In this document: positions 1-64,000 of the stretch, one piece after another
Position numbering within the stretch: the stretch's first letter is position 1
How the letters are laid out: every line of letters starts with the position of its first letter
Assembly: GCA_965222115.1 (NCBI GenBank)
Contig: CBDCTJ010000003.1
Span: 32,001 to 96,000 of the forward strand
Length of the DNA stretch: 64,000 nt
Direction: 5' to 3'
From: Planctomycetota bacterium
GTDB lineage: Bacteria; Planctomycetota; PLA2; JAEUHO01
Translations under genes and position numbers: made by a program
The notes under the pieces: generated by a model
Database searches by the model: none
Told to the model about the DNA's origin: nothing
What the model saw: the letters and a program-made list of their open reading frames with translations, nothing else

Positions 1-804
1 CGTGCCTCGTCGCGCCTCGGCAACCCAAAGCGTGCTGCCTTTGTGATTGCCCTCGGTGACATTGACCTGTGCATACGTAACATCGGGATGGACGGCAATG
101 CCGGTATTCGCGGGTAGCGTCCAGGGTGTCGTGGTCCACACCAGGAAGTCGCCTTCACCATCCGAGCGACGAAAGCGTACGAATACGGATGGATCCTGCA
201 CGTCTTGATAACCAAGACCGACCTCGTGGCTCGAAAGCGGTGTTGAACAACGGGGGCAGTAGGGCAGCACTTTGTGCCCGCGAAAGAGAATGTCTCGCCG
301 GTGAAACTCGGCAAGGATCCACCAGAGCGACTCCATATAGTCGCGCTTCAACGTGATGTAGGGATTGTCCTGGTCGCACCAGTAGCCCATACGCCAAGTG
401 AGTTCGTTCCAGTCTTTCAGGTACGAAAAGACCGAGTCGCGACATGCCTTGTTGAACTTCTCGACGCCGTACGCCTCGACGGCCTTCTTGTCCTTGAGCC
501 CCAGCGCTTTCTCGACCGAGATCTCAACTGGCAAACCGTGCGTGTCCCATCCCGCGCGGCGTTCCACCAAGTAGCCCTTCATGGTGTGCAGCCGACACGC
601 GAGATCTTTGACACTTCGCGCGAGCACGTGATGCATGCCTGGCTTGCCATTGGCCGTGGGCGGCCCCTCGTAAAACACCCAACGCTTGGCCCCCTCACGA
701 ATCTTCAAGCTGCGTTCGAAGGTCTTGTCCGTCTCCCAACGCTCAAGGCATTCCGCTTCCAGGGCCAGGAGATTGAGGGGTTTGATGTCGTCGCGAAAGG
801 GCAT
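1..804 (-). CDS. ileS: Isoleucyl-tRNA synthetase, type 2 (N-terminal part; runs off the window)
   Basis: Not in the ORF track because it is truncated. Manual translation from ATG 804 gives MPFRDDIK...WVFYEGPPTANGKPGMHHVLAR...GWDTHGLPVE...WTTTPWTLPAN, which are IleRS motifs. Confidence 0.95.
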   Translation of the reverse strand, partial: MPFRDDIKPLNLLALEAECLERWETDKTFERSLKIREGAKRWVFYEGPPTANGKPGMHHVLARSVKDLACRLHTMKGYLVERRAGWDTHGLPVEISVEKALGLKDKKAVEAYGVEKFNKACRDSVFSYLKDWNELTWRMGYWCDQDNPYITLKRDYMESLWWILAEFHRRDILFRGHKVLPYCPRCSTPLSSHEVGLGYQDVQDPSVFVRFRRSDGEGDFLVWTTTPWTLPANTGIAVHPDVTYAQVNVTEGNHKGSTLWVAEARRGT

Positions 805-940
805 GAGTCCGAAGTTTACGCGTGCCACGCGTGGCTACGCCGATGTTTCCAGGACTGTTACCACGGTCTTGGCGCCATTCCGCATGCCGTGCTCGCTCAC
901 TACGTAGCGACCCCACGATCCGGCGGGGAAGGCCGCCACG

Positions 941-1855
941 TTAGCGCTGCACTGCCGTTCGCGTTGACTCCGCAATGTGTGCTTGCAGATAGCCAAGCAG
1001 CAGATCAACGCGTCCTGCGTCGCTAAGTCGTCTACGTCGAATGGCATACATGGGCGCCGCGGGCAACGTCTCGAATGGAAGCCTTCGGAGGCCGTGAGTC
1101 CTGGCGATTGCATTGGGAAGCACAGCAAGCAATCGCCCCTCCGTGCATGCGCGTACGCCAGTTGCCATGTGATCCGTGTAGAGCGCGATGTGACGCTTGT
1201 GTCCAACGGGCCAGCCATCGTTGCTTTTTCCCTGAGCGTCGGGAACGGGCGCAATAAAGGAGTGGCGTTCGAGGTCTTCCGTGGAGACGCGGGGAGGATC
1301 AAAAAGCGGATGACCCGGTCCGCAGTAAACCCCGTTGCTCTCTTCACCCAGAAACAGGGTTTCAAGTTGCTCATGCTCGATTGAGATACTTTGGAGTACG
1401 AGATCAACAGTCCCCTGCAATAGGTCGTCGACGATGGCGCCCCTTGGAATCGTTCGCAGATACACAGAAAGTGCCGGGTACACAGCGCGCATCTGTTCCA
1501 ACACGGGCTCGACGTGTACCGGCGTGATAACACCGCCACTTAGAATTCGAAGGGGCCCCACAAATGTCTCGCCACGCACATCCAAGACGCCGTCATGAAT
1601 CAATCGCATGCTGTCGCGAACGCGCGCAAGGAAGCGTTCGCCGGACGAATTCAAACGGAGTCGCCGCCCCTCTCGGATGAAGAGCGACCGCCCCAACTCC
1701 CTTTCCAAGAGGCCGATCGTGCGCGAGAGCGCCGATGGAGTGACAAAGAGAATCTTCGAGGCTGACGGCAGGTGCTCCGTCTCTGCAACCGTTCGAAAGG
1801 CGGGGATCCAATTCCAGATTCGCCCGGTTATCGCCTTCGGCTCCTGCGTATTCAT
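941..1855 (-). CDS. LysR-family transcriptional regulator
   Basis: N-terminal HTH (FRTVAETEHLPSASKILFVTPSALSRTIGLLERELGRSLFIREGRRLRL), 304 aa, substrate-binding domain. Confidence 0.93.
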   Translation of the reverse strand: MNTQEPKAITGRIWNWIPAFRTVAETEHLPSASKILFVTPSALSRTIGLLERELGRSLFIREGRRLRLNSSGERFLARVRDSMRLIHDGVLDVRGETFVGPLRILSGGVITPVHVEPVLEQMRAVYPALSVYLRTIPRGAIVDDLLQGTVDLVLQSISIEHEQLETLFLGEESNGVYCGPGHPLFDPPRVSTEDLERHSFIAPVPDAQGKSNDGWPVGHKRHIALYTDHMATGVRACTEGRLLAVLPNAIARTHGLRRLPFETLPAAPMYAIRRRRLSDAGRVDLLLGYLQAHIAESTRTAVQR

Positions 1856-1959
1856 TCGGATATTCTCAACAAATCATTCGAAAGATCAACATGATTGGAT
1901 CGATATTTTGCCCTAGCTTCCTTGCGGGCCCGGGCAAACGGCGAATCACGAGGATAACG

Positions 1960-2856
1960 ATGAACGGTAAACGGCTGGCCGCGATGGCCATGGCATTCCT
2001 AGTAGGTGGTGTCTCTGCGGGATGCGGAGGCAGTAGTAGCAGCAACAACACGGCGCCCGCAGCCATGCGAACGCTCGAGTGGAATCTCGCCGGGCTAGAA
2101 ACACTCGCGGCGGGCTTCGAGTACGAGGGCTGGATCATTGTCGGTGGCACGCCCGTGTCCACCGGCAAGTTCAATGTGGATGCGACGGGTACGCCGTCAC
2201 AGACAAGCACCATGATCAGTGAAGCCGATGCACTCGCTGCTACGGCATTCGTACTGTCCATTGAGCCCGTGCCCGATCCCGATCCAAATCCCGCTGCGAC
2301 CAAGATCCTCGGGGGCGACTTTGCTAACGGACAAGCTACGCTCGGCGTCGAACACCCCGCGGCGCTGGGTGATGACTTTTCGGGCGCCGAAGGACGCTTC
2401 ATTCTCGCTGCCCCCTCGGATCCTGGTGGAGGAACCGACACGCAAGGTATTTGGTGGGTGATTCCGGCCGGCGAAACGGATCCGGCATTGGTCCTACCAA
2501 CGCTACCGGTGGGTTGGGCCTATGAGGGCTGGGTGGTTACCAATACAGGGCCTGTGTCTACGGGTCGCTTCACGGACATCAATGCTGCCGACTCCGATGG
2601 TGCTGGTCCGGCCGCGGGCGCGGCACCCGGAAACGCTCCCGCAGTGCCCGGTCAAGACTTCATCAATCCAGCACTTGATCTTGTTGGCCTTGCTGCCGTG
2701 ATCTCCATTGAGCCGGAACCCGATGACAGCTCCATGCCTTTCGCGCTCAAGCCGCTCTTGACGCCCACGATTACGCCGGACACGGCACCCGTGCGGCAAG
2801 ATATGGGCAACAATGCAGCCGCGACCAATCCCACCGGGACCGCGATGATCAACTGA
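1960..2856 (+). CDS. Lipoprotein with two tandem repeated beta-domains (RskA C-terminal-like, often annotated 'anti-sigma factor')
   Basis: Signal peptide and lipobox VSAGC from ATG 1960. Two repeats of YEGW..(P)VSTG(K/R)F...SIEPxPD. Divergent from the LysR gene. Confidence 0.7.
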   Translation: MNGKRLAAMAMAFLVGGVSAGCGGSSSSNNTAPAAMRTLEWNLAGLETLAAGFEYEGWIIVGGTPVSTGKFNVDATGTPSQTSTMISEADALAATAFVLSIEPVPDPDPNPAATKILGGDFANGQATLGVEHPAALGDDFSGAEGRFILAAPSDPGGGTDTQGIWWVIPAGETDPALVLPTLPVGWAYEGWVVTNTGPVSTGRFTDINAADSDGAGPAAGAAPGNAPAVPGQDFINPALDLVGLAAVISIEPEPDDSSMPFALKPLLTPTITPDTAPVRQDMGNNAAATNPTGTAMIN

Positions 2857-2881
2857 GCGCAAACTTGATAGCGCATATACC

Positions 2882-2954
2882 GCCACGCGTTATGCACGCG
2901 TGGCCTAAACGATGTGTCGTCCGCCTTCTCGGCGGGCGGCGCTTCTCGTTTTTT
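2882..2954. terminator. Double hairpin / probable terminator between convergent genes
   Basis: GCCACGCGT-N5-ACGCGTGGC (2882-2904) and a GC-rich stem at 2916-2940 followed by a T-run. Confidence 0.55.
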
Positions 2955-2974
2955 CGGTTTCGGACTCGTACGGA

Positions 2975-3718
2975 TTAACGCGTAGCCGTCAACGCTCGCC
3001 GTTTCGCCACATCCACAAACGTCTTGAACAGCGCCTTGGTCAGGTCGTTATCGCGCATACGCTCCGGATGCCACTGCACGCCAATGCAGAATGGATGCTC
3101 CGGATCTTCGATGGCTTCTACCACGCCGTCTGCGGCCGTGGCGCTCACAACATAGCCGCGACCGACTTTGTCAACGGCTTGATGATGGAATGAGTTCACA
3201 CGCACTTTGGACTCGCCCACAATGGTTCCCAACCGTGTGCCGTCTTTGACGTGAATCGAGTGGCTCAATGCATTGGGTGGCACCGTTTTTTGCGCGTGCT
3301 GATGATGGCCTTCTACATCGCTTGGAATGTCTTGAATCAAACTTCCGCCCGCGGCGACGTTGATCACTTGCACGCCGCGGCAGATTGCAAAGATGGGTAA
3401 GCCCAAACGGCGCGCACCGTTGGCGAGCGCGACTTCAAACGCGTCGCGCCCGCCGTCCACTTCACCGAGTTCTGGATGCGGCTCTTCTCCGTAGGTGGCG
3501 GGGTCCACGTCCACACCACCACTCAGCAAGAGGCCATCCAACGACTCAAGCAATTTGTCTGCATACTTCGAGTGAATGTTGGGAAGCAGATAGGGAATGC
3601 CTCCCGCATCGAGCACGCAATCGACGTAGTACTGGGGCAGGCAAAATCGACGAACGCCGCGTGTGCCGGGCAGCAGCAAGGTTGATACGGAGAGTCCAAT
3701 TACCGGTCCCACAAGCAC
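2975..3718 (-). CDS. Gamma-glutamyl-gamma-aminobutyrate hydrolase-like class I glutamine amidotransferase (peptidase C26)
   Basis: GLLLSGGVDVDP, AICRGVQ, VNSFHHQAV and GVQWHPE motifs. Confidence 0.92.
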   Translation of the reverse strand: MLVGPVIGLSVSTLLLPGTRGVRRFCLPQYYVDCVLDAGGIPYLLPNIHSKYADKLLESLDGLLLSGGVDVDPATYGEEPHPELGEVDGGRDAFEVALANGARRLGLPIFAICRGVQVINVAAGGSLIQDIPSDVEGHHQHAQKTVPPNALSHSIHVKDGTRLGTIVGESKVRVNSFHHQAVDKVGRGYVVSATAADGVVEAIEDPEHPFCIGVQWHPERMRDNDLTKALFKTFVDVAKRRALTATR

Positions 3719-3833
3719 TCCTTAGGGCGGCGGCTAGGATTCAGGAACGTGGGTTCCACCTGGGCGCCCGATTGCGTCGGGTCAAAGTACCTCAATTTCA
3801 TCGCAAGTCCGCGATATCTGGCATGATGGAAGT

Positions 3834-5069
3834 GTGACAACGACCGCACACACCCCTTGCCGCATCGACCTCGCTGGCGGCACGCTCGATATCTGGCCCA
3901 TTCCCCACGTGCTCCCCGAGCCCGCCGTCACGGTCAACGTCGCGCTTGACTTGCCCGCGCGCACGCGCGTAACACGACTCAGTGGCGATGGCGCTCGGTC
4001 ACAAGAGATTCAGCTCGAGAGCATTGACCTCGGGCTTAGTGAAACCTTTCCATCTCGTGACGCGCTCGACATCGCCATTCGTGAGAAACGCGCTCAACTT
4101 CCCCTCCTGGGACGCGCTGTCCTTGCCGTGCGCGGGGCAGAAGGGATCGCCATCGAGACCGAGGCCGGGAGTCCGCAAGGCGCAGGGCTTGGTGGGTCCT
4201 CCGCGCTCCTTTGCAGTCTCTTGGGAGCGCTCTACCGCGCCCTTCGCTCCGACCCACATTCGCCCCATCTGACCAAGCGGCCTCGCGAGCGAGAGATTCA
4301 AGCACTCGCTCAAAATATCGAAACGAGTTTGTTAGGCACGCCCACGGGCTATCAGGACTATTACCCGCCCCTCTTTGGAGGCTGCTTAGCGCTAGAGGGA
4401 TCGCTGTCCGGCATTCAGGTGGAGCCGCTGTCGGTCAACTTGCGATCGCTGGCGCGCCGATTGCGGTTGGTCTATACCGGCGTGCCCCATGTGTCCGGCA
4501 TCACGAACTGGGGCGTCGTACGGGCTTACTTCGACGGTGAACGAAAGACTGTGGATGCACTTCATCGCCTAGCGCGCATTGCCCGCGACGTGCGCGACGC
4601 GCTGCGTGTAGGCGCACTCGACTTCGCACTTCACGGCGTCATCGCCGACGGCCGAGAACGATTGGCCATGGCACCCGGCATATCGACGTCGGAAATTGAG
4701 GAGTTCGATCGCGTCATGTGTGCCGCGGGCGCTATGGGTACAAAAGTCATGGGCGCGGGGGGTGGTGGCTGTGTGTTGGTGCTGCTCCCCGATCGTGAAG
4801 AAGTCATTCAAAGCGTGGACGAGGCCCTTGATCGAGGACCGTGGCAGCGGATCGACGTGGCACTCAGTAAAACGGGCCTCACGGTTGTAGACGAAAACGA
4901 CGCGTCGCGCGAAAAACGTGACCACGGTTCTCGGATGATCTCCGGCGCGTCGCCCTCCACGTCGATTCGAAGCGGAGACGAAACGAGTCCGGCAACGCAT
5001 GAGGCAGACGTGCCTGACACTCCCACAAGCAAAACGCGCCGACTCTTTCCAGGCGAGCCTCCCGCGTAG
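3834..5069 (+). CDS. GHMP-family sugar kinase (HddA-like)
   Basis: PCRIDLAGGTLD, PQGAGLGGSS, GYQDYY and KVMGAGGGG motifs. Disordered C-terminal tail. Confidence 0.85.
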   Translation: MTTTAHTPCRIDLAGGTLDIWPIPHVLPEPAVTVNVALDLPARTRVTRLSGDGARSQEIQLESIDLGLSETFPSRDALDIAIREKRAQLPLLGRAVLAVRGAEGIAIETEAGSPQGAGLGGSSALLCSLLGALYRALRSDPHSPHLTKRPREREIQALAQNIETSLLGTPTGYQDYYPPLFGGCLALEGSLSGIQVEPLSVNLRSLARRLRLVYTGVPHVSGITNWGVVRAYFDGERKTVDALHRLARIARDVRDALRVGALDFALHGVIADGRERLAMAPGISTSEIEEFDRVMCAAGAMGTKVMGAGGGGCVLVLLPDREEVIQSVDEALDRGPWQRIDVALSKTGLTVVDENDASREKRDHGSRMISGASPSTSIRSGDETSPATHEADVPDTPTSKTRRLFPGEPPA

Positions 5070-5642
5070 GTGCATACCGAAGACGTTTACGCCTCGTTTC
5101 GCTACAGAACAAAGTGGTTCGAGCTACTACTCTTTTGTCTATGGGCGCTACTGCCCATCGCACTGCTGATTGCTCGAATTCAACTCATTGCCGAGGGACG
5201 CGGCCTTCACATGTGGGGCATTGACGCCGTCATCTATCCGCTTTTCATCCTTTGGTTTCTCCGCATCCGACGTCTCCGATCCGGCCGCGGCGTCACGCTT
5301 CGACTCTCCTCCGATGCTTTGACGGTTGAACAGACAGGCCGTCCCGGGTGGTTGGATTTACTGAAGGGTCGCATTGCGGGCGAAAATGATGCCAAGCGTG
5401 ACAAATGGATCGTGCATCGATTTGCAAGAGCCGACGTGGCCTGCGTCGCCGTTGACAAGTACCACGAGCCTGACACGTCAACTCACTTCGGTCGCTTCAT
5501 TGCATTCGTTTCACTCAAAGGCCACGTCCAGCACAAGTTGTTCATGATTGACGAAATCAAACTCGTTGACGGCATCCAACTCAGTGAGTTCATCAAGACC
5601 GTGGATGCGTGGGTTGAACCACAGCGCGAATCGACCGACTAG
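5070..5642 (+). CDS. Hypothetical membrane protein (two N-terminal TM helices)
   Basis: GTG directly after the kinase stop codon. Two hydrophobic segments. Confidence 0.6.
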   Translation: MHTEDVYASFRYRTKWFELLLFCLWALLPIALLIARIQLIAEGRGLHMWGIDAVIYPLFILWFLRIRRLRSGRGVTLRLSSDALTVEQTGRPGWLDLLKGRIAGENDAKRDKWIVHRFARADVACVAVDKYHEPDTSTHFGRFIAFVSLKGHVQHKLFMIDEIKLVDGIQLSEFIKTVDAWVEPQRESTD

Positions 5643-8600
5643 CGCGGGGGTAGTTTGAGGACTGGTACTTCGCCAACCGTCCATCGAACGGCGGGACCGC
5701 GAACGGGATGCTTGGGATCTGCGTAGTCGATTACATAGACATCCAGTGGGCCGGGTGGTACGCGCTCAAACTCGAATGTTCCGTCTTCGGCGATTTTCGC
5801 GTGATTGTTGTCGAGGGGCACATTGGTGGTGACCACGATCCGCGCATCTTCTCGCCTGCCCGTAAGGTCAATGCGCCCCCGCAACGGTACAGCGTCCACG
5901 ACTGGAATCGTCAGTTGCTGTCCGTGGGCAGGACGCACGTCTGTAAGCCAACCGAATTTCCCTTCGCCGAGTCGTCCCCACAGAAACATCCATCTCGCCG
6001 CGGCGGGCTGTCCTATCAACTTATGAGCTTGCGGTTCGAAATCCGATACTGCCGTGTTGCTTCCTCCCACCAACTGGCCGTCAGCACTATGGGCCTTGTA
6101 GCAGAGCATCGAATATTTGCCTTTGGGTGGAACAGGCCTTCCCAGTCGTACAGAAAAATCAATGCCTGGATCGAGTACAAATGTCACGTTCGCATCGCCT
6201 GGACGAAGTCGTATTGTCTTTGACTTCATTGCTCCGCGGATCACTTGGGCCATGACGCCCTCGCGCAGAATCTTGCGACTTTCGAATCGACCGGTCTCAT
6301 CGCTACGCGCGAGCGTAGTAACCATGCCTGAAGACGCGCGCGTTGTTATGCGAACTTTTGGAAATGCCGTACCATCGGGCTTGCGCACGAAGCCACTGGC
6401 GGTGAAGTATCGATTCACGACAATGCGTTCGTTCCGTGGCGACCAATCGCGAAGCGTCTTGGACTGCACCGGTGATTTGAACGACTGCTTGCCAACATGA
6501 AGTCGATACGTGGCCTCGGGGTCCAACCCTACGAGCGTCACCATTCCTTTGCTGTCGGTCAACGTACGTGCTTCGTCACGCCACACAAAAGGATCTCTTC
6601 GATCTGAACGCACCGCTTGTACAACTACGGATTCCAGCGGTTGACCGTTGTCATCCACCACGTGTATGTCGGCGGTCACGGCGGCGCGGAGTCTCAGCGT
6701 CACACTGTTCGTTCCTCGCTCCACAACGGTCCTTGGATCCGGGGCAATCCCCGAAGTCCCCTTGACGTGTAACGCATAACGATACGGACCCAGCCCTTCG
6801 ATGCGAAAGGCCCCTTGCTTGCCGACATACGTATGGCCGTGGGCTATCGGAAACTCTACTTCTTCGCCATCTCTGGAGACCAATGGACGCGCCTCTATCT
6901 GCGCACCACGTTCTGCGGGTTTGTCGCCAATCATGACTGTGCCTGAGACAACGCGCTCGGGGTGCACGCGCACGCTGTTGTCATCCGGCTTGCGCGTTCC
7001 AGCAGGAATGATCACCGCGCCCAATGCCATCCGCTTACTACTGCCGTCTCGAAAGTTGTAGATGCTCACAATGTCGGGTGGAACGCCCCCATAGCCTTCG
7101 TATGTTTCCTGCCACTCAGACTCGACGCTACTCGTGCGTTGGCCGTTTTTGCCCCACGTTGTGCATGTCGCGTGATCGACGCGAATGCCGTCCGGCGTCT
7201 CGAGTTGCATCCGGACCGTCACGCGATCGCGAGCCTCTGCGTCCTCTTTGGATTCGGCGCGCTTCCAATCCCAGGGAATCTCAATCTGAACGTCTTGGTC
7301 GCCCGCGTCCGCTTCGACGCGCCCCTTTCGTATCCGACCGTCGGAACAGTGCGCCTCAACGGACACGGTCCAGCGACCCGGTTGCAGACCATGCACAACG
7401 AACGAATGTGGGACTGTGTTCACGTCGAGTTGCGTATCGTTTTCCGCATGAGGATGCCCTTGATGTGCCGTGACGCTGGCGAAATAAATGCCTCCCGGCT
7501 GTAGGCCATGGGGGGGAAATCGAACCACACCGCGAATCGACTTTCCGGTGCGCACGGTGATATTCACCGATTGGATTGCTGAGTCCGATGGCTCCAACCA
7601 CGTAGTTCTCTCGCTGGTACTGAGAAGATGCTTCCCGTACACTCGCACGCCGAGTTCCCCATGGGGCAGTCCAATGAGGCGCGCCACACCCTCTGGGCCA
7701 GTTACTGCGCCACCGGCTATTGTTGCATAACCACGCTTGCCCGTCTTCAGGACGGGCCGTACGACAACACCCGCGATCGGAACATCTTGATCCTTGTCGA
7801 TCACGTGCACGTGAATCTCACGGTTCAACCGAATGCGACGCGTGACCAACCGTACGTCACGAGCACCGGCTTCAATCGGATGCGTAGGCCCCTTCATGTG
7901 GCGCAGCGCATGCTCGGCAACGATGTGCGGACCTCGCATGGAAACAGCGTGGAGTGTGCCGGGTAGCACAGACTGAATAACAAAGCTCCCGTCTTCGAGC
8001 GTAGCTGTGCTTGGCGTTTCTCGAACAAAACGATCATCCCAGCGTCGATCGGCATGATGAGGCGCAGCAGTCACGTGGACACCTTGGACGCCACGTCCTT
8101 CCTCATCGACAACGGCTCCTGCGATCGTCTCCAGTCGCTCAACCGTGAGCAATACGTCGTCCGTTGATTCCGTATCCACGACGAACGGATTCCGCCCTCC
8201 GGGTGAAGCACCTGCCAACTCAATCGATCCCCAGCCGTTCCCGTAAGCGAACGCCACCAATACATAGCCTTCGGCCGTAGTACGCGGTGCACGAAACGCG
8301 CCATCCGGGCCGCTGACGACTCTGTGTTTCTGCTGATAACTGGCAAATCGCCCCGATCGGCAGATTCCTATTCGCACAGGAACATCAGGGACTGGATTGC
8401 CTTTGCGGTCGACGACGCGTCCGTGTAACTCGGGTGCACGACGCAGACGAAACGTAAGTTCGCCTTCGGCTTCTTTGAATTCCCGCGTGACGCTCTCGAA
8501 TCCTGGGCATGAAGCGCTGATCGTAATCTGCCCGTCGTGATTGAACGTGTCGACGGCGAACGAACCGTTTGCGTCCACGTCAATGCCAAGACGCTCCACA

Positions 8601-10054
8601 TTCGGTCCGTACATCCGTGAGGTCGAGTTGTTCGCGCAGGAGAGACTGATTCGCGCCTCGCCAAGCGGCGTATCATCCGACGCGTCAACGACGCTTCCTG
8701 CAACTCGGGCCCCCTTGCGGCCCATGACAAAGTGATGAGCATCGGATTGAGACAGATCGATGGGAGCTCGACGAGTGTGTCCGCCAGGTGTACCGATGAT
8801 GATCCATGCTCTCGTTGCAGGAACACCCGCCAATGTGAACACGCCTTGTGAGTCGGTTTCTCCGAACAACACACCTTTGCTGCGATCGCCCTTTTCTTGA
8901 TCCGAGAGCTCAATTCGAAAGGGGAATGACTGCGGCCCGCCGTTCGCCTGTTCGACCTGCAATGTGAATCGAGCCGGCCCAGCGGGTAGCGACAGGGAAC
9001 CGTCTTCGTACAGACCATCCGCCGCGACCGAGACTCGACGCACGAGTACCGCGCGCTCGGCAATCTGCGTTGAAAGCAGGTAGGAACCCGCGGGAACTCG
9101 ATCGAAATCAAAGCGACCGTTGCGACTGGAAGTTACGGCGCGATCCGGAGGTCGAGCAAGTGCGCTATAGACCTCAGGCGATTCGGCGAGTTGCTGATGC
9201 GACGTAGTTGACTCTCGCTTCATTCGTCGGAGTTCGACGCGCACCGGTAATTGTTTGGATCCGCGGCGTGCCCAGCCAGCAATGCGGGAGTGTCCGTTCA
9301 GCTCATGCGCTCGATCTGATACTGGCTCCCCTTTGGGCACCCCGGTGAGTCCCGGCGATGGCGATTCGTCGGGTTTCTGAGCCGTGGTCTCTACCCGGGC
9401 TGTGTCCGACACTCGGTCTTGGTTGTGGTCAAACCACCACCAAACGCCACCAATCGCCACGGCGCACGCACAAACAGCGCCCACCGCGATCGACGTGCTA
9501 CTCGTCGACGATGCCGCGCTCACGTTCAATGACGATGTGAGCAGCGGTACCCAGCCCGCCCGCCCACCGTGCTGCGCGTCCATTCGTTTGCGAAGTAGAG
9601 CGAGGCCGCGCTTTACGCGCGTGCGAGCCGTCTCTGTGGGAATCCCTAGCCGAACTGCCATCTCCCGAGGCGGAAGGCCTTCGAAGAAGCGCAGCACCAA
9701 TGCGTCGCGATACGGTTCGCGCAACGTGAGGAGCGCATCCATCACGTGTCTACGCATCGCCTCTTGTGCGGCTAGGTCCTCAGGACTCGGTGCAACAGGT
9801 CGCTGGTCTTCGAATCGACGGTCGAGACGGCGCTCTCTCGACCGCCGTCGATATGCACCTGCCGACTTTCGCCGAACGATTCCGCCGAGCCATGCGCGCA
9901 ATCGAGATGGATCGTCTGGCCGTGAACGGGATGCGACCAGCCACGTATCTTGCTCGACATCGTCCGCGAATTCTGGTCCAGCGAGGGCCAGCGCGAGCGA
10001 TCGCACGAACGTCGCGTGCGAAAGGGCATCTTCGATAGACGGGGGTTGAACCAT
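5639..10054 (-). CDS. ECF sigma-70 factor fused via a TM helix to a large extracytoplasmic region of carboxypeptidase-regulatory-like beta-sandwich repeats
   Basis: Sigma2 (ADDVEQDTWL...LRAWLGGIVRR), sigma4 (LREPYRDALVLRFFEGL...TARTRVKRGL), TM helix ending GGVWWWF, repeated GxVVD..GxP motifs. Confidence 0.88.
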   Translation of the reverse strand: MVQPPSIEDALSHATFVRSLALALAGPEFADDVEQDTWLVASRSRPDDPSRLRAWLGGIVRRKSAGAYRRRSRERRLDRRFEDQRPVAPSPEDLAAQEAMRRHVMDALLTLREPYRDALVLRFFEGLPPREMAVRLGIPTETARTRVKRGLALLRKRMDAQHGGRAGWVPLLTSSLNVSAASSTSSTSIAVGAVCACAVAIGGVWWWFDHNQDRVSDTARVETTAQKPDESPSPGLTGVPKGEPVSDRAHELNGHSRIAGWARRGSKQLPVRVELRRMKRESTTSHQQLAESPEVYSALARPPDRAVTSSRNGRFDFDRVPAGSYLLSTQIAERAVLVRRVSVAADGLYEDGSLSLPAGPARFTLQVEQANGGPQSFPFRIELSDQEKGDRSKGVLFGETDSQGVFTLAGVPATRAWIIIGTPGGHTRRAPIDLSQSDAHHFVMGRKGARVAGSVVDASDDTPLGEARISLSCANNSTSRMYGPNVERLGIDVDANGSFAVDTFNHDGQITISASCPGFESVTREFKEAEGELTFRLRRAPELHGRVVDRKGNPVPDVPVRIGICRSGRFASYQQKHRVVSGPDGAFRAPRTTAEGYVLVAFAYGNGWGSIELAGASPGGRNPFVVDTESTDDVLLTVERLETIAGAVVDEEGRGVQGVHVTAAPHHADRRWDDRFVRETPSTATLEDGSFVIQSVLPGTLHAVSMRGPHIVAEHALRHMKGPTHPIEAGARDVRLVTRRIRLNREIHVHVIDKDQDVPIAGVVVRPVLKTGKRGYATIAGGAVTGPEGVARLIGLPHGELGVRVYGKHLLSTSERTTWLEPSDSAIQSVNITVRTGKSIRGVVRFPPHGLQPGGIYFASVTAHQGHPHAENDTQLDVNTVPHSFVVHGLQPGRWTVSVEAHCSDGRIRKGRVEADAGDQDVQIEIPWDWKRAESKEDAEARDRVTVRMQLETPDGIRVDHATCTTWGKNGQRTSSVESEWQETYEGYGGVPPDIVSIYNFRDGSSKRMALGAVIIPAGTRKPDDNSVRVHPERVVSGTVMIGDKPAERGAQIEARPLVSRDGEEVEFPIAHGHTYVGKQGAFRIEGLGPYRYALHVKGTSGIAPDPRTVVERGTNSVTLRLRAAVTADIHVVDDNGQPLESVVVQAVRSDRRDPFVWRDEARTLTDSKGMVTLVGLDPEATYRLHVGKQSFKSPVQSKTLRDWSPRNERIVVNRYFTASGFVRKPDGTAFPKVRITTRASSGMVTTLARSDETGRFESRKILREGVMAQVIRGAMKSKTIRLRPGDANVTFVLDPGIDFSVRLGRPVPPKGKYSMLCYKAHSADGQLVGGSNTAVSDFEPQAHKLIGQPAAARWMFLWGRLGEGKFGWLTDVRPAHGQQLTIPVVDAVPLRGRIDLTGRREDARIVVTTNVPLDNNHAKIAEDGTFEFERVPPGPLDVYVIDYADPKHPVRGPAVRWTVGEVPVLKLPPR

Positions 10055-10148
10055 GAGTAACGGCTCCCTTCCTATCGTAGTTGCGCGGAGCGTCCTTTTC
10101 GGTTCAGGATTCTTCGAAAAAAATCGTGTGGCTTGGAAGGATCGGACC

Positions 10149-10529
10149 TCAACGCATCGCCAGCCATAGCACCAGCGCCACGAGAGCTCCGACTGCGATC
10201 AAAGAGAGTACGACGCGCCAACAGCCGCCGGGACGGGCGATCTCGTGTGAAACGTCGGTCCAGGACACTACATCCGGTAGCGTGGCATGGGCATGGAACG
10301 CTTCAAAAACGTCCGCGGCGTGCGAGGGGTCCATTGCACGCCACAAACGATGTCCGTCGCCTCGTTCCAACAGTTCGCCGGAGAACTGAACAAAGTTGTC
10401 ACCGCGACTCAGGATCACGTAGGACACACCCGAGGGTTCGGCGGTCAATGCCAATGCCGATCTGACTTCCGTGATTGAAGGACTTTCTCGCGAGAACTTA
10501 TCCGTTGAAAGCCTCATCGTGCGTGACAT
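10149..10529 (-). CDS. Hypothetical protein with C-terminal TM helix
   Basis: 126 aa ORF just downstream of thrS on the same strand. Hydrophobic C-terminus. Confidence 0.6.
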   Translation of the reverse strand: MSRTMRLSTDKFSRESPSITEVRSALALTAEPSGVSYVILSRGDNFVQFSGELLERGDGHRLWRAMDPSHAADVFEAFHAHATLPDVVSWTDVSHEIARPGGCWRVVLSLIAVGALVALVLWLAMR

Positions 10530-10547
10530 CGAAGGCTGAGTCTCAAC

Positions 10548-12482
10548 CTAAATCTGCTGCGTTGAACGCGCGCGAATCGACGTCAATGCTTGTTCAATAA
10601 ACTGATCGAGCGGCTGCGAGCCGTGATCTTTGCCCGAGCGTTGGCGGACCGAGACATTACCCGACTCTGCCTCGCGTCCGCCCACAATCAACATGTAGGG
10701 CACACGGGCAAGTGTGGCGTCGCGGATCTTGGAGCCAATCTTGTCCCCACGAATGTCGGACTCGGCGCGAATGCCGGCGGCTTTCAGTTTCTTCGTGACG
10801 TCGATCGCATAGTCGCTCTGGGCCTCCGTGATCGAAAGCACTTTGGCCTGCACAGGCGCGAGCCACAACGGGAATTTGCCCGCGTGATGCTCAATCAATA
10901 CGCCAATCAATCGCTCGAACGAACCGAGAATCGCACGGTGAATCATGACCGGTTGATGGCGGGCACCATCGCGACCTACATACTCAAGACCGAATCGCTC
11001 CGGCATGGAGAAGTCCACCTGAATCGTGCCGCATTGCCATGTGCGACCCAGGGCGTCGGTGACATGGAACTCGATCTTGGGACCGTAGAAGGCGCCCTCA
11101 CCGGGATTGACTTTGAAATCCATGTCCTGCGAACGCAGCGCGTCGGCCAGTGCGGCCTCCGCACGTTCCCACGAGTCCGGATCGCCCAACGCATCGTCGG
11201 GCTTGGTGGCGAGCATGACTTGCACGTCGCCCATGTCGAATCCAATCGCCGGGTAGACCACCTGCAACATGTCGATCATGTCCACGATCTCACTCTGGAG
11301 ATCTTCGGGTGCACAATAGACGTGGGCGTCGTCCTGGGCCATGGCGCGCACGCGCAAGAGGCCGTGCAAGGTTCCAGAAAGCTCGTTTCGATGCAACGGG
11401 CTAAACTCAGCCAAGCGTACCGGCAGTTCGCGATACGAACGCGGCCGATTGCCGTAGACCAAGCAGGTGCCCGGACAGTTCATGGGCTTCACGGCGTAAC
11501 TGCGTTCCTCGATTTCGAGGAAGTACATATTGTCCTTGAAGTGATCCCAGTGGCCGGAGCGCTTCCACAACTCATCGTTCAGGATGATGGGTGTGCGCAC
11601 CTCACCGTAGCCGCGCTGTTCAAGCTCTTCGCGCACCAACGACTGAAGCTCGTTGTAGAGCACCATGCCGTTGGGATGGAAGAAGGGAAAGCCGGGACCC
11701 ACTGGCTGAAGCGAGAACAAGTCCATCTCGTGCCCGATACGACGGTGATCGCGCTTCTTGGCTTCCTCCAACATGAGGATGTAGCGCTTGAGCGACTTCT
11801 TATCGAAGAACGCCGTGCCGCGAATGCGTTGCATGGGCTCACCCGATGCATCGCCACGCCAGTATGCACCGCTCACACTCAGGAGCTTGATGTGCTCAAG
11901 CCACGACGTATCGGGAACGTGGGGCCCTTCACACATATCGGTGAAGGGACCGGAGTCGTAAAAGGTGATCTCGTCTTCGGGAATCTCATCCACGTGAGAA
12001 ATCTTGAGCAGATACCCAATGTCCTTCAGTCGCGACTTGGCTTCGTCACGGGAATTGGCCACGCGCTGATAGGGACGCGACTCCTTGACGATCTCAAGCA
12101 TGCGCGCCTCAATACGCGGCAAGTCGTCTTCGACGATGGGCTTGGGCGTCTTGAAGTCGTAGTAAAAGCCCTGCTCGGTGGCTGGACCGAAGCCAAGGTC
12201 GGTACCGGGAAACAAGTCGAGCACGGCCATGGCCAAAAGATGCGCTGCACTGTGTCGAAGTACGTAGAGCGCTTCGTCGTCCTTCTTGGTGAGAATGCGA
12301 AACTCGCCGCTCTCGGCCATGGGGCGCGAAATCTCCATCACTTCGCCATTGAGCACACCTGCCACGGCGGCCTTGGCAAGACCCGGGCCGATCTCCTGCG
12401 CCACGGCTGCCGTCGTCGTCCCGTTGGCCACACTGCGTACGGTGCCATCGGGAAGTCGGAGCTGTAGGGCGGAAGGGGTCAT
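10548..12482 (-). CDS. thrS: Threonyl-tRNA synthetase
   Basis: TGS domain, RHSAAH, KPMNCP, QDDAH, GAFYGPK and HRAILGSFER. Start could be 12533. Confidence 0.97.
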   Translation of the reverse strand: MTPSALQLRLPDGTVRSVANGTTTAAVAQEIGPGLAKAAVAGVLNGEVMEISRPMAESGEFRILTKKDDEALYVLRHSAAHLLAMAVLDLFPGTDLGFGPATEQGFYYDFKTPKPIVEDDLPRIEARMLEIVKESRPYQRVANSRDEAKSRLKDIGYLLKISHVDEIPEDEITFYDSGPFTDMCEGPHVPDTSWLEHIKLLSVSGAYWRGDASGEPMQRIRGTAFFDKKSLKRYILMLEEAKKRDHRRIGHEMDLFSLQPVGPGFPFFHPNGMVLYNELQSLVREELEQRGYGEVRTPIILNDELWKRSGHWDHFKDNMYFLEIEERSYAVKPMNCPGTCLVYGNRPRSYRELPVRLAEFSPLHRNELSGTLHGLLRVRAMAQDDAHVYCAPEDLQSEIVDMIDMLQVVYPAIGFDMGDVQVMLATKPDDALGDPDSWERAEAALADALRSQDMDFKVNPGEGAFYGPKIEFHVTDALGRTWQCGTIQVDFSMPERFGLEYVGRDGARHQPVMIHRAILGSFERLIGVLIEHHAGKFPLWLAPVQAKVLSITEAQSDYAIDVTKKLKAAGIRAESDIRGDKIGSKIRDATLARVPYMLIVGGREAESGNVSVRQRSGKDHGSQPLDQFIEQALTSIRARSTQQI

Positions 12483-12638
12483 CGATCTTGCCTTTCTTGA
12501 GTTAGACGTTTGTGAGTTGGAAACGCGCGCCATGTCAAAACGACGATGGCGTGCCAAACCATACACGGCACATTACGAATTCGGTCAGTTCGCGAGATTT
12601 TGTCCCAAAACAATAGTGGGGACGCAGCGTGCGTGAAG

Positions 12639-13895
12639 TTAGTTGTCTGTGATCCCCGTGGCGCGGCGTGTGATTTCATCGCGAATCCACTTGACGACAT
12701 GGCCGAGGTCGCCCGCGTCCGGTTGGAACTTAAGTAGGGCGGCATCCGCCGCGGGGCCCACTTCCGCGAGCACCATCGCGATGGGCGGGTTGGGCACGCC
12801 CGGTCGGTGACGAATCTCACGACCGAGTACCTTGATGGGAAGCGCGCCGCACGTGACATTGCATGCCAGCAACTGCCGCCGAATAAACTCCGTCGCGTCT
12901 TGGGTTTGCGGCAATGAAAACGAAATCATGGACTCGGGGTGTTCCGTGATCGTCGCCCGCGCTTCTGCGGCGCCCTCGACGAGCAGCAAGACGCTGTAGC
13001 CGCGATAGGTTTCCAACCATGCCGCGAACGCCTCGCGTAGCGGCGCAGCAGGCCGAACCTCAATCACATTGTTTCGCGTGGCTCGGTCCGCACGCGTTCG
13101 AATGTTCAGTCCGTCTCGTTCAAGAAACTCGGGGACGTCAGTCGTGGGCTCGTAGTACGACGCGTGCTCGGCGTTGCCTGACGATGGCGAACTATCGGCA
13201 TTCTTCTTCGGCTCGTTATTCTCGTCTTCCGCCTCATCCTTCGCACGCTTCCCGCTGTCGTCGTCATGAAGAGCAGGTAGATAGGTCTCCAACCCAGGGC
13301 GCCACGTGGCAGACACCACACGATGCGCTTTGGGCGCGGCTACAGATGTCCCCGGCGCAACCTGCTCCAGACGCAGCGATACGCGCCCCTGCATACTCAT
13401 GCGCGCAATCAATGTGGCCAGGAAGCCATCAAGTTCTTCGCCCTCCATGCTTCCCCGTGGAAGTCGCATCTCGATGATTCCGCGACTCACACTGAACGAT
13501 GCGGCAGGATATCCAAAGCATGCCAGTCGAGACGCCATGACACGCTGCGCCTGATTGAGTTTGACACTCGCGGTTTGCGGGTCGAGCTTCTCGGACGGAT
13601 CCAGGTAAAATTCAACAACTTCCGCGTTTGGGTCGGTGCGCTCTTGCTTGAGTCGCGACATCAGCAGCGGAATGCCCCGTTCGGGGTCCTTGCGCACCAA
13701 CGCGGCAAGCTCCTTGACGTGCTCCTCAAGGCGCATGCCCGCATAGCGGTAGAGACCCTCAATCCCCGACTCGATACTCGTGGGAGCTTTCACGGCCTTG
13801 TCGCCACATGACGTCAATAGCACCAGCACCGCGATGCCGGTGACGATCCATCGCAACGATTCATGCGCTGACGGAAACACATTGCCACTAAGCAT
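12639..13895 (-). CDS. Lipoprotein with SecD periplasmic (P1)-like domain
   Basis: SD CAGGAG plus ATG 13895 overlapping the end of aspS. Lipobox LTSC. SecD-P1-like segments ending in GALP. Confidence 0.65.
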   Translation of the reverse strand: MLSGNVFPSAHESLRWIVTGIAVLVLLTSCGDKAVKAPTSIESGIEGLYRYAGMRLEEHVKELAALVRKDPERGIPLLMSRLKQERTDPNAEVVEFYLDPSEKLDPQTASVKLNQAQRVMASRLACFGYPAASFSVSRGIIEMRLPRGSMEGEELDGFLATLIARMSMQGRVSLRLEQVAPGTSVAAPKAHRVVSATWRPGLETYLPALHDDDSGKRAKDEAEDENNEPKKNADSSPSSGNAEHASYYEPTTDVPEFLERDGLNIRTRADRATRNNVIEVRPAAPLREAFAAWLETYRGYSVLLLVEGAAEARATITEHPESMISFSLPQTQDATEFIRRQLLACNVTCGALPIKVLGREIRHRPGVPNPPIAMVLAEVGPAADAALLKFQPDAGDLGHVVKWIRDEITRRATGITDN

Positions 13896-15750
13896 GGGTG
13901 GACTCCTGATCGTCAATCGCGGGTGCGGCATCAGGCGAAACAACGATGGCAAGGCCGAGTTCTTCCAATTGTTCTGCGTCCACGCGCGCAGGCGCGTTGC
14001 ACATGAGATCGGTGGCGGCCAGCGTCTTGGGAAACGCGATCACATTTTGAATGCCGGTTTCTCCGAGCAAGCACATGATCACACGGTCCAATCCCCATGC
14101 CATACCGCCATGCGGCGGCGTGCCAAACTTAAGGGCGCGCACGAACCAGCCAAAACGCTGCTCGATCTCGTCGTCTTCCATACCGAGCAGCGCGAAAACC
14201 GCTTCCTGCATCGCTTCGTCGTGAATACGAATGCTCCCACTACCCAACTCGTGCCCATTCATCACGAGGTCGTACGCCCGCGAGCGCAACCGCTCGAGCG
14301 TGCTGCGCATGGACGGGTCGGTGCAAGCCGCTGGCCCCGCCTTTGCGGCCTCAAAGAGTGCCGGAAGATCCTCCTCGTGAATGGCGGTAAAGGGATGGTG
14401 GGCAGGTTCCAAACACTCGCGCTCATCACTCCACAAGAACAATGGAAACTCTGTAATCCAGACCAATGCGTTGGCTGCGGAATCGCGAAGCGAGAGTAAG
14501 TCGGCGATTTCGTCGCGCAATCCGCCCAGCACTCGATGGACGAGGGAAGCGCGCCCGGCCGCAAAAAACACCGCATCGCCCGGCGCGGCGCCGAGTTCAG
14601 TAAGGAGTGCCGTCCCCGCATCCGTGGAAAGAACTTTGCCGAGCGGACCTGTGGCGCGTTCCTCGGTGATCTTCGCCCACGCGAGACCGGGTGCGCCCAT
14701 GGACTTGGCCTGCGCTTCCAACGCGCCCATCTGCTTGCGAGATAGCGATCCGCCACCCGGGGCGTGAATTGCTTTGGCAATGCCCTCCTCTGCAATCGCG
14801 TTTTGAAAGATGGGAAATTGAAGGGCGTCGACATGGGCGGCGATATCACGCAGCTCAAGCGGATTCCGAAGATCGGGCTTGTCGCTCCCGTAGCGTGCCA
14901 TGGCTTCGGCATAGGTCATACGTGGAAGTGGCAATGAGAGGGACTCACCTCGCCACGCCTCAACGAGCGTTGCCATGAGCGGATCGAGAAAGCCAAACAC
15001 GTCCTCTTCGTCTACGAAACTCGCTTCGAGGTCGAGTTGCGTAAACTCCGGCTGGCGATCGGCACGCAGGTCTTCATCCCGATAGCAACGCGCGATTTGG
15101 TAGTAGCGATCTTGGCCGCCAATCATGAGCAACTGCTTGAACAACTGCGGGGATTGCGGGAGGGCATAGAAACGCCCGGAATGAAGGCGACTTGGCACCA
15201 GATAGTCGCGCGCGCCCTCTGGTGTAGAGCGAATCATGGTGGGCGTTTCAATTTCAATGAAGCCGAGCGACTCCATGTGACCTCGAATGGTCGACACCAT
15301 GGCGGCGCGCGCCTTGAGTGAAGCGGTAAGCGCCGCACGACGCAGATCGAGATATCGACTGCGCAAACGAATCTCAGCACTCGCTTCGGAGCGTCCATCG
15401 AGTGGAAATGGTGGCGTTTGCGCGCGCGAAAACACGCGGAGCGACTTCGCGTCGAGCTCGATTTCGCCGGTTGCAATCTGATCGTTCCACGCCTCTTTAG
15501 GGCGCGCGATCACCAGCCCCTCAACGCCAAGCACCCATTCACTTCGCACGCGCTCCGCTTCTTCAAGGAGTGCGGCGTCCCGGTCGCCCCGAAATGTCAC
15601 TTGCGTGACGCCGTAGCGGTCGCGGAGATCCACGAAGACCACGCCGCCCTGATTACGAAGCGAATGCACCCAGCCGCATAGCGTGACGGTCTGATCGACG
15701 TGAGACCGACGCAGTTCGCCGCATGTATGGGTACGCAAGTTTGTTCGCAT
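13888..15750 (-). CDS. aspS: Aspartyl-tRNA synthetase
   Basis: MRTNLRTHTCGELR start, TPEGARDYLVP, LPQSPQLFKQ, RDEDLRADRQPEFTQ and PPHGG. Confidence 0.97.
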   Translation of the reverse strand: MRTNLRTHTCGELRRSHVDQTVTLCGWVHSLRNQGGVVFVDLRDRYGVTQVTFRGDRDAALLEEAERVRSEWVLGVEGLVIARPKEAWNDQIATGEIELDAKSLRVFSRAQTPPFPLDGRSEASAEIRLRSRYLDLRRAALTASLKARAAMVSTIRGHMESLGFIEIETPTMIRSTPEGARDYLVPSRLHSGRFYALPQSPQLFKQLLMIGGQDRYYQIARCYRDEDLRADRQPEFTQLDLEASFVDEEDVFGFLDPLMATLVEAWRGESLSLPLPRMTYAEAMARYGSDKPDLRNPLELRDIAAHVDALQFPIFQNAIAEEGIAKAIHAPGGGSLSRKQMGALEAQAKSMGAPGLAWAKITEERATGPLGKVLSTDAGTALLTELGAAPGDAVFFAAGRASLVHRVLGGLRDEIADLLSLRDSAANALVWITEFPLFLWSDERECLEPAHHPFTAIHEEDLPALFEAAKAGPAACTDPSMRSTLERLRSRAYDLVMNGHELGSGSIRIHDEAMQEAVFALLGMEDDEIEQRFGWFVRALKFGTPPHGGMAWGLDRVIMCLLGETGIQNVIAFPKTLAATDLMCNAPARVDAEQLEELGLAIVVSPDAAPAIDDQESTHA

Positions 15751-16046
15751 GACCTGTCCTTTTGCGCACCAACCGGGAACGCCACAGGGATTCTGTGTTC
15801 GTGCGGCGGCCGCTGCAACTCTGCTGAGACCTTGACTGCGAAGGAGGTCCGTCGGTGGAACCGATGCTCGAATGGCGAAGAATCCACAAACGTCCAAAGC
15901 GTACCATTTCACGAGTGTTCAAAGTGTTTTGTGTTTGGTAGTGAGAAATCGAGCGCCCGTGGTCGATAGAGGCGTGAGTTCGGCTGGGTGGCCGACATGA
16001 CAGGTACTAGTGCCGCGCTGAAAAGCGCGCCGATTGAGGATGATCC

Positions 16047-16721
16047 ATGACCAACCGTGCATATCCCGGCACACGAATGAACCGCTTGAGCTGCCTCATT
16101 GGGCTTATGGTGCTCGGTCTCTCGGCACCCTGTTTCTTGGGGGCCGTCGCCGAGGCCAACGATCACGTGCGCCCATCGACGGGCGTTGCCGATGACCTAT
16201 TGGGATCCGCGATGCGTAACGCGGGCCCCCCCACGCTCGCGCAGAGCATATCGAAAACGCCCGCCGTCAAAACGTCGGTCCCAGCCGTCAAGAAGACCAA
16301 GTCGAAGGCCGTTGTTGAATCTGCGTCCAAAGAGGCCGCAGCGTCATCGGTGGCTGCACAAGGAAAGGTGGCCGCACGGGCAACGACACCTGCATCAACG
16401 AAGTCGGTCCCCGGCACACAGAACAGTTCCCGCGCTCTCCCTTCAACGGACTATGGCGTACCGCCTGCATTGAAGGCGCTTCCTAAGCCTGTGATTCGCC
16501 GCGTGAAGCGTCCAAGCTCCAAGCACGGCACCCGTGCCGCGCCAACAAGCACCACCCGTCGTGGCGCCCATGGCGTTTACAACGCTGCTCGACACCCGCA
16601 CCCCTACCGATCGACGATGCCTACACCGTATGTCGCACAGCCCAAGACACCGGCGCCCGTGATCTATGCGAGTCCCCCACCCCCTGCACACATTCTCGTG
16701 CAGTACGAGTGCTTCACCTGA
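16047..16721 (+). CDS. Secreted low-complexity (Ala/Lys/Ser/Pro/Thr-rich) hypothetical protein
   Basis: SD GAGGA upstream, signal-peptide-like N-terminus ending AEA, disordered body. Confidence 0.55.
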   Translation: MTNRAYPGTRMNRLSCLIGLMVLGLSAPCFLGAVAEANDHVRPSTGVADDLLGSAMRNAGPPTLAQSISKTPAVKTSVPAVKKTKSKAVVESASKEAAASSVAAQGKVAARATTPASTKSVPGTQNSSRALPSTDYGVPPALKALPKPVIRRVKRPSSKHGTRAAPTSTTRRGAHGVYNAARHPHPYRSTMPTPYVAQPKTPAPVIYASPPPPAHILVQYECFT

Positions 16722-16735
16722 GGCTAGGACGCGAT

Positions 16736-16756
16736 GGCGCAGCCGTGTGCTGCGCC
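16736..16756. terminator. Hairpin between convergent genes
   Basis: GGCGCAGC-N5-GCTGCGCC, with no U-tract. Confidence 0.35.
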
Positions 16757-16801
16757 TGACTCATGGTTTCGCTGACCCGGACTCTTCGTGAACGGTCCGG
16801 G

Positions 16802-17203
16802 TTACGTCGTCGTAAACGGTGGCTTCCGAATCTTTTCGCCGCAGTACATACAAACGCGGCGACGTTGACCCACCATGCGCTTGCAGGCGGGGCATGGCGT
16901 AGCGGGATGCCTCACTTTGCCATCCAGTTTGCCGTCGGTCTTGTCAACGGCCTCGGCGATCTTCAAGAGCACGTCGTCGTCCGCCGCTGTGGTCTCCTTG
17001 ACGATCTCCCACATGGCTGCACAAAGAATCGTCAGTCGATCCACACGCTGCTCTAGCTCAATGGACGCGCGCGTCTGGTCCCCCCCGGGTCTCTTGGGTG
17101 GCAATGCGATCGTGGACGTGGATGCGTCGTCATTTATCTGCTTGTCTAGGATCCGAAGAAGTAGTTCAACGGCCAGCACCGCGTGTCCTGGATAAATCGG
17201 CAT
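16802..17203 (-). CDS. Hypothetical protein with C-terminal zinc ribbon
   Basis: SD GGAGG before ATG 17203. LEQRVDRLTILCAAMWE...DGKLDG...CPAC...CMYCG. Confidence 0.75.
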   Translation of the reverse strand: MPIYPGHAVLAVELLLRILDKQINDDASTSTIALPPKRPGGDQTRASIELEQRVDRLTILCAAMWEIVKETTAADDDVLLKIAEAVDKTDGKLDGKVRHPATPCPACKRMVGQRRRVCMYCGEKIRKPPFTTT

Positions 17204-17263
17204 GCGCGCGACCTCCGTGATCTGTTTCTTGCCGAGGTCCAAGCATAGTCCGTCAGCGAGGCA

Positions 17264-18052
17264 TCATCGAGTGATACGTGGATCTACGTCCACGCCCACG
17301 GGGCAATGGTCTGAACCCATGACACCATCCCAAATGTGGGCACCTCGAACGAATCGATTCGACGCACGGCTCGCGAGCACATAGTCAATGCGCCAACCCA
17401 CATTGCGTTCACGCACACCGAAGCGCTGTGACCACCACGTATACCGATCGGGCGACTTGTGACGATCGCGAAAGGTGTCCACCCACCCCGAGCGCAACCA
17501 ACGGTCCAATTCCGCGCGCTCCTCGGGTAAGAACCCGCTGGTCTTGTGATTGCTCTTGGGCCTCGCGAGATCGATCTCGGCATGGGCCGTGTTGAAATCC
17601 CCCATCACCAGCACGCGGCGCCCGGCCCTCCGTTCACGATGCAGGCGGTCGAAGAGCACACGATAGAAATCGAGCTTGTAGGGCACACGGCTGTGGTCGC
17701 GATTGGGGCCACTGCCATTTGGAAAGTACACGTTGGCTATAACGAGCCGCCCGATGCGAGCAACCTGAAGTCGTCCTTCGTCATCAAATCGAGGCTCGCC
17801 CAACGTGGTGTCGATGGTGTCCACGTCAAGCCCGCGGGTGAGAAGCGCCACACCGCTGTATCCCGCTCGCGTGGCCTCGACTACATGCAGTGTCCATTCG
17901 GGGTGATCGCGAAGCGCATCGGGAAATTGCGAGGCTTTGGCCCGGGTTTCTTGAAGTCCCACAATGGAGGCGTCGGTTGCGCTCAGCCAGTCGAGGAATC
18001 CCTTCTTGGTGCAGGCACGTATCCCATTGACGTTCCACGAAACGATTTGCAC
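17264..18052 (-). CDS. xth: Exodeoxyribonuclease III
   Basis: SWNVNGIRA, LQET, GDFNTAH, GWRIDY and SDHCP. Confidence 0.95.
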   Translation of the reverse strand: MQIVSWNVNGIRACTKKGFLDWLSATDASIVGLQETRAKASQFPDALRDHPEWTLHVVEATRAGYSGVALLTRGLDVDTIDTTLGEPRFDDEGRLQVARIGRLVIANVYFPNGSGPNRDHSRVPYKLDFYRVLFDRLHRERRAGRRVLVMGDFNTAHAEIDLARPKSNHKTSGFLPEERAELDRWLRSGWVDTFRDRHKSPDRYTWWSQRFGVRERNVGWRIDYVLASRASNRFVRGAHIWDGVMGSDHCPVGVDVDPRITR

Positions 18053-18102
18053 TCTTGCTCCTCATGGTTCCTGGCGCCGGCACAGTTAGCATCCGCCACA
18101 CT

Positions 18103-19824
18103 ATGCGAATCTCCAAATCTCTCTTCGTCACGCTGAAAGAAGACCCGGCCGATGCCGAGGTCCGCTCTCACGCGCTTATGGCTCGCGCCGGGTTCATTCA
18201 GAAACTCGCCGCGGGTGTCTACATCTATGGCCCCCTCATGTGGCGAGTCCTGCGCAAGATTGAGACCATCGTGCGCGAAGAACACGACAAGGCGGATTGC
18301 CAAGAGATGCTCATGCCGGCGCTGCAACCACGCGAGATTTGGGAGGAGAGCGGCCGCTGGGAGCGTTATGTCCAGGATGGCATTCTCTACCACTTTCAAG
18401 ACGGCCGTGAGCGCGACGTGTGCCTGGGGCCCACGCACGAGGAGGTAGTGACCACCTTCGTCAAGGGCCGTATCACGTCTTATAAGCAGTTGCCGCAGAC
18501 GCTCTATCAGATTCAGACCAAGTTTCGCGATGAGATTCGACCGCGCTTTGGTTTGATGCGCGGTCGCGAGTTCGTGATGAAAGACGCCTACTCGTTTGAC
18601 GCCGATCCCGAAGGCATGAAGGCTTCGTATGCGCTCATGCGCGACGTATACCGCAAGATTTTCACGCGCTGTGGCGTGCGCTTTACACCCGTCGAAGCCG
18701 ACTCCGGGGCCATCGGTGGTGCTGGAAGCGAAGAGTTCATGGTCGACGCCGACACCGGCGAAGACGCAATCGCCGTGTGTCGCGAAACGGGCTACGCCGC
18801 CAATATTGAAAAGGCGGTGAGTGTGATTTCCCCGCCTGCAACGCCTTCCGAGAAACTCGCAATGCACGAGGAGCCCACGCCGGGCGCCAAGACCTGTGAA
18901 CAGCTCATCAAGCTCTTTCCCGAATTGCCAATGACTCGCCTCCTCAAGACCGTGCTCTACCGTGTGGTCTGGAGCGACCGCGAGGCCGTCGTCGCGGTGA
19001 TGTGTCGAGGCGACCGGGAACTAAACGAAGTCAAGCTGCTCAATCACTTTGACGCGCTGCGAATCGAACTCGCCGATGAAAAGCTCGTACGCGAAGCCAC
19101 GGGCGCCGACCCGGGTTTCGCAGGACCCATAGGCTTGAATAAAGGCGTGGAGCTACTGGCCGACAAAAGTGTCGAGGGCGTTGAGGGCTTCCTTTGCGGC
19201 GCCAATAAGACCGACGCGCACCATCTCGACGTGTACTTCGGACGAGATCTTGAACAACCGCCCACGCACGACTTTGGAACCGTCCAGGCGGGCGACAAGA
19301 CGCTGGACGGCAAGGGCACGATAGAGATCACGCGCGGCATTGAAGTCGGACATATCTTTCAACTCGGAACGAAGTATTCGGATGCAATGGGTGCCACGTT
19401 TACGGGACAGGATGGCAAAAGCAAGCCGCTATACATGGGATGCTACGGCCTCGGGATCACTCGCGTCGCAGCCGCCGCGATTGAGCAGAATCACGATGAC
19501 GGCGGAATGATCTGGCCGGCACCGATTGCACCGTTCACGGTGCACCTTATTCAGATGCGCCCCGAGGATGAGGTGCAGTCCGCGCTCGCAAACAAGCTCT
19601 ACGAAGACCTCCACGCTGCCGGCCACGACGTTTTGCTCGACGATCGAAAACTTGGCGCGGGTGGAAAGTTCAAGGATGCCGATCTAATCGGCATTCCTTT
19701 CCGCGTGGTCGTGGGTCGCGACGCGACCGACGGAAAGGTGGAGTGGAAGGGCCGACGCGACGACAAGGCGCAGACCATCGCGGTCGGCGAAGTGCTCGCT
19801 ACACTAGAAGGGATGCTTTCCTAG
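18103..19824 (+). CDS. proS: Prolyl-tRNA synthetase (bacterial type with editing insertion)
   Basis: LGPTHEE, FRDEIRPRFGLMRGREF, GIEVGHIFQLG and MGCYGLG. Confidence 0.97.
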   Translation: MRISKSLFVTLKEDPADAEVRSHALMARAGFIQKLAAGVYIYGPLMWRVLRKIETIVREEHDKADCQEMLMPALQPREIWEESGRWERYVQDGILYHFQDGRERDVCLGPTHEEVVTTFVKGRITSYKQLPQTLYQIQTKFRDEIRPRFGLMRGREFVMKDAYSFDADPEGMKASYALMRDVYRKIFTRCGVRFTPVEADSGAIGGAGSEEFMVDADTGEDAIAVCRETGYAANIEKAVSVISPPATPSEKLAMHEEPTPGAKTCEQLIKLFPELPMTRLLKTVLYRVVWSDREAVVAVMCRGDRELNEVKLLNHFDALRIELADEKLVREATGADPGFAGPIGLNKGVELLADKSVEGVEGFLCGANKTDAHHLDVYFGRDLEQPPTHDFGTVQAGDKTLDGKGTIEITRGIEVGHIFQLGTKYSDAMGATFTGQDGKSKPLYMGCYGLGITRVAAAAIEQNHDDGGMIWPAPIAPFTVHLIQMRPEDEVQSALANKLYEDLHAAGHDVLLDDRKLGAGGKFKDADLIGIPFRVVVGRDATDGKVEWKGRRDDKAQTIAVGEVLATLEGMLS

Positions 19825-19840
19825 TAACCCCTGGCGAATC

Positions 19841-20671
19841 ATGCCTTACAACCCCCCGCCTTTGATTGTTCGATCCGCGCGCAGCAGTTCCATTTTGTGG
19901 GACTTTTTCGTGCAGTTCATCGGCGCCAAAAGGGAGTTCGAAGGCATTGACCAACACTACAACGAGCGGGTCATACAGGCCGCCGCTGAACGTGGCGTAG
20001 ATCGGGAAGTGCTTCATCTGCCGCCCAAGAAGCTGTTCGATCTCTTCAACCTGAAGCGACTTGAACACTTGCGCGATCGCCGTCTGCGCCCCCTACGGCT
20101 CATGGCCCGCGAAATATTTGGTGAAGACGGCGACCTCGGCCTCATGGGCGCCTATTGCAGCCACATATTTCATGAAGTGTCGATTCTCAGCCGCGAGCAT
20201 CGTTCCGTCGGTCGCTTTGTGCGCTTCGACGATCCCGAGCGCTACATGACGCTCTTCAATGAAGTCAGTGGCAATTACCCAGCACGCCTGGGACGCACGC
20301 GTCGATTCTTCGGCCACGCGGCCAAGCGCATGGACGAGTTGCTGGCCCAGTGGGCTGAACAACGCGTGGTGGTGCGCTCCGCCTTCTTGTTTGGCGATCG
20401 TTTGGGCCGACGTGCCTATGGTTCGGGTCGCGACGGCCTCTATACGCGCATGTATCCGGAGGGCGGTGCCTTCCGTGGTTACTTCGAAGCGGCGCGCTCC
20501 TTTGCCAAGAGTGGCTTCGCCAAACAGACCGAAGAAGCCCGAAATGAACTTCGCCGCCTCGCCAAGGCCACCCGTGCCGAGCGTCCGCTCACCGCAACCG
20601 AAGCACTCTATTTCGAATCCACGGAACAGCTCACGGTTGAGTCGCCCCCGGCGGAAGAAGGCGCCGCATAG
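19841..20671 (+). CDS. Hypothetical helical protein between proS and miaB
   Basis: 276 aa ORF filling the gap in a same-strand gene run. Confidence 0.7.
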   Translation: MPYNPPPLIVRSARSSSILWDFFVQFIGAKREFEGIDQHYNERVIQAAAERGVDREVLHLPPKKLFDLFNLKRLEHLRDRRLRPLRLMAREIFGEDGDLGLMGAYCSHIFHEVSILSREHRSVGRFVRFDDPERYMTLFNEVSGNYPARLGRTRRFFGHAAKRMDELLAQWAEQRVVVRSAFLFGDRLGRRAYGSGRDGLYTRMYPEGGAFRGYFEAARSFAKSGFAKQTEEARNELRRLAKATRAERPLTATEALYFESTEQLTVESPPAEEGAA

Positions 20672-20714
20672 CAAGAATGCAGGCCCTACCGGCGCCCGCG
20701 CATACCATTCGCCC

Positions 20715-22142
20715 ATGAGTTTAGACGTTCCCAGCCCGACGGCCGTTGCGAAGGACGAACCGTCGGTACACGCAGCGCCCCGCCGTGCGTACTGCGTGAG
20801 TTTCGGTTGTCAGATGAACACGCTTGATAGCGAACTCGTACAGGGCGACTTGATGCGCCGTGGCTATACACGCACATCAGACATGAGTGACGCCGACGTC
20901 ATTCTCATCAATACGTGCTCTATTCGCGAACACGCCGAGGACAAAGTGTGGAGCCTCTTGGGTCGCGCACGACAAGCCAAGGAGAAGCGGCCGAGCCTCA
21001 AGATTGCTGTCATGGGCTGTATGGCACAACGCGTCAAAGACAACATCATTCAGCGAGCGCCGCATGTGGATTTAGTGCTTGGCACATCGACATTTCGAAA
21101 CGCGGTCCAGGATCTTGAAGACCTCCAGCGCGGCGGCGGACGCATTGTGCGCACCAAACTGCGACCGGATCCAGAGTTTTTGCCCGATGTCGATCGCAAT
21201 GTGGCCTCGCGGCCCGACGCGTTTCGCGCCTTCGTCACCGTCATGCGCGGGTGCAATCACGCTTGCAGTTATTGCATCGTCCCGTTCACGCGGGGTCGCG
21301 AAGTGAGCCGGCCCATCGAGGAGTTGCTTCGCGAGGTCGACCTGCTCGTGGCCGACGGCGTGCGCGAAGTCACCTTCCTTGGACAAAATATCAACACGTA
21401 TGGCGTGGACCTAGGCGGCCAACTGCTACCCGACCTCTTGGAACGTGCCGCAGAACGTTCGGGTTTGGATCGCATTCGATTTCTTACGAGCAATCCATTC
21501 GACATGACCGAAGACATGATGCGCCGCTTTGGTGCCGTAGAAAAGGTCATGCCCTGGCTCCATATCCCGGCCCAGAGTGGTTCGGATACGGTCTTACGAC
21601 GCATGAAGCGCACCTACACGGTGGATCAATATCGCGAAGTGGTCGGCTGGGCACGCAAACATATCGCCGACGTGGAAATCACAAGCGACTTCATTGTTGG
21701 CTTTTCCGGTGAAACGGATGAAGACTTTGGGGAAACGAAGCGCTTGGTCAGGGAAATCGAGTTCCTACAGACGTACGTCTTCAAGTACAGCTTGCGCCCA
21801 CGCACGCACGCGGCCCGGCAACTACCCGATGACGTCCCAGAAGATGTAAAGAAACAAAGAAATGTCGAACTCTTGGGCATCCAAGACGACATTTCCAACA
21901 AGCGCAATGCTCAGTTGATGGGTACGGTACGCGATGTCTTGTTTGAAGGCATCAGCAAGACCCATGAGGACCGATTGACCGGACGTGACGTGACCAATCG
22001 CATTGTCCACTGCCCCGGCAAACGTGAATGGGCGGGGCGCATGGCGCGCGTGCGGATCGATGAAGTGGGCGCGCACTCGATGATTGGCACGTGCTTGGCG
22101 CTGGAGGGACATGACGACGTGCCGTTCAGCTCAACGCCATGA
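20715..22142 (+). CDS. miaB: tRNA-2-methylthio-N6-dimethylallyladenosine synthase
   Basis: FGCQMN, NTCSIRE, GCMAQ, radical-SAM CNHACSYC and a C-terminal TRAM domain. Confidence 0.93.
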   Translation: MSLDVPSPTAVAKDEPSVHAAPRRAYCVSFGCQMNTLDSELVQGDLMRRGYTRTSDMSDADVILINTCSIREHAEDKVWSLLGRARQAKEKRPSLKIAVMGCMAQRVKDNIIQRAPHVDLVLGTSTFRNAVQDLEDLQRGGGRIVRTKLRPDPEFLPDVDRNVASRPDAFRAFVTVMRGCNHACSYCIVPFTRGREVSRPIEELLREVDLLVADGVREVTFLGQNINTYGVDLGGQLLPDLLERAAERSGLDRIRFLTSNPFDMTEDMMRRFGAVEKVMPWLHIPAQSGSDTVLRRMKRTYTVDQYREVVGWARKHIADVEITSDFIVGFSGETDEDFGETKRLVREIEFLQTYVFKYSLRPRTHAARQLPDDVPEDVKKQRNVELLGIQDDISNKRNAQLMGTVRDVLFEGISKTHEDRLTGRDVTNRIVHCPGKREWAGRMARVRIDEVGAHSMIGTCLALEGHDDVPFSSTP

Positions 22143-22154
22143 TCCCCTAATGCC

Positions 22155-23294
22155 ATGACCAAGACGACGCTCACAGACCACGAACGACAGCGACTCGAAC
22201 GCGCCATTGCGCTTGCGCGCAAGGGATGTCTCGATGTGGAACCCAATCCCCCCGTGGGTTGCGTACTTGAGCGGAACGGCAAGGTGATCGGCGAAGGCTG
22301 GCACAAGGCCTATGGCGGCCCCCACGCGGAAATCGAGGCATTGAAACTCGTCCATCGCAAGGCCGAGGGCGCCACCGCCTACATCTCGCTTCAACCATGC
22401 AGTCAGTCGGGCAAGACCGGGCCCTGTTGCGACGCCCTCATCAAGGCCGGCGTTTCACGTGTGATCTATGCTTCTCGGGACCCTGGCGAGCCGAGGAATA
22501 GCGAGGGTCTCCGTAAACTTCGCAAGGCCGGCATCGACGTGCTCGGGCCCTGCTTGCCCGCGCTCGGCGATACACTGCTCACACGCTATGGGGCCCATGC
22601 AAAGACGGAACGCCCATGGGTGATATTGAAATGGGCCATGACGCTCGATGGTCGCATCGCGCCCAAAGAAGGCGAGGGTGGAACGATTGCGGGACGCCGT
22701 TCACGATTGCTGGCCCACATTTGGCGCGGCCGCGTTGACGCCATTGCCGTGGGTATTGGCACCGTTCTTTCCGATGATCCCGAACTCACGTGTCGCATCG
22801 AAGGCGGCCCGCCCGATGGTCGTTCCCAACCCACGCGCGTCATTTTCGATCGCCTATTAACAACACCGCTAGGTGCCAAAGTCATCAAGACCATCGACAA
22901 AGCCCCTGTATGGATTGTGACGGGCCCCGATGCACCGGCAAGAGTCGAGGCCGAGTTGGCGGAGCGAGGCGCCAAAGTCTTGCGTGTTCGCCCGGGCGCC
23001 GGTGGGCTTGATATGTCCGACGTCATGGGAAGTCTCTATCAAGAAGGCATTCGCCGATTGCTTGTGGAGGGCGGTGCGCGCATTCACGGCACGTTTGTTC
23101 GTCAAAATCTCGCCGATCAAGCGTGCGCGTTCATTGCCCCGGCAATTGCTGGCGGTGAAAACGCTGTTCCGGCGGTCTTGGGGTCAGGCATCACCAACAT
23201 GGCCCACGCATTGCGACTCGAAGATGTCGCATGGCGAGGTCTCGGTGACAACGTGTTGATGCGCGGGTATTTGCCGCGCGCAGGTGGCGTGTGA
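22155..23294 (+). CDS. ribD: Bifunctional riboflavin deaminase/reductase
   Basis: PNPPVGCV, HAE, PC..PCC, LKWAMTLDG and LLVEGG. Confidence 0.95.
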   Translation: MTKTTLTDHERQRLERAIALARKGCLDVEPNPPVGCVLERNGKVIGEGWHKAYGGPHAEIEALKLVHRKAEGATAYISLQPCSQSGKTGPCCDALIKAGVSRVIYASRDPGEPRNSEGLRKLRKAGIDVLGPCLPALGDTLLTRYGAHAKTERPWVILKWAMTLDGRIAPKEGEGGTIAGRRSRLLAHIWRGRVDAIAVGIGTVLSDDPELTCRIEGGPPDGRSQPTRVIFDRLLTTPLGAKVIKTIDKAPVWIVTGPDAPARVEAELAERGAKVLRVRPGAGGLDMSDVMGSLYQEGIRRLLVEGGARIHGTFVRQNLADQACAFIAPAIAGGENAVPAVLGSGITNMAHALRLEDVAWRGLGDNVLMRGYLPRAGGV

Positions 23295-23369
23295 CTCATA
23301 ATCGTCGGTAACGGCGTTAAGTCCGGCGACCAAAACTATCCGTCGGTCGCCACCACATCCCCTTTCCTA

Positions 23370-23464
23370 AATCTTAATCTGTTTCCTCACCCGCCCACCG
23401 CATTCCTCCTTGGTCACGATCTACTTAGCCTTGAACGATAAGGGACAGGCGAAGGATTAAGATT
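23370..23464. repeat. AT-rich inverted repeat between convergent genes
   Basis: AATCTTAATC (23370-23379) and GATTAAGATT (23455-23464) form a perfect 10-bp inverted pair. Confidence 0.6.
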
Positions 23465-23481
23465 CAGTGTAGGAGCAAGAG

Positions 23482-24549
23482 TTAACGCACAATGGGTCGT
23501 GCGTTGGTCATATCGCTCAAGCGGTAACGAATCCGTGAAGAAATGAGGAGATCGCGTAACTCAACTAGGTCGGGATGCACAGGATCGATGTAACTCGCGC
23601 GGGCGGCGAAGCGTTCGGCGTGGGAGTAGACACGGCCCTGCCACATAAACCACGCGGCACCGTAGAGCAAGTCGAAGTGCTTACGGTCGAGTTCCTCCAG
23701 CTTGGTAAGGATCTCTCGTCGTTCGCGAGAACCATGCTTGAGGACGCGTCGCAAGCGTCCAAAGTGGCGACGAGCTTCGGTGAACTTTTTGTCGGCCTCG
23801 TCAACGGCTTTGCGCGCGCGTGTGATGGAGCCTTGCTTCTGCTTGCCTTTGGCCTCCCGCGCAAGCGTTTCGCCCGCACGAATGAGACTGGTGGCCTTGA
23901 GTGTGCGCAGCATGATTTCCTGCTTGCGCTTTACCGACTTTTTGAGACGTAGTAGGTGCGCCTGGTCGCGCTCATTCTGCTTCTGGAGTTCTCGGACGCG
24001 CGCCAGCAACTTCGCAATGAGCTGCTCAACCCCCGCAGCATTCGGTGCGTCGGCAAAATGCAGCTTGAGTTCGCGTGCGCGATCGAGTGCAGCCTCCACA
24101 TCTCCTTCTTCGGCTTGCTTCTCGGCCTGAGCCAAGCCCGACGTTACGGCCTGGGTCTCCGCAGCGCGCAGTAGCTTCTTAAACTGCCCTTCATTGATCG
24201 CGCCAAGGGCAAGCGCCTTTTCGTACTCGCGCCGCGCGTCGCGGTAGAGACCCAACTCGGCGGCTAACTCAGCAAGTTGTATGCGGGCGTTGCCATCGTC
24301 GGCTTTCGCGAGCGCCGCACGCGCGCGGAAGAACGCGAGGGGCGTGAGTTGAATCCACGGGATTTCACGAACCGAATCGGGGCCCAACCTGAGTGTGATT
24401 CCGTGTTTGTCGGACGATTCCACGATTCCCGTAAGAGTGTGCCCGTTCTTTAGCGTGAGGGTTTGGGGGCGCTTGTCACCGGCGTGCGCTGGCAAGCCAC
24501 TCAGAAGCACCAGCGAGACGAGGATCGTACTCAAGACGCGAGAGATCAT
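23482..24549 (-). CDS. Secreted helical / TPR-like hypothetical protein
   Basis: SD GGAG plus ATG 24549. Signal peptide ending AHA, TLTLKNG..LTG beta motif, long helices. Confidence 0.75.
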   Translation of the reverse strand: MISRVLSTILVSLVLLSGLPAHAGDKRPQTLTLKNGHTLTGIVESSDKHGITLRLGPDSVREIPWIQLTPLAFFRARAALAKADDGNARIQLAELAAELGLYRDARREYEKALALGAINEGQFKKLLRAAETQAVTSGLAQAEKQAEEGDVEAALDRARELKLHFADAPNAAGVEQLIAKLLARVRELQKQNERDQAHLLRLKKSVKRKQEIMLRTLKATSLIRAGETLAREAKGKQKQGSITRARKAVDEADKKFTEARRHFGRLRRVLKHGSRERREILTKLEELDRKHFDLLYGAAWFMWQGRVYSHAERFAARASYIDPVHPDLVELRDLLISSRIRYRLSDMTNARPIVR

Positions 24550-24756
24550 GGCGTGCTCCACCGATTGACCGTTCAACAGTACGACTGCTCTACAGCCAAG
24601 ATAGTTCGCACCCGTGCCGGAATAGGGCGCTAACCAACTAATGAACGCGTGGCGCGTCGCAATTGCTCCAAATTCTTGCCGAAACTCGCCCGTCGCCCGC
24701 GAAACGCGAAAGGGAAGCCTTCAAGAGAAGAAATCGTTTGTGCCGAAAACCGCTAC

Positions 24757-26007
24757 CTAGCGAGGGAAGCCTTCGGGAGCCCCCGGGTCGTCGTACACCG
24801 GGGTTGGAGAGGAACCGCCACCGTTTGAAGGCGGTGCTGGTGACGGCCAGGATTCGCCGGTGGAATCCGAGGGCGCCGGAGAGGGCGGCGTCACGCGCAC
24901 GGGCTTATTTGTTTCGCGTGTCTCACCATCGGAGACGATCTTTCGATATTGCTGCAAGAGCTCGGCAGCTTTTACGCGCGCACCCCGCTGCGCCTCGGGA
25001 TCGGTTCGGCGCATGTACTCGCGAAGATCCTTGACCGCCAAAATGTGACGCCCCTCGGCAGCAAGCGCTTGCGCGCGCTCCAGGTAGGCCGCCGTCTGTG
25101 ATTCATCGATGTGCAGCGCTCGGCTGTACTGATCGATGGCGTCGCGATATTCCTGCCGGCGCATGTGCACCGTGGCCAGCAACATATGCATCTTCATCTG
25201 CTTGTTGCGGGCGGAGTAGGCCTTCTTGCGAAGGTGGGCGCGCTGGCGTGTGGTCACACCGCCTTTGCCTCGTGCCTCTTCCAACTCCTTGATCTGGTCT
25301 TCCCAGAACGGCTGGCTGTCCTTGGTGAGTTCCAAGTACTCACGGGCATACTCCATGCCCTCGGTATCGCGACTCAACTGAAGATTGGCCTTGGCCAGAC
25401 CGGCAAGCGCGTAGGGATTTCGCGCATTCATGTTGAGCACCTGCTTCCACATGGGAATGGCCTCTTGCAGGAGCTCATTGCGATTGCGTACTTGGCGCTG
25501 AATCTGGCGGCGAATGCGTGATGTGTCGGCATCGGGGTCGGTGCGCGCGCGCTGCTCGAGTTCGCGAACGTCACGGTCGTAGTAATCGGCGAGCTCGGTG
25601 TGAACGGTGGCCATATCCGACACGACCTCAAACTTTCGGTCCTGGCCGTCGGCGTTGCGCCATTCCATGTCCATAAGAGGCTCTAAGATCTTTTGCGCTT
25701 CGCGGAGCTTGCGCGGTGTTCCCTGCTGGATCTTGGCGCGAGCCAACGCGCGGCGAAGCTTCTTGTCGCGGGGCTTCTTGTCGAGCGCCTTTTCAAACAT
25801 GGTTTCGGCTTTGGCGTAGGCGCCGCCGTCGTAGTAGGTGAATCCGGCAGTTTCGTAGTGCTCCTGACGGGTCTCTTCGTCGATTTCCTTTTCACGTTCT
25901 TCTGAAAGTCCGGAGCCTTGGCAGCCGGCGAGCCACAGTCCGCCCACGACCACGCAGCTCATGACAAACAGACGGCGTGCAAGGAAACGGTGTGGCGACC
26001 CAATCAT
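24757..26007 (-). CDS. TPR-repeat lipoprotein
   Basis: Lipobox LAGC, TPR-like repeats and a Pro-rich tail. Start uncertain (26040/26007/25962). Confidence 0.78.
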   Translation of the reverse strand: MIGSPHRFLARRLFVMSCVVVGGLWLAGCQGSGLSEEREKEIDEETRQEHYETAGFTYYDGGAYAKAETMFEKALDKKPRDKKLRRALARAKIQQGTPRKLREAQKILEPLMDMEWRNADGQDRKFEVVSDMATVHTELADYYDRDVRELEQRARTDPDADTSRIRRQIQRQVRNRNELLQEAIPMWKQVLNMNARNPYALAGLAKANLQLSRDTEGMEYAREYLELTKDSQPFWEDQIKELEEARGKGGVTTRQRAHLRKKAYSARNKQMKMHMLLATVHMRRQEYRDAIDQYSRALHIDESQTAAYLERAQALAAEGRHILAVKDLREYMRRTDPEAQRGARVKAAELLQQYRKIVSDGETRETNKPVRVTPPSPAPSDSTGESWPSPAPPSNGGGSSPTPVYDDPGAPEGFPR

Positions 26008-26199
26008 CGATCGCGCAGCAGGGTAATTGGCAGTACGCACGACAGTGCCCTCCAGACCCCATGAGGGTCGCCGGGTAGGGTCACATGGCGGTCATATTTC
26101 GCCGCCCCCCACAACGCGACTCGTGGGATTCGCCCGAATTTCGGCGCACACACGAGCGCTACCCGGCCTATGAAGCAGGGTAGGTGTCTGTTGGGCGTC

Positions 26200-26652
26200 C
26201 TACGAGCGATCGTAGACCCAGCAGTCGGCATGTTGGGCGTAGTCGATGGTGCCTTCGGGGAACCATAGACCCAACTCGCGTTCGGCCGAGGCGATCGAAT
26301 CGGAGCCGTGGATGAGGTTGAAGGAAAAGCTCATCCCGTAGTCACCGCGAATGGTGCCACCGGGCGACTTTGCGCCGTCGGTCTCGCCAATCAAACGACG
26401 GGCAACGGCAACGGCGCCATCGCCGCGCACGGCGAAAGCCACGATGGGGCCCGAACTCATGAACGTCAGGAGGTCACCAAAGAAGGGCTTCTCCTTGTGC
26501 TCCGCATAGTGCGCTTCGAGGGTCTCGCGCGGCGCCATCAACATGTTCATCCCTACGATCTGGAGTCCCTTTTGTTCGAAGCGAGCGACGATACGACCGA
26601 CCAAACCGCGCTGAACGCCGTCGGGCTTCACTATGAGTAGGCTAGTTTCCAT
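26200..26652 (-). CDS. ndk: Nucleoside diphosphate kinase
   Basis: IVKPDGVQRGLVG, GTIRGD and NLIHGSDS. Confidence 0.97.
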   Translation of the reverse strand: METSLLIVKPDGVQRGLVGRIVARFEQKGLQIVGMNMLMAPRETLEAHYAEHKEKPFFGDLLTFMSSGPIVAFAVRGDGAVAVARRLIGETDGAKSPGGTIRGDYGMSFSFNLIHGSDSIASAERELGLWFPEGTIDYAQHADCWVYDRS

Positions 26653-26813
26653 GAGAGTTCCTTTTGCAATCCGTGATGAGTCGATGCCGATTCTGCGGCG
26701 GGATTGTCGCCACCCGCTCGGCGGAGCGAAGAACTGACCGGGGCGCGGGCGTGAACTTGTCCGGGGCGGCCCGATTTGACGATGCCCGGCCCACGCCGTA
26801 GCGTGCCTCGCCT

Positions 26814-27338
26814 ATGACAACAATCCTTGCGCTCCGCCACGGGGGCAAAACGGTGCTCGGCGGCGACGGCCAAGTGACCCTCGGGCAACAGATTCAAAAA
26901 CGCGGCGCGGTCAAAGTTCGCGCCCTCATGGATGGCCAAGTCCTCGCGGGCTTTGCGGGCGGTGCCGCCGATGCCATGTCGCTCATGGAGCGCTTCTCAG
27001 CCAAACTGGATGAGTTTGGCGGGCAGCTGATGAAGGCCGCCGTCGAACTGGCCAAAGAGTGGCGTTCGGATCGTGCGCTTCGGCGACTCGAAGCCGTGTT
27101 GATTGTGGCCGACGCTAAAGAACTTTTGCTCGTCACGGGGACGGGCGATGTGATTTCGCCCGACGATGGCGTGGTGGCTACAGGGAGTGGCGGTGCCTAT
27201 GCGCTGTCGGCCGCGCGCGCGTTGATGCGTCATGGATCGCTGGATGCAAAGGCGTTGTGCACAGCCGCGCTCGGCATTGCCGCGGAGATCGATCTCCATA
27301 CCAATGATTCGCTCACGGTATTGGAGGCGAAAGCGTGA
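26814..27338 (+). CDS. hslV: ATP-dependent protease subunit HslV
   Basis: MTTI N-terminal Thr, GDGQVT, GFAGGAADA and GSGG. Confidence 0.97.
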   Translation: MTTILALRHGGKTVLGGDGQVTLGQQIQKRGAVKVRALMDGQVLAGFAGGAADAMSLMERFSAKLDEFGGQLMKAAVELAKEWRSDRALRRLEAVLIVADAKELLLVTGTGDVISPDDGVVATGSGGAYALSAARALMRHGSLDAKALCTAALGIAAEIDLHTNDSLTVLEAKA

Positions 27339-28753
27339 AACTACCCACCGGCAAGCGCACGGAGTCCGCGAAACGACAAAGCGGATGTGAACTAACGCCC
27401 TCGGAAATCGTGCGCGCGCTCGATCGGCATGTCGTGGGTCAAAAACAAGCGAAACGCGCCGTCGCGGTGGCTATTCGCAATCGATGGCGTCGCATGCAAC
27501 TCGACAATGACATGCGCGCCGAAGTATTGCCGAAGAACATTCTTTTGATCGGTGCCACAGGCGTGGGCAAGACTGAGATTGCGCGGCGCATTGCTAGTCT
27601 GATCGGCGCGCCATTCACTAAGGTCGAGGCAACGAAGTACACCGAAGTGGGTTATGTCGGTCGCGATGTAGAAAGCATCATTCGCGATCTGACGGCGAGT
27701 GCGATGACGCTCGTCAAAGCATCGGCCAAGAAGACGGTAGAAACGAAGGCAGCCGAATCCGCAGCATCGAGAATTCTCGACGCCCTGGTGAACGCGTATA
27801 AGCCCGGCGATCCCGATCTTGATCCGCTGGGTCTGGGCAGAGCGGATGACACGAGCGCAGTGACCGACCTATCGGCCGTGCGCATCAAGCTACGTCAACG
27901 TTTGCAGGCCGGCGCACTGGAAGACCGAGAGATCGAGATCGATGTGCAGAGCACCGCATCCACGCCCCTCGGCAACATCTTCGACAATCCATCGTTTGCA
28001 CAGTCCGGCATCGATTTCTCGAAGATGTTTGAGCAGGTCGCGCAGCAAAGTACGTCGAGCAAACGCATGACGGTGCGCGAGGCGCGCAAAACGTTGATTG
28101 ACGAAGAGGCGGAAAAGCTTGTCGATTCGAGCGACGTAGAAAGTGAAGCCGTGAAACTCGTCGAAAATCAGGGCATCGTGTTCCTCGACGAGATCGACAA
28201 GGTGGCGGGATCGGATCGCACACAGGGCGCCGATGTATCGCGGCAGGGTGTACAACGCGATCTGTTGCCGCTCGTCGAGGGCTGTACAGTTCACACGCGC
28301 TTTGGCCCCGTATCAACCGACCACATTCTCTTTATCGCGGCCGGCGCGTTCCATGTGAGTAAGCCAAGCGATCTGTTGCCCGAGTTGCAAGGGCGACTGC
28401 CCATTCGCGTGCGCCTGGACAACTTGCGCGAAGAGGACTTCGTGCGCATACTCAAAGAACCAAAGAACGCGCTCACGCGTCAATACGAAGCACTCCTCGC
28501 AACCGAAGGCGTGCGCATACGATTCGCCGACGATGGCATCGCGGAAATCGCTCGCGTGGCCGCAGCAGCCAATGCACTCCACGAGAACATCGGCGCCCGT
28601 CGCCTCAGCACGGTCATGGAACGCGTATTGGACGAAGTCTCCTTCGAAGGCGGCTCCCTCAAGGGCCGCGACGTCGTCATCGACCGCGCCTACGTTGTCT
28701 CCCGCACCCACGACCTCCTCGAAGACCAAGACCTAGGCCAGTTCGTCCTCTGA
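27335..28753 (+). CDS. hslU: ATP-dependent protease ATPase subunit HslU
   Basis: GATGVGKTEIARR, GYVGRDVES, FLDEIDK and ENIGARRL. Confidence 0.97.
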   Translation: MKLPTGKRTESAKRQSGCELTPSEIVRALDRHVVGQKQAKRAVAVAIRNRWRRMQLDNDMRAEVLPKNILLIGATGVGKTEIARRIASLIGAPFTKVEATKYTEVGYVGRDVESIIRDLTASAMTLVKASAKKTVETKAAESAASRILDALVNAYKPGDPDLDPLGLGRADDTSAVTDLSAVRIKLRQRLQAGALEDREIEIDVQSTASTPLGNIFDNPSFAQSGIDFSKMFEQVAQQSTSSKRMTVREARKTLIDEEAEKLVDSSDVESEAVKLVENQGIVFLDEIDKVAGSDRTQGADVSRQGVQRDLLPLVEGCTVHTRFGPVSTDHILFIAAGAFHVSKPSDLLPELQGRLPIRVRLDNLREEDFVRILKEPKNALTRQYEALLATEGVRIRFADDGIAEIARVAAAANALHENIGARRLSTVMERVLDEVSFEGGSLKGRDVVIDRAYVVSRTHDLLEDQDLGQFVL

Positions 28754-28922
28754 TGCGCCCAAAATACCTGGTATTCGTGGCGCATGGTTTCCCCGCGGAA
28801 TCGCAGACACCGGCGCGAGCGGGCCATTGCTTGGAGCGCTAGCCTGCGATGCGCCAGAAATACCTGGTTTCTGTGGCGCACGAGCGTTTCGTGCGCCAGA
28901 TTTACCTGGTATTTGTGGCGCG
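28754..28922. repeat. Three copies of a 31-bp imperfect palindrome (REP-like)
   Basis: Copies at 28754-28784, 28850-28880 and 28892-28922. Consensus TGCGCCAGAAATACCTGGTTTCTGTGGCGCA. Confidence 0.85.
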
Positions 28923-30386
28923 CTCGGAAGCGCGCTGACCGAAGAGGGCGGCGTGGTATTCGGATTCGGTCATGACTTCGGTGGTGGTTGGGAGCGGGCC
29001 GGGTTGACGATCTTCGGAGGTGTTTTCCATTGCGTCGGGAATCACCGTGACCATGCGTCGAGGGGTGCGCACGTAATCGCGCTCGGTGATGCGAGAGCCG
29101 GGCTTCACGAGAATGTCCTTTGTGCGGTAGCCATTGGCGTGTTGCACGGTGCGGGTGCCAATACGCTGTTTGATGTAGCGAACGCCTGCGTATACGCGCG
29201 ACACGGACTCCCCCACCTTTACGCGCTTTCGGCAGGTCCCGCTGGGCACCTTCTGTGTCGTGTATCCCACAATACGTACGTCTTTACGAGTTCCGACTTG
29301 GTATTTCTCACGCTTGGTCCCGTCAGGCAATTGCTCAATCTTTATTCCCGTAACGCGACGAACCTTGCGCGTGCCCTCTTGCTTCCATCGCAGTCGCACG
29401 CCCATTTTCTTCTTCGTTCGCTTGTGACCGGTCAGCGTCTTGAACCGCTTGGTCCCCTGCAGCACTTCCTTTTCTTCGTGACCGCAGACACGACATACCT
29501 CATCGCCCGTAACGCAATCCTTGATGATCTCACGCTTGGGCACTTTGACCGTGACGTAGTTGGGTACCTCACCCTCTTCGTACTGAGGCTCCCACACTTC
29601 GCGCGTAGCCGGCGTACGTTCCGTCTTCAGAACGGGAAACTCGACATCCTCATACTTATAGACCTTGCGCGTACGCTTGACAGGAACCTCGCGGTAATCG
29701 TAAATCGCAACGTCTACCTCTTTGTAGGTGGGCACTTCGCACGTTCGGTAGGTCGGCACGGTACGCCACTCGTACTTGGGCGTACGAACCGTGCGATAGC
29801 GCGGCACTTGAATAATGCGATACACAGGAATGTCGATCGTGTCGCAAATGGGGATCTTCTTGGTATAGGCACACCCAGGGCAAATAGTCTCTTTCTCGAC
29901 CCAGCGCCCCATGGCAGGAATGATGGCGATATAGGGCTCTCCCGATGTACCTGCTTCGTCATCCGTAGCCCGCTGCGTGCTTGTGTCGCGCCTTTCTCGT
30001 CCGGCCCAGTCTTTGTCAGATTCGGCTCGTTCACCGCCCGCACCGGGAATGTCACCACTTCCAACAACGGGATCGCCGTCTCTTGCCTTCGACGCAGCGT
30101 TACGCGTCGCGGCTCTCCTAAGCGCCTCTTCGACTGCTCGTGCGGTCGCTGTGTCGTGCGCCGACGGTTCAGGCGCCACCCCACCACCCAACGTTCCGTC
30201 ACTCGACGCTGCGCCACCCGCGGGTTCAACCGCACCATCCGGTGCCACTTCCCCCCCGGGCGGTATCGGCGGAACCGGTTCACTGCCGGGCGGCTCATCG
30301 GCGTGGGCCTGAGGAATGAGCGCGAGAATCGCCGCGAGCGCGAACACCTGAACGATAGGCCATGCGCGTCTTCGTGTCTGAATCAT
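28902..30386 (-). CDS. Secreted basic periodic beta-rich protein A (YTV/articulin-like composition)
   Basis: SD GGAGG, signal peptide ending AHA, 14 xPxY-type octamers, Cys turn, 14 Gly-ending units. Confidence 0.85.
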   Translation of the reverse strand: MIQTRRRAWPIVQVFALAAILALIPQAHADEPPGSEPVPPIPPGGEVAPDGAVEPAGGAASSDGTLGGGVAPEPSAHDTATARAVEEALRRAATRNAASKARDGDPVVGSGDIPGAGGERAESDKDWAGRERRDTSTQRATDDEAGTSGEPYIAIIPAMGRWVEKETICPGCAYTKKIPICDTIDIPVYRIIQVPRYRTVRTPKYEWRTVPTYRTCEVPTYKEVDVAIYDYREVPVKRTRKVYKYEDVEFPVLKTERTPATREVWEPQYEEGEVPNYVTVKVPKREIIKDCVTGDEVCRVCGHEEKEVLQGTKRFKTLTGHKRTKKKMGVRLRWKQEGTRKVRRVTGIKIEQLPDGTKREKYQVGTRKDVRIVGYTTQKVPSGTCRKRVKVGESVSRVYAGVRYIKQRIGTRTVQHANGYRTKDILVKPGSRITERDYVRTPRRMVTVIPDAMENTSEDRQPGPLPTTTEVMTESEYHAALFGQRASERATNTR

Positions 30387-30505
30387 GGACCGCCTCCACT
30401 GCTTCGATCGGAGAAATGAAGGCGCACCTTCACCACCACCAAACGTATTGGACGACGACCGTGTGCGCCTCTTGTGGATCCGCTACGGATGCACGGGGCG
30501 TAGAT

Positions 30506-31939
30506 CTACTTCGAAATGGCCTTGCGGATGGCGTTTCCTGCACCACCACGAGCCATTGCCGTGGCATAGGCCGATTCATATTGGGCCAATGTCATCACTT
30601 CCGTAGTTCCTGGAAGTGGCGATGCGTAGGCGGCACCATTGGCCACCACCGTGACCTTGCGCGCCGGAACACAGACGATGTCGGCCACGCGCTTGGTACC
30701 CGGGCAAATGGGCGTCTTGATGGTGCGGTACCCAACGATCTTCTTGGTCTCTTTGTAGCCCGCCAGATAGCGCTTCATTTCCCAACCGCACTGAATCTTC
30801 TTCGCGCGTTCGCCCGCTCGCACCTTGATCGTTTTGGTGCCGTTGTAGACCTGCTTCGTTTCGCAGTCTTCACACTCACTCACTACGGTCTCGCCGGCAG
30901 GGCGGTGGGTGACCGTATGGGTGAACAGCTTCTTTTCCGTTCGGTAGCCCGCGTGCTTACGCACAGGTGCGTACCCTACGAATATGCGTTCCTTCTTATT
31001 GCCCACCAGGACGCGCTTGGTCTCCCATCCATCGTCCACCTCTTTGGTTTCCATGTGGATGAATTTTTGTGTCTTCCAGCCGCAGGGCACCTTGCGTGAC
31101 TTCGCGCCGACCTGGAGCTCACGACCGGTGTATCCCGCGATAAATGGAACGCGCTTCGTCCCCACGCATACCTTCTTATTGACCCACCCGGCGGGCATCT
31201 TCTTTTCGCATTCGCATATCTTGACGGTTTTACGATCTACGCACTCTTCGCAGGTCCCGCACCCGCCAAAGTACTTCTCGCGGATCTCCTGTGTACCCAA
31301 TACGGGCTCTTTACAGGTCTTACAGACCGGCACACGGATGTAATCGTAAATGGGTTCGTCGCGATAATCGTAGTGCGGGGTTTTCTGATTCTCATACTGA
31401 GGAATCTGGACGGTCTTGTAAATACGTACACGCCGCGTGCGAGTGACAGGAACCTGAATAGTCTTCTTCTTGGGTACGAGTTTTTCCTCGTACACCGGAC
31501 GATCCACCCAACGGTACTGGGGTACATTGACGATCTTGGTCTGGGGCACCTGCTCATCGATGTAGTGTGCTTCGGTGCGCTTGGCCATAAGCGGCTTGAT
31601 CACGCGCTTGGTCTTGGGACGCGTAACAGTCTTCCAATCGGGGACATAGCGCTCTTCAAAGATCGGAATGATCTTGGTCTCGTACTTGGGCACCCGCTTG
31701 GTCTTGTAGACGGGCGTCTTGATGGTCTTGTAGATGGGCTCTTTGCGAACGTGGTTGTCGCAGGGCGTTTGCTCAGTGCGGTAGACCGTGCGCATATGCT
31801 TGGGGATCACTTTGACGCAGCACTTGCGTTGGCCCGTGACCAGCGACACATCGGCCGAGGCGGTCAACGCCGACGTTGTGATCAAAAATGCCGACACACC
31901 GAGTGCCAGGACCCGCGCCGAAATGGGGCTCGAGTTCAT
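30506..31939 (-). CDS. Secreted basic periodic beta-rich protein B, paralogue of A
   Basis: SD AGGAGG, signal peptide ending ASA, 19 octamers, Cys-rich turn, about 19 mostly Gly-ending nonamers. Shares the PLPxTTEVMT C-terminal motif with A. Confidence 0.85.
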   Translation of the reverse strand: MNSSPISARVLALGVSAFLITTSALTASADVSLVTGQRKCCVKVIPKHMRTVYRTEQTPCDNHVRKEPIYKTIKTPVYKTKRVPKYETKIIPIFEERYVPDWKTVTRPKTKRVIKPLMAKRTEAHYIDEQVPQTKIVNVPQYRWVDRPVYEEKLVPKKKTIQVPVTRTRRVRIYKTVQIPQYENQKTPHYDYRDEPIYDYIRVPVCKTCKEPVLGTQEIREKYFGGCGTCEECVDRKTVKICECEKKMPAGWVNKKVCVGTKRVPFIAGYTGRELQVGAKSRKVPCGWKTQKFIHMETKEVDDGWETKRVLVGNKKERIFVGYAPVRKHAGYRTEKKLFTHTVTHRPAGETVVSECEDCETKQVYNGTKTIKVRAGERAKKIQCGWEMKRYLAGYKETKKIVGYRTIKTPICPGTKRVADIVCVPARKVTVVANGAAYASPLPGTTEVMTLAQYESAYATAMARGGAGNAIRKAISK

Positions 31940-32120
31940 CTTGTCCTCCTGGGCAAAGCGGGCATCACGCCTTGGTGGCTAAGGCGGACCGCACCTCCCT
32001 GCTGCATGGGCGCGTCCTTGGACAGCGCCGCGCGCGGCAAGGTATCACATCCGGCCTGAAGTTGCTCGGAGTGGAAGCGGAGAAGCATACAAAATCGAAA
32101 CAAGACGCGCATTGCCGGGC

Positions 32121-32918
32121 TCAGCGACTTGCAAGGATGCGTCGGGCGATGGCGGCTGCCCAGGTCCTGGGCACAAAGCGCTGCGTGAAGACGAGCAGCT
32201 TGTTGGTAAGGCCGGGCACCACCTCCATGCGCCCACGCATGAGGGCCTTCACACCTACACGGGCCACGCGATCGGCGGGCATCCGCATATTGAGTAGACC
32301 GGAAAGGTTGCGATATCCGGCCGCATCAAAAAACTCGGTGTCGGTCACGCCGGGGCAGAGCGCCGTCATAGCGACGTCCGTGTGTTTGAGTTCTTGATGG
32401 ACCGAGTTGCTCCAGCCAAGAAGGAACGCTTTGGTGCCACCGTAACCGCTCTGGTATGGCGCCGCTTGAAACCCCGCAACGCTTGAGACATTTAAGATGC
32501 CTCCGCGATTGCGTTCGAGCATGCCCGGCAAGAGATTGCGTGCAAGCACGACGGACGCCGTCACATTGAGATCGATCATCTTGAGCGTGCGCTTAAGGTT
32601 GGCGCGATCGAAGCGACCGGGTACCGAGAATCCCGCATTGTTGATGAGCACGTCAATGTCGCCCAGCGACTCGTGCGCTTTCAAGAGTACGTGCTCGGCG
32701 CCCTGCGGAACCGAGAGATCTGCTTCAATGGCATGCGCTGTCTTGGCACCTCGTTCCAAGAGGATGGGCAACAGGGCTTGCAATCGATCGCCCCGACGCG
32801 CGGTGACGCAAATGCGTGCATGGCGATCGGCAAGCAGCAGCGCGATCTCGCGTCCGATACCGGAACTCGCACCAGTAACAAGGCAGCCGAGGTCGTCAAA
32901 ACTCTTGATGCGTCCCAT
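32121..32918 (-). CDS. Short-chain dehydrogenase/reductase
   Basis: TGASSGIG, NNAG, NVSS and YGGTK. Confidence 0.93.
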   Translation of the reverse strand: MGRIKSFDDLGCLVTGASSGIGREIALLLADRHARICVTARRGDRLQALLPILLERGAKTAHAIEADLSVPQGAEHVLLKAHESLGDIDVLINNAGFSVPGRFDRANLKRTLKMIDLNVTASVVLARNLLPGMLERNRGGILNVSSVAGFQAAPYQSGYGGTKAFLLGWSNSVHQELKHTDVAMTALCPGVTDTEFFDAAGYRNLSGLLNMRMPADRVARVGVKALMRGRMEVVPGLTNKLLVFTQRFVPRTWAAAIARRILASR

Positions 32919-32948
32919 GCAATCGATTCTAGCCCGAAACCTGCGTAC

Positions 32949-35900
32949 TCATTCGACGAGCGATCGCCAATTCGGAGGGTAACGTTGAAGCAACTCGGCG
33001 CGTGCCAATGCTTCGCAGAGTCGCCTTGTTTCGCGCAGCCGCTCGCCGTCGATGTCGATGGGCAACTCCACCGGTTCACGACTCCATGACGGATCAAGCA
33101 GGACCAGCGCAGCGCCAGCGATATCGGTACCGAGAACTCGCTCGGCCATCAGCGCATAGAGTCGCAGTTGCCACCCGTAGTACGCCTCAAGAGAAGCGGG
33201 CGACGGAAAACGATCAGAACGCGTATTGGTCTTGTAGTCGAGCACCCACACGCCGTCCTTACGAGGCAGCCACAAGTCGATAGACCCTTTGACGAGCAGT
33301 GAATCGAACCCGGCCACGGTCTTCTCGGCCCCCGCCACGGTCGGAAAGCGAATGCGCGCATGAAGATCCAATTCGCGTTGCGGCGGTGTGCCGCGTCCCG
33401 CGAGGGCTGTCTCAAGCTCTTGCGCAAGTGGGCACTCGAGAAATCGGTAGAGCAGGGGCGCCACGGCGGCCTTTACCTCGGCGTCGGCATAGGGCTCCAA
33501 CGCCACCGCACAGTCCAAGGCCCGCGCGGCATCTTTGGCGAAGGGCGGGCGAACAAACTCAAGGGCGGCGTGCAGCGTGCGGCCAATGGCGTCACGCGGA
33601 ATGGACGTGCCCGATTTACTGGCGACGTCGGTCGCGAAGCGTTCGTCGAGTGCGCGCCCGGCGTGTTGTTCGTTCACGAACCCAGTTGCAGGCAGCGCAT
33701 ACCGGTCGGGCGAGTCGTCGGTCGCGTTAAGCAACGTCGACTGTGAATTGGCGCCCAATACACAGTGGCGGTAATACTCAGAGGGGCTCTTCGCAAACGT
33801 AAGCAGTTCGGACACGCTCACAACGTAGCGCGTGCGTCTCAGGGGCGCGACGTGTCCCTCGATGCGCCGCATGTGCTCGTCGGCCTCGCGAGCAGCTTCC
33901 TTTTTCAACGCAACGGGAATCGCGGGTGGCCACGACGCGGATTCGGTGGCACGCGATGCACCGCTGTCGGCGGGTTCCAGTTCGGTTACAGACACCCGCA
34001 TCGTGCCCGCGCCGAGCCGAACGTCGTATTCATCTCCCGGCGGTGGTTCGCCCGCTAGCGCGTCGAGCATCAAGCCCCATGGACCGGATCGAGCGGGCGC
34101 GCCTTTTTGCGTTCGGTGGGAAAATTGTCCGCTCAGATACAAGCGCTCCTCAGCGCGAGTGGTGGCGACATAGAAGAGTCGCATCAACTCCTGTTGTTCA
34201 GCCTCGGATCGCTTGTTCGCCAAGACACGGGTTCCGCTCGGCATGCGTTTCACGCCCTCGATGGGGTCTGATAGTGCGACGCCCAAGCCACCCGTAGGCG
34301 TGAGCAACACCGATGGTGAACGGGCCGACGTCATGCGCGTCACATCGGCGATGAACACAACCGGATACTCAAGACCCTTGGCTGCGTGAATCGTGCTCAG
34401 ACGGACTACGTCTTGTCCTTCTCCACCAATCGGCGCATCGTGTTCGGTTTCTCCCTGCGCGCGAAGGTTGGCGACGCGCTTCAAGAACTCGGGCACACTG
34501 TGATGCCCCTGCTCATCCATTGCGGCTGCGAGCGCAACGGCCTTATGTAAGTTCGCGCTGCGACGCGCCCCGCGAATCAAGGTCAAGCTAACAGTGTGCA
34601 AGTCGAGTGCATCGATAACCGCTTCCAGGCACGCCGCGAGTGACAACGTGTGTGCGCGTGCCTGAACGCGGGCAAAGGCATGCCAACGAGCCGCGATGGA
34701 TGCATCGAGCGAGGCATCGGCCAAAATTCGTTCCCAAGCCGCACCGTGTCCATCACCAAACCAGCGGTTGACCGCCTCATCATCGGCCGCCAAGGACGGA
34801 CTCGTTGCGAGCGCGGCAAGTGCAAAGCGATCGGCTGGGTTATGAACCACACGAAGCGCGTAGATCAAATCGCCAATCTCGTCGGCAAGGTAATACCCTC
34901 GACTCGACTGGGTCAGATAGGGAATGGCGCGCTGCGTTAGCGCATCTTCAATGGAACGCAGAGACGCGCGGGCACGTACGAGGATGGCAATGTCGCGGTA
35001 TTCAATACCACGCGGTGCATCAGTTCCTTTCGTTAGCTGATCCGTTCCCGATACCAACTTATGGATGTGCCCCGCGATCCAGTTGGCTTCGGCCTTACGG
35101 CGACGATCGGTTTCGGCCTGCTCCCCTCCTACAACGAAGTGAAGTTCGCAAACGGGTGATTGATCGTCCGCCTCACGCGTTGGCGTGGCAAACGTGCCGG
35201 CAGCGTTCAGCGCTTGGAACGAAACGCCCGCGGTGTTGGGGGTCATGAGCGCCTGTCCAAGACCATTGAGCGTATCGAGGAGCTCGGGCGATGTGCGATA
35301 ACTGTTGTCGAGCACGTGCCGCGCGGCCTCGTCTACATACTCCCACTCGTCCAAAAGCACACGTACATCCGCTTTGCGAAACCCGTAAATGCTCTGCTTG
35401 GGATCCCCCACCGAAAACATGGCGGCACCGCGTCGCAGAAATCCCAACAACGTTGCCTGCAGGCGACTCGTGTCCTGGTATTCGTCCACCATCACAACTT
35501 TGGGTGCACCGCGCAACGGGTGTCCACGTTTTGCCAATCTGCTGAGCAATGCGAGCGAGCGCACCTCTAAATCTGTGAAATCAAGTGCGCCGCGCGTTCG
35601 CTTGAGTGCCTCATAGGCGTCATAGGCGTGAGTTGTGATGCGTTTGAGGGGCTCAAACAGATGGCTCTTTCCCCAATCACTCCACAGCGCGTCTTCGATC
35701 TGACCGAGCAATCGAGCGAGTTGCTCCTTATGAGGCTTCCAGAATTTCCCCGCGCTACCGACCTGCCCCGGCCACTTGGTGCAGTCGGAGCGGCTGAATG
35801 CCGTCGGAGACAGTTCGTTGCGCGCCAACTGCTTGATGAGCGTGCTCAGTTGGTTGCGGCAGGCGGGCCATTTGGCGCCCTGCGTCTTGGTGAACTGACT

Positions 35901-36581
35901 CCCTCCCAACTCAATGTCATTCACTGCAACAAGCAATTCTTCAAGCAGCGATGTGGCGTCGCGCTCGGGTTCGATCCAGTTCAGCTCGTCGGGATGCAAT
36001 CCATCATTTCGCAATGCACGAATCACGGCCGTGACGGCGGCCTTGGCGCCAAGTTGTAGGCCGTTTAGCGCCAGCAAGTCGTTGGGTGCGTTCGCCCGAA
36101 ACACCCCTAGCGCTTGATCCACCGCCTCGTCCAACAACACGCCGGCTTCGGCACTGTCGAGTACAACGAAGAGAGGATCCACACCGGCGACAAGGGCCTC
36201 TCGCCGTACAAGACGGGCGCAGTAGCTATGTATGGTTGCGATGGGTGCAAACTCGACTTGAGCGCGCGCTTCACGGAGCCATTCTCGTTCCTCTCCCTCC
36301 GCGTCGCGCAAGGCGGATTGAATCGCACCCGCCACCCGGGTTCGCATTTCACCAGCGGCTTTCTCGGTAAATGTGAGGGCGGCAATTTCGTGTGGCGAAA
36401 ATTTGTGGTCGCGAATCAAGTGGACATAACGCGACGTGAGAACGCGCGTCTTTCCCGAACCAGCGCCGGCCATGACACACGTATCCACGGGCGGCGCCAA
36501 CGCCGCTCTACGTTGCGAAGGAGAGAGCGCTTCAAAGCCCCGCGAGTCGCCACCGTCTTTCATAGCCGCATCACCGTTCAC
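32949..36581 (-). CDS. addA: AddA-like UvrD helicase with C-terminal PD-(D/E)xK nuclease
   Basis: AGAGSGKT, TFTEKAA, VDEYQD, VGDPKQSIYGFR, TIHAAKGLEY, YVATTRA and GSIDL..DYKT. Confidence 0.85.
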   Translation of the reverse strand: MNGDAAMKDGGDSRGFEALSPSQRRAALAPPVDTCVMAGAGSGKTRVLTSRYVHLIRDHKFSPHEIAALTFTEKAAGEMRTRVAGAIQSALRDAEGEEREWLREARAQVEFAPIATIHSYCARLVRREALVAGVDPLFVVLDSAEAGVLLDEAVDQALGVFRANAPNDLLALNGLQLGAKAAVTAVIRALRNDGLHPDELNWIEPERDATSLLEELLVAVNDIELGGSQFTKTQGAKWPACRNQLSTLIKQLARNELSPTAFSRSDCTKWPGQVGSAGKFWKPHKEQLARLLGQIEDALWSDWGKSHLFEPLKRITTHAYDAYEALKRTRGALDFTDLEVRSLALLSRLAKRGHPLRGAPKVVMVDEYQDTSRLQATLLGFLRRGAAMFSVGDPKQSIYGFRKADVRVLLDEWEYVDEAARHVLDNSYRTSPELLDTLNGLGQALMTPNTAGVSFQALNAAGTFATPTREADDQSPVCELHFVVGGEQAETDRRRKAEANWIAGHIHKLVSGTDQLTKGTDAPRGIEYRDIAILVRARASLRSIEDALTQRAIPYLTQSSRGYYLADEIGDLIYALRVVHNPADRFALAALATSPSLAADDEAVNRWFGDGHGAAWERILADASLDASIAARWHAFARVQARAHTLSLAACLEAVIDALDLHTVSLTLIRGARRSANLHKAVALAAAMDEQGHHSVPEFLKRVANLRAQGETEHDAPIGGEGQDVVRLSTIHAAKGLEYPVVFIADVTRMTSARSPSVLLTPTGGLGVALSDPIEGVKRMPSGTRVLANKRSEAEQQELMRLFYVATTRAEERLYLSGQFSHRTQKGAPARSGPWGLMLDALAGEPPPGDEYDVRLGAGTMRVSVTELEPADSGASRATESASWPPAIPVALKKEAAREADEHMRRIEGHVAPLRRTRYVVSVSELLTFAKSPSEYYRHCVLGANSQSTLLNATDDSPDRYALPATGFVNEQHAGRALDERFATDVASKSGTSIPRDAIGRTLHAALEFVRPPFAKDAARALDCAVALEPYADAEVKAAVAPLLYRFLECPLAQELETALAGRGTPPQRELDLHARIRFPTVAGAEKTVAGFDSLLVKGSIDLWLPRKDGVWVLDYKTNTRSDRFPSPASLEAYYGWQLRLYALMAERVLGTDIAGAALVLLDPSWSREPVELPIDIDGERLRETRRLCEALARAELLQRYPPNWRSLVE

Positions 36582-39500
36582 GATGCGCCCTCATCGGTTG
36601 GGGACTCGCGAACCCGGTCGGGCTCGGCAAATCGGCAGATGGGCACATAGGCGCAAGTGGCACACGTGTCTTTTCGAATGGGGTTTTTCGTGTGCTTACC
36701 CGCTTGAATGGCTGTGATCAGATTGTTGGCGCGTGTCTTTGCGCTGCTTAGCACCTCGCGAAACGCGTTTCGATCGCGAACCTCTGGCTTGGTGCCTTCG
36801 CGTCGAACGTCGGCCTCGGATGCAATCGTGTCCGCGGCAATGATCCTACGCTTGCGCTCGCGTAGGGCCACCCACTCCATGCCAACAACGTTTACCGCGT
36901 CGAGTGATTCCAGAGCGAGCGCATACAGGGGAAGCTGCAAGTCTTGCGTAGCAAGTGTGCGCTTGAATGCAACGTCACATGTGGTGGCCCCGGATTTGTA
37001 GTCCACGACAATGACGTCATTGCCATGTCGATCGATGCGATCGATCTGACCACGTAGCGAAACGGCACCCATCGTGGCCGGTTCATCGTAGCCAAACTTG
37101 CGTTCAAGCCCTTTGACGTCGGGCGTGTGTTTCGCAGAGGCGATGCGATCTCTCAACAATAGAACGACGCGCACCAGTTCGCCCTTCAGCAGATGGGCAT
37201 CGACATCGGATACGACATGATCTCTGCTCTTCAGATATGCAAGGACATTATCCGCAATGGATGTGGGGGTTGCACTCGAGTCACGTACCGCGAACTCAGC
37301 CGCCTTGTGCAGTGCGCTGCCGATGCCACGGGCATCGAACGCGGGGGCTTCGAAACTCAATTCATCCTCGGGCAAGCGCAGCACGCGCGCGTACCAAAAC
37401 TGATGAAGGCACGACACGGCTTTTCCAAGCGCCGACGCGGAAAGGGCGTGGGTCGCGTTTACAAAGGAACGCAACGCTTCGCTACCTGGTTCGCTCGCGA
37501 ACAGGGGGGTAGCAACGGGTCGCGATGGATCTCGAAGTCCCTGCGCGCCAAGCATCGCGTTAAGTGTCTCGGGGGACGACCGTTTAAGTAGGGCCACCGA
37601 ACGCGCGATCAACGCCGATTCATGAGTACCCGTTGACGCGACGCCGCGGGTGGACCCCGCGAGCATGGACGTGGCGTACTGCCGAATGTCATCTTTGGTG
37701 TGGCAGAGATGAAGGGGCGCGGTGCTGTGCTCATCGAGTTCCGGCGATGTAATCACGATGAGCTTCACCAATGCGGTAAGCTGATCGAGAAATAGCGATG
37801 CCGCGCGTGGTGCACCCTTGTCATCAAATCCGGCCCGCGACACCACGAGTGTGTTTTTGGCTCGAGTGACCGCGCCATAAAACAAACGTCGCTCTCGATC
37901 CTGCTTGGCGGCCGTGGTGGGCAGATGGAGCCCGCTTGACGTGGCGGCAAGTGCCAGGCGCTCTTCATCGGACAAAAAGAGATCTTCATTGGGTGAACGA
38001 GGAAACGACCCCGATTCCAGGCCCGCCACAACAACGAAGGGCAACTCCCAAAACCGCGCATCGTCCACGGAGAGAATGCTCACCGCATCGAGTCGTTGGT
38101 CGGTACGCGACACCTCCGACGAAGCAATAGCTTCGTCGACCTGTGCGAACACGGTTTCGCGCGTTAGCAACGCCTCCTCACCCATTCTGACCGCGGTACG
38201 TGCAAGCGATTCAAGAATGGTTGAAAGCCGACGGCTCGCCGCTTGAGCCCAGGCACCGGCAACGTCGGTTTGTACGTCTTCGATTGCCCCTGTTGCGGAT
38301 ACCGCGCCCCCCATCGGCACGGGCACCAGCGAAAGGAGTGCGATGCCGAATGCCTCAAACACAGACGCCGACCCTTCGTTTGACTGACACGCCGCAGCAA
38401 ATTCCTTCAAGTGATCGATGCGCGCGTGAAGGCATGCAGGTGCACGCTTGCGGTAATCCTCAAACGTTGGCGGTGCGCCGCCCTCGCGCTGTTTGAACTC
38501 GTAACCGCGCAATGCCCACATTAGATCGGCTCGTGATGCGGGATCGGTGTCTTCACCGACTTCAGCATCATCGACGTGCCACGATAAGCACCAGTGCAAC
38601 CACGCGTTTAGTGCGTGTGCGTCAAATGTTGGCGCACGCGTGTGTCCACCAAGAACGCTGAGGGGGCCGCGACACGCGCGTATCCAAGGCGATGCCGCGA
38701 GCGGTTCACCGCGACCCACCAATCGAAATGGAACTCCGCGGCGACGTAATGCCCGACCGATAGCGCGAGCGCGTCCATCCAGTTGGCGCAATACGATGCC
38801 CACATCGCGCCATCCACGAATGCCGTGAGACTCTTGCTTGGCGTAAGCACTGCGAAGCACACGTGCAATGCGCTCGGCTTCATCCGCCTCGCCCGCGCCA
38901 ACAATTCCGAACACGTGCCTTGCAGCTTGTGCGATTGGCGCATCGGCGATCGCCGCGTCAACTCCGGTTTCGTGTTCGTCACCAAACAACCGATCGGCGA
39001 TTCGCCGAAGTGGCTCGTGTGGGCTTCGTCGACTCCCGTCTAGCGAAGATTCGTGAAATCCAAAGCCAAGCAGGCGGGCGCGTGTGGCCGCAGAACTACG
39101 AAACAGGTGCGGACGACGTGGATCCCACGGCAAGGTCATGACGACGCGCCCGCCGCCGTTCACTACCAAGTCGCTAAGGCCCTCAAAGATGGTGCATTCA
39201 ACGGGGCTCAGATCGTCAAAGCCATCAACCACAAGCAGCGATGGGACCGAGGCCTGAGTCTGGGCTGCGAGTGACACCGAGAGCTCACGCAACATGTCTT
39301 CGTGATCGCGAAGGCCGGCCCCGTGCAGGCGAGTCTCATAGGCACGGAAGACGTTCATGCAGGACGCAATGCTCTGCGCACGACTTTCATGTAGCGCCGA
39401 TGATGCCTTGACGAACTCGGCCGCAATCTGCTCGAGAGGGAGGCCAGATTGCTTGAGTTCCTTTAGCCACTGCAGCAGGCGTTCGCGCAATCCCGGCAGG

Positions 39501-39880
39501 TCGTCGAGCGATGCGAACAGGGGATCGGCGACGTCGGCAAGGGCCTTGGCCATAAAACGATCACGTTCTTCAAACGTCGGCAGCGTGTGAATACGAAACG
39601 AGGGAAGATAGCGCTCAGCCGCAGCCGTGAAGGTAACGAAGGGCGCATCGAGAATGCCGCGCGCCCCCCAACGCGAAAGCGCCAAACGCTTGGTGTGCAT
39701 GACCTGCGCATAGGTAGGTAGCACAAGCAACGTCTGCGCGCTGAAGTCCACCGCATCGCCGTGGTCGGCTGAGCGCGTCGCAGAAGCACGAATCAACTCA
39801 AGCGCGAGATGGGTCTTTCCGCTTCCCGCGGGGCCGCTGATCAACGTCAGGGGAGTCCGAGCATATTCGGACGCCTTCAT
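36578..39880 (-). CDS. addB: AddB-like helicase/nuclease subunit
   Basis: SD GAGGAG plus ATG 39880. GPAGSGKT, degenerate helicase motifs, RGQIDRID..DYKS. Cys before the nuclease domain plus CxxC..C at the end (Fe-S staple pattern). Overlaps addA by 4 nt. Confidence 0.82.
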   Translation of the reverse strand: MKASEYARTPLTLISGPAGSGKTHLALELIRASATRSADHGDAVDFSAQTLLVLPTYAQVMHTKRLALSRWGARGILDAPFVTFTAAAERYLPSFRIHTLPTFEERDRFMAKALADVADPLFASLDDLPGLRERLLQWLKELKQSGLPLEQIAAEFVKASSALHESRAQSIASCMNVFRAYETRLHGAGLRDHEDMLRELSVSLAAQTQASVPSLLVVDGFDDLSPVECTIFEGLSDLVVNGGGRVVMTLPWDPRRPHLFRSSAATRARLLGFGFHESSLDGSRRSPHEPLRRIADRLFGDEHETGVDAAIADAPIAQAARHVFGIVGAGEADEAERIARVLRSAYAKQESHGIRGWRDVGIVLRQLDGRARAIGRALRRRGVPFRLVGRGEPLAASPWIRACRGPLSVLGGHTRAPTFDAHALNAWLHWCLSWHVDDAEVGEDTDPASRADLMWALRGYEFKQREGGAPPTFEDYRKRAPACLHARIDHLKEFAAACQSNEGSASVFEAFGIALLSLVPVPMGGAVSATGAIEDVQTDVAGAWAQAASRRLSTILESLARTAVRMGEEALLTRETVFAQVDEAIASSEVSRTDQRLDAVSILSVDDARFWELPFVVVAGLESGSFPRSPNEDLFLSDEERLALAATSSGLHLPTTAAKQDRERRLFYGAVTRAKNTLVVSRAGFDDKGAPRAASLFLDQLTALVKLIVITSPELDEHSTAPLHLCHTKDDIRQYATSMLAGSTRGVASTGTHESALIARSVALLKRSSPETLNAMLGAQGLRDPSRPVATPLFASEPGSEALRSFVNATHALSASALGKAVSCLHQFWYARVLRLPEDELSFEAPAFDARGIGSALHKAAEFAVRDSSATPTSIADNVLAYLKSRDHVVSDVDAHLLKGELVRVVLLLRDRIASAKHTPDVKGLERKFGYDEPATMGAVSLRGQIDRIDRHGNDVIVVDYKSGATTCDVAFKRTLATQDLQLPLYALALESLDAVNVVGMEWVALRERKRRIIAADTIASEADVRREGTKPEVRDRNAFREVLSSAKTRANNLITAIQAGKHTKNPIRKDTCATCAYVPICRFAEPDRVRESPTDEGAS

Positions 39881-40068
39881 GGCTCTCCTCGATTCCGATC
39901 GGTCGCGCGGGTCGAATGCGGTCCCATTCGATCCTACAAAAATGGGGCGGAGCATATTGTCATCGGGGACGGACAGCCCTGTGACCAAGGGAACGTGAAA
40001 CCCGGGAACGCTACTTGCTGGGGTCTCGCTCGATCGTTAGGGTGTCTCCCTTCGACCTGGAGCAACCC

Positions 40069-41214
40069 GTGCGATCCAACATCAATCCCAACGTGGTACT
40101 GCGCGGCACCGGGTCCTTCGTTCCACCCAATGTGATCGACAACGACAAACTGTCTACGATGGTGAAGGGCTTTGACGAATCACGATCAGGTGACTTTGGG
40201 ACGTGGGTCGACCAAGTTACACACATTCACGAGCGTCGATTCTCGGGACCCGATGTGCGTAGCTCCGACTTGGCGCGCGAGGCCTCGTTGCGCGCGCTTG
40301 CGTCGGCCGGACTCGAAGCCGGCGACATCGACATGGTGCTCTACGCATCGTTCACGCCCAGTCAGGCGATTCCCGGTGACCACTGTGTCTTGGCGCATGA
40401 GCTGGGCATGAGCTCAACGCCAACGCTACACATTATGGCTGCGTGCGCCGGCTCGATATACGGGCTCGCCCTTGCATACGGCATGATCGAGTCCGGTCAA
40501 TGCAACAACGTGTTGGTGGTCGGTACGGAGACAGCAAGCAAAGCCCTCAACTTCCATGACCCCATTACGTCCATTCTCTTTGGCGACGGCGCGGGTGCCG
40601 TGATTCTCGGACGGGGCGACGGCTCAAACGGCGCGGGTACGCTCAAGCCCGATCTCAGTTTCCTATATAGCGCCCGCAACATTCATCTTGGCAATAGCAA
40701 CATTCCGATTGATGTCGCATCGTTTCCCGACAAGGAAGTGCGCCCGGGCGTTGAACTCGTCGAAAAGTCCGTAGTCGAAATGGAGAGTGGACCCAACGTT
40801 CTGCGCACCGCCGTCAAGAACATGGCGGCCTGTGCGGCGCGTTGTTTGGGCTACGAATCCGAAGCGCTCAAAGCGCGCGATCCCGAGCTACTTGAAACGC
40901 TGTCCAATGCGTGGATCGTCCCCCACCAAGCCAATGGCCGCATTCTCGATGGACTGGCCAAAGAGCTCAAAGTGCCGCAAGAGCGTGTCATGCGCACGGT
41001 CTACGTCTTTGGCAACACATCGGCCGCCAGCAATTTGATTGCACTCGACCACGGCATTCGCCACGGCAACCTCTCGCGCGAACTCGACGAGGAAGGCAAA
41101 GTCCTGTCCATCAAGACACACGACGATCTTCGCATCCAGAAGGGCGATCTCGTGTTGCTACCATCAATTGGCGGTGGCTACCTAATGGGCTGCGCTGGTT
41201 TTCGGATGGGATAG
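40069..41214 (+). CDS. Ketoacyl-ACP synthase III (FabH-like)
   Basis: AACAG, LFGDGAGA, PHQAN and GNTSAAS (Cys-His-Asn triad). GTG 40069 follows GGAG. Confidence 0.88.
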   Translation: MRSNINPNVVLRGTGSFVPPNVIDNDKLSTMVKGFDESRSGDFGTWVDQVTHIHERRFSGPDVRSSDLAREASLRALASAGLEAGDIDMVLYASFTPSQAIPGDHCVLAHELGMSSTPTLHIMAACAGSIYGLALAYGMIESGQCNNVLVVGTETASKALNFHDPITSILFGDGAGAVILGRGDGSNGAGTLKPDLSFLYSARNIHLGNSNIPIDVASFPDKEVRPGVELVEKSVVEMESGPNVLRTAVKNMAACAARCLGYESEALKARDPELLETLSNAWIVPHQANGRILDGLAKELKVPQERVMRTVYVFGNTSAASNLIALDHGIRHGNLSRELDEEGKVLSIKTHDDLRIQKGDLVLLPSIGGGYLMGCAGFRMG

Positions 41215-41223
41215 CACGCGCGC

Positions 41224-44200
41224 TTAGCGAAACGGTTGATTCAAGACGATGACGACACCCGTCGAATCCGTTTTGATGTCTTTGCGAACGCCCTGTAAAC
41301 GCGTAGCCCAGTTGTGGGTAGTCAGCGTGTAAGTGCCGGGTGGCAAACCCTCAAGTTTGAATGCACCGGCGGCGTCCGTCGTCACGGAAGATGACCAATA
41401 CAGCGCCTTTGCAGTTACTCTCGCGCGTGGTAGGGCTGTGCCTCGGAGCGCCACGCGTCCCTCAATGGTCTCCCCCTGCTTGACAACAAGCACAACGTCA
41501 TCCTCGCCTGCCGATATCGGTTCGGAGCGCGCGAATGTGCCCGAATGAGTCGCATGCGCCGTAATGACCCATGTGCCCTTTTTGTCGGGAAGCGTCATTG
41601 TCCACGACCCGTCGGCGCTACTACTTGTTCGGTTTCCATGCGACAAGGCGCCTGTCTTGGTGTCCCAGGCACTGATGACATACTTGACGCCTTCCGGCAA
41701 ATCGCGGATCGTGCCGGACAGGGCGCGTTCGCCAGGAAATACAAACTTGAGATTACTCGCGGGTGCCGGCACGTTCTTGGCAACCGTGATTCGGCGTTTG
41801 CCCAACGAAATTTCGACACGGTACGCGCCTCTCACGAGACCGCTCAAACGGAACACGCCATCGCGATCGGTGTGGCTCGAACGCCCCAAACCACCGGAAA
41901 ACGTGACATACACATCGGGAAGCGGATTTCCTTTCGCGTCGACGACAACACCACTCGCGGACACACCTGTCTGCACGTTGATCACCACGTTCGAGATGCC
42001 CGATTTGATGTTGGTCACAGTTGTTGGCGCGAGTCGAGATCCATCGGAAAACGAAAAAACGTCGGCTTGAAGGGAGACATGCGTGTTTGGTGGTATCCCA
42101 TTTAGTTCAAAGTTGCCATCCTCCCGAAAATACACTCTGGTGGAACCTGCCATTGCCCTGTCCGAAGCGGACCACGTGGCGAGCACACTTCCACCATTGA
42201 GCGTCGTGCCCTTGGGGACTACGACGCGACCTCGAATGAACGATGCGGAACGCAGTCGAAACACAATGTCGTTGGCACCTGGCTTGGCAACTTGCGGAGG
42301 TGGACTGAGAAACGTCTTGGGTGGCGTCACAGCAACCAACGCAGGTTCATCCGCAATGCCTGAGATCTTCCACGTCCCTTTGGGGCCCGTTGTTGCCTTC
42401 TCGCTCCCCACACGTACGGTCGCGCCCATGATGGGATTGTCATGTTCGTCTACGACCGTACCCTCGATGACAACTCCACGCTTTAGGCGAATCTCCAGGG
42501 GCTGGTTGGAGTCATTTACGCGAACCGATGCGATCCGATAAGGAAGTCGCTCGCCGGCTAGGGAGCGCGGATTGGAAACGCGAACGCGATACGGTGGTTC
42601 GCCCATGGCGTAAACGAGGAACGTACCCACGTTCACCGACTTCGTAGGTTTCGCGGAGCGTTGTTTCGATGCGACGGAAATATCGCAATGGGGAATTGGC
42701 TTTCCGTCGGCACCAATAACGGTGACCTGGAGCGAAACTTCTTTACGAGGATCGTACGTCAATCGCAGATCCTGAATCGGAATGTCAAACGACTCACCCA
42801 GTTGAATGCTTCGGTTTCCTAGCCTCACAGAAATGTTCCCTCTCCCCGGCTTCAGATTCCGAATCGTGAATTCGCCAATGTCATTGGTACGTCCACTTAT
42901 CCCATATGTTCTAGAGCCCGAGCCCACACGGTAGGAGCAATACAGAGGAAGTCTCGGGACCGGTGTCCCGTTGGCGCTGTATACAACGCCCGTCACTTCT
43001 ACGGTCGTACCCAACCGAATAATGACGCCCTCTCTGACTTGTCCTACTGTGAGATTGGACACGGGTACCGTGACTGATTCACCGTCATGGTTCACCGAAA
43101 GGTCAATACGCGTGGCGGGCATACTGTGCACTTCGAAGCGCCCCAATGCGTCCGCCGTGAATTTGTAGGGGCCGCCACGAAGCGTCGAGTTCCCTACCGC
43201 AAACACGTTTGCGGTCGGTATAGGCTCGCCATTCGCACCTAATACCGTGCCACGAATAACGCACTGCTTGGTAAGCGAAAGTTCAACGTCTGTTTTCGCG
43301 CCCCCCTGAAGTGAAACGGGATCACTGAAGACGCCAGCAAAGCCGATCTTGCGGGCGTAAAATATCCAATCCGAACGGGGCGCGAGTCCCGAGATCGTGA
43401 ACGTGCCGTCGCTTGCTGACGTACCGATTGAGTGCTCATGGCCACGATGAATGTGCCACAAGTTGCCCATGACGTTTCCATGTGCATCCTTGGCATGAAC
43501 GCTCGCGCCTGCCACAGGATCGCCGTTGGGTCCCAAGACCGTGCCCGAAACCGAGACGCCGTGTGTCAACGTCAAGTCGCGCTCGACGAACGACTCGGTG
43601 CTCGTCAACTCCAGCGTCAAGTGTTCGGGCGGCTTGGGTCTGCCGCCTGAAAAGCCCCGCGAACGTGCCGCCTCAACTTCCGGAACAAAATAGTCTCTGT
43701 GAGATGCCAAGAGTAAGAACCTGCCGGGGCCTACGCGGTCGATGGTATAGCGTCCCTCTACGTCGGTGGTGGTCGTCACTTCTTGTGGTGGATGATGTGC
43801 TAGATATAGAAGCGTCACAACCGCGCCCTCGATTGGCGCGCCTCCGTCCGTGTCGGTCACCTTGCCTCTCACTGTGGCGCCACGCGAGAGCGCCAAGTCG
43901 AGATTGGCCTTGCCATTAGCGGTTACGGATACGGCTTCAAATCCGTCACGGCCCTTTGAAAATGTACGTCCCAAGTATCCCTTCGCGGCGGCAGTGGCAT
44001 ATGTGACGTCGCCCAGTGGTACGTCTCGCAACGAAAATCGCCCGTCAGCGTCGGTCGTTGCAATCAGACTGCAGGACGTCGCTTCAGATTCGCCGCTGGC
44101 GAGCTTTAGGCGACACGTCACGTCGGCTTGCGATATGCCCTCGCCATCAAACGTGTGAACGAACCCGGAGAGTCGGCCCGTATGTGCGGGAACGGTTAGC

Positions 44201-44988
44201 ACTAGAGGCTCGGCAAATGGATAAGGCGCTTTGAAGCCGGAAAAGCGCAATCCGGATGAAAGCGTAACGGTGAACGTCACGTCCTGCTTTGGCACGGCGG
44301 CAAAGTGGAAGGATCCGTTTGACGCCTCATTCGCCGTTTCGCCGCGCCACTTTGTACCCTTCGTGTATCCATACACACTGGCACTCATGGCATTTCCGTC
44401 TTGATCAACTACGCGGCCGTCGAGTGTAACGCCATCAAAGACTACAATTTTCACCGTTGCGGACGTGCGAATCTTCGGCATGAGATACGCTCGCGCCGAG
44501 CCGCCGGCCCGCGGTGCTTCGGTGCGTGCATAGACGGTGTGATAGACGGCCTCGTTCACGCGAAACTCGAAGGACCCATCCGCATCGGACTCCGTTTTGC
44601 CCACGGGCGTCTCATTGAGATACGCGCCACGCGAAAACGCCACCTTTTGAGCGGCTATAGCGTTCGGCGCAGATCGCTGCATATGCCGATAACCCTGCCC
44701 GGGCCAGTTGTCGTTTCGAACCACCGCCAGCGTTACGCCCGGCAACAAGGTCCCTTTTTCATCGACCACGGTGCCTCTGATGACGTACTCGCCCGTGGTG
44801 CTTCCTGTGGAAGGCGTGGCGCGCATCGTTCCCGTGAGTTCTGGATTCTTCTCAACCTGACTCGCGCTTTCACCCTCGAGCGCGTCATCGATCTCCGACT
44901 CTGTCGTGCCATCCTCTTGTAGGAGCCAATACGCAAGCCCCCCACCCAAGAGTGCGATTAAGACGATCGCGACGGGGGCAAAACGCAT
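41224..44988 (-). CDS. Membrane-anchored protein with many carboxypeptidase-regulatory-like beta-sandwich repeats
   Basis: N-terminal TM helix and repeated GxVVD..GxP...TD..GxFxxxGLxPG units. No sigma domain. Confidence 0.85.
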   Translation of the reverse strand: MRFAPVAIVLIALLGGGLAYWLLQEDGTTESEIDDALEGESASQVEKNPELTGTMRATPSTGSTTGEYVIRGTVVDEKGTLLPGVTLAVVRNDNWPGQGYRHMQRSAPNAIAAQKVAFSRGAYLNETPVGKTESDADGSFEFRVNEAVYHTVYARTEAPRAGGSARAYLMPKIRTSATVKIVVFDGVTLDGRVVDQDGNAMSASVYGYTKGTKWRGETANEASNGSFHFAAVPKQDVTFTVTLSSGLRFSGFKAPYPFAEPLVLTVPAHTGRLSGFVHTFDGEGISQADVTCRLKLASGESEATSCSLIATTDADGRFSLRDVPLGDVTYATAAAKGYLGRTFSKGRDGFEAVSVTANGKANLDLALSRGATVRGKVTDTDGGAPIEGAVVTLLYLAHHPPQEVTTTTDVEGRYTIDRVGPGRFLLLASHRDYFVPEVEAARSRGFSGGRPKPPEHLTLELTSTESFVERDLTLTHGVSVSGTVLGPNGDPVAGASVHAKDAHGNVMGNLWHIHRGHEHSIGTSASDGTFTISGLAPRSDWIFYARKIGFAGVFSDPVSLQGGAKTDVELSLTKQCVIRGTVLGANGEPIPTANVFAVGNSTLRGGPYKFTADALGRFEVHSMPATRIDLSVNHDGESVTVPVSNLTVGQVREGVIIRLGTTVEVTGVVYSANGTPVPRLPLYCSYRVGSGSRTYGISGRTNDIGEFTIRNLKPGRGNISVRLGNRSIQLGESFDIPIQDLRLTYDPRKEVSLQVTVIGADGKPIPHCDISVASKQRSAKPTKSVNVGTFLVYAMGEPPYRVRVSNPRSLAGERLPYRIASVRVNDSNQPLEIRLKRGVVIEGTVVDEHDNPIMGATVRVGSEKATTGPKGTWKISGIADEPALVAVTPPKTFLSPPPQVAKPGANDIVFRLRSASFIRGRVVVPKGTTLNGGSVLATWSASDRAMAGSTRVYFREDGNFELNGIPPNTHVSLQADVFSFSDGSRLAPTTVTNIKSGISNVVINVQTGVSASGVVVDAKGNPLPDVYVTFSGGLGRSSHTDRDGVFRLSGLVRGAYRVEISLGKRRITVAKNVPAPASNLKFVFPGERALSGTIRDLPEGVKYVISAWDTKTGALSHGNRTSSSADGSWTMTLPDKKGTWVITAHATHSGTFARSEPISAGEDDVVLVVKQGETIEGRVALRGTALPRARVTAKALYWSSSVTTDAAGAFKLEGLPPGTYTLTTHNWATRLQGVRKDIKTDSTGVVIVLNQPFR

Positions 44989-45104
44989 GGATGCGCTCCC
45001 TTCTCCTTCGCGCATCGGCGGCTCGCCATCACCTCATGGAGCACAGGCCGCGCGCTAGTGAACGCATCTTAGACGATGGACGTCACAAGCGCTTTCTCGG
45101 TCCA

Positions 45105-45140
45105 AAATGAGAAAGAGGGACGACCAGCGCCGTCCCCCCT
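45105..45140 (-). terminator. Probable intrinsic terminator of the PDZ gene
   Basis: On the minus strand, GGGGACG...CGTCCCT is followed by TTTCTCATTTT. Confidence 0.45.
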
Positions 45141-45169
45141 TGGGATTCAACCTGTACTCGCGATGTGAA

Positions 45170-46723
45170 CTAACGCGAAACCGTCATCCGATTGCCGCCG
45201 CGAATGATCTCAAGCGTGAGCGATTTCCCGGGCGCCAGGTGAGGCGCAACGAGGCCGCCCAGATGCGCGTGGCTTTCCACGGACTTGCCGTTCACCGACA
45301 CAATGATGTCGTGTTTGGCAAGGCCCATGTCTGCGGCGGGCGTGCCGGGCAAGACGTGGACCACAATCGCACCCGCACCTTGGCGCAATCCAAGCTGCGA
45401 AGCCAATGCGGGAAGCGGACGAGTCACCTGAGCACCAAGACGCGCGCGGCGCGGGTGGGCGCCGGTGGTGGGGCCGCGCTGACGCGCCGAGCGATTGCGC
45501 CACTCCCTGAGCCACTGGCTACCGGCGCTGGGGCCAAACATCTGCGGCGGGCGAATCTCGAAGGTGGTTCCACCAAGGCGAGAAGCGATCTCGGGGTGTT
45601 CCTTCTTGATGTCCTCGATCGAGTTGCCGGTGTATTCCTTCACCTTCTCATTGCCATCCTTATCGCGTTCGCGAATGCGGACGGTCGCGCCATTCGCGTC
45701 TTCTTTGATTTCAACGCCGCCACTTTGAATCTGAATCGAGACGCTGCCCGGCTGACCGCGATGGATGCGAACTCGGGGCATGCCGGAAAAACCCGGCCAT
45801 GCGCCGCGCTGGCGTGCCGCAATGCGTTGCTTCAACGCATTCATCTGCGGATGATTCGCAAGTTCCTGATGACGCAGCAAGATGTCGCTGAGACTCGATC
45901 CCGTGTACGTCTCTGCAGGTGTGGTTGGCTGATCGACATTGCGAACCTGCAGCTCGTACTTGCTGGGCGCGATCTTACGTAGCGTCAATCCGCGTACGCT
46001 TACGACACGCGGTGCGGACGTGCCAAACGAACCAAAGATGGAGTTGGGATCGATGCCTTGACCATCGAGCATCGAGTTCAAACGCTCCATGGTTTCGTCC
46101 ATGGAACGGCGCATGATTTCGGGCCAACGCTTCTGCATGTCTTCAATGGCACGATCGAGATCTTCGAGGCCCAAGTCGCCACCATTCGCGCCGCCGGAGA
46201 AGCGTTCGAGTTGACGCTTAAGCTCTTCCATGCGCTTGCGGAACGAGTCGTCCATATTGGGTTGACCGAGAGGATTGTTACGCTTGCGCTTGAACGGCGA
46301 CGCGTTCTCGGACTCGTCTTCCGTCTCACTGGTTCGCGGCGCCGGGTTAGGACGCTTGGGTTGAACGGGAATGACTTTGCGTTCAGGCGACGTGTTCGTC
46401 GTAGGCCCTTTCTTACTTGCGCGCAACAACTGCTCCGCACGCCAACGCACCTCGAGACTAGAGCTGTCCTTGGCGGCCTTCTTTAGAAGCGGTTCGGCAC
46501 GGGTACCGAGAGCGGCCAACTGTTCGCTGGCCTGCTCGCGTGTGCGGAAGTCGTCTGCGCCGAGGTCGTCGATCCATTTCTGAATCTGGGAATCGGTTGC
46601 GCTTTCGGGTCCGGCGACTGCGGTGCCGTGCACGCTCAGGGCGCCGATCGCAAGCAGTGTCGCAAGGGCACAGCCGAGCCACACCCGGGAAGATGCTGAG
46701 GAATGACGATTTCGTATGCGCAT
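45170..46723 (-). CDS. Secreted protein with N-terminal HEAT-like helix pair and C-terminal PDZ domain
   Basis: Signal peptide. DLGADDFRTREQASEQL...EVRWRAEQLL and RLGAQV...VLPGTPAADMGLAKHDIIVSVNG...IIRGG. Confidence 0.82.
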   Translation of the reverse strand: MRIRNRHSSASSRVWLGCALATLLAIGALSVHGTAVAGPESATDSQIQKWIDDLGADDFRTREQASEQLAALGTRAEPLLKKAAKDSSSLEVRWRAEQLLRASKKGPTTNTSPERKVIPVQPKRPNPAPRTSETEDESENASPFKRKRNNPLGQPNMDDSFRKRMEELKRQLERFSGGANGGDLGLEDLDRAIEDMQKRWPEIMRRSMDETMERLNSMLDGQGIDPNSIFGSFGTSAPRVVSVRGLTLRKIAPSKYELQVRNVDQPTTPAETYTGSSLSDILLRHQELANHPQMNALKQRIAARQRGAWPGFSGMPRVRIHRGQPGSVSIQIQSGGVEIKEDANGATVRIRERDKDGNEKVKEYTGNSIEDIKKEHPEIASRLGGTTFEIRPPQMFGPSAGSQWLREWRNRSARQRGPTTGAHPRRARLGAQVTRPLPALASQLGLRQGAGAIVVHVLPGTPAADMGLAKHDIIVSVNGKSVESHAHLGGLVAPHLAPGKSLTLEIIRGGNRMTVSR

Positions 46724-47067
46724 AAGAATCTCCGCGAGACAACTCGTGTTGCCGGCCCAATCGGCCTGGATCAAGTCTAGGGGACGCCTAAGCGCCTCCG
46801 ACTTCCCTTACGCAGGATGGGGCCCAGGCGTTTGCAAATTTCGTCCATGGGCAGACATCGCCAGGGCATCCGTGGACCACGAATCGAGCGGGGCCAGCGG
46901 GAGGGTCTCAGGGAGTCCCTGAGCCTGGACATCTTTGATTGCCCGCGAGGAATCGAGGATAGTTCGTGAGCGAGAATGAACGCGTCACGGGCTCCCGAGC
47001 GGGACGCGACTTCGCTCCATGGACGAGTTCTCGGGCGCTTTCGAAAAGTGTTACATCGTTCCTGGCA

Positions 47068-47101
47068 CCGTATCTCCCCGTATCTCCGTGTCTCCGATCT
47101 C
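47068..47101. repeat. Short degenerate tandem repeat
   Basis: CCGTATCTC-C-CCGTATCTC-CGTGTCTC-CGATCTC. Confidence 0.55.
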
Positions 47102-47281
47102 GTGGACGCGGTGCGAACCACGCGCGTACTCGATGCGCGTCAGCTACGCGGGCGCGGCCAGCCGCATCGCAAGTGGCTACTCGGCGTGTTGATCGACCAC
47201 ATCGAACTTCAGTGCTGCTACATCAGTTGAACACCTCGGAGCGTGAGATACGATTCAGTCGTGGCGATTCGGAGGACAAGC

Positions 47282-48418
47282 ATGATCGACGCTGCGATTA
47301 GGTGGAACAGTGCGACCGCGTACTTCTTCTCTGGCGACAGATACGTCCGCTGGAACATCGCCGCGGACCGACCGGACGCACGAAATCCCCGGCCCTTGTC
47401 AACATGGCGCGGTTTGTGGACAGATCGCGTAGATGCTGCCGTGAACTGGGGCAACGGAAAGATCTACTTCTTCCGGGGTGACGAGTACTCTCGATTCGAC
47501 ATCTCCCGAGACCGGGTGGACGAGGGATATCCCAAGCCCTTGCGTTGGCGAGGCCTTTGGACAGACAGGATCGATGCCGCGGTCAACTGGGGGAACGGGA
47601 AGGTCTACTTCTTCCGGGATGACGAGTACGTTCGTTACGACATCGCAACAGACAAGGCAGATCCTGGCTATCCTGCGCGACTAGCCAATTGGAACGGCCT
47701 CTGGGGAGACCGGGTGGACGCCGTACTCAACTACGGCAACGGCAAGGTTTACTTCTTTCGAGACAATAAGTACTGCCGCTTTGACATCGAGTCCGATCGA
47801 GTGGAGACCGCTACGAACTACACGTTTCGCGGCTGGGGAATTCACTTTCATGCTACGCAGAGGGTTGACATTCGTGGGCAGTTGCTTGGTGGCGGCGTGG
47901 TTGTAAACAGGTCGCCGTTCCCTGTGGCAGTCAAGATCGAAGACGACCCGAAGAACAAGGATCAGTCGACGATACGGTGGCTGCCTACGGGACGTCACGA
48001 ACTGGCGATCGATGGGATCGCGCCAAACAACCAAGACCGTGGGCGCGTCATCAAGGTGAGAGACGGTGGCGACTGTTTCGTCGATCCGGATGGCGCGGTG
48101 ACCTGCTACCACCTCCTCGACATCATCGGAGAGGGCGTGTTCGTAGATGATCCAGCAGTGATTGGACGGGCAGACTGGGCCGAACTCGTCGCCGTCGCGG
48201 ACCGCATCACTGCGGATCAGAAGGCAGAACAAGCCGAGACTCGAAGGCGATTAAAGGAAGCGGCTGATGAGGCGGCGCGCGACGAAATCTTGGCAGAGAT
48301 CGACCGTCGTGAGCGCGAAGCGCGAGAGTTTCAAGAGAGGCTTGAGAGGTACGACAGGGGAGAACGTGATCCCGGTGAAGCACCTCGGCGGATGGACGAA
48401 ATGCGCGACCCGTTCTAG
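47282..48418 (+). CDS. Hemopexin-repeat protein with unknown C-terminal domain and coiled-coil tail
   Basis: SD GGAGG plus ATG 47282. Four (V/I)DAA..WGNGK.YFFR.D.Y.R.D repeats. Confidence 0.88.
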   Translation: MIDAAIRWNSATAYFFSGDRYVRWNIAADRPDARNPRPLSTWRGLWTDRVDAAVNWGNGKIYFFRGDEYSRFDISRDRVDEGYPKPLRWRGLWTDRIDAAVNWGNGKVYFFRDDEYVRYDIATDKADPGYPARLANWNGLWGDRVDAVLNYGNGKVYFFRDNKYCRFDIESDRVETATNYTFRGWGIHFHATQRVDIRGQLLGGGVVVNRSPFPVAVKIEDDPKNKDQSTIRWLPTGRHELAIDGIAPNNQDRGRVIKVRDGGDCFVDPDGAVTCYHLLDIIGEGVFVDDPAVIGRADWAELVAVADRITADQKAEQAETRRRLKEAADEAARDEILAEIDRREREAREFQERLERYDRGERDPGEAPRRMDEMRDPF

Positions 48419-48684
48419 TCCGGCTCAGCGTCCGCATTGCATCAAAGTGGCGCATCGCGCGACAGTCTGCAGATGCAACGACGGAGATCACCTCCGCCCT
48501 AATGATGTGAGCCGATTCGATGAATGGTCAAACTGCTAGAGATACCAGATACAGTTCCGCGTTTTTCCCCCCCAACTTCATGACCTATGTCCCGTACCAA
48601 GATGCGTGGAACGAACAGCCGATAATGTTCGCACCGTACGATTTCGGTTCTACATGGGGCACCGGGAGTGCGTGTACGTCTCCG

Positions 48685-48802
48685 CCGCCCTGTCAGGGCG
48701 GATCTCTTGTGGGTGAACGCTGACCCAGGGTTTCGCGCCGCTTCGCTTGTACAGGGTTCGCTTCGCTCACCCTTAGCTATCAGCTTTGGCTCCTTCGGAG
48801 CC
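48685..48802. repeat. REP-like composite palindromic element
   Basis: CCGCCCTG-T-CAGGGCGG, a CAGGGTT..CGCTTCGCT unit present twice, and GGCTCC-TTC-GGAGCC. Confidence 0.55.
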
Positions 48803-48877
48803 GTGTCCCTTTTACCGCGCCCAATGAGCACAACGTCGTCTATCAGGCCGTGCTTGGTGCCCTTCGTGTCCTTGGTG

Positions 48878-50801
48878 GTGCGTCAGGATAAGCCGATGGA
48901 GATCAGAGAATGAAAGAGTCTTACGGCGAAGAGCTAGCCACTCACGCCGGCCTCGTGTCTTGCGTGGGCGCTCGTAAGGGCGCGCTGCGAAGCGTAGACA
49001 GAGGGGAGGTAGGCCCGGTATTGAGCCGCGAAACCACGATGAAATTCCAGGAGGCCGACACGATCACCAACGTGAGAAGGCAACACGGCTGGGTGCGTCC
49101 TTGGCGAGCGTCCAGTTGCTCCTGCGCGGTCTTAGACCCGGTGCATGCCCCAATAGATTTCCATACGGAACCTGAGAGAGCCTACGTTTGGCCCGCCTTT
49201 GGCAACGGGTCCGCGTCGGGAACCTCAATGAGGTCACGCCGACGATGAACGAACGCAGGCAGTCGGACAAACCCGTAGTACCGAAGAAGCGACCGAACAA
49301 GGGTCGGGATGCGTCCCGGTCTGCGGAGGACGTGAAGGGAAGGGGTTTGGCCAAGGGGAACTCGATCCGACGAAGCAGAACCCGTGCGCAGATACGGAAT
49401 GTTCTGAACCAGAAGATGGATCGGGTACGGCAAGTTGCTGTGGAACGAAAAGATGAGAAGTTCACCACGCTCTGGCACCACGTGTACTCCGTGGACCGAC
49501 TTCGAGAGGCGTACTTCAGCCTCAAGCGCAAAGGCGCAGCCGGCGTTGATGGGGTTACGTGGGAGGCCTACGGCAAGAACCTTGAGAATAATCTCGTGGA
49601 CTTGTCCGATCGCCTCAAGCGCGGCGCGTACCGAGCGCCTCCGGTGCGACGTGTGTACATCCCGAAGGCCGATGGACGGCAGCGTCCACTCGGTGTGCCT
49701 GCGATTGAGGACCGCGTGGTCCAACGCGCAGCTTCGGAGGTGATTGGCACGGTGTACGAGGAGGAATTTCTCGGGTTCAGCTACGGCTTCCGCCCCGGGC
49801 GCAGCCAGCACAACGCGCTGGACGCCCTATGCGTGGGAATCGAGCGCAAGAAGGTGAACTGGGTGCTTGATGCAGACATTCGTGGGTTTTTCGATGCCAT
49901 CGACCATGAGTGGCTAATGAAGTTCATCTCGCACCGGATTGCGGACAAACGTGTGCATCGCTTTATCAAGAAGTGGTTGCACGCGGGCGTTATGGAAGAT
50001 GGCGTGCGCAGGCCGACGAAGGCAGGCACCCCGCAAGGGGGCGGCATTAGTCCGCTGCTTGCCAACGTGTACCTGCACTACGCCTTTGATCTGTGGGCCC
50101 ACCAGTGGCGGCGGCGCCATGCGCGCGGTGACATCATCATCGTGCGCTACGCTGACGACTTTGTGGTGGGATTCAAGTACAAGAACGAGGCTGAGCGATT
50201 CCTACGGGAACTTCGCGAACGCCTCAACACGTTCAAGCTGGAACTGCATCCCGACAAGACGCGTCTGATTGAGTTTGGCCGCTTTGCAGCGGTAAACCGA
50301 GCGGAACGCGGTGAAGGGAAGCCGCCCACATTCAAGTTTCTGGGCTTTACGCACATATGCGCAACTACCCGGAAAGGCCGTTTCAAGGTTGTACGCAGAA
50401 CGCGTGCGGATCGACTGGTAGCCACGCTACGAGCCATCCGTGATGCGCTCCGAAAACGACTCCACTGGAAACCCGTACGTGTGGCTAAATGGCTCGCGTC
50501 TGTTATGCGGGGCTGGCTGAACTATCATGCCATCCCCGATAACGGCACAGCGCTCCAGCTCTTTCGGAGGCGGCTCCTGCGCATCTGGCGCAACCACCTA
50601 CGGCGGCGTAGCCAACGCTCACGGTGTTCCTGGTGTCGCATGTATGCCTTGGAAAAACGCTACTTCCCAAGCCTTCGCATCCGTCACAAACGTCCCTACA
50701 TGAACTTGCGCGTCATTACCTAAGGCAGGAGCCCGGTGCGGGAAATCCGCACGCCGGGATCTGTGCGGGGGGCTCCGGGAAACCGGAGTCCCTACCGCGA
50801 C
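48878..50801 (+). mobile_element. Complete group II intron (En-minus; class E-like by IEP N-terminus, tentative)
   Basis: 5' GTGCG at 48878. Domain V GAGCCCGGTGCGGGAAATCCGCACGCCGGGATC and a domain VI hairpin ending ...CCCTACCGCGAC at 50801. Loop CACCAA (49065-49070) is complementary to the 5' exon TTGGTG. Confidence 0.92.
49245..50723 (+). CDS. ltrA: Group II intron reverse transcriptase/maturase
   Basis: AAGVDG, RPLGVP..EDR, GTPQGGGISPLLANVYLH, RYADD and an X domain. No HNH domain. Confidence 0.95.
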   Translation: MNERRQSDKPVVPKKRPNKGRDASRSAEDVKGRGLAKGNSIRRSRTRAQIRNVLNQKMDRVRQVAVERKDEKFTTLWHHVYSVDRLREAYFSLKRKGAAGVDGVTWEAYGKNLENNLVDLSDRLKRGAYRAPPVRRVYIPKADGRQRPLGVPAIEDRVVQRAASEVIGTVYEEEFLGFSYGFRPGRSQHNALDALCVGIERKKVNWVLDADIRGFFDAIDHEWLMKFISHRIADKRVHRFIKKWLHAGVMEDGVRRPTKAGTPQGGGISPLLANVYLHYAFDLWAHQWRRRHARGDIIIVRYADDFVVGFKYKNEAERFLRELRERLNTFKLELHPDKTRLIEFGRFAAVNRAERGEGKPPTFKFLGFTHICATTRKGRFKVVRRTRADRLVATLRAIRDALRKRLHWKPVRVAKWLASVMRGWLNYHAIPDNGTALQLFRRRLLRIWRNHLRRRSQRSRCSWCRMYALEKRYFPSLRIRHKRPYMNLRVIT

Positions 50802-50965
50802 AGAGTCTCTTCTTCAAGTAGCGTCCCGCCACCAGAGTTGCACGTCCCCGCCAAGAGGCGCCCCCCCAACGCTTGCGCTTCGTTGCTTAGTTTCTTCGTG
50901 TGCTCATTCTTGAAACGATCTGCTTGCGACCCATTCCCCATCCAAACAAATCGCGTTCATCAACG

Positions 50966-50998
50966 CTTGCGCCTCTGCGAGCTCTGCGCCTCTGCGCG
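50966..50998. repeat. CTCTGCG tandem repeat
   Basis: CTCTGCG at 50973, 50982 and 50990, preceded by CTTGCG. Confidence 0.6.
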
Positions 50999-51097
50999 CG
51001 GAAAAACGACTCTACGAAAATCTCCCCGCCCCCCGGCTGTGTTTGATGTCCTTGGTGAGCCCCCTTTTTCCAAGCGGCGCTACTTGACCACGGTCTT

Positions 51098-52096
51098 CTA
51101 GGACTTCGGCGGCTTACGACGTGGAAGCGGCGAAACATCGTTGCCCATACCGCGCAGACGTTGATAGCGCTGCTCAAGCAACGCGTCTCGATCGATGGCA
51201 AGCAACTCGTTAAGATGACGCTCTAGCGCTTCCTTCACGGACGCAACAGTAGTCTTGGGATCGCGATGCGCCGCCCCGGGGGGCTCGGCGATGACTTCGT
51301 CGACTACACCGAGTTTGAGGAGATCGGGACTCGTGAGGCGCAGTGCTTCTGCGGCTTCCTCACCCTTACTTCCATCACGCCAAAGAATGCCCGCGCAGCC
51401 TTCGGGGGAAATGACGGAGTAGTAGCTGTACTCGAGCATGAGCACACGGTCGCCAACGCCAATGCCAAGCGCGCCGCCGCTGCCACCTTCGCCAATTACC
51501 AAGCAGACGATGGGCACGCGCAACTTCGACATCTCAAGGATGTTCTCGGCGATGGCCCACGCCTGGCCTCGTTCTTCCGCCTCGACACCGGGGAATGCCC
51601 CAGGGGTATTGATGAGCGTAACAATCGGTAGTCCGAAACGCTCGGCGAGCTTCATCTTGGAGAGCGCCTTGCGGTAGCCCTCGGGGTGGGCGCAGCCGAA
51701 GTTGCACTCCATGCGCTCCTTCATGTCTTGGCCCTTGCGATGGCCAACCAACAAAAAGCGCAGGTCGCCCATACGTGCAAAACCTGTGGAAAGCGCGCGA
51801 TCGTCGCCGATGAGTCGATCGCCGTGAAGCTCAACGAACTCGTCGCAGCAGCCCTGGACGTAGTCGGTAAACTGCGGTCGACGGGCGTGTCGGGCGACTT
51901 GGACTTTCTCCCAAGGAGTGAGCTTGGAGAAGATGTCTTTAATGAGCCGGTCGCGCTTGCGTTCCAGCGGCTTGAGCTCGCCATTGAGGCTCACATCGGG
52001 AATGGCACGCAGCTCCTGGATCTTCCGTTCGAGATCGAGGATGGGGCGCTCGAAGGGGAGCGAGGCCGCATCTTCGTTGCGAGTACTGGAAGTCAT
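51098..52096 (-). CDS. accA: Acetyl-CoA carboxylase carboxyltransferase alpha subunit
   Basis: ELHGDR, PEGYRKA, TPGAFPG, GEGGSGGALG and YSVISPEGCA. Confidence 0.96.
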   Translation of the reverse strand: MTSSTRNEDAASLPFERPILDLERKIQELRAIPDVSLNGELKPLERKRDRLIKDIFSKLTPWEKVQVARHARRPQFTDYVQGCCDEFVELHGDRLIGDDRALSTGFARMGDLRFLLVGHRKGQDMKERMECNFGCAHPEGYRKALSKMKLAERFGLPIVTLINTPGAFPGVEAEERGQAWAIAENILEMSKLRVPIVCLVIGEGGSGGALGIGVGDRVLMLEYSYYSVISPEGCAGILWRDGSKGEEAAEALRLTSPDLLKLGVVDEVIAEPPGAAHRDPKTTVASVKEALERHLNELLAIDRDALLEQRYQRLRGMGNDVSPLPRRKPPKS

Positions 52097-52336
52097 GGGG
52101 CTCCTTACTCCTTCGGCCGAGACCTAAAGTCCTCAGGGCGCGCCGCTCCGGAAAAGGGCCGCCAGCTCCGTCCAACCCGCATGGTACCGGAAGGCGTACC
52201 GCTCCGACCAGCGGAAGTCCGATGCTCGCCCCCAGTTGGCCGGAACCCCGATTCGTGGGGCCCATAAGCAGCATTGATCCGGGGATCAGCCGTGCGCGCC
52301 TCGGCATTCGTCGGCTGGCTGCGCGACACTGGGCCT

Positions 52337-55300
52337 ATGAGTAGCCCACGCACGGTGCGACAGAAAACGACGCGTCAATCTTCGCGGGCGGTCCACCGCA
52401 TCGCCATTCGTCCGCGCCCGTCCATGCTGGATCCGGCGGGTCTGGAGGCTGCCGAGGCACTTCGGGCGGCGGGGCTGAACGACGTTACGTCCGTGGGGCT
52501 CAAGCGCGTGTGGTTCCTTGAAGGCGACCTCGATACAGACACGCTTCACCGCGCGGCGGTGGACGTCCTGGCCGATCCCGTACAGGACGAGTTTGCCATC
52601 AATCGACGATTGCCGACGCGGAAGCGTACGTCCAAGAAAGCTAAGCAGACGCGCGCGCATGCGGTCACTGTCATGCGTAAATCGGGCGTCACGCACCCGG
52701 AGGCCGAGAGTGCGCGCATTGCGCTTGAGGCCATGGACATTCCCGCCCTGCGCGTCCATAGCGCGCACACGTTTTCCATCCAAACGTCGGCTTCGAAACA
52801 TGACGTGCTCGCCATGGCGCGTCGCGCGCTCGGTAACGATGTGATTGAAGACGTGCGTTACGGCGAAGTGCGTGACTATGAGTTTCCGGCCGACACAAAG
52901 GCAGACATAAGCCGCTACACGATCGACATTCAAGACATCACGGATGCTGAGCTCATGGAGATTTCTGGGTCCATGGGGCTGTCGCTCAATCTCGCCGAGA
53001 TGCGCGCGATTCAAGCACACTTTGACGAGTTGGGCCGCGCCCCCACCGACGTGGAACTCGAAACGCTCGCGCAGACGTGGTCGGAACACTGCAAACACAA
53101 GACGCTTGCTGGTGCGGTCGTGATGACCGACGAACGCGGCACGCGTCGCTACAAGAACCTACTCAAAGAAACCGTCTTCGCAGCGACGAAGAAACTCAAC
53201 AAGTCGTGGTGCCTCAGCGTTTTTGAAGACAATGCCGGCGTCATTGGCTTTGATGACGACGACGGCGTGTGCATGAAAGTAGAGACACACAACCACCCCA
53301 GTGCAATTGAGCCGTACGGCGGTGCAGGCACGGGCATTGGCGGCGTAATTCGAGACATTCTGGGTACCGGTAAGGGCGCAAAGCCCGTCGCCAATACGGA
53401 CGTGTTCTGTTTCGGCGATCCGTACGTTGCGAACGAAGACTTGCCGTCCGGCACGATGCATCCCATGCGTCTATTGCGCGGCGTCGTTTCGGGTGTGCGC
53501 GACTACGGCAATCGCATGGGCATTCCCACGGTGAATGGCGCGGTGTTGTTCGATCCGCGTTACGTGGGCAACCCCGTCGTGTATTGCGGATGCGTTGGGC
53601 TCATTCCACGCAATCGAATAAAGAAGGCCGCACGCCCAGGTGACTTGATTGTCGCCTTTGGCGGACGCACAGGGCGCGATGGCATTCACGGCGCAACCTT
53701 TAGTAGCGTCGAACTGAGTTCAGACAGCGAAATGGTGTCGTCGGGCGCTGTACAAATCGGAGATCCGATCACCGAGAAAAAGGTGCTCGACGTCTTGCTG
53801 CAAGCGCGCGATCGGGGCATGTTCAATGCAGTTACGGACTGCGGTGCCGGAGGGTTCTCAAGCGCGGTCGGAGAAATGGGAGAGAAGGTGGGCGCCGACG
53901 TGGACCTCTCGGCCGCCCCACTTAAGTACCCGGGCCTCAGCGGCTTTGAGATATGGATTAGCGAAGCGCAAGAGCGCATGGTGGCCGCGATTTCACCTAA
54001 GAAGTGGAAAGCGTTTCAGACGCTCTGTGAATCGGAACATGTGGAAGCGTGTGTGCTTGGCACCTTTACTGGCGACAAGCGCCTGACGGTGCGGCATGGC
54101 AAGACGCTATTGGCCGACCTCAGCATGTCGTTCCTTCACGACGGCTTGCCCAAGCTCGTGCGGGAAGCGACGTTCGCCACGATTAAGAACGATGAGCCCA
54201 CTTGGAAACCGAAAACAAACTACACGAGTGATCTCAGAAAGCTCTTGGGACTACCGCAAATCGGATCCAAGGAGTGGGTCATTCGGCAGTACGACCATGA
54301 AGTACAAGCAGGCGCTGTCGTTCGTCCACTCACAGGGCCAAATCAGGGGCCATCCGATGCGGCAGTCATTGCACCCAAACTTGGATCGAAGCGCGGCATC
54401 GTCTTATCTGGAGGGATCAACCCCGCCTACGGTGACATCGACCCGCACGCAATGGCAATGGGCGCGGTCGACGAGGCGATTCGTAATGCCGTGTGTGTCG
54501 GCGCCGATCCCTCGCGCATGGCCATTCTCGACAACTTCACCTGGGGCAACTGCAATCGCGAGGAGACGCTCGGCAGCATTGTGCGAGCGGCCGAGGGTTG
54601 CCACGACGCGGCCATGCTCTTTGGCACGCCATTTATCTCCGGCAAGGACTCGCTCAACAATGAGTACCGCACCGACGACGGCGAACTCATTGTGGTGCCC
54701 CCCACGTTGCTTATTTCTGCCATTGGCGTGATCTCGGACGTGCGCAAAACGTGTACGTCCGACTTGAAGCGCGCGGGCAATTGGATCTACATCGTTGGCG
54801 AGACGCACGACGAATGTGGCGGCAGTCATTGGTATCGACTGCGCGGCAAGGTTGGATCCAATGTGCCGACCGTTGCCAAATCCGCGCCACGCACCATGCG
54901 CACGGTCTCGCGACTCGTTCGTCGCGGCATGATCCGCGCGGCGCATGACCTCTCCGAGGGCGGCTTGGCTGTGGCGCTTGCCGAGATGGCCTTTGCATCC
55001 AATCTTGGTGCAGACGTCTCGCTCTCATCCATGCCCGCAACGACGAAGCACCCCGGCAGACGACTGTTTAGTGAGTCCAACTCGCGATTCATCGTGGAGG
55101 TGACTTCGAAGCACAAGAAGGACGTTGAAGCGCTACTACGTGACAAGAAAATCCCGTTTGGTCGCCTGGGTCGCGTGACGGAAGAGAAGAGAGTTGTCAT
55201 TCGAAACCGCGCAAGAGACGACGACGCGCTGATCAACAGTTCGACGAAGGCACTACGTCGCGCATGGCGCACGGCACTTCCGATTCCTGGACAGGACTAG
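52337..55300 (+). CDS. purL: Phosphoribosylformylglycinamidine synthase PurL with fused N-terminal PurS-like domains
   Basis: WSEHCKHK, KVETHNHPSAIEP, DCGAGG and SEAQERM. N-terminal LDPAG and LGNDVIE PurS-like motifs. Confidence 0.94.
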   Translation: MSSPRTVRQKTTRQSSRAVHRIAIRPRPSMLDPAGLEAAEALRAAGLNDVTSVGLKRVWFLEGDLDTDTLHRAAVDVLADPVQDEFAINRRLPTRKRTSKKAKQTRAHAVTVMRKSGVTHPEAESARIALEAMDIPALRVHSAHTFSIQTSASKHDVLAMARRALGNDVIEDVRYGEVRDYEFPADTKADISRYTIDIQDITDAELMEISGSMGLSLNLAEMRAIQAHFDELGRAPTDVELETLAQTWSEHCKHKTLAGAVVMTDERGTRRYKNLLKETVFAATKKLNKSWCLSVFEDNAGVIGFDDDDGVCMKVETHNHPSAIEPYGGAGTGIGGVIRDILGTGKGAKPVANTDVFCFGDPYVANEDLPSGTMHPMRLLRGVVSGVRDYGNRMGIPTVNGAVLFDPRYVGNPVVYCGCVGLIPRNRIKKAARPGDLIVAFGGRTGRDGIHGATFSSVELSSDSEMVSSGAVQIGDPITEKKVLDVLLQARDRGMFNAVTDCGAGGFSSAVGEMGEKVGADVDLSAAPLKYPGLSGFEIWISEAQERMVAAISPKKWKAFQTLCESEHVEACVLGTFTGDKRLTVRHGKTLLADLSMSFLHDGLPKLVREATFATIKNDEPTWKPKTNYTSDLRKLLGLPQIGSKEWVIRQYDHEVQAGAVVRPLTGPNQGPSDAAVIAPKLGSKRGIVLSGGINPAYGDIDPHAMAMGAVDEAIRNAVCVGADPSRMAILDNFTWGNCNREETLGSIVRAAEGCHDAAMLFGTPFISGKDSLNNEYRTDDGELIVVPPTLLISAIGVISDVRKTCTSDLKRAGNWIYIVGETHDECGGSHWYRLRGKVGSNVPTVAKSAPRTMRTVSRLVRRGMIRAAHDLSEGGLAVALAEMAFASNLGADVSLSSMPATTKHPGRRLFSESNSRFIVEVTSKHKKDVEALLRDKKIPFGRLGRVTEEKRVVIRNRARDDDALINSSTKALRRAWRTALPIPGQD

Positions 55301-55309
55301 GCGAAACGC

Positions 55310-56155
55310 ATGCCCACTTCCAAATCGAAAACGACGCGAAACTCCCGCACGAAGAAGACGGCGCGGCCCCACGTATTGATCGTGCGCGCGCCGGGAACGA
55401 ACTGCGAACACGAAACAGCGCACGCGTTCGAACGCGCAGGCGCCGACACGTCGATTCATCACATCGGCGAGATTGTGAACAAGAAGCGACTACTACGCGA
55501 CACACATGGCTTTGTGATTCCCGGTGGATTTTCGTTTGGCGACGACGTGGGTGCGGGCACCGTGTTCTCAACCATCCTCCGCACCAAGTTGCGCGATCCG
55601 CTGCGCCAACTCGTGGATCGCGGCGGCATCATTTTGGGTATTTGCAATGGCTTTCAGGTGCTCACCAAGAGCGGACTCTTGCCAGGATTTCGCGACGCGT
55701 CCGACGATGCCCCCACGCGACTCATTTCGCTGGCGACCAATGCTCAGAATCGCTACGAGGATCGTTGGATCACGTTGAAAGCGGTGTCAGAAACAAGCGT
55801 GTTCTTCAAACCGGGCGACGTCCTGCGCTGCCCCATTGCTCATGCAGAGGGCCGCCTCGTTCCCAAAGACGAGGCCACCCGCAAACGACTCTGGGACAAC
55901 CAACACGTGGCCCTGATCTATGTAGACGAACGCGGCCGCGACGCCAAAGCCTTCCCCGACAATCCCAACGGCTCAACCGATAACATCGCCGGCCTCGTTG
56001 ATCACACAGGCCAAATCTTGGGACTCATGCCTCACCCCGAGCGTAACCAGTTCGTGTGGCAAGACCCACGCTTTCACGGGGGAGGCGCCCCCAAGCAACC
56101 GGAGGGCATGGCACCATTCAAGAACGCGGTGCGGTATTTGAAGCGACGGCATTAG
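55310..56155 (+). CDS. purQ: FGAM synthase glutaminase subunit
   Basis: PGTNC, PGGFSFGD, GICNGFQ, AHAEG and LMPHPER. Confidence 0.96.
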   Translation: MPTSKSKTTRNSRTKKTARPHVLIVRAPGTNCEHETAHAFERAGADTSIHHIGEIVNKKRLLRDTHGFVIPGGFSFGDDVGAGTVFSTILRTKLRDPLRQLVDRGGIILGICNGFQVLTKSGLLPGFRDASDDAPTRLISLATNAQNRYEDRWITLKAVSETSVFFKPGDVLRCPIAHAEGRLVPKDEATRKRLWDNQHVALIYVDERGRDAKAFPDNPNGSTDNIAGLVDHTGQILGLMPHPERNQFVWQDPRFHGGGAPKQPEGMAPFKNAVRYLKRRH

Positions 56156-56367
56156 TCGTCCTTTTCAGGTATCTCAATGTCGTTCAGTTCAGAGAGATGC
56201 ACCGGGGATATGTCCCAGGCGCGGAGAACGCCTTCGTGCAACGTATGGTGATCGGGCGCGCGCCATCGCCGGAGCATGTCATCAGTTCGACGACTTCGAG
56301 ATGAGGAACGCCGGCCAGCCGACGAGCGGACTCAAGTCCGTGAACGATTCGCCAATCTCGCGTTGCG

Positions 56368-56472
56368 TGCGCCAAAAATACCTGGTTTTCTTGGCGCACA
56401 ACCGAAGTCGCTGGCCTCCGGCGTGCATCGCCGCCTCACCAGGCGCCAGAAATACCTGGTTTCTGTGGCGCA
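56368..56472. repeat. Two further copies of the 31-bp palindrome
   Basis: Copies at 56368-56398 and 56442-56472. Confidence 0.85.
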
Positions 56473-57332
56473 TGGGCGGAGACGATGCGTTCGATGCCGG
56501 CGAGGTCGTTGGTGGTGGTGACACGTTCGTAGCCCGCTGCGGCTAGCGAGTCGGCCGTGGCTTGAGATGAGCCTGCGCCGATTTCGAGTGCGAGCAGGCC
56601 GCCGGGGGCGAGTACGGACTTCGCTTCGTGGACGAGTCGCTTGACGAGCAAAAGAGGATCGTCGCTCTCGACAAACACAGCGGTAGTGGGTTCGTGCTTG
56701 GCCACGCCTCGTTCCACCGAGGGGTCGCCGTCTGCGACGTAGGGCAAATTGGCAAGAACCGCGTCCACCTTATGCCATTCCTCGTTGGCGATTACCGGAG
56801 CAAGTAGATCGCCCTTCGCCAACGTGATCCGCGACGTGACGTCGTGACGCGCTGCATTGGCTGCGGCAACATCCAGTGCATCGCCTGAAAGGTCCGTTGC
56901 AAACGCGATTGCATTCAGCCGGTGATGCAACAGCGTGATGGCGACACAGCCAGAGCCCGTGCCCACGTCAATGAACCGGTATGAGCCCGGCTCGTCGTGC
57001 AAATGCTTGAGCGCGACCTCAATGAGATGCTCCGTTTCCGGTCGCGGCACAAGCACGCGGGCGTCAACCTCGAAATCGAGCGAATAAAACTCGCGACGAC
57101 CAAGTAAGTAGGCCACGGGTTCGCCATCGGCGCGACGGCGGAGGAGCCCCCGAATCTGTTCGAGCTCGGTCTCCACCATCGGGCGCTCAAAGCGTACATA
57201 GAGATCCATACGCTCGCATCTCAAGACGTGCGCCATGATGAGCTCGACGTCAAGTCGAGGTCGTTCGATGCCCTTGCCGCCCAGCCACGTAGCCGAGCGG
57301 TTCAGGATGTCTAGAAGCGTGTGGGCAGCGAT
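56436..57332 (-). CDS. prmC: Release factor glutamine methyltransferase; start non-canonical or uncertain
   Basis: GEPVAYLLG, VLVPRPETE, DVGTGSG and NLPY. PrmC-like N-terminus (TLLDILNRS...GIERPRLDVELIMAHVL) extends 32 codons above ATG 57236 to ATC 57332. Confidence 0.9.
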   Translation of the reverse strand: MAAHTLLDILNRSATWLGGKGIERPRLDVELIMAHVLRCERMDLYVRFERPMVETELEQIRGLLRRRADGEPVAYLLGRREFYSLDFEVDARVLVPRPETEHLIEVALKHLHDEPGSYRFIDVGTGSGCVAITLLHHRLNAIAFATDLSGDALDVAAANAARHDVTSRITLAKGDLLAPVIANEEWHKVDAVLANLPYVADGDPSVERGVAKHEPTTAVFVESDDPLLLVKRLVHEAKSVLAPGGLLALEIGAGSSQATADSLAAAGYERVTTTNDLAGIERIVSAHAPQKPGISGAW

Positions 57333-58004
57333 TTACTTACGCCGACGCCGCGTGGATGTGCCCTCTTCGGCGGCCTGTGACTTGACGGACGAAGCGCCGC
57401 GCATGATGCCGTTGATCAACAACCACAGGACGAGCAGCCCACCGAGCGTGAGACCCCAGTATCCGGGTGCTATCAAGCTGCCACGTTCCATGATGGGATC
57501 GAAGAATGCGTTGTGATCAACGGTCTTCAGGTAGTCACTCACAGCGTCGAGCTTTTCAGACGTGAGCGCATTCTTGATGCCGCCCAGGCCAACCCATACC
57601 GAGAGGATTGCGGCCATGAGATAGGGCCAGATCTTCATCTGTCCGTAAAAGATGTTGAGCACGGCCGTAAAGAAGCCGTAGAGGCATAGTGCGAAGATAA
57701 TGGTCCCTCGAATGGAACCCAAGCCATTGATCGCATATTGAGCGTCGTAGGTTTCGCCCGGGCCAACGCGGTACCAGGTGGCGAGTACACCCGCCATCAT
57801 GAGACAATTGGCGAATAGGAATGTGAAGACTTGCTTGTCTACACCGAAAAGAAACGCTTGCCGCGCGAAGCGGTCGGCGCTGGCCTCTTCGACAGCCGCC
57901 GCGTGGCGGGGATCGAAATTGGGATCGGCGAGTTCGGCGGCGTCAATCACGCCGTCTTCCAATGCCTCGGCTGCAGTTTCGAACTTGTCTTCCATGTCGC
58001 TCAT
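57333..58004 (-). CDS. Hypothetical membrane protein (about 4 TM) between prfA and prmC
   Basis: SD GGAGG, acidic N-terminus, four hydrophobic segments and a basic C-terminus. Confidence 0.8.
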   Translation of the reverse strand: MSDMEDKFETAAEALEDGVIDAAELADPNFDPRHAAAVEEASADRFARQAFLFGVDKQVFTFLFANCLMMAGVLATWYRVGPGETYDAQYAINGLGSIRGTIIFALCLYGFFTAVLNIFYGQMKIWPYLMAAILSVWVGLGGIKNALTSEKLDAVSDYLKTVDHNAFFDPIMERGSLIAPGYWGLTLGGLLVLWLLINGIMRGASSVKSQAAEEGTSTRRRRK

Positions 58005-58165
58005 CGGGCCATACCTCCAGCCTTGTTACAGGCAGCCTCGTCACGGGTCCTGAACCTCGCCCGCGGCCCAAATCCTACGGGAATCACCGTGCGGGGGCCA
58101 AGCGAGCCCAATCCGTTCAACGATTCCGCTCGTCCGCGGTTCCCGGACGCCCCAAGATTCACGCG

Positions 58166-59248
58166 TTAGAGAGCCGCTAGCCGCTCCTCGACTTCTGCCT
58201 GCCGCATGGCCGCCAGCAACGCGTCCACGTCGCCGTCGAGATAGGCAGGCAGCGTGTGGAGCGTCAACTTGATGCGATGGTCGGTCACGCGGTTGTCTTT
58301 GTAATTGTAGGTACGAATCTTCTCGGAACGGTCGCCCGTCCCAATTTGGCTGGCCCGTGCCGAACTGCGCTCGGCGGCAGCCTTCGCGCGCTCCATTTCG
58401 AACAGCTTCGCCTTCAATAGGCGCATCGCCGTCGCGCGATTTTTGTGTTGTGAGGGATCGGCCTGGCATTTGACGACAATGCCGGAGGGAACGTGAGTCA
58501 GCCGTACCGCGGAAGACGTCTTGTTTACGTTTTGCCCGCCGGGACCACCCGCGCGCATCGCCTCCATTTCAATGTCGCGTTCGTTGAGATCGATCTCGAC
58601 CTCTTCGACTTCGGGAAGGACCGCGACCGACGCCGTCGAAGTATGTACGCGCCCTTGCGTTTCCGTTTTGGGCACCCGCTGCACGCGATGGACGCCGGAG
58701 TCAAAACGCATGCGTCCAAAGGCGCCCTTGCCTTTGAGCATGAACTTGATCTCTTTGTAGCCGCCTTGTTCGGAGCCATCCATCTCGATGACATCGATGG
58801 TAAGCTTTGTTCGATCGGCCGCCATGCGATACATTCGAAAAAGATCGCCCGCCCAAAGCGCGGCCTCATCGCCGCCTGCTCCTGCGCGGATTTCTACGAT
58901 TGCATTGCGCAAATCATCGGGATCTTCGGAAACGAGACTGCGTCGAATCTCTTCGGACAACGTCTTGACGGTCGCCTCGCCCTCCGATAGCTGCTCAGTC
59001 GCTAACTCACGAAATTCGGGTTCTGAAGCACCATCCGCAAGAATACTTTTCGCCTCTTCAACCTCGTGCAGGGCCTGGCAATACCGATCGTAAAGCTCAA
59101 CCGATTTGCGATGCGAAGCGACCTCGCGGTTGATGCGTGAGTACTCTACGTGATTGGCAGCAACCTCGGGCTCCATCAGCCGCGCCGACAATTCATCGAC
59201 GTGCTTCTTGGTTTCTTCGAGGCGACTGACGATATGATCAGCAAGCAT
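58166..59248 (-). CDS. prfA: Peptide chain release factor 1
   Basis: EIRAGAGGDEA, RF1-type PxT motif (VPKTE) and GGQ. Confidence 0.97.
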   Translation of the reverse strand: MLADHIVSRLEETKKHVDELSARLMEPEVAANHVEYSRINREVASHRKSVELYDRYCQALHEVEEAKSILADGASEPEFRELATEQLSEGEATVKTLSEEIRRSLVSEDPDDLRNAIVEIRAGAGGDEAALWAGDLFRMYRMAADRTKLTIDVIEMDGSEQGGYKEIKFMLKGKGAFGRMRFDSGVHRVQRVPKTETQGRVHTSTASVAVLPEVEEVEIDLNERDIEMEAMRAGGPGGQNVNKTSSAVRLTHVPSGIVVKCQADPSQHKNRATAMRLLKAKLFEMERAKAAAERSSARASQIGTGDRSEKIRTYNYKDNRVTDHRIKLTLHTLPAYLDGDVDALLAAMRQAEVEERLAAL

Positions 59249-59373
59249 GATGAAGGTCCGGGGTTTGCGTCACCGCGGACAAGGGTTCAACGAGAAACCG
59301 AGCGGGACGGAACAAGCGCGGGCGAACCGTGGGGCAGACAACACCCCGCGGCAACAAGGGCGACGTGGCGTCG

Positions 59374-59652
59374 CTAGCCTTCGCCTTCTTGCTTCTTCCG
59401 ACGACGGCCGTAACGGCTGCCGTATTTGCTGCGGAACTTGTCGATGCGTCCCGCGGTATCCACGAAACGTTGCTTGCCCGTATAGAACGGGTGCGACGCC
59501 GATGAGATATCGAGTTTGATCACGTAGTGCTCTACGCCATCGATCTCACGCGTCTCTTTGCTCCGCATGGTGGAGCGGGTAACAAATTCGGTCTGCGCAC
59601 CGGCGTCGACGAATACGACCGGATGGTATTCAGGATGAATCTTGTCTTGCAT
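59374..59652 (-). CDS. rpmE2: 50S ribosomal protein L31 type B
   Basis: [12 protein letters not shown]...[14 protein letters not shown], with no Cys residues. Confidence 0.95.
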
Positions 59653-59825
59653 GGCTAATGCTCCGAGGCTGGCTCGCGTACGACCCAGGTTCGCATAACT
59701 TCAGCGCGAGCGCGGGAATCCGCAGCACACAGGCCGCTGAGAGTAGCCGGGCCCACCGGGGATGCAACTTGCACAGGGCTTCTTGGTCCTAACGCCGTCG
59801 CGTCTTGGACATCGTGGCCCCGATC

Positions 59826-60365
59826 TCAAGGCATCGAGTCGGGAATCGGCGGATCCGCGGTCCCGGGCTGGCCATCACCGTCGATGGTCACGTGGGATCG
59901 CAAGATCTTCGGCTCTCCGCCGTACTTTCCCTGGCAGGTGAGTGTCAACTCGATCCATGGCGTGGACCGGAATTCGGGCCGCTCTAAGGCATGGCCAATC
60001 ACCATCGAACACAACGCAGGGAGGAGGCCCTTCTCGTCGAGTACTGCGCGAGAGGGCGCCAATGTGATTTCGAGACCACCACCCGTGTTGGATGCATCGT
60101 CGCTTGCCGTTTCGTCGCCTGGCGAATTCCCGTGTGTTGAGCCCTCGTTCACCGAGTTGCCATGCGGCTCCGAAGGTTTGCGCCGGGGGCGCACAATGAT
60201 CTTGCTCCCCTCCGCGATGTCGCCGCGCGCAGCGAAGCGCTTGGTGAGATCCCGACCGGTTTCGCCGTAGGGCGCTAAGTTGCCGACCATCACTTCTGTC
60301 ATATAGAGCAGCCCGGCTGCCACCAACAACAGCAAGGCGAGCATGACCATCGTGGACTTACTCAT
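59826..60365 (-). CDS. Hypothetical protein with N-terminal TM helix
   Basis: Hydrophobic N-terminus. Lies in a same-strand gene run. Confidence 0.6.
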   Translation of the reverse strand: MSKSTMVMLALLLLVAAGLLYMTEVMVGNLAPYGETGRDLTKRFAARGDIAEGSKIIVRPRRKPSEPHGNSVNEGSTHGNSPGDETASDDASNTGGGLEITLAPSRAVLDEKGLLPALCSMVIGHALERPEFRSTPWIELTLTCQGKYGGEPKILRSHVTIDGDGQPGTADPPIPDSMP

Positions 60366-60422
60366 GACGACGAGTTCACCCTTCGCCCAACACGCCGGTC
60401 ATACGAATTCAATCCTTGGCTG

Positions 60423-62132
60423 CTACTTCTCACGACCAATGTACTGGCCGTGATTTTCCGCAGCGAGGCGCTTGAGAAATCCAGAGGCGTGGTTCTTGCC
60501 CACACCGATGGTGTGGATGCTGAGTTGCCGCACTTTGTTCATCCGCTGCACTTCGGCAAGAATGAGCTTGGGATCGGTGAACTTTCCGAGCGTTGGCGCT
60601 CCGTCCGTCATAAGAAAGATCGTGTCCGCGCCCTTCGCCATGTTCTTCTTTTCTTTGTGGGCGCTGAAGATATTGAACGCCTTATGAATGCCCCCATAAA
60701 TGTCGGTCTGCTCTTGGGGCTTCACATGCTTTTCGATCCACTTAAATGCCCGCTCCTTATTCTTCTTGGTCGCCACGACCATTGCCTTGGGCTTGAACAC
60801 GTTCACGTCGGTACTAAAGGTAACAATGTTGAACGTGGCGGCTCCGCGCTCGTCTTCGTCTACGGCGGATAAACCCTTGAGCGCACGAAGAAGTTCTTTT
60901 CGCGCAACGCCAATACGTGAGGTGTCCTCCGGCTCCGTCGTGCCATCCTCGGCCTGAACGGGACGCATACTGCCTGACACGTCGACGACGAAGACAATGT
61001 GCTTGCTGTCGGTCTTAATGCCATAGAACGACGTCCCACCCTGGTGGGCGGTGGTCTTGAGTTCGTAGCGCTTGGGCTCGCCGCTGACGGGCTTTCCTCG
61101 GTGGTCAATCACGGACCACTTCTTGATCGTCTGTTCGCGATTGGCTTTCCACCATGAGCGCCATGCGTCCAAGGTGGCCAATACAGGCTCGTCTACGATG
61201 GATGCCATCGCGCCGAATACGCGACGCCGGAGTACACCTTCCTCCTTTTCTGCATGGGCCAGCAGCGCATCTACGACGTTTTCATCTTTGTAAAAGGACA
61301 ATCCATGAAGCGCCGCGCCCCGTACCGTCCACGACGCGTGTGCGAGCTGCGAGAGCAGGTACTTCTTTCCGCGTTCGGAATTCTGGCGGCCCATCGCCGA
61401 AAGTGTGGCTTGCAACTCATCGACGGCGCGGGTCGTGTCCGCTAGCCGGATCAACTGTTCGGTGGCCGCTTCGCACTCCATATAGCCGAGCAGCGTAACG
61501 AGGTGCACCACCTTCTTCCCGCTTGCGCCACGTACGGCGGCAATCGTCAATCGCTCGCCCTTTTCCTTATCCTCTCCGGAGAGGCTGTTGGCGAGTCGCG
61601 CGACCTCCCGCAAGACACGTTTGGAGAATTCGTCTTCCTCCAGAAAGTTTGTATAGATTCTGCCGACCTTGGCCTTTTCAATCGCACCCTTCGCCTTGAT
61701 CTCCTTGTTGCCAACCCACTCAATGAGGCTCTTGGGTGCAGTAATCTTTCCGTCCCAGGTACCGCCCTTCTTCTCGGCCTTGCGCTTCGCGCGCTCAGCA
61801 ATGGCGTCAAGCTGCTTGCGAATGCGTTTATCCTTTTCTTGCCACTCGGCCTCAGCCACCTCCCATGACTTGTACATCTTTTCCGTGTTCTTGAGTTGCC
61901 CCTTGTAGGCCTTCAAGAGCACATCAATTCCGCGGTAGTCCTCCGACTTGCTAATCTTGAGCACCGCCAGCGTGCGTTCGCGGATCGACTTGTCACCCTT
62001 GAAGTTTTTACGAAATGCCTTGGCGAGTTCGCTCCATGATGGCCCCTTGGCCTTGGCTGCCTGCGGGGCGGCGCCAATCACAAGCAGGAACAACATGGCA
62101 AAAGGAAGTGAAATGCGGAGGGCTTGACGCAT
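60423..62132 (-). CDS. Secreted HEAT-repeat plus von Willebrand A domain protein
   Basis: Signal peptide, HEAT-like repeats, W..WW linker, TSFYGI, MIDAS DVSGS and MTDGAP. Confidence 0.85.
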   Translation of the reverse strand: MRQALRISLPFAMLFLLVIGAAPQAAKAKGPSWSELAKAFRKNFKGDKSIRERTLAVLKISKSEDYRGIDVLLKAYKGQLKNTEKMYKSWEVAEAEWQEKDKRIRKQLDAIAERAKRKAEKKGGTWDGKITAPKSLIEWVGNKEIKAKGAIEKAKVGRIYTNFLEEDEFSKRVLREVARLANSLSGEDKEKGERLTIAAVRGASGKKVVHLVTLLGYMECEAATEQLIRLADTTRAVDELQATLSAMGRQNSERGKKYLLSQLAHASWTVRGAALHGLSFYKDENVVDALLAHAEKEEGVLRRRVFGAMASIVDEPVLATLDAWRSWWKANREQTIKKWSVIDHRGKPVSGEPKRYELKTTAHQGGTSFYGIKTDSKHIVFVVDVSGSMRPVQAEDGTTEPEDTSRIGVARKELLRALKGLSAVDEDERGAATFNIVTFSTDVNVFKPKAMVVATKKNKERAFKWIEKHVKPQEQTDIYGGIHKAFNIFSAHKEKKNMAKGADTIFLMTDGAPTLGKFTDPKLILAEVQRMNKVRQLSIHTIGVGKNHASGFLKRLAAENHGQYIGREK

Positions 62133-62494
62133 GGGCAGGCCTTTCGAATGTGAATCGGTCTCATCATCGTGGCCGGTGCCGGTGCAGCCCGCCTAGACCG
62201 TACATCACAGCATAGCCAATTCCGCCCCGCGTGGCGCCCTTCAAGCGGCGGAGGAGGCAGATGTCTGGGACCAAGGTTGCTCGCAGCGTCCAATTCGACG
62301 CCTCAACGCACTCGAAAGGTGAGGGTGTGTTAGGAGTTGGTATGTTGCTTACCTATGCGCCTCGGTACCGCGTTGCATGTGCCCATTCCACGGGAACAGG
62401 CGTCATCGGGGTGCCAACGCAACCATCCCAAGAACACTGATTTCGCTCAAACGACGAGACGTTCGCCGCCGTCCCACGAGCAACCGAAGGAGTC

Positions 62495-62905
62495 ATGATG
62501 AGTTACAAAATCGAAGAGATTGAAGGCATTGGGCCCGCGAATGCGGCCAAACTTGCCGAGGCCGACATTGCAACGGTTGAGCAGTTGCTTGCGTCGTGCG
62601 CCGACGCAAAGGGGCGCGAGGCCGTTGCAGAGAAGACGGGATTCAGCACATCGCAAGTTCTCAAGTGGGCCAATATGGCCGACCTCATGCGCATCAATGG
62701 CATCGCCGGCGAGTACGCCGAGTTGCTCAAGGCCTCGGGCGTGGACACCGTGAAGGAACTTCGCACTCGCCGTCCCGACAACTTGACCACCAAGATGACG
62801 GAAGTGAATGAGGAAAAGAAACTCACCCGCAAAGTGCCGGCCGAGTCCATGGTGATGAAGTGGATTGAAGAGGCCAAGAACACCGAGCCAAAGATCACTC
62901 ACTAG
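62495..62905 (+). CDS. DUF4332-like helix-hairpin-helix protein
   Basis: IEEIEGIGP, WANMADLMRINGI..EYAELL..SGVDTVKEL. SD AAGGAG. Confidence 0.88.
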   Translation: MMSYKIEEIEGIGPANAAKLAEADIATVEQLLASCADAKGREAVAEKTGFSTSQVLKWANMADLMRINGIAGEYAELLKASGVDTVKELRTRRPDNLTTKMTEVNEEKKLTRKVPAESMVMKWIEEAKNTEPKITH

Positions 62906-62952
62906 CGCCATCCAAACCGCGTTGCGCGACGCGTGACGCGTGACGCGACGAT

Positions 62953-62990
62953 CGCCCGCGTAGTGCGACTACGCGGGCGCTTCTTTTTTT
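62953..62990 (+). terminator. Intrinsic terminator
   Basis: CGCCCGCGTAGT-GCG-ACTACGCGGGCG followed by CTTCTTTTTTT. Confidence 0.85.
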
Positions 62991-63058
62991 GCCGGCGATG
63001 CAGTGCAAGCCGCCCCCAGGACGGGCCACGACGCTACCTCGCGGGATAGACTCGCAGC

Positions 63059-64000
63059 ATGCGCGCAAGGTACGGCATCCTCCCACCCGTCCGGTTCACA
63101 GAGCGACGTGGCGTTGGTTGGGGGGTCGCGTGCCTTGTCGCCGTTCTCGCACTCTCCGCCAACCGTGGCCATGCCGGCGAGGAGATGCAACCCGGTCCGT
63201 TCGCAAAAATCGTGATCATAGACTGCGAAGGCATGATCGACGGGCTACTGCGAAAGTATGTCGAACGAAAGCTCGACGACGCCGAGTCATCGGGCGCCGA
63301 TTGCATTGTTTTGCGCGTGAACTCATTTGGTGGTGGCGTGGGTGCGGCGCGTGAAATCACACAGCGTCTACAAGAGGTTCCGGACGACATACACACGATT
63401 GCGTGGGTCCACGACAAAGCCATTAGTGCCGCGGCGTGGATCAGTTTGGCGTGTAGGGAGATCATCGTCGGTCCCGCAGCGAGCTTTGGCGACTGCCAAC
63501 CCATTGTGGGTGGCGCAGGCACACCCACGCCCGTAGGCGAAAAGATCGAAAGTCCTTTGCGCGCTTGGTTTCGCGCACTGGCGGAGGAGAACGGTTATCC
63601 GGTACTCTTGAGCGAAGCCATGGTGAGCGCAAGCCTCAGCGTAATTCGTGTTCGCAACGAAGACACGGGCGAAGAGTTTCTTGTGCGCGGAGACACCTTC
63701 GATGAGGCCGACGACGGCGACGAAATCGTGGACGGTCACAGGCGCGAAGATTTGGTGAGAGTTGGCTCCCCCATCGTAACCGATAAGCAGTTGCTCACGC
63801 TTACCGCCAAGGAGATGATCGATTTTGGATTTATGAAGCGCGAGTATCCCGACGTGTTTCCCACGGATGACGATGCCATGCTCACGCCACTCAAAGGCGT
63901 GGACGCCGAGGTCGTTGACATCGGACTTTCGTTTTCGGAGCGCGCGCTGCGATGGCTGCTTGGATTCGCAGGCATCCTCTCGGCCATCGTATTGTTGTCG
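63059..64000 (+). CDS. NfeD-like membrane-bound ClpP-class serine protease (runs off the window)
   Basis: Manual translation: signal peptide, IDCEGMID, LRVNSFGG, AISAAAWISLAC, FGDCQPI, LSEAMV and LLTLTA. Not in the ORF track because it is truncated. Confidence 0.85.
   Translation, partial: MRARYGILPPVRFTERRGVGWGVACLVAVLALSANRGHAGEEMQPGPFAKIVIIDCEGMIDGLLRKYVERKLDDAESSGADCIVLRVNSFGGGVGAAREITQRLQEVPDDIHTIAWVHDKAISAAAWISLACREIIVGPAASFGDCQPIVGGAGTPTPVGEKIESPLRAWFRALAEENGYPVLLSEAMVSASLSVIRVRNEDTGEEFLVRGDTFDEADDGDEIVDGHRREDLVRVGSPIVTDKQLLTLTAKEMIDFGFMKREYPDVFPTDDDAMLTPLKGVDAEVVDIGLSFSERALRWLLGFAGILSAIVLLS

Follow-up and report, generated by a model that had tools for sequence, protein, structure and literature searches.

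The window considered here is a 64,000-nt stretch of the genome of an uncultured planctomycete (Planctomycetota bacterium, GTDB PLA2; JAEUHO01; assembly GCA_965222115.1, contig CBDCTJ010000003.1, positions 32,001-96,000 of the forward strand). Two genes lie in tandem on its minus strand, to which all gene coordinates below refer: gene B (30506..31939, 477 aa) upstream and gene A (28902..30386, 494 aa) downstream. Both were taken from the open reading frame list with its translations, and both are found where a first-pass annotation made from the sequence alone had placed them. Directly upstream of B is a gene for a short-chain dehydrogenase (SDR; 32121..32918, Pfam adh_short, E = 8e-45), a conserved neighbor for which no functional part is claimed. 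The order SDR, B-like gene, A-like gene is also found in three further loci (L121, L122 and L123), and in another, L126, both the SDR gene and AddA adjoin genes of this type. A and B had been regarded as paralogues, and a BLASTP comparison agrees (E = 3e-22, 25% identity over 456 columns).

Each protein begins with a hydrophobic stretch of 29 residues that by eye resembles a Sec signal peptide. In B, this putative signal (31853..31939) ends in TASA followed by D. It is followed by an N-terminal base segment (residues 30-67, 31739..31852; CC..VIPK...), in which AlphaFold2 (AF2) predicts short strands, and then by an outgoing arm of 19 octamer slots, 17 of them with Pro (residues 68-219, 31283..31738). 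A Cys-/Gly-rich tip, REKYFGGCGTCEEC (residues 220-233, 31241..31282), which is a low-confidence region of the AF2 model, leads to a return arm of 9-residue units closed by the 11-mer YRTIKTPICPG (residues 234-414, 30698..31240), and the chain finishes in a conserved C-terminal base containing PARKVTV, PLPGTTEVMTLAQY and a terminal helix (residues 415-477, 30509..30697). The putative signal of A (30300..30386) ends in QAHA followed by D and precedes a linker rich in Pro, Gly, Ala, Asp and Glu (residues 30-150, 29937..30299), which lacks periodicity, is missing from B and is not conserved in alignment A1. Next come an N-terminal base segment (YIAIIPAMGRWVEKETICPGC...; residues 151-178, 29853..29936; with strands in the AF2 model at its residues 3-7 and 10-19), an outgoing arm of 14 octamer slots, 12 of them with Pro (residues 179-290, 29517..29852), and a CVTG turn (residues 291-294, 29505..29516), which coincides with the turn of the AF2 model at model residues 141-146, that is, A residues 290-295. 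The return arm (residues 295-430, 29097..29504) consists of one 8-residue unit and 13 nonamers, all ended by Gly, followed by the 11-mer YRTKDILVKPG, and the conserved C-terminal base (residues 431-494, 28905..29096) again has the P.R.VTV motif, as PRRMVTV, then PLPTTTEVMTESEY and a terminal helix. The tips are thus 4 to 14 residues long, with no head domain in either protein, and A contains 8 Cys residues and B 17. All the motifs quoted in the first-pass annotation are present: the DCVTG turn of A, the CGTCEEC turn region of B (within GGCGTCEEC), the two closing 11-mers and the common C-terminal motifs. Two of its remarks on composition hold for one protein better than for the other: an aromatic residue after Gly is frequent in B (W or Y in 9/16) and hardly so in A (Y twice and H twice in 14), and the description "very basic" fits B (net charge +47) better than A (net +19).

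The periodicity of the two arms is strict. Pro residues of A stand at 179, 187 and so on up to 283 with a constant spacing of 8 residues, only the slots at 227 and 243 being without Pro, and the next Pro after 283 appears only at 354. Gly then takes over from 302 to 419 with a constant spacing of 9 residues in all 14 slots, and the next Gly, at 430, follows after 11 residues. B has Pro at 8-residue spacing from 68 to 212 and Gly at 9-residue spacing from 251 to 403, the latter run including a single step of 8 residues and three slots that lack Gly, followed by Gly at 414 (+11); two more 9-residue slots that by eye end in Cys (233 and 242) bring its return units to 18-19. When each protein was shuffled 2000 times and the best in-phase run was scored, the maximum for A was 6 for Pro at period 8 (12 observed) and 7 for Gly at period 9 (14 observed), and that for B was 5 (17 observed) and 6 (10 observed in strict phase), respectively. 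Other periods from 5 to 12 gave at most five hits in A and seven in B. At the DNA level, Tandem Repeats Finder detected only a single 24-bp array of 1.9 copies, in B; since the DNA is not tandemly repeated, the periodicity is maintained at the protein level.

What fold would such a chain adopt? The AF2 model of A contains a strand of 117 residues (173-289), a 6-residue turn (290-295) and a second strand of 131 residues (296-426), with a mean pLDDT of 80.0. The model of B has the same hairpin topology with strand breaks mirrored between the arms, at a mean pLDDT of 61.4 and with pLDDT below 50 in 135 of 448 residues. Both models come from shallow alignments (8 sequences for A, 7 for B) and have low pTM values (0.28 and 0.22, respectively). 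The fold predicted is thus the hairpin proposed in the first-pass annotation, rather than a solenoid or a disordered chain. The ratio of strand lengths in the model of A, 131/117, equals 9/8, which fits one extra, bulged residue in each Gly unit opposite each Pro unit. The annotation had also anticipated that no characterized family would match over the full length, and this is consistent with the searches: Foldseek gave no match at E <= 0.001 in PDB or in BFVD, no PDB sequence matched A better than E = 2.5 or the family profile A2, in which part of B is included, better than E = 4.1, and neither Pfam nor NCBIfam contains a match for the A/B family at threshold. We found no paper describing a matched 8/9 Pro/Gly hairpin. 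No solved structure shows a free ribbon of two strands that each exceed 100 residues; this makes the ribbon new, and it could also mean that the model is unphysical.

A search with A among 1.84 billion representatives gave 66 matches at E <= 1e-3. By genome, the family is present in 19 of 24 others of the same taxonomic family, in one of the 11 from its sister family and in none of five from further families, and the source genome itself has a third paralogue with about 13 octamers and about 12 nonamers. The consensus of the octamer is P-V-Y-E-T-[R/V]-[E/R]-V and that of the nonamer is T-R-T-E-R-V-Q-[V/C]-G. If the arms pair unit by unit, the numbers of octamers and nonamers should match in relatives too, as the first-pass annotation had foreseen. 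Indeed, over 64 homologues with 5 to 19 units the two counts rise together (r = 0.87, slope 1.04, intercept -1.8), with a difference of -1 to +5; these figures overstate independence, as does the register statistic given below, because the homologues are kin, with only two independent pairs in a poorly resolved tree of the non-repeat parts. B, whose strict run of Gly is interrupted, is for that reason not part of this automated count. Judged by eye, the spread of the counts arises from slots in the tip knob or at the base. The strict runs fall into classes of 6/5, 9/8, 12/11, 14/13, 14/14, 14/15, 18/16 and 19/18 octamers/nonamers, the shortest type being represented by a natural 6/5-unit protein of locus L035. 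Lengths are conserved within each type: in four genomes from two genera, A-type orthologues keep 14 units and B-type ones 18-19, and the B gene always precedes the A gene. The C-terminal base, P.R.VTV ... PLPGT.EV.TE.EY, is found in A, in B and in the consensus of 30 members, and is absent from a B-like subgroup (P0030, P0032 and P0035), in which the tip is CxxC-rich like that of B. A and B themselves share the sequence features that define the family: an N-terminal arm with Pro every 8 residues, a C-terminal arm with Gly every 9 residues and a matching number of units, and the C-terminal base.

When units are paired in an antiparallel register centered on the tip, the presence of a basic residue at position 6 of one unit is negatively correlated with that in its partner (r = -0.437; 39 proteins excluding homologue L013, 352 unit pairs of related proteins). 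Shifted registers gave values from -0.18 to +0.31 and parallel pairings from -0.08 to +0.14, and none of 2000 permutations reached the observed value. Mutual information behaves likewise: its sum is 8.1 bits at the tip-centered register against 6.2-7.0 bits in six shifted controls, and 8 of the top 10 position pairs are of the same parity, with position sums between 8 and 12, so that the peak consists of same-face pairs along an anti-diagonal band, the signal expected by the annotation. In L013, three octamer types by eye pair one-to-one with three nonamer types according to i + j = 19, and the mirrored order of its 2-unit and 3-unit super-repeats fits the same relation. By our own reading of the positions, Cys216 and Cys385 of A are not opposite each other in the inferred register.

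Relatives with the reversed order of arms provide another kind of evidence. A streptococcal PrgA-like protein, P0058, has a head of about 330 aa flanked by repeats, with about 13 nonamers before it and about 13 octamers after it, and a coiled coil on the outer side of each arm; its relatives are annotated as SEC10/PgrA surface exclusion proteins, and its head weakly matches PrgA (6z9k, E = 0.0036). P0058 alone of the 120 proteins examined (itself and 119 relatives) has the beta module. A family from Bacilli likewise has the Gly arm first in 26 of 28 proteins with both runs, around a constant insert of 90-98 aa, with a looser match of counts (r = 0.59; 17/28 within +/-1, outliers up to 4). The solved structure of PrgA is described as having, below the head, an antiparallel stalk of two helices made by the N- and C-proximal parts; in this stalk, about 40 nm long, a single chain runs out and back with its load at the tip (10.1101/2020.06.18.156562). 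A beta module adjoining the head of a PrgA-like protein would mean that nature can swap a coiled coil for a beta-ribbon in a stalk. Taken together, structure prediction, co-variation and these permuted natural architectures support the pairing of the two arms, antiparallel, within one chain.

On these grounds we propose, with a probability of roughly 0.7, that A and B represent a family of secreted proteins from planctomycetes, not described before, whose chain folds for the most part into a single intramolecular beta-ribbon of two antiparallel strands. The run of octamers would be the outgoing strand and an equal number of nonamers the return strand. A bulge at each Gly, facing the Pro of the paired octamer, would absorb the extra residue of the return unit and thereby keep the strands aligned along the 14 units of A and the approximately 19 of B. 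The tip would be closed by a turn that is either tight or Cys-rich, and the N-terminal segment would join the conserved C-terminal domain in a small base. With a rise of about 0.33 nm per residue, the rod of A would measure up to about 39 nm and that of B about 50 nm. Protection of edge strands is a principle reportedly formulated by Richardson and Richardson; here, the Pro recurring every 8 residues along one edge and the bulge recurring every 9 along the other may represent negative design against aggregation of the free edges. Such a ribbon would probably be a rigid rod with a length set digitally by the number of units, and in the cell may have a place in the envelope of planctomycetes comparable to that of the YTV wall proteins, as a structural rod or a spacer of fixed length.

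In an oligomeric version of this proposal, the hairpins are real and the working unit is an assembly of ribbons, perhaps with A and B as partners. Packing edge to edge, or face to face through the Val-rich even positions, would give a rod of two layers, a lattice in the form of a sheet or wall, or a long tube of the beta-barrel type. Val is frequent at these even positions (octamer position 2, 49%, and position 8, 55%; nonamer position 6, 44%, and position 8, 30% with a further 19% Cys), which makes one face fairly hydrophobic for a lone ribbon. The B-then-A order maintained in four genomes and the free Cys along the arms point the same way, as do the weak top hits of Foldseek, long hairpins that assemble into barrels (phi29 tail, cytolysin/lysenin stems; E > 0.03, TM <= 0.10), and the YTV relatives described among proteins of wall preparations (PMC8567305). 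Nevertheless, Pro in every octamer and a bulge in every nonamer would in principle block edge pairing, the many charges on both faces make a membrane barrel unlikely, a difference of five units precludes full-length pairing of A with B, and the computations give no support for an interface. We therefore consider an oligomeric working unit unlikely. It is quite another matter whether there is a hairpin at all, for the arms might be independent fibrous or disordered segments, such as a trimeric beta-helix of the T4 gp5 type or an elastic articulin-like chain, which AF2 merely zips together from shallow alignments. Giant fiber-like proteins indeed have octamer tracts with no Gly arm nearby: the distant, octamer-only P0013 has 32 octamers and scores 35.9 bits with Gp5_trimer_C over the whole protein, no single stretch of it passing, and P0042 has 34 octamers and a C-terminus that by eye resembles that of P0046, which carries Peptidase_S74. 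B also has a faint match to IMCp (PF12314; 10.9 bits, E = 0.61, cut-off 21.1 bits). Yet A has no match to IMCp, Gp5_trimer_C (the T4 gp5-type triple beta-helix) matches neither A nor B, and independent segments would leave unexplained the joint change of arm counts from 5 to 19, the limitation of co-variation to the tip-centered antiparallel register, the arms flanking a head in the PrgA-like and Bacilli proteins, and the 9/8 ratio of the strands. We give this reading little credence.

Could A and B instead be divergent members of a family already known, the YTV cell-wall proteins (PF07639)? The nearest clusters by language model are "YTV domain-containing protein", with scores of 0.80 and 0.79, which being below 0.9 are leads only, and the highest-scoring YTV match of a six-frame genome search falls in the octamer arm of B (31385-31507). 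Phylum, signal peptides and the presence of Cys are common to both, and the two-halves layout is similar. That match scores only 15 bits against a Pfam cut-off of 21 bits, though, and hmmscan detected no YTV domain in A or B (E <= 10), nor in P0007 or P0017 (E <= 0.1). Four YTV proteins that were inspected have 33-67 Cys per approximately 450 aa and Pro at spacings of 8 and 16 in both halves, without Gly periodicity, and YTV is found in neither of the two sampled genomes of the source's family. We thus give very little credence to such an identity.

The intramolecular beta-ribbon, if real, may also represent a new fibrous class, a monomeric rod that is at the same time a portable stalk module, with A and B as spacers or rulers of an enlarged periplasm or wall; we regard this wider proposal as tentative, with slightly less than an even chance. 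Each added octamer and nonamer would lengthen the rod by about 2.6 nm with both edges remaining protected. The class would comprise free-standing envelope rods of 14 and 19 units in the planctomycete lineage and head-bearing stalks in membrane proteins of Bacilli and in the streptococcal PrgA-like protein, and the conserved lengths of A and B would make both of them molecular spacers or rulers.

If the prediction holds, a beta-hairpin whose strands each exceed 100 residues would be an architecture with no precedent among solved structures, kept in register by a hetero-periodic code of 8 residues out and 9 back with one bulge per unit. It would offer a third route, beside the coiled coil and the collagen/PPII helix, to long thin rods made of a single chain, an example from nature in which to study how beta structure of a single layer is stabilized and kept from aggregating, and a design rule for protein nanorods in which length is chosen by the number of units. 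The wall and the enlarged periplasm of the planctomycete lineage are poorly understood, and the present data point to a family of envelope rods of conserved lengths there. They also suggest that YTV wall proteins may likewise be long hairpins.

Among known systems, the YTV proteins appear on sequence comparison to be the nearest kin of A and B, with a likeness that stays below threshold. They are secreted proteins of the same phylum, from Planctomycetia, contain Cys, are rich in Y, T, V, R and E, and consist of two repetitive halves around a Cys/Gly-rich middle, but their repeats are Pro-based and of about 16 residues in both halves, with few Gly and far more Cys, and lack the 8/9 pairing of Pro and Gly units. 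They are reported from preparations of the wall, whose rigidity they are proposed to influence (PMC8567305, PMC10632474). Articulins and alveolins, as cortical skeleton proteins, have similarly charged, Val/Pro-rich repeats of short period, but they are eukaryotic and cytoplasmic, and at the 21.1-bit cut-off for IMCp neither A nor B is assigned to them; neither a Gly nonamer arm nor a hairpin architecture is known for these proteins. Exposed antiparallel beta structure without a hydrophobic core, made of charged and beta-branched residues, is found in the central region of OspA, which is a single-layer beta-sheet, as well as in the stalk of ultralong CDR H3. The strands of these ribbons are some ten to twenty residues long, as compared with 117 and 131 in A, and the ribbons have neither the 8/9 hetero-periodic code nor a variable number of units. 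The bovine ultralong CDR H3 is described as a two-stranded ribbon stalk that projects a disulfide knob from the antibody body (PMC8602281). PrgA/Sec10 (6z9k, 6z9l) is recognized by a CAP-like head between the stalk halves and an LPXTG or cell-wall context; A and B are headless and are not PrgA homologues, and the stalk of PrgA is an alpha-helical coiled coil instead of beta. Nevertheless, in both cases one chain would run out and back as a two-stranded antiparallel stalk, and the ribbon of A and B would be the beta counterpart of the antiparallel coiled-coil stalk.

Gene B (30506..31939, minus strand, an ORF of 477 aa) and gene A (28902..30386, minus strand, an ORF of 494 aa) lie on the same strand with a spacing of 119 bp, B being the upstream and A the downstream member. 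Both products carry a putative Sec signal peptide, read by eye as a hydrophobic N-terminal stretch, and are paralogues of each other (BLASTP E = 3e-22, 25% identity). In A, the outgoing arm has proline at positions 179 + 8k, with 12 of 14 slots filled and no other proline in the tract; past the turn DCVTG, the return arm has glycine at 302 + 9k in 14/14 slots, followed by a step of 11. In B, proline occurs at 68 + 8k (19 slots, 17 filled), and behind a Cys-rich tip glycines run from 251 to 403 at a spacing of 9, with one 8-residue step and three Gly-less slots, again followed by a step of 11. Two extra 9-residue slots ending in Cys precede Gly251 (by eye), so that B has 18–19 return units. The longest in-phase run in 2000 shuffles per protein was 5–7, against the observed 12, 14, 17, and 10, and none of the other periods from 5 to 12 is prominent in either protein. 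The repeats described in the first-pass annotation are therefore real, and every motif quoted there is found in the translations. Two of its statements hold for B but not fully for A: an aromatic residue often follows glycine in B (W or Y in 9/16) and seldom in A (Y in 2/14, plus two His), and the strong basicity noted for both fits B (net +47) and was overstated for A (net +19).

The DNA of A and B is almost free of tandem repeats (one 24-bp array of 1.9 copies, and nothing else), and the periodicity is thus maintained in the protein. Open frames are also present on the opposite strand at 28827..30419, 30362..31099, and 31373..32059 (all plus), one of which, of 530 aa, covers the whole of A. 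Since the homology, the signal peptides, and the synteny are all found with the minus-strand frames, these are read as shadow ORFs produced by a repetitive gene of high GC content. A scan of 28600–33000 for promoters and terminators gave no signal exceeding shuffles, and the listed sequencing runs include no RNA dataset. Genes for proteasome-type HslV and an HslU-like AAA ATPase (26814..28753, plus) lie downstream of A and are convergent with it, and genes for a short-chain dehydrogenase (SDR) and for the helicase–nuclease pair AddA and AddB (32121..39988, minus) lie upstream of B on its strand. The closest relatives of the HslU-like protein, at 64–69% identity, come from five metagenome-assembled Planctomycetota. 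None of these flanking genes suggests a function for A or B. The order AddB, AddA, SDR, B-like, A-like is conserved in three genomes of another genus (loci L121, L122, and L123), and in a third genus (L126) SDR and AddA adjoin three tandem short family members; synteny in relatives extends to the SDR–AddAB side and not to the HslVU side. A third paralogue, L002, is encoded on the same contig beyond the window (G000:C3:221673-225254) and has about 13 octamers and 12 Gly nonamers flanked by Cys/Pro-rich tails. Most of its octamers have lost the proline and retain the spacing of 8, and the tails at both ends take the place of the conserved C-terminal base.

A locus-level search for relatives with A alone found none, and a word-index search with B matched only B itself. 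An exhaustive HMMER search (1.84 billion) with A yielded 66 representatives at E <= 1e-3, including 29 at E <= 1e-10. In a six-frame search, 19 of the 24 other genomes examined in the same family gave a match, as did 1 of 11 in the sister family; five genomes, one from each of five further families, gave none. The proteins share a plan consisting of a signal peptide, an N-terminal anchor (..IPA....V.R.V.VPAVT..), octamers (consensus P-V-Y-E-T-[R/V]-[E/R]-V), a tip, nonamers (T-R-T-E-R-V-Q-[V/C]-G), a closing unit, and a conserved C-terminal domain (P.R.VTV...PLPGT.EV.TE.EY), in this order. Some tips are tight turns (D-PCTG or x-CTG), others form a knob of about 21 residues (..WNPF.C...ELW), and others again are CxxC-rich segments as in B; many members have Cys clusters at the tip (CxxC...CxC). 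The A type has 14 units and the B type 18–19, constant in four genomes of two genera; such a fixed unit number within each orthologue group fits a role in which length matters.

If the two arms pair, their unit numbers should match, as the first-pass annotation claimed for A and B. Units were counted as strict in-phase runs with one missing slot allowed, since a chain-finder tolerating phase shifts ran over into Pro-rich linkers. To be kept, a protein had to be no longer than 800 aa, show at least five hits per arm with the Pro run first, and have no more than 60 residues separating the two runs; merging exact duplicates reduced 68 to 65, and removal of an off-frame ORF (L038_-590) left 64. 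In these 64 distinct proteins, which are kin to one another, octamer and nonamer slot counts correlate with r = 0.87, a slope of 1.04, and an intercept of −1.8, so that the two arms vary in number together across the homologues. The count difference ranges from −1 to +5 for n from 5 to 19, and strict runs give clean octamer/nonamer classes of 6/5, 9/8, 12/11, 14/13, 14/14, 14/15, 18/16, and 19/18. Judged by eye, the surplus Pro slots are tip slots (the P of PCTG, two P of the WNPF knob) or degenerate first units. The gap filter (> 60 residues) removed B, the HMMER matches P0004, P0039, P0054, and P0060, permuted proteins, and fragments. B is absent from the automated count because its strict Gly run is broken; counted by hand, it has 19 versus 18–19. 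By eye, P0039 and P0060 have 5 versus 4 each, P0004 aligns with A, and P0054 ends in an apparent frameshift. No member with grossly unequal arms was found among the 64 counted and the filtered-out full-length members read by eye. A tree built from the regions outside the repeats (52 rows, 94 columns) was poorly resolved: 11 of 49 branches were starred, and supported branches offered only two independent pairs, too few to correct the statistics for kinship.

Is the pairing ANTIPARALLEL and tip-centred? A protein with 19/18 units, L013, has three types of octamer and three types of nonamer, and under i + j = 19 each octamer type faces a single nonamer type (by eye). In each arm a 2-unit super-repeat occupies the part next to the tip and a 3-unit super-repeat the distant part, a mirror order that is predicted by a hairpin and not by parallel pairing of the arms. 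Unit-level net charge was tried as a register signal and gave a muddled picture with all turn types pooled, and a class-wise test was used instead. The feature derived from L013, a basic or non-basic residue at position 6 of each unit, was examined in three turn classes (gaps of 11, 19, and 20–22) comprising 39 proteins; L013 itself, three proteins with another tip type (L026, L038_-903, and P0041), and the remaining turn classes stayed outside this set. At the tip-fixed register r was −0.437 (352 unit pairs), compared with −0.18 to +0.31 at twelve other shifts and −0.08 to +0.14 in nine parallel pairings, and 0 of 2000 permutations of nonamer order attained the observed value (z = −8.0). Each turn class gave its strongest negative value at the expected register, with one tie (−0.406) with the neighbouring class. 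A mutual information scan of all 8 × 9 position pairs (370 unit pairs, L013 included) summed to 8.1 bits at the tip-centred register versus 6.2–7.0 at six shifted ones, with a maximum of 0.42 versus <= 0.25 bits; as the shifted controls were built from the same sequences, relatedness is shared with the test. In 8 of the 10 position pairs most in excess the two positions have the same parity, that is, the same sheet face, and the position sums of the top-excess pairs are 8 to 12, where 10 is expected if Pro1 faces Gly9. The anti-diagonal covariation proposed as a check thus appears at the tip-centred antiparallel register, in the correlation as well as in the mutual information peak.

Structure prediction gave a single hairpin topology for both proteins. 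AlphaFold2 on A (residues 150–494, 8 aligned orthologues) produced a model with a mean pLDDT of 80.0, 282 of 345 residues at or above 70, and a pTM of 0.28. DSSP assigns one strand to model residues 24–140 (A 173–289) and a return strand to 147–277 (A 296–426), joined by a turn at 141–146 (A 290–295, DCVTGD); the base would consist of short strands, a C-terminal helix, and two N-terminal strands. The outgoing strand measures 117 residues and the return strand 131 (ratio 1.12 = 9/8); the 14 additional residues of the latter match the unit count, which is what one bulged residue at every glycine would produce. The model of B (residues 30–477, 7 sequences, pLDDT 61.4, pTM 0.22) has the same topology with a tip of low confidence, and breaks in its outgoing strand (model 84–97 and 128) are mirrored in the return strand (309–324 and 266–275) at distances from the tip that agree with 9/8 scaling. 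At 0.33 nm per residue, the predicted ribbons would be at most about 39 nm (A) and about 50 nm (B) long.

The HMMER matches also include natural REARRANGEMENTS, namely proteins with the arms in the opposite order flanking an insert. In P0058 (827 aa), two coiled coils enclose about 13 Gly units, a middle part of about 330 aa, and about 13 Pro units, in this order; the protein is the only one among 120 examined to have both runs. It matches a YSIRK signal weakly (E = 0.0011, 19.2 bits, cut-off 20), its middle weakly matches the surface-exclusion protein PrgA (6z9k, E = 0.0036), and its relatives are annotated as streptococcal SEC10/PgrA surface exclusion proteins. In the solved structure, the N-proximal and C-proximal parts of PrgA form a 385-Å two-helix stalk with a CAP head at its tip (10.1101/2020.06.18.156562), which places the Gly and Pro arms of P0058 where antiparallel stalk halves must adjoin. 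In P0058 the Gly/Pro units stand in for the head-adjoining part of the coiled-coil stalk. P0062 and P0038, which have an N-terminal membrane helix, Gly units, an insert, and Pro units, belong to a large family (one Bacilli MAG protein, 653 matches in 8000 scored candidates). Both runs, with at least four hits each, were found in 28 of the best 120 of these 653 matches; among the matches listed, the Gly arm comes first in 26/28, most inserts measure 90 or 98 aa, and the two counts are within 1 of each other in 17/28 and up to 4 apart in the others (r = 0.59), which lends weaker support to hairpin pairing. Some relatives (P0187–P0305) contain PF09479 repeats. Apart from these, P0042, P0046, and P0013 are giant Asn-rich fibre-like proteins with 32–34 Pro octamers. 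One of them, P0046 (4166 aa), has a Peptidase_S74 C-terminus and contains, about 2400 residues from its octamers, 24 Gly-based nonamers; P0013 scores 35.9 bits against Gp5_trimer_C over the whole protein with no individual stretch passing. Octamer tracts may therefore also function without a hairpin partner.

The reading of A and B as single giant beta-hairpins is thus supported by four mutually independent lines of computation, namely counts, register, structure prediction, and permuted architectures: the two arms are equal in unit number, they co-vary in an antiparallel manner, and a single hairpin is predicted. In such a hairpin, the even period would keep the prolines of the outgoing strand pointing outward, and the odd period of the return strand would be reconciled by a bulge at glycine. 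Prolines and bulges are said, by Richardson and Richardson in 2002, to be the classic protection of free beta edges, and a lone ribbon protected in this way could stay soluble. The units of the family place Val at the even and Tyr and Thr at the odd positions and form Glu/Arg ladders, a pattern that would stabilise the ribbon as in single-layer sheets, and the Cys clusters at tip and base may fasten the ends through disulfides or a metal.

How do A and B compare with known families? Pfam and NCBIfam scans of both gave nothing at threshold, and in Pfam scans of seven relatives no family spans the repeats. The PDB gave no match by sequence (best E = 2.5 for A and 4.1 for a 30-member profile), and Foldseek with the A model found no hit of E <= 0.001 in either the PDB (best TM about 0.1) or BFVD. 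The full-text literature searched, which lies mostly outside subscription journals and supplements, describes neither an 8/9 hairpin nor any beta-hairpin this large; as far as could be searched, the architecture is novel.

The nearest family is YTV (PF07639), the planctomycete cell-wall proteins. In the ESM Atlas the best scores were 0.79–0.81, with YTV neighbours at 0.80 and 0.79, which serve as leads only. The best YTV match in the genome, within the octamer arm of B, reaches 15 bits against a cut-off of 21. A search of 151 genomes across the phylum found YTV in 8, comprising 6/6 of one family, 2/4 of the sister family, and 0/2 of this family. Unlike A and B, the four YTV proteins read are poor in Gly, contain 33–67 Cys, and repeat with a Pro-based unit of about 16 residues in each half. 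By the tests made, the sub-cut-off score and the different repeat build argue that A and B are not members of YTV, and a distant common origin of YTV and the octamer arm is possible. The YTV proteins L133, L135, L136, and L141 show two repetitive halves with periods of about 16 residues and a Cys/Gly-rich middle, and YTV wall proteins may be long hairpins too. An ORF of 827 aa in the sister family (L139, G026:C53), which matches the YTV model at 26.7 bits, has K/T-rich Gly-ended units of about 15 residues, then Pro-based units and a large C-terminal domain, and may be another permuted stalk. YTV proteins are present in wall preparations and may influence rigidity, according to two reports (PMC8567305, PMC10632474). 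By analogy with the YTV wall proteins and with head-bearing stalks, our best guess is that A and B would serve the planctomycete envelope as a rigid rod or spacer.
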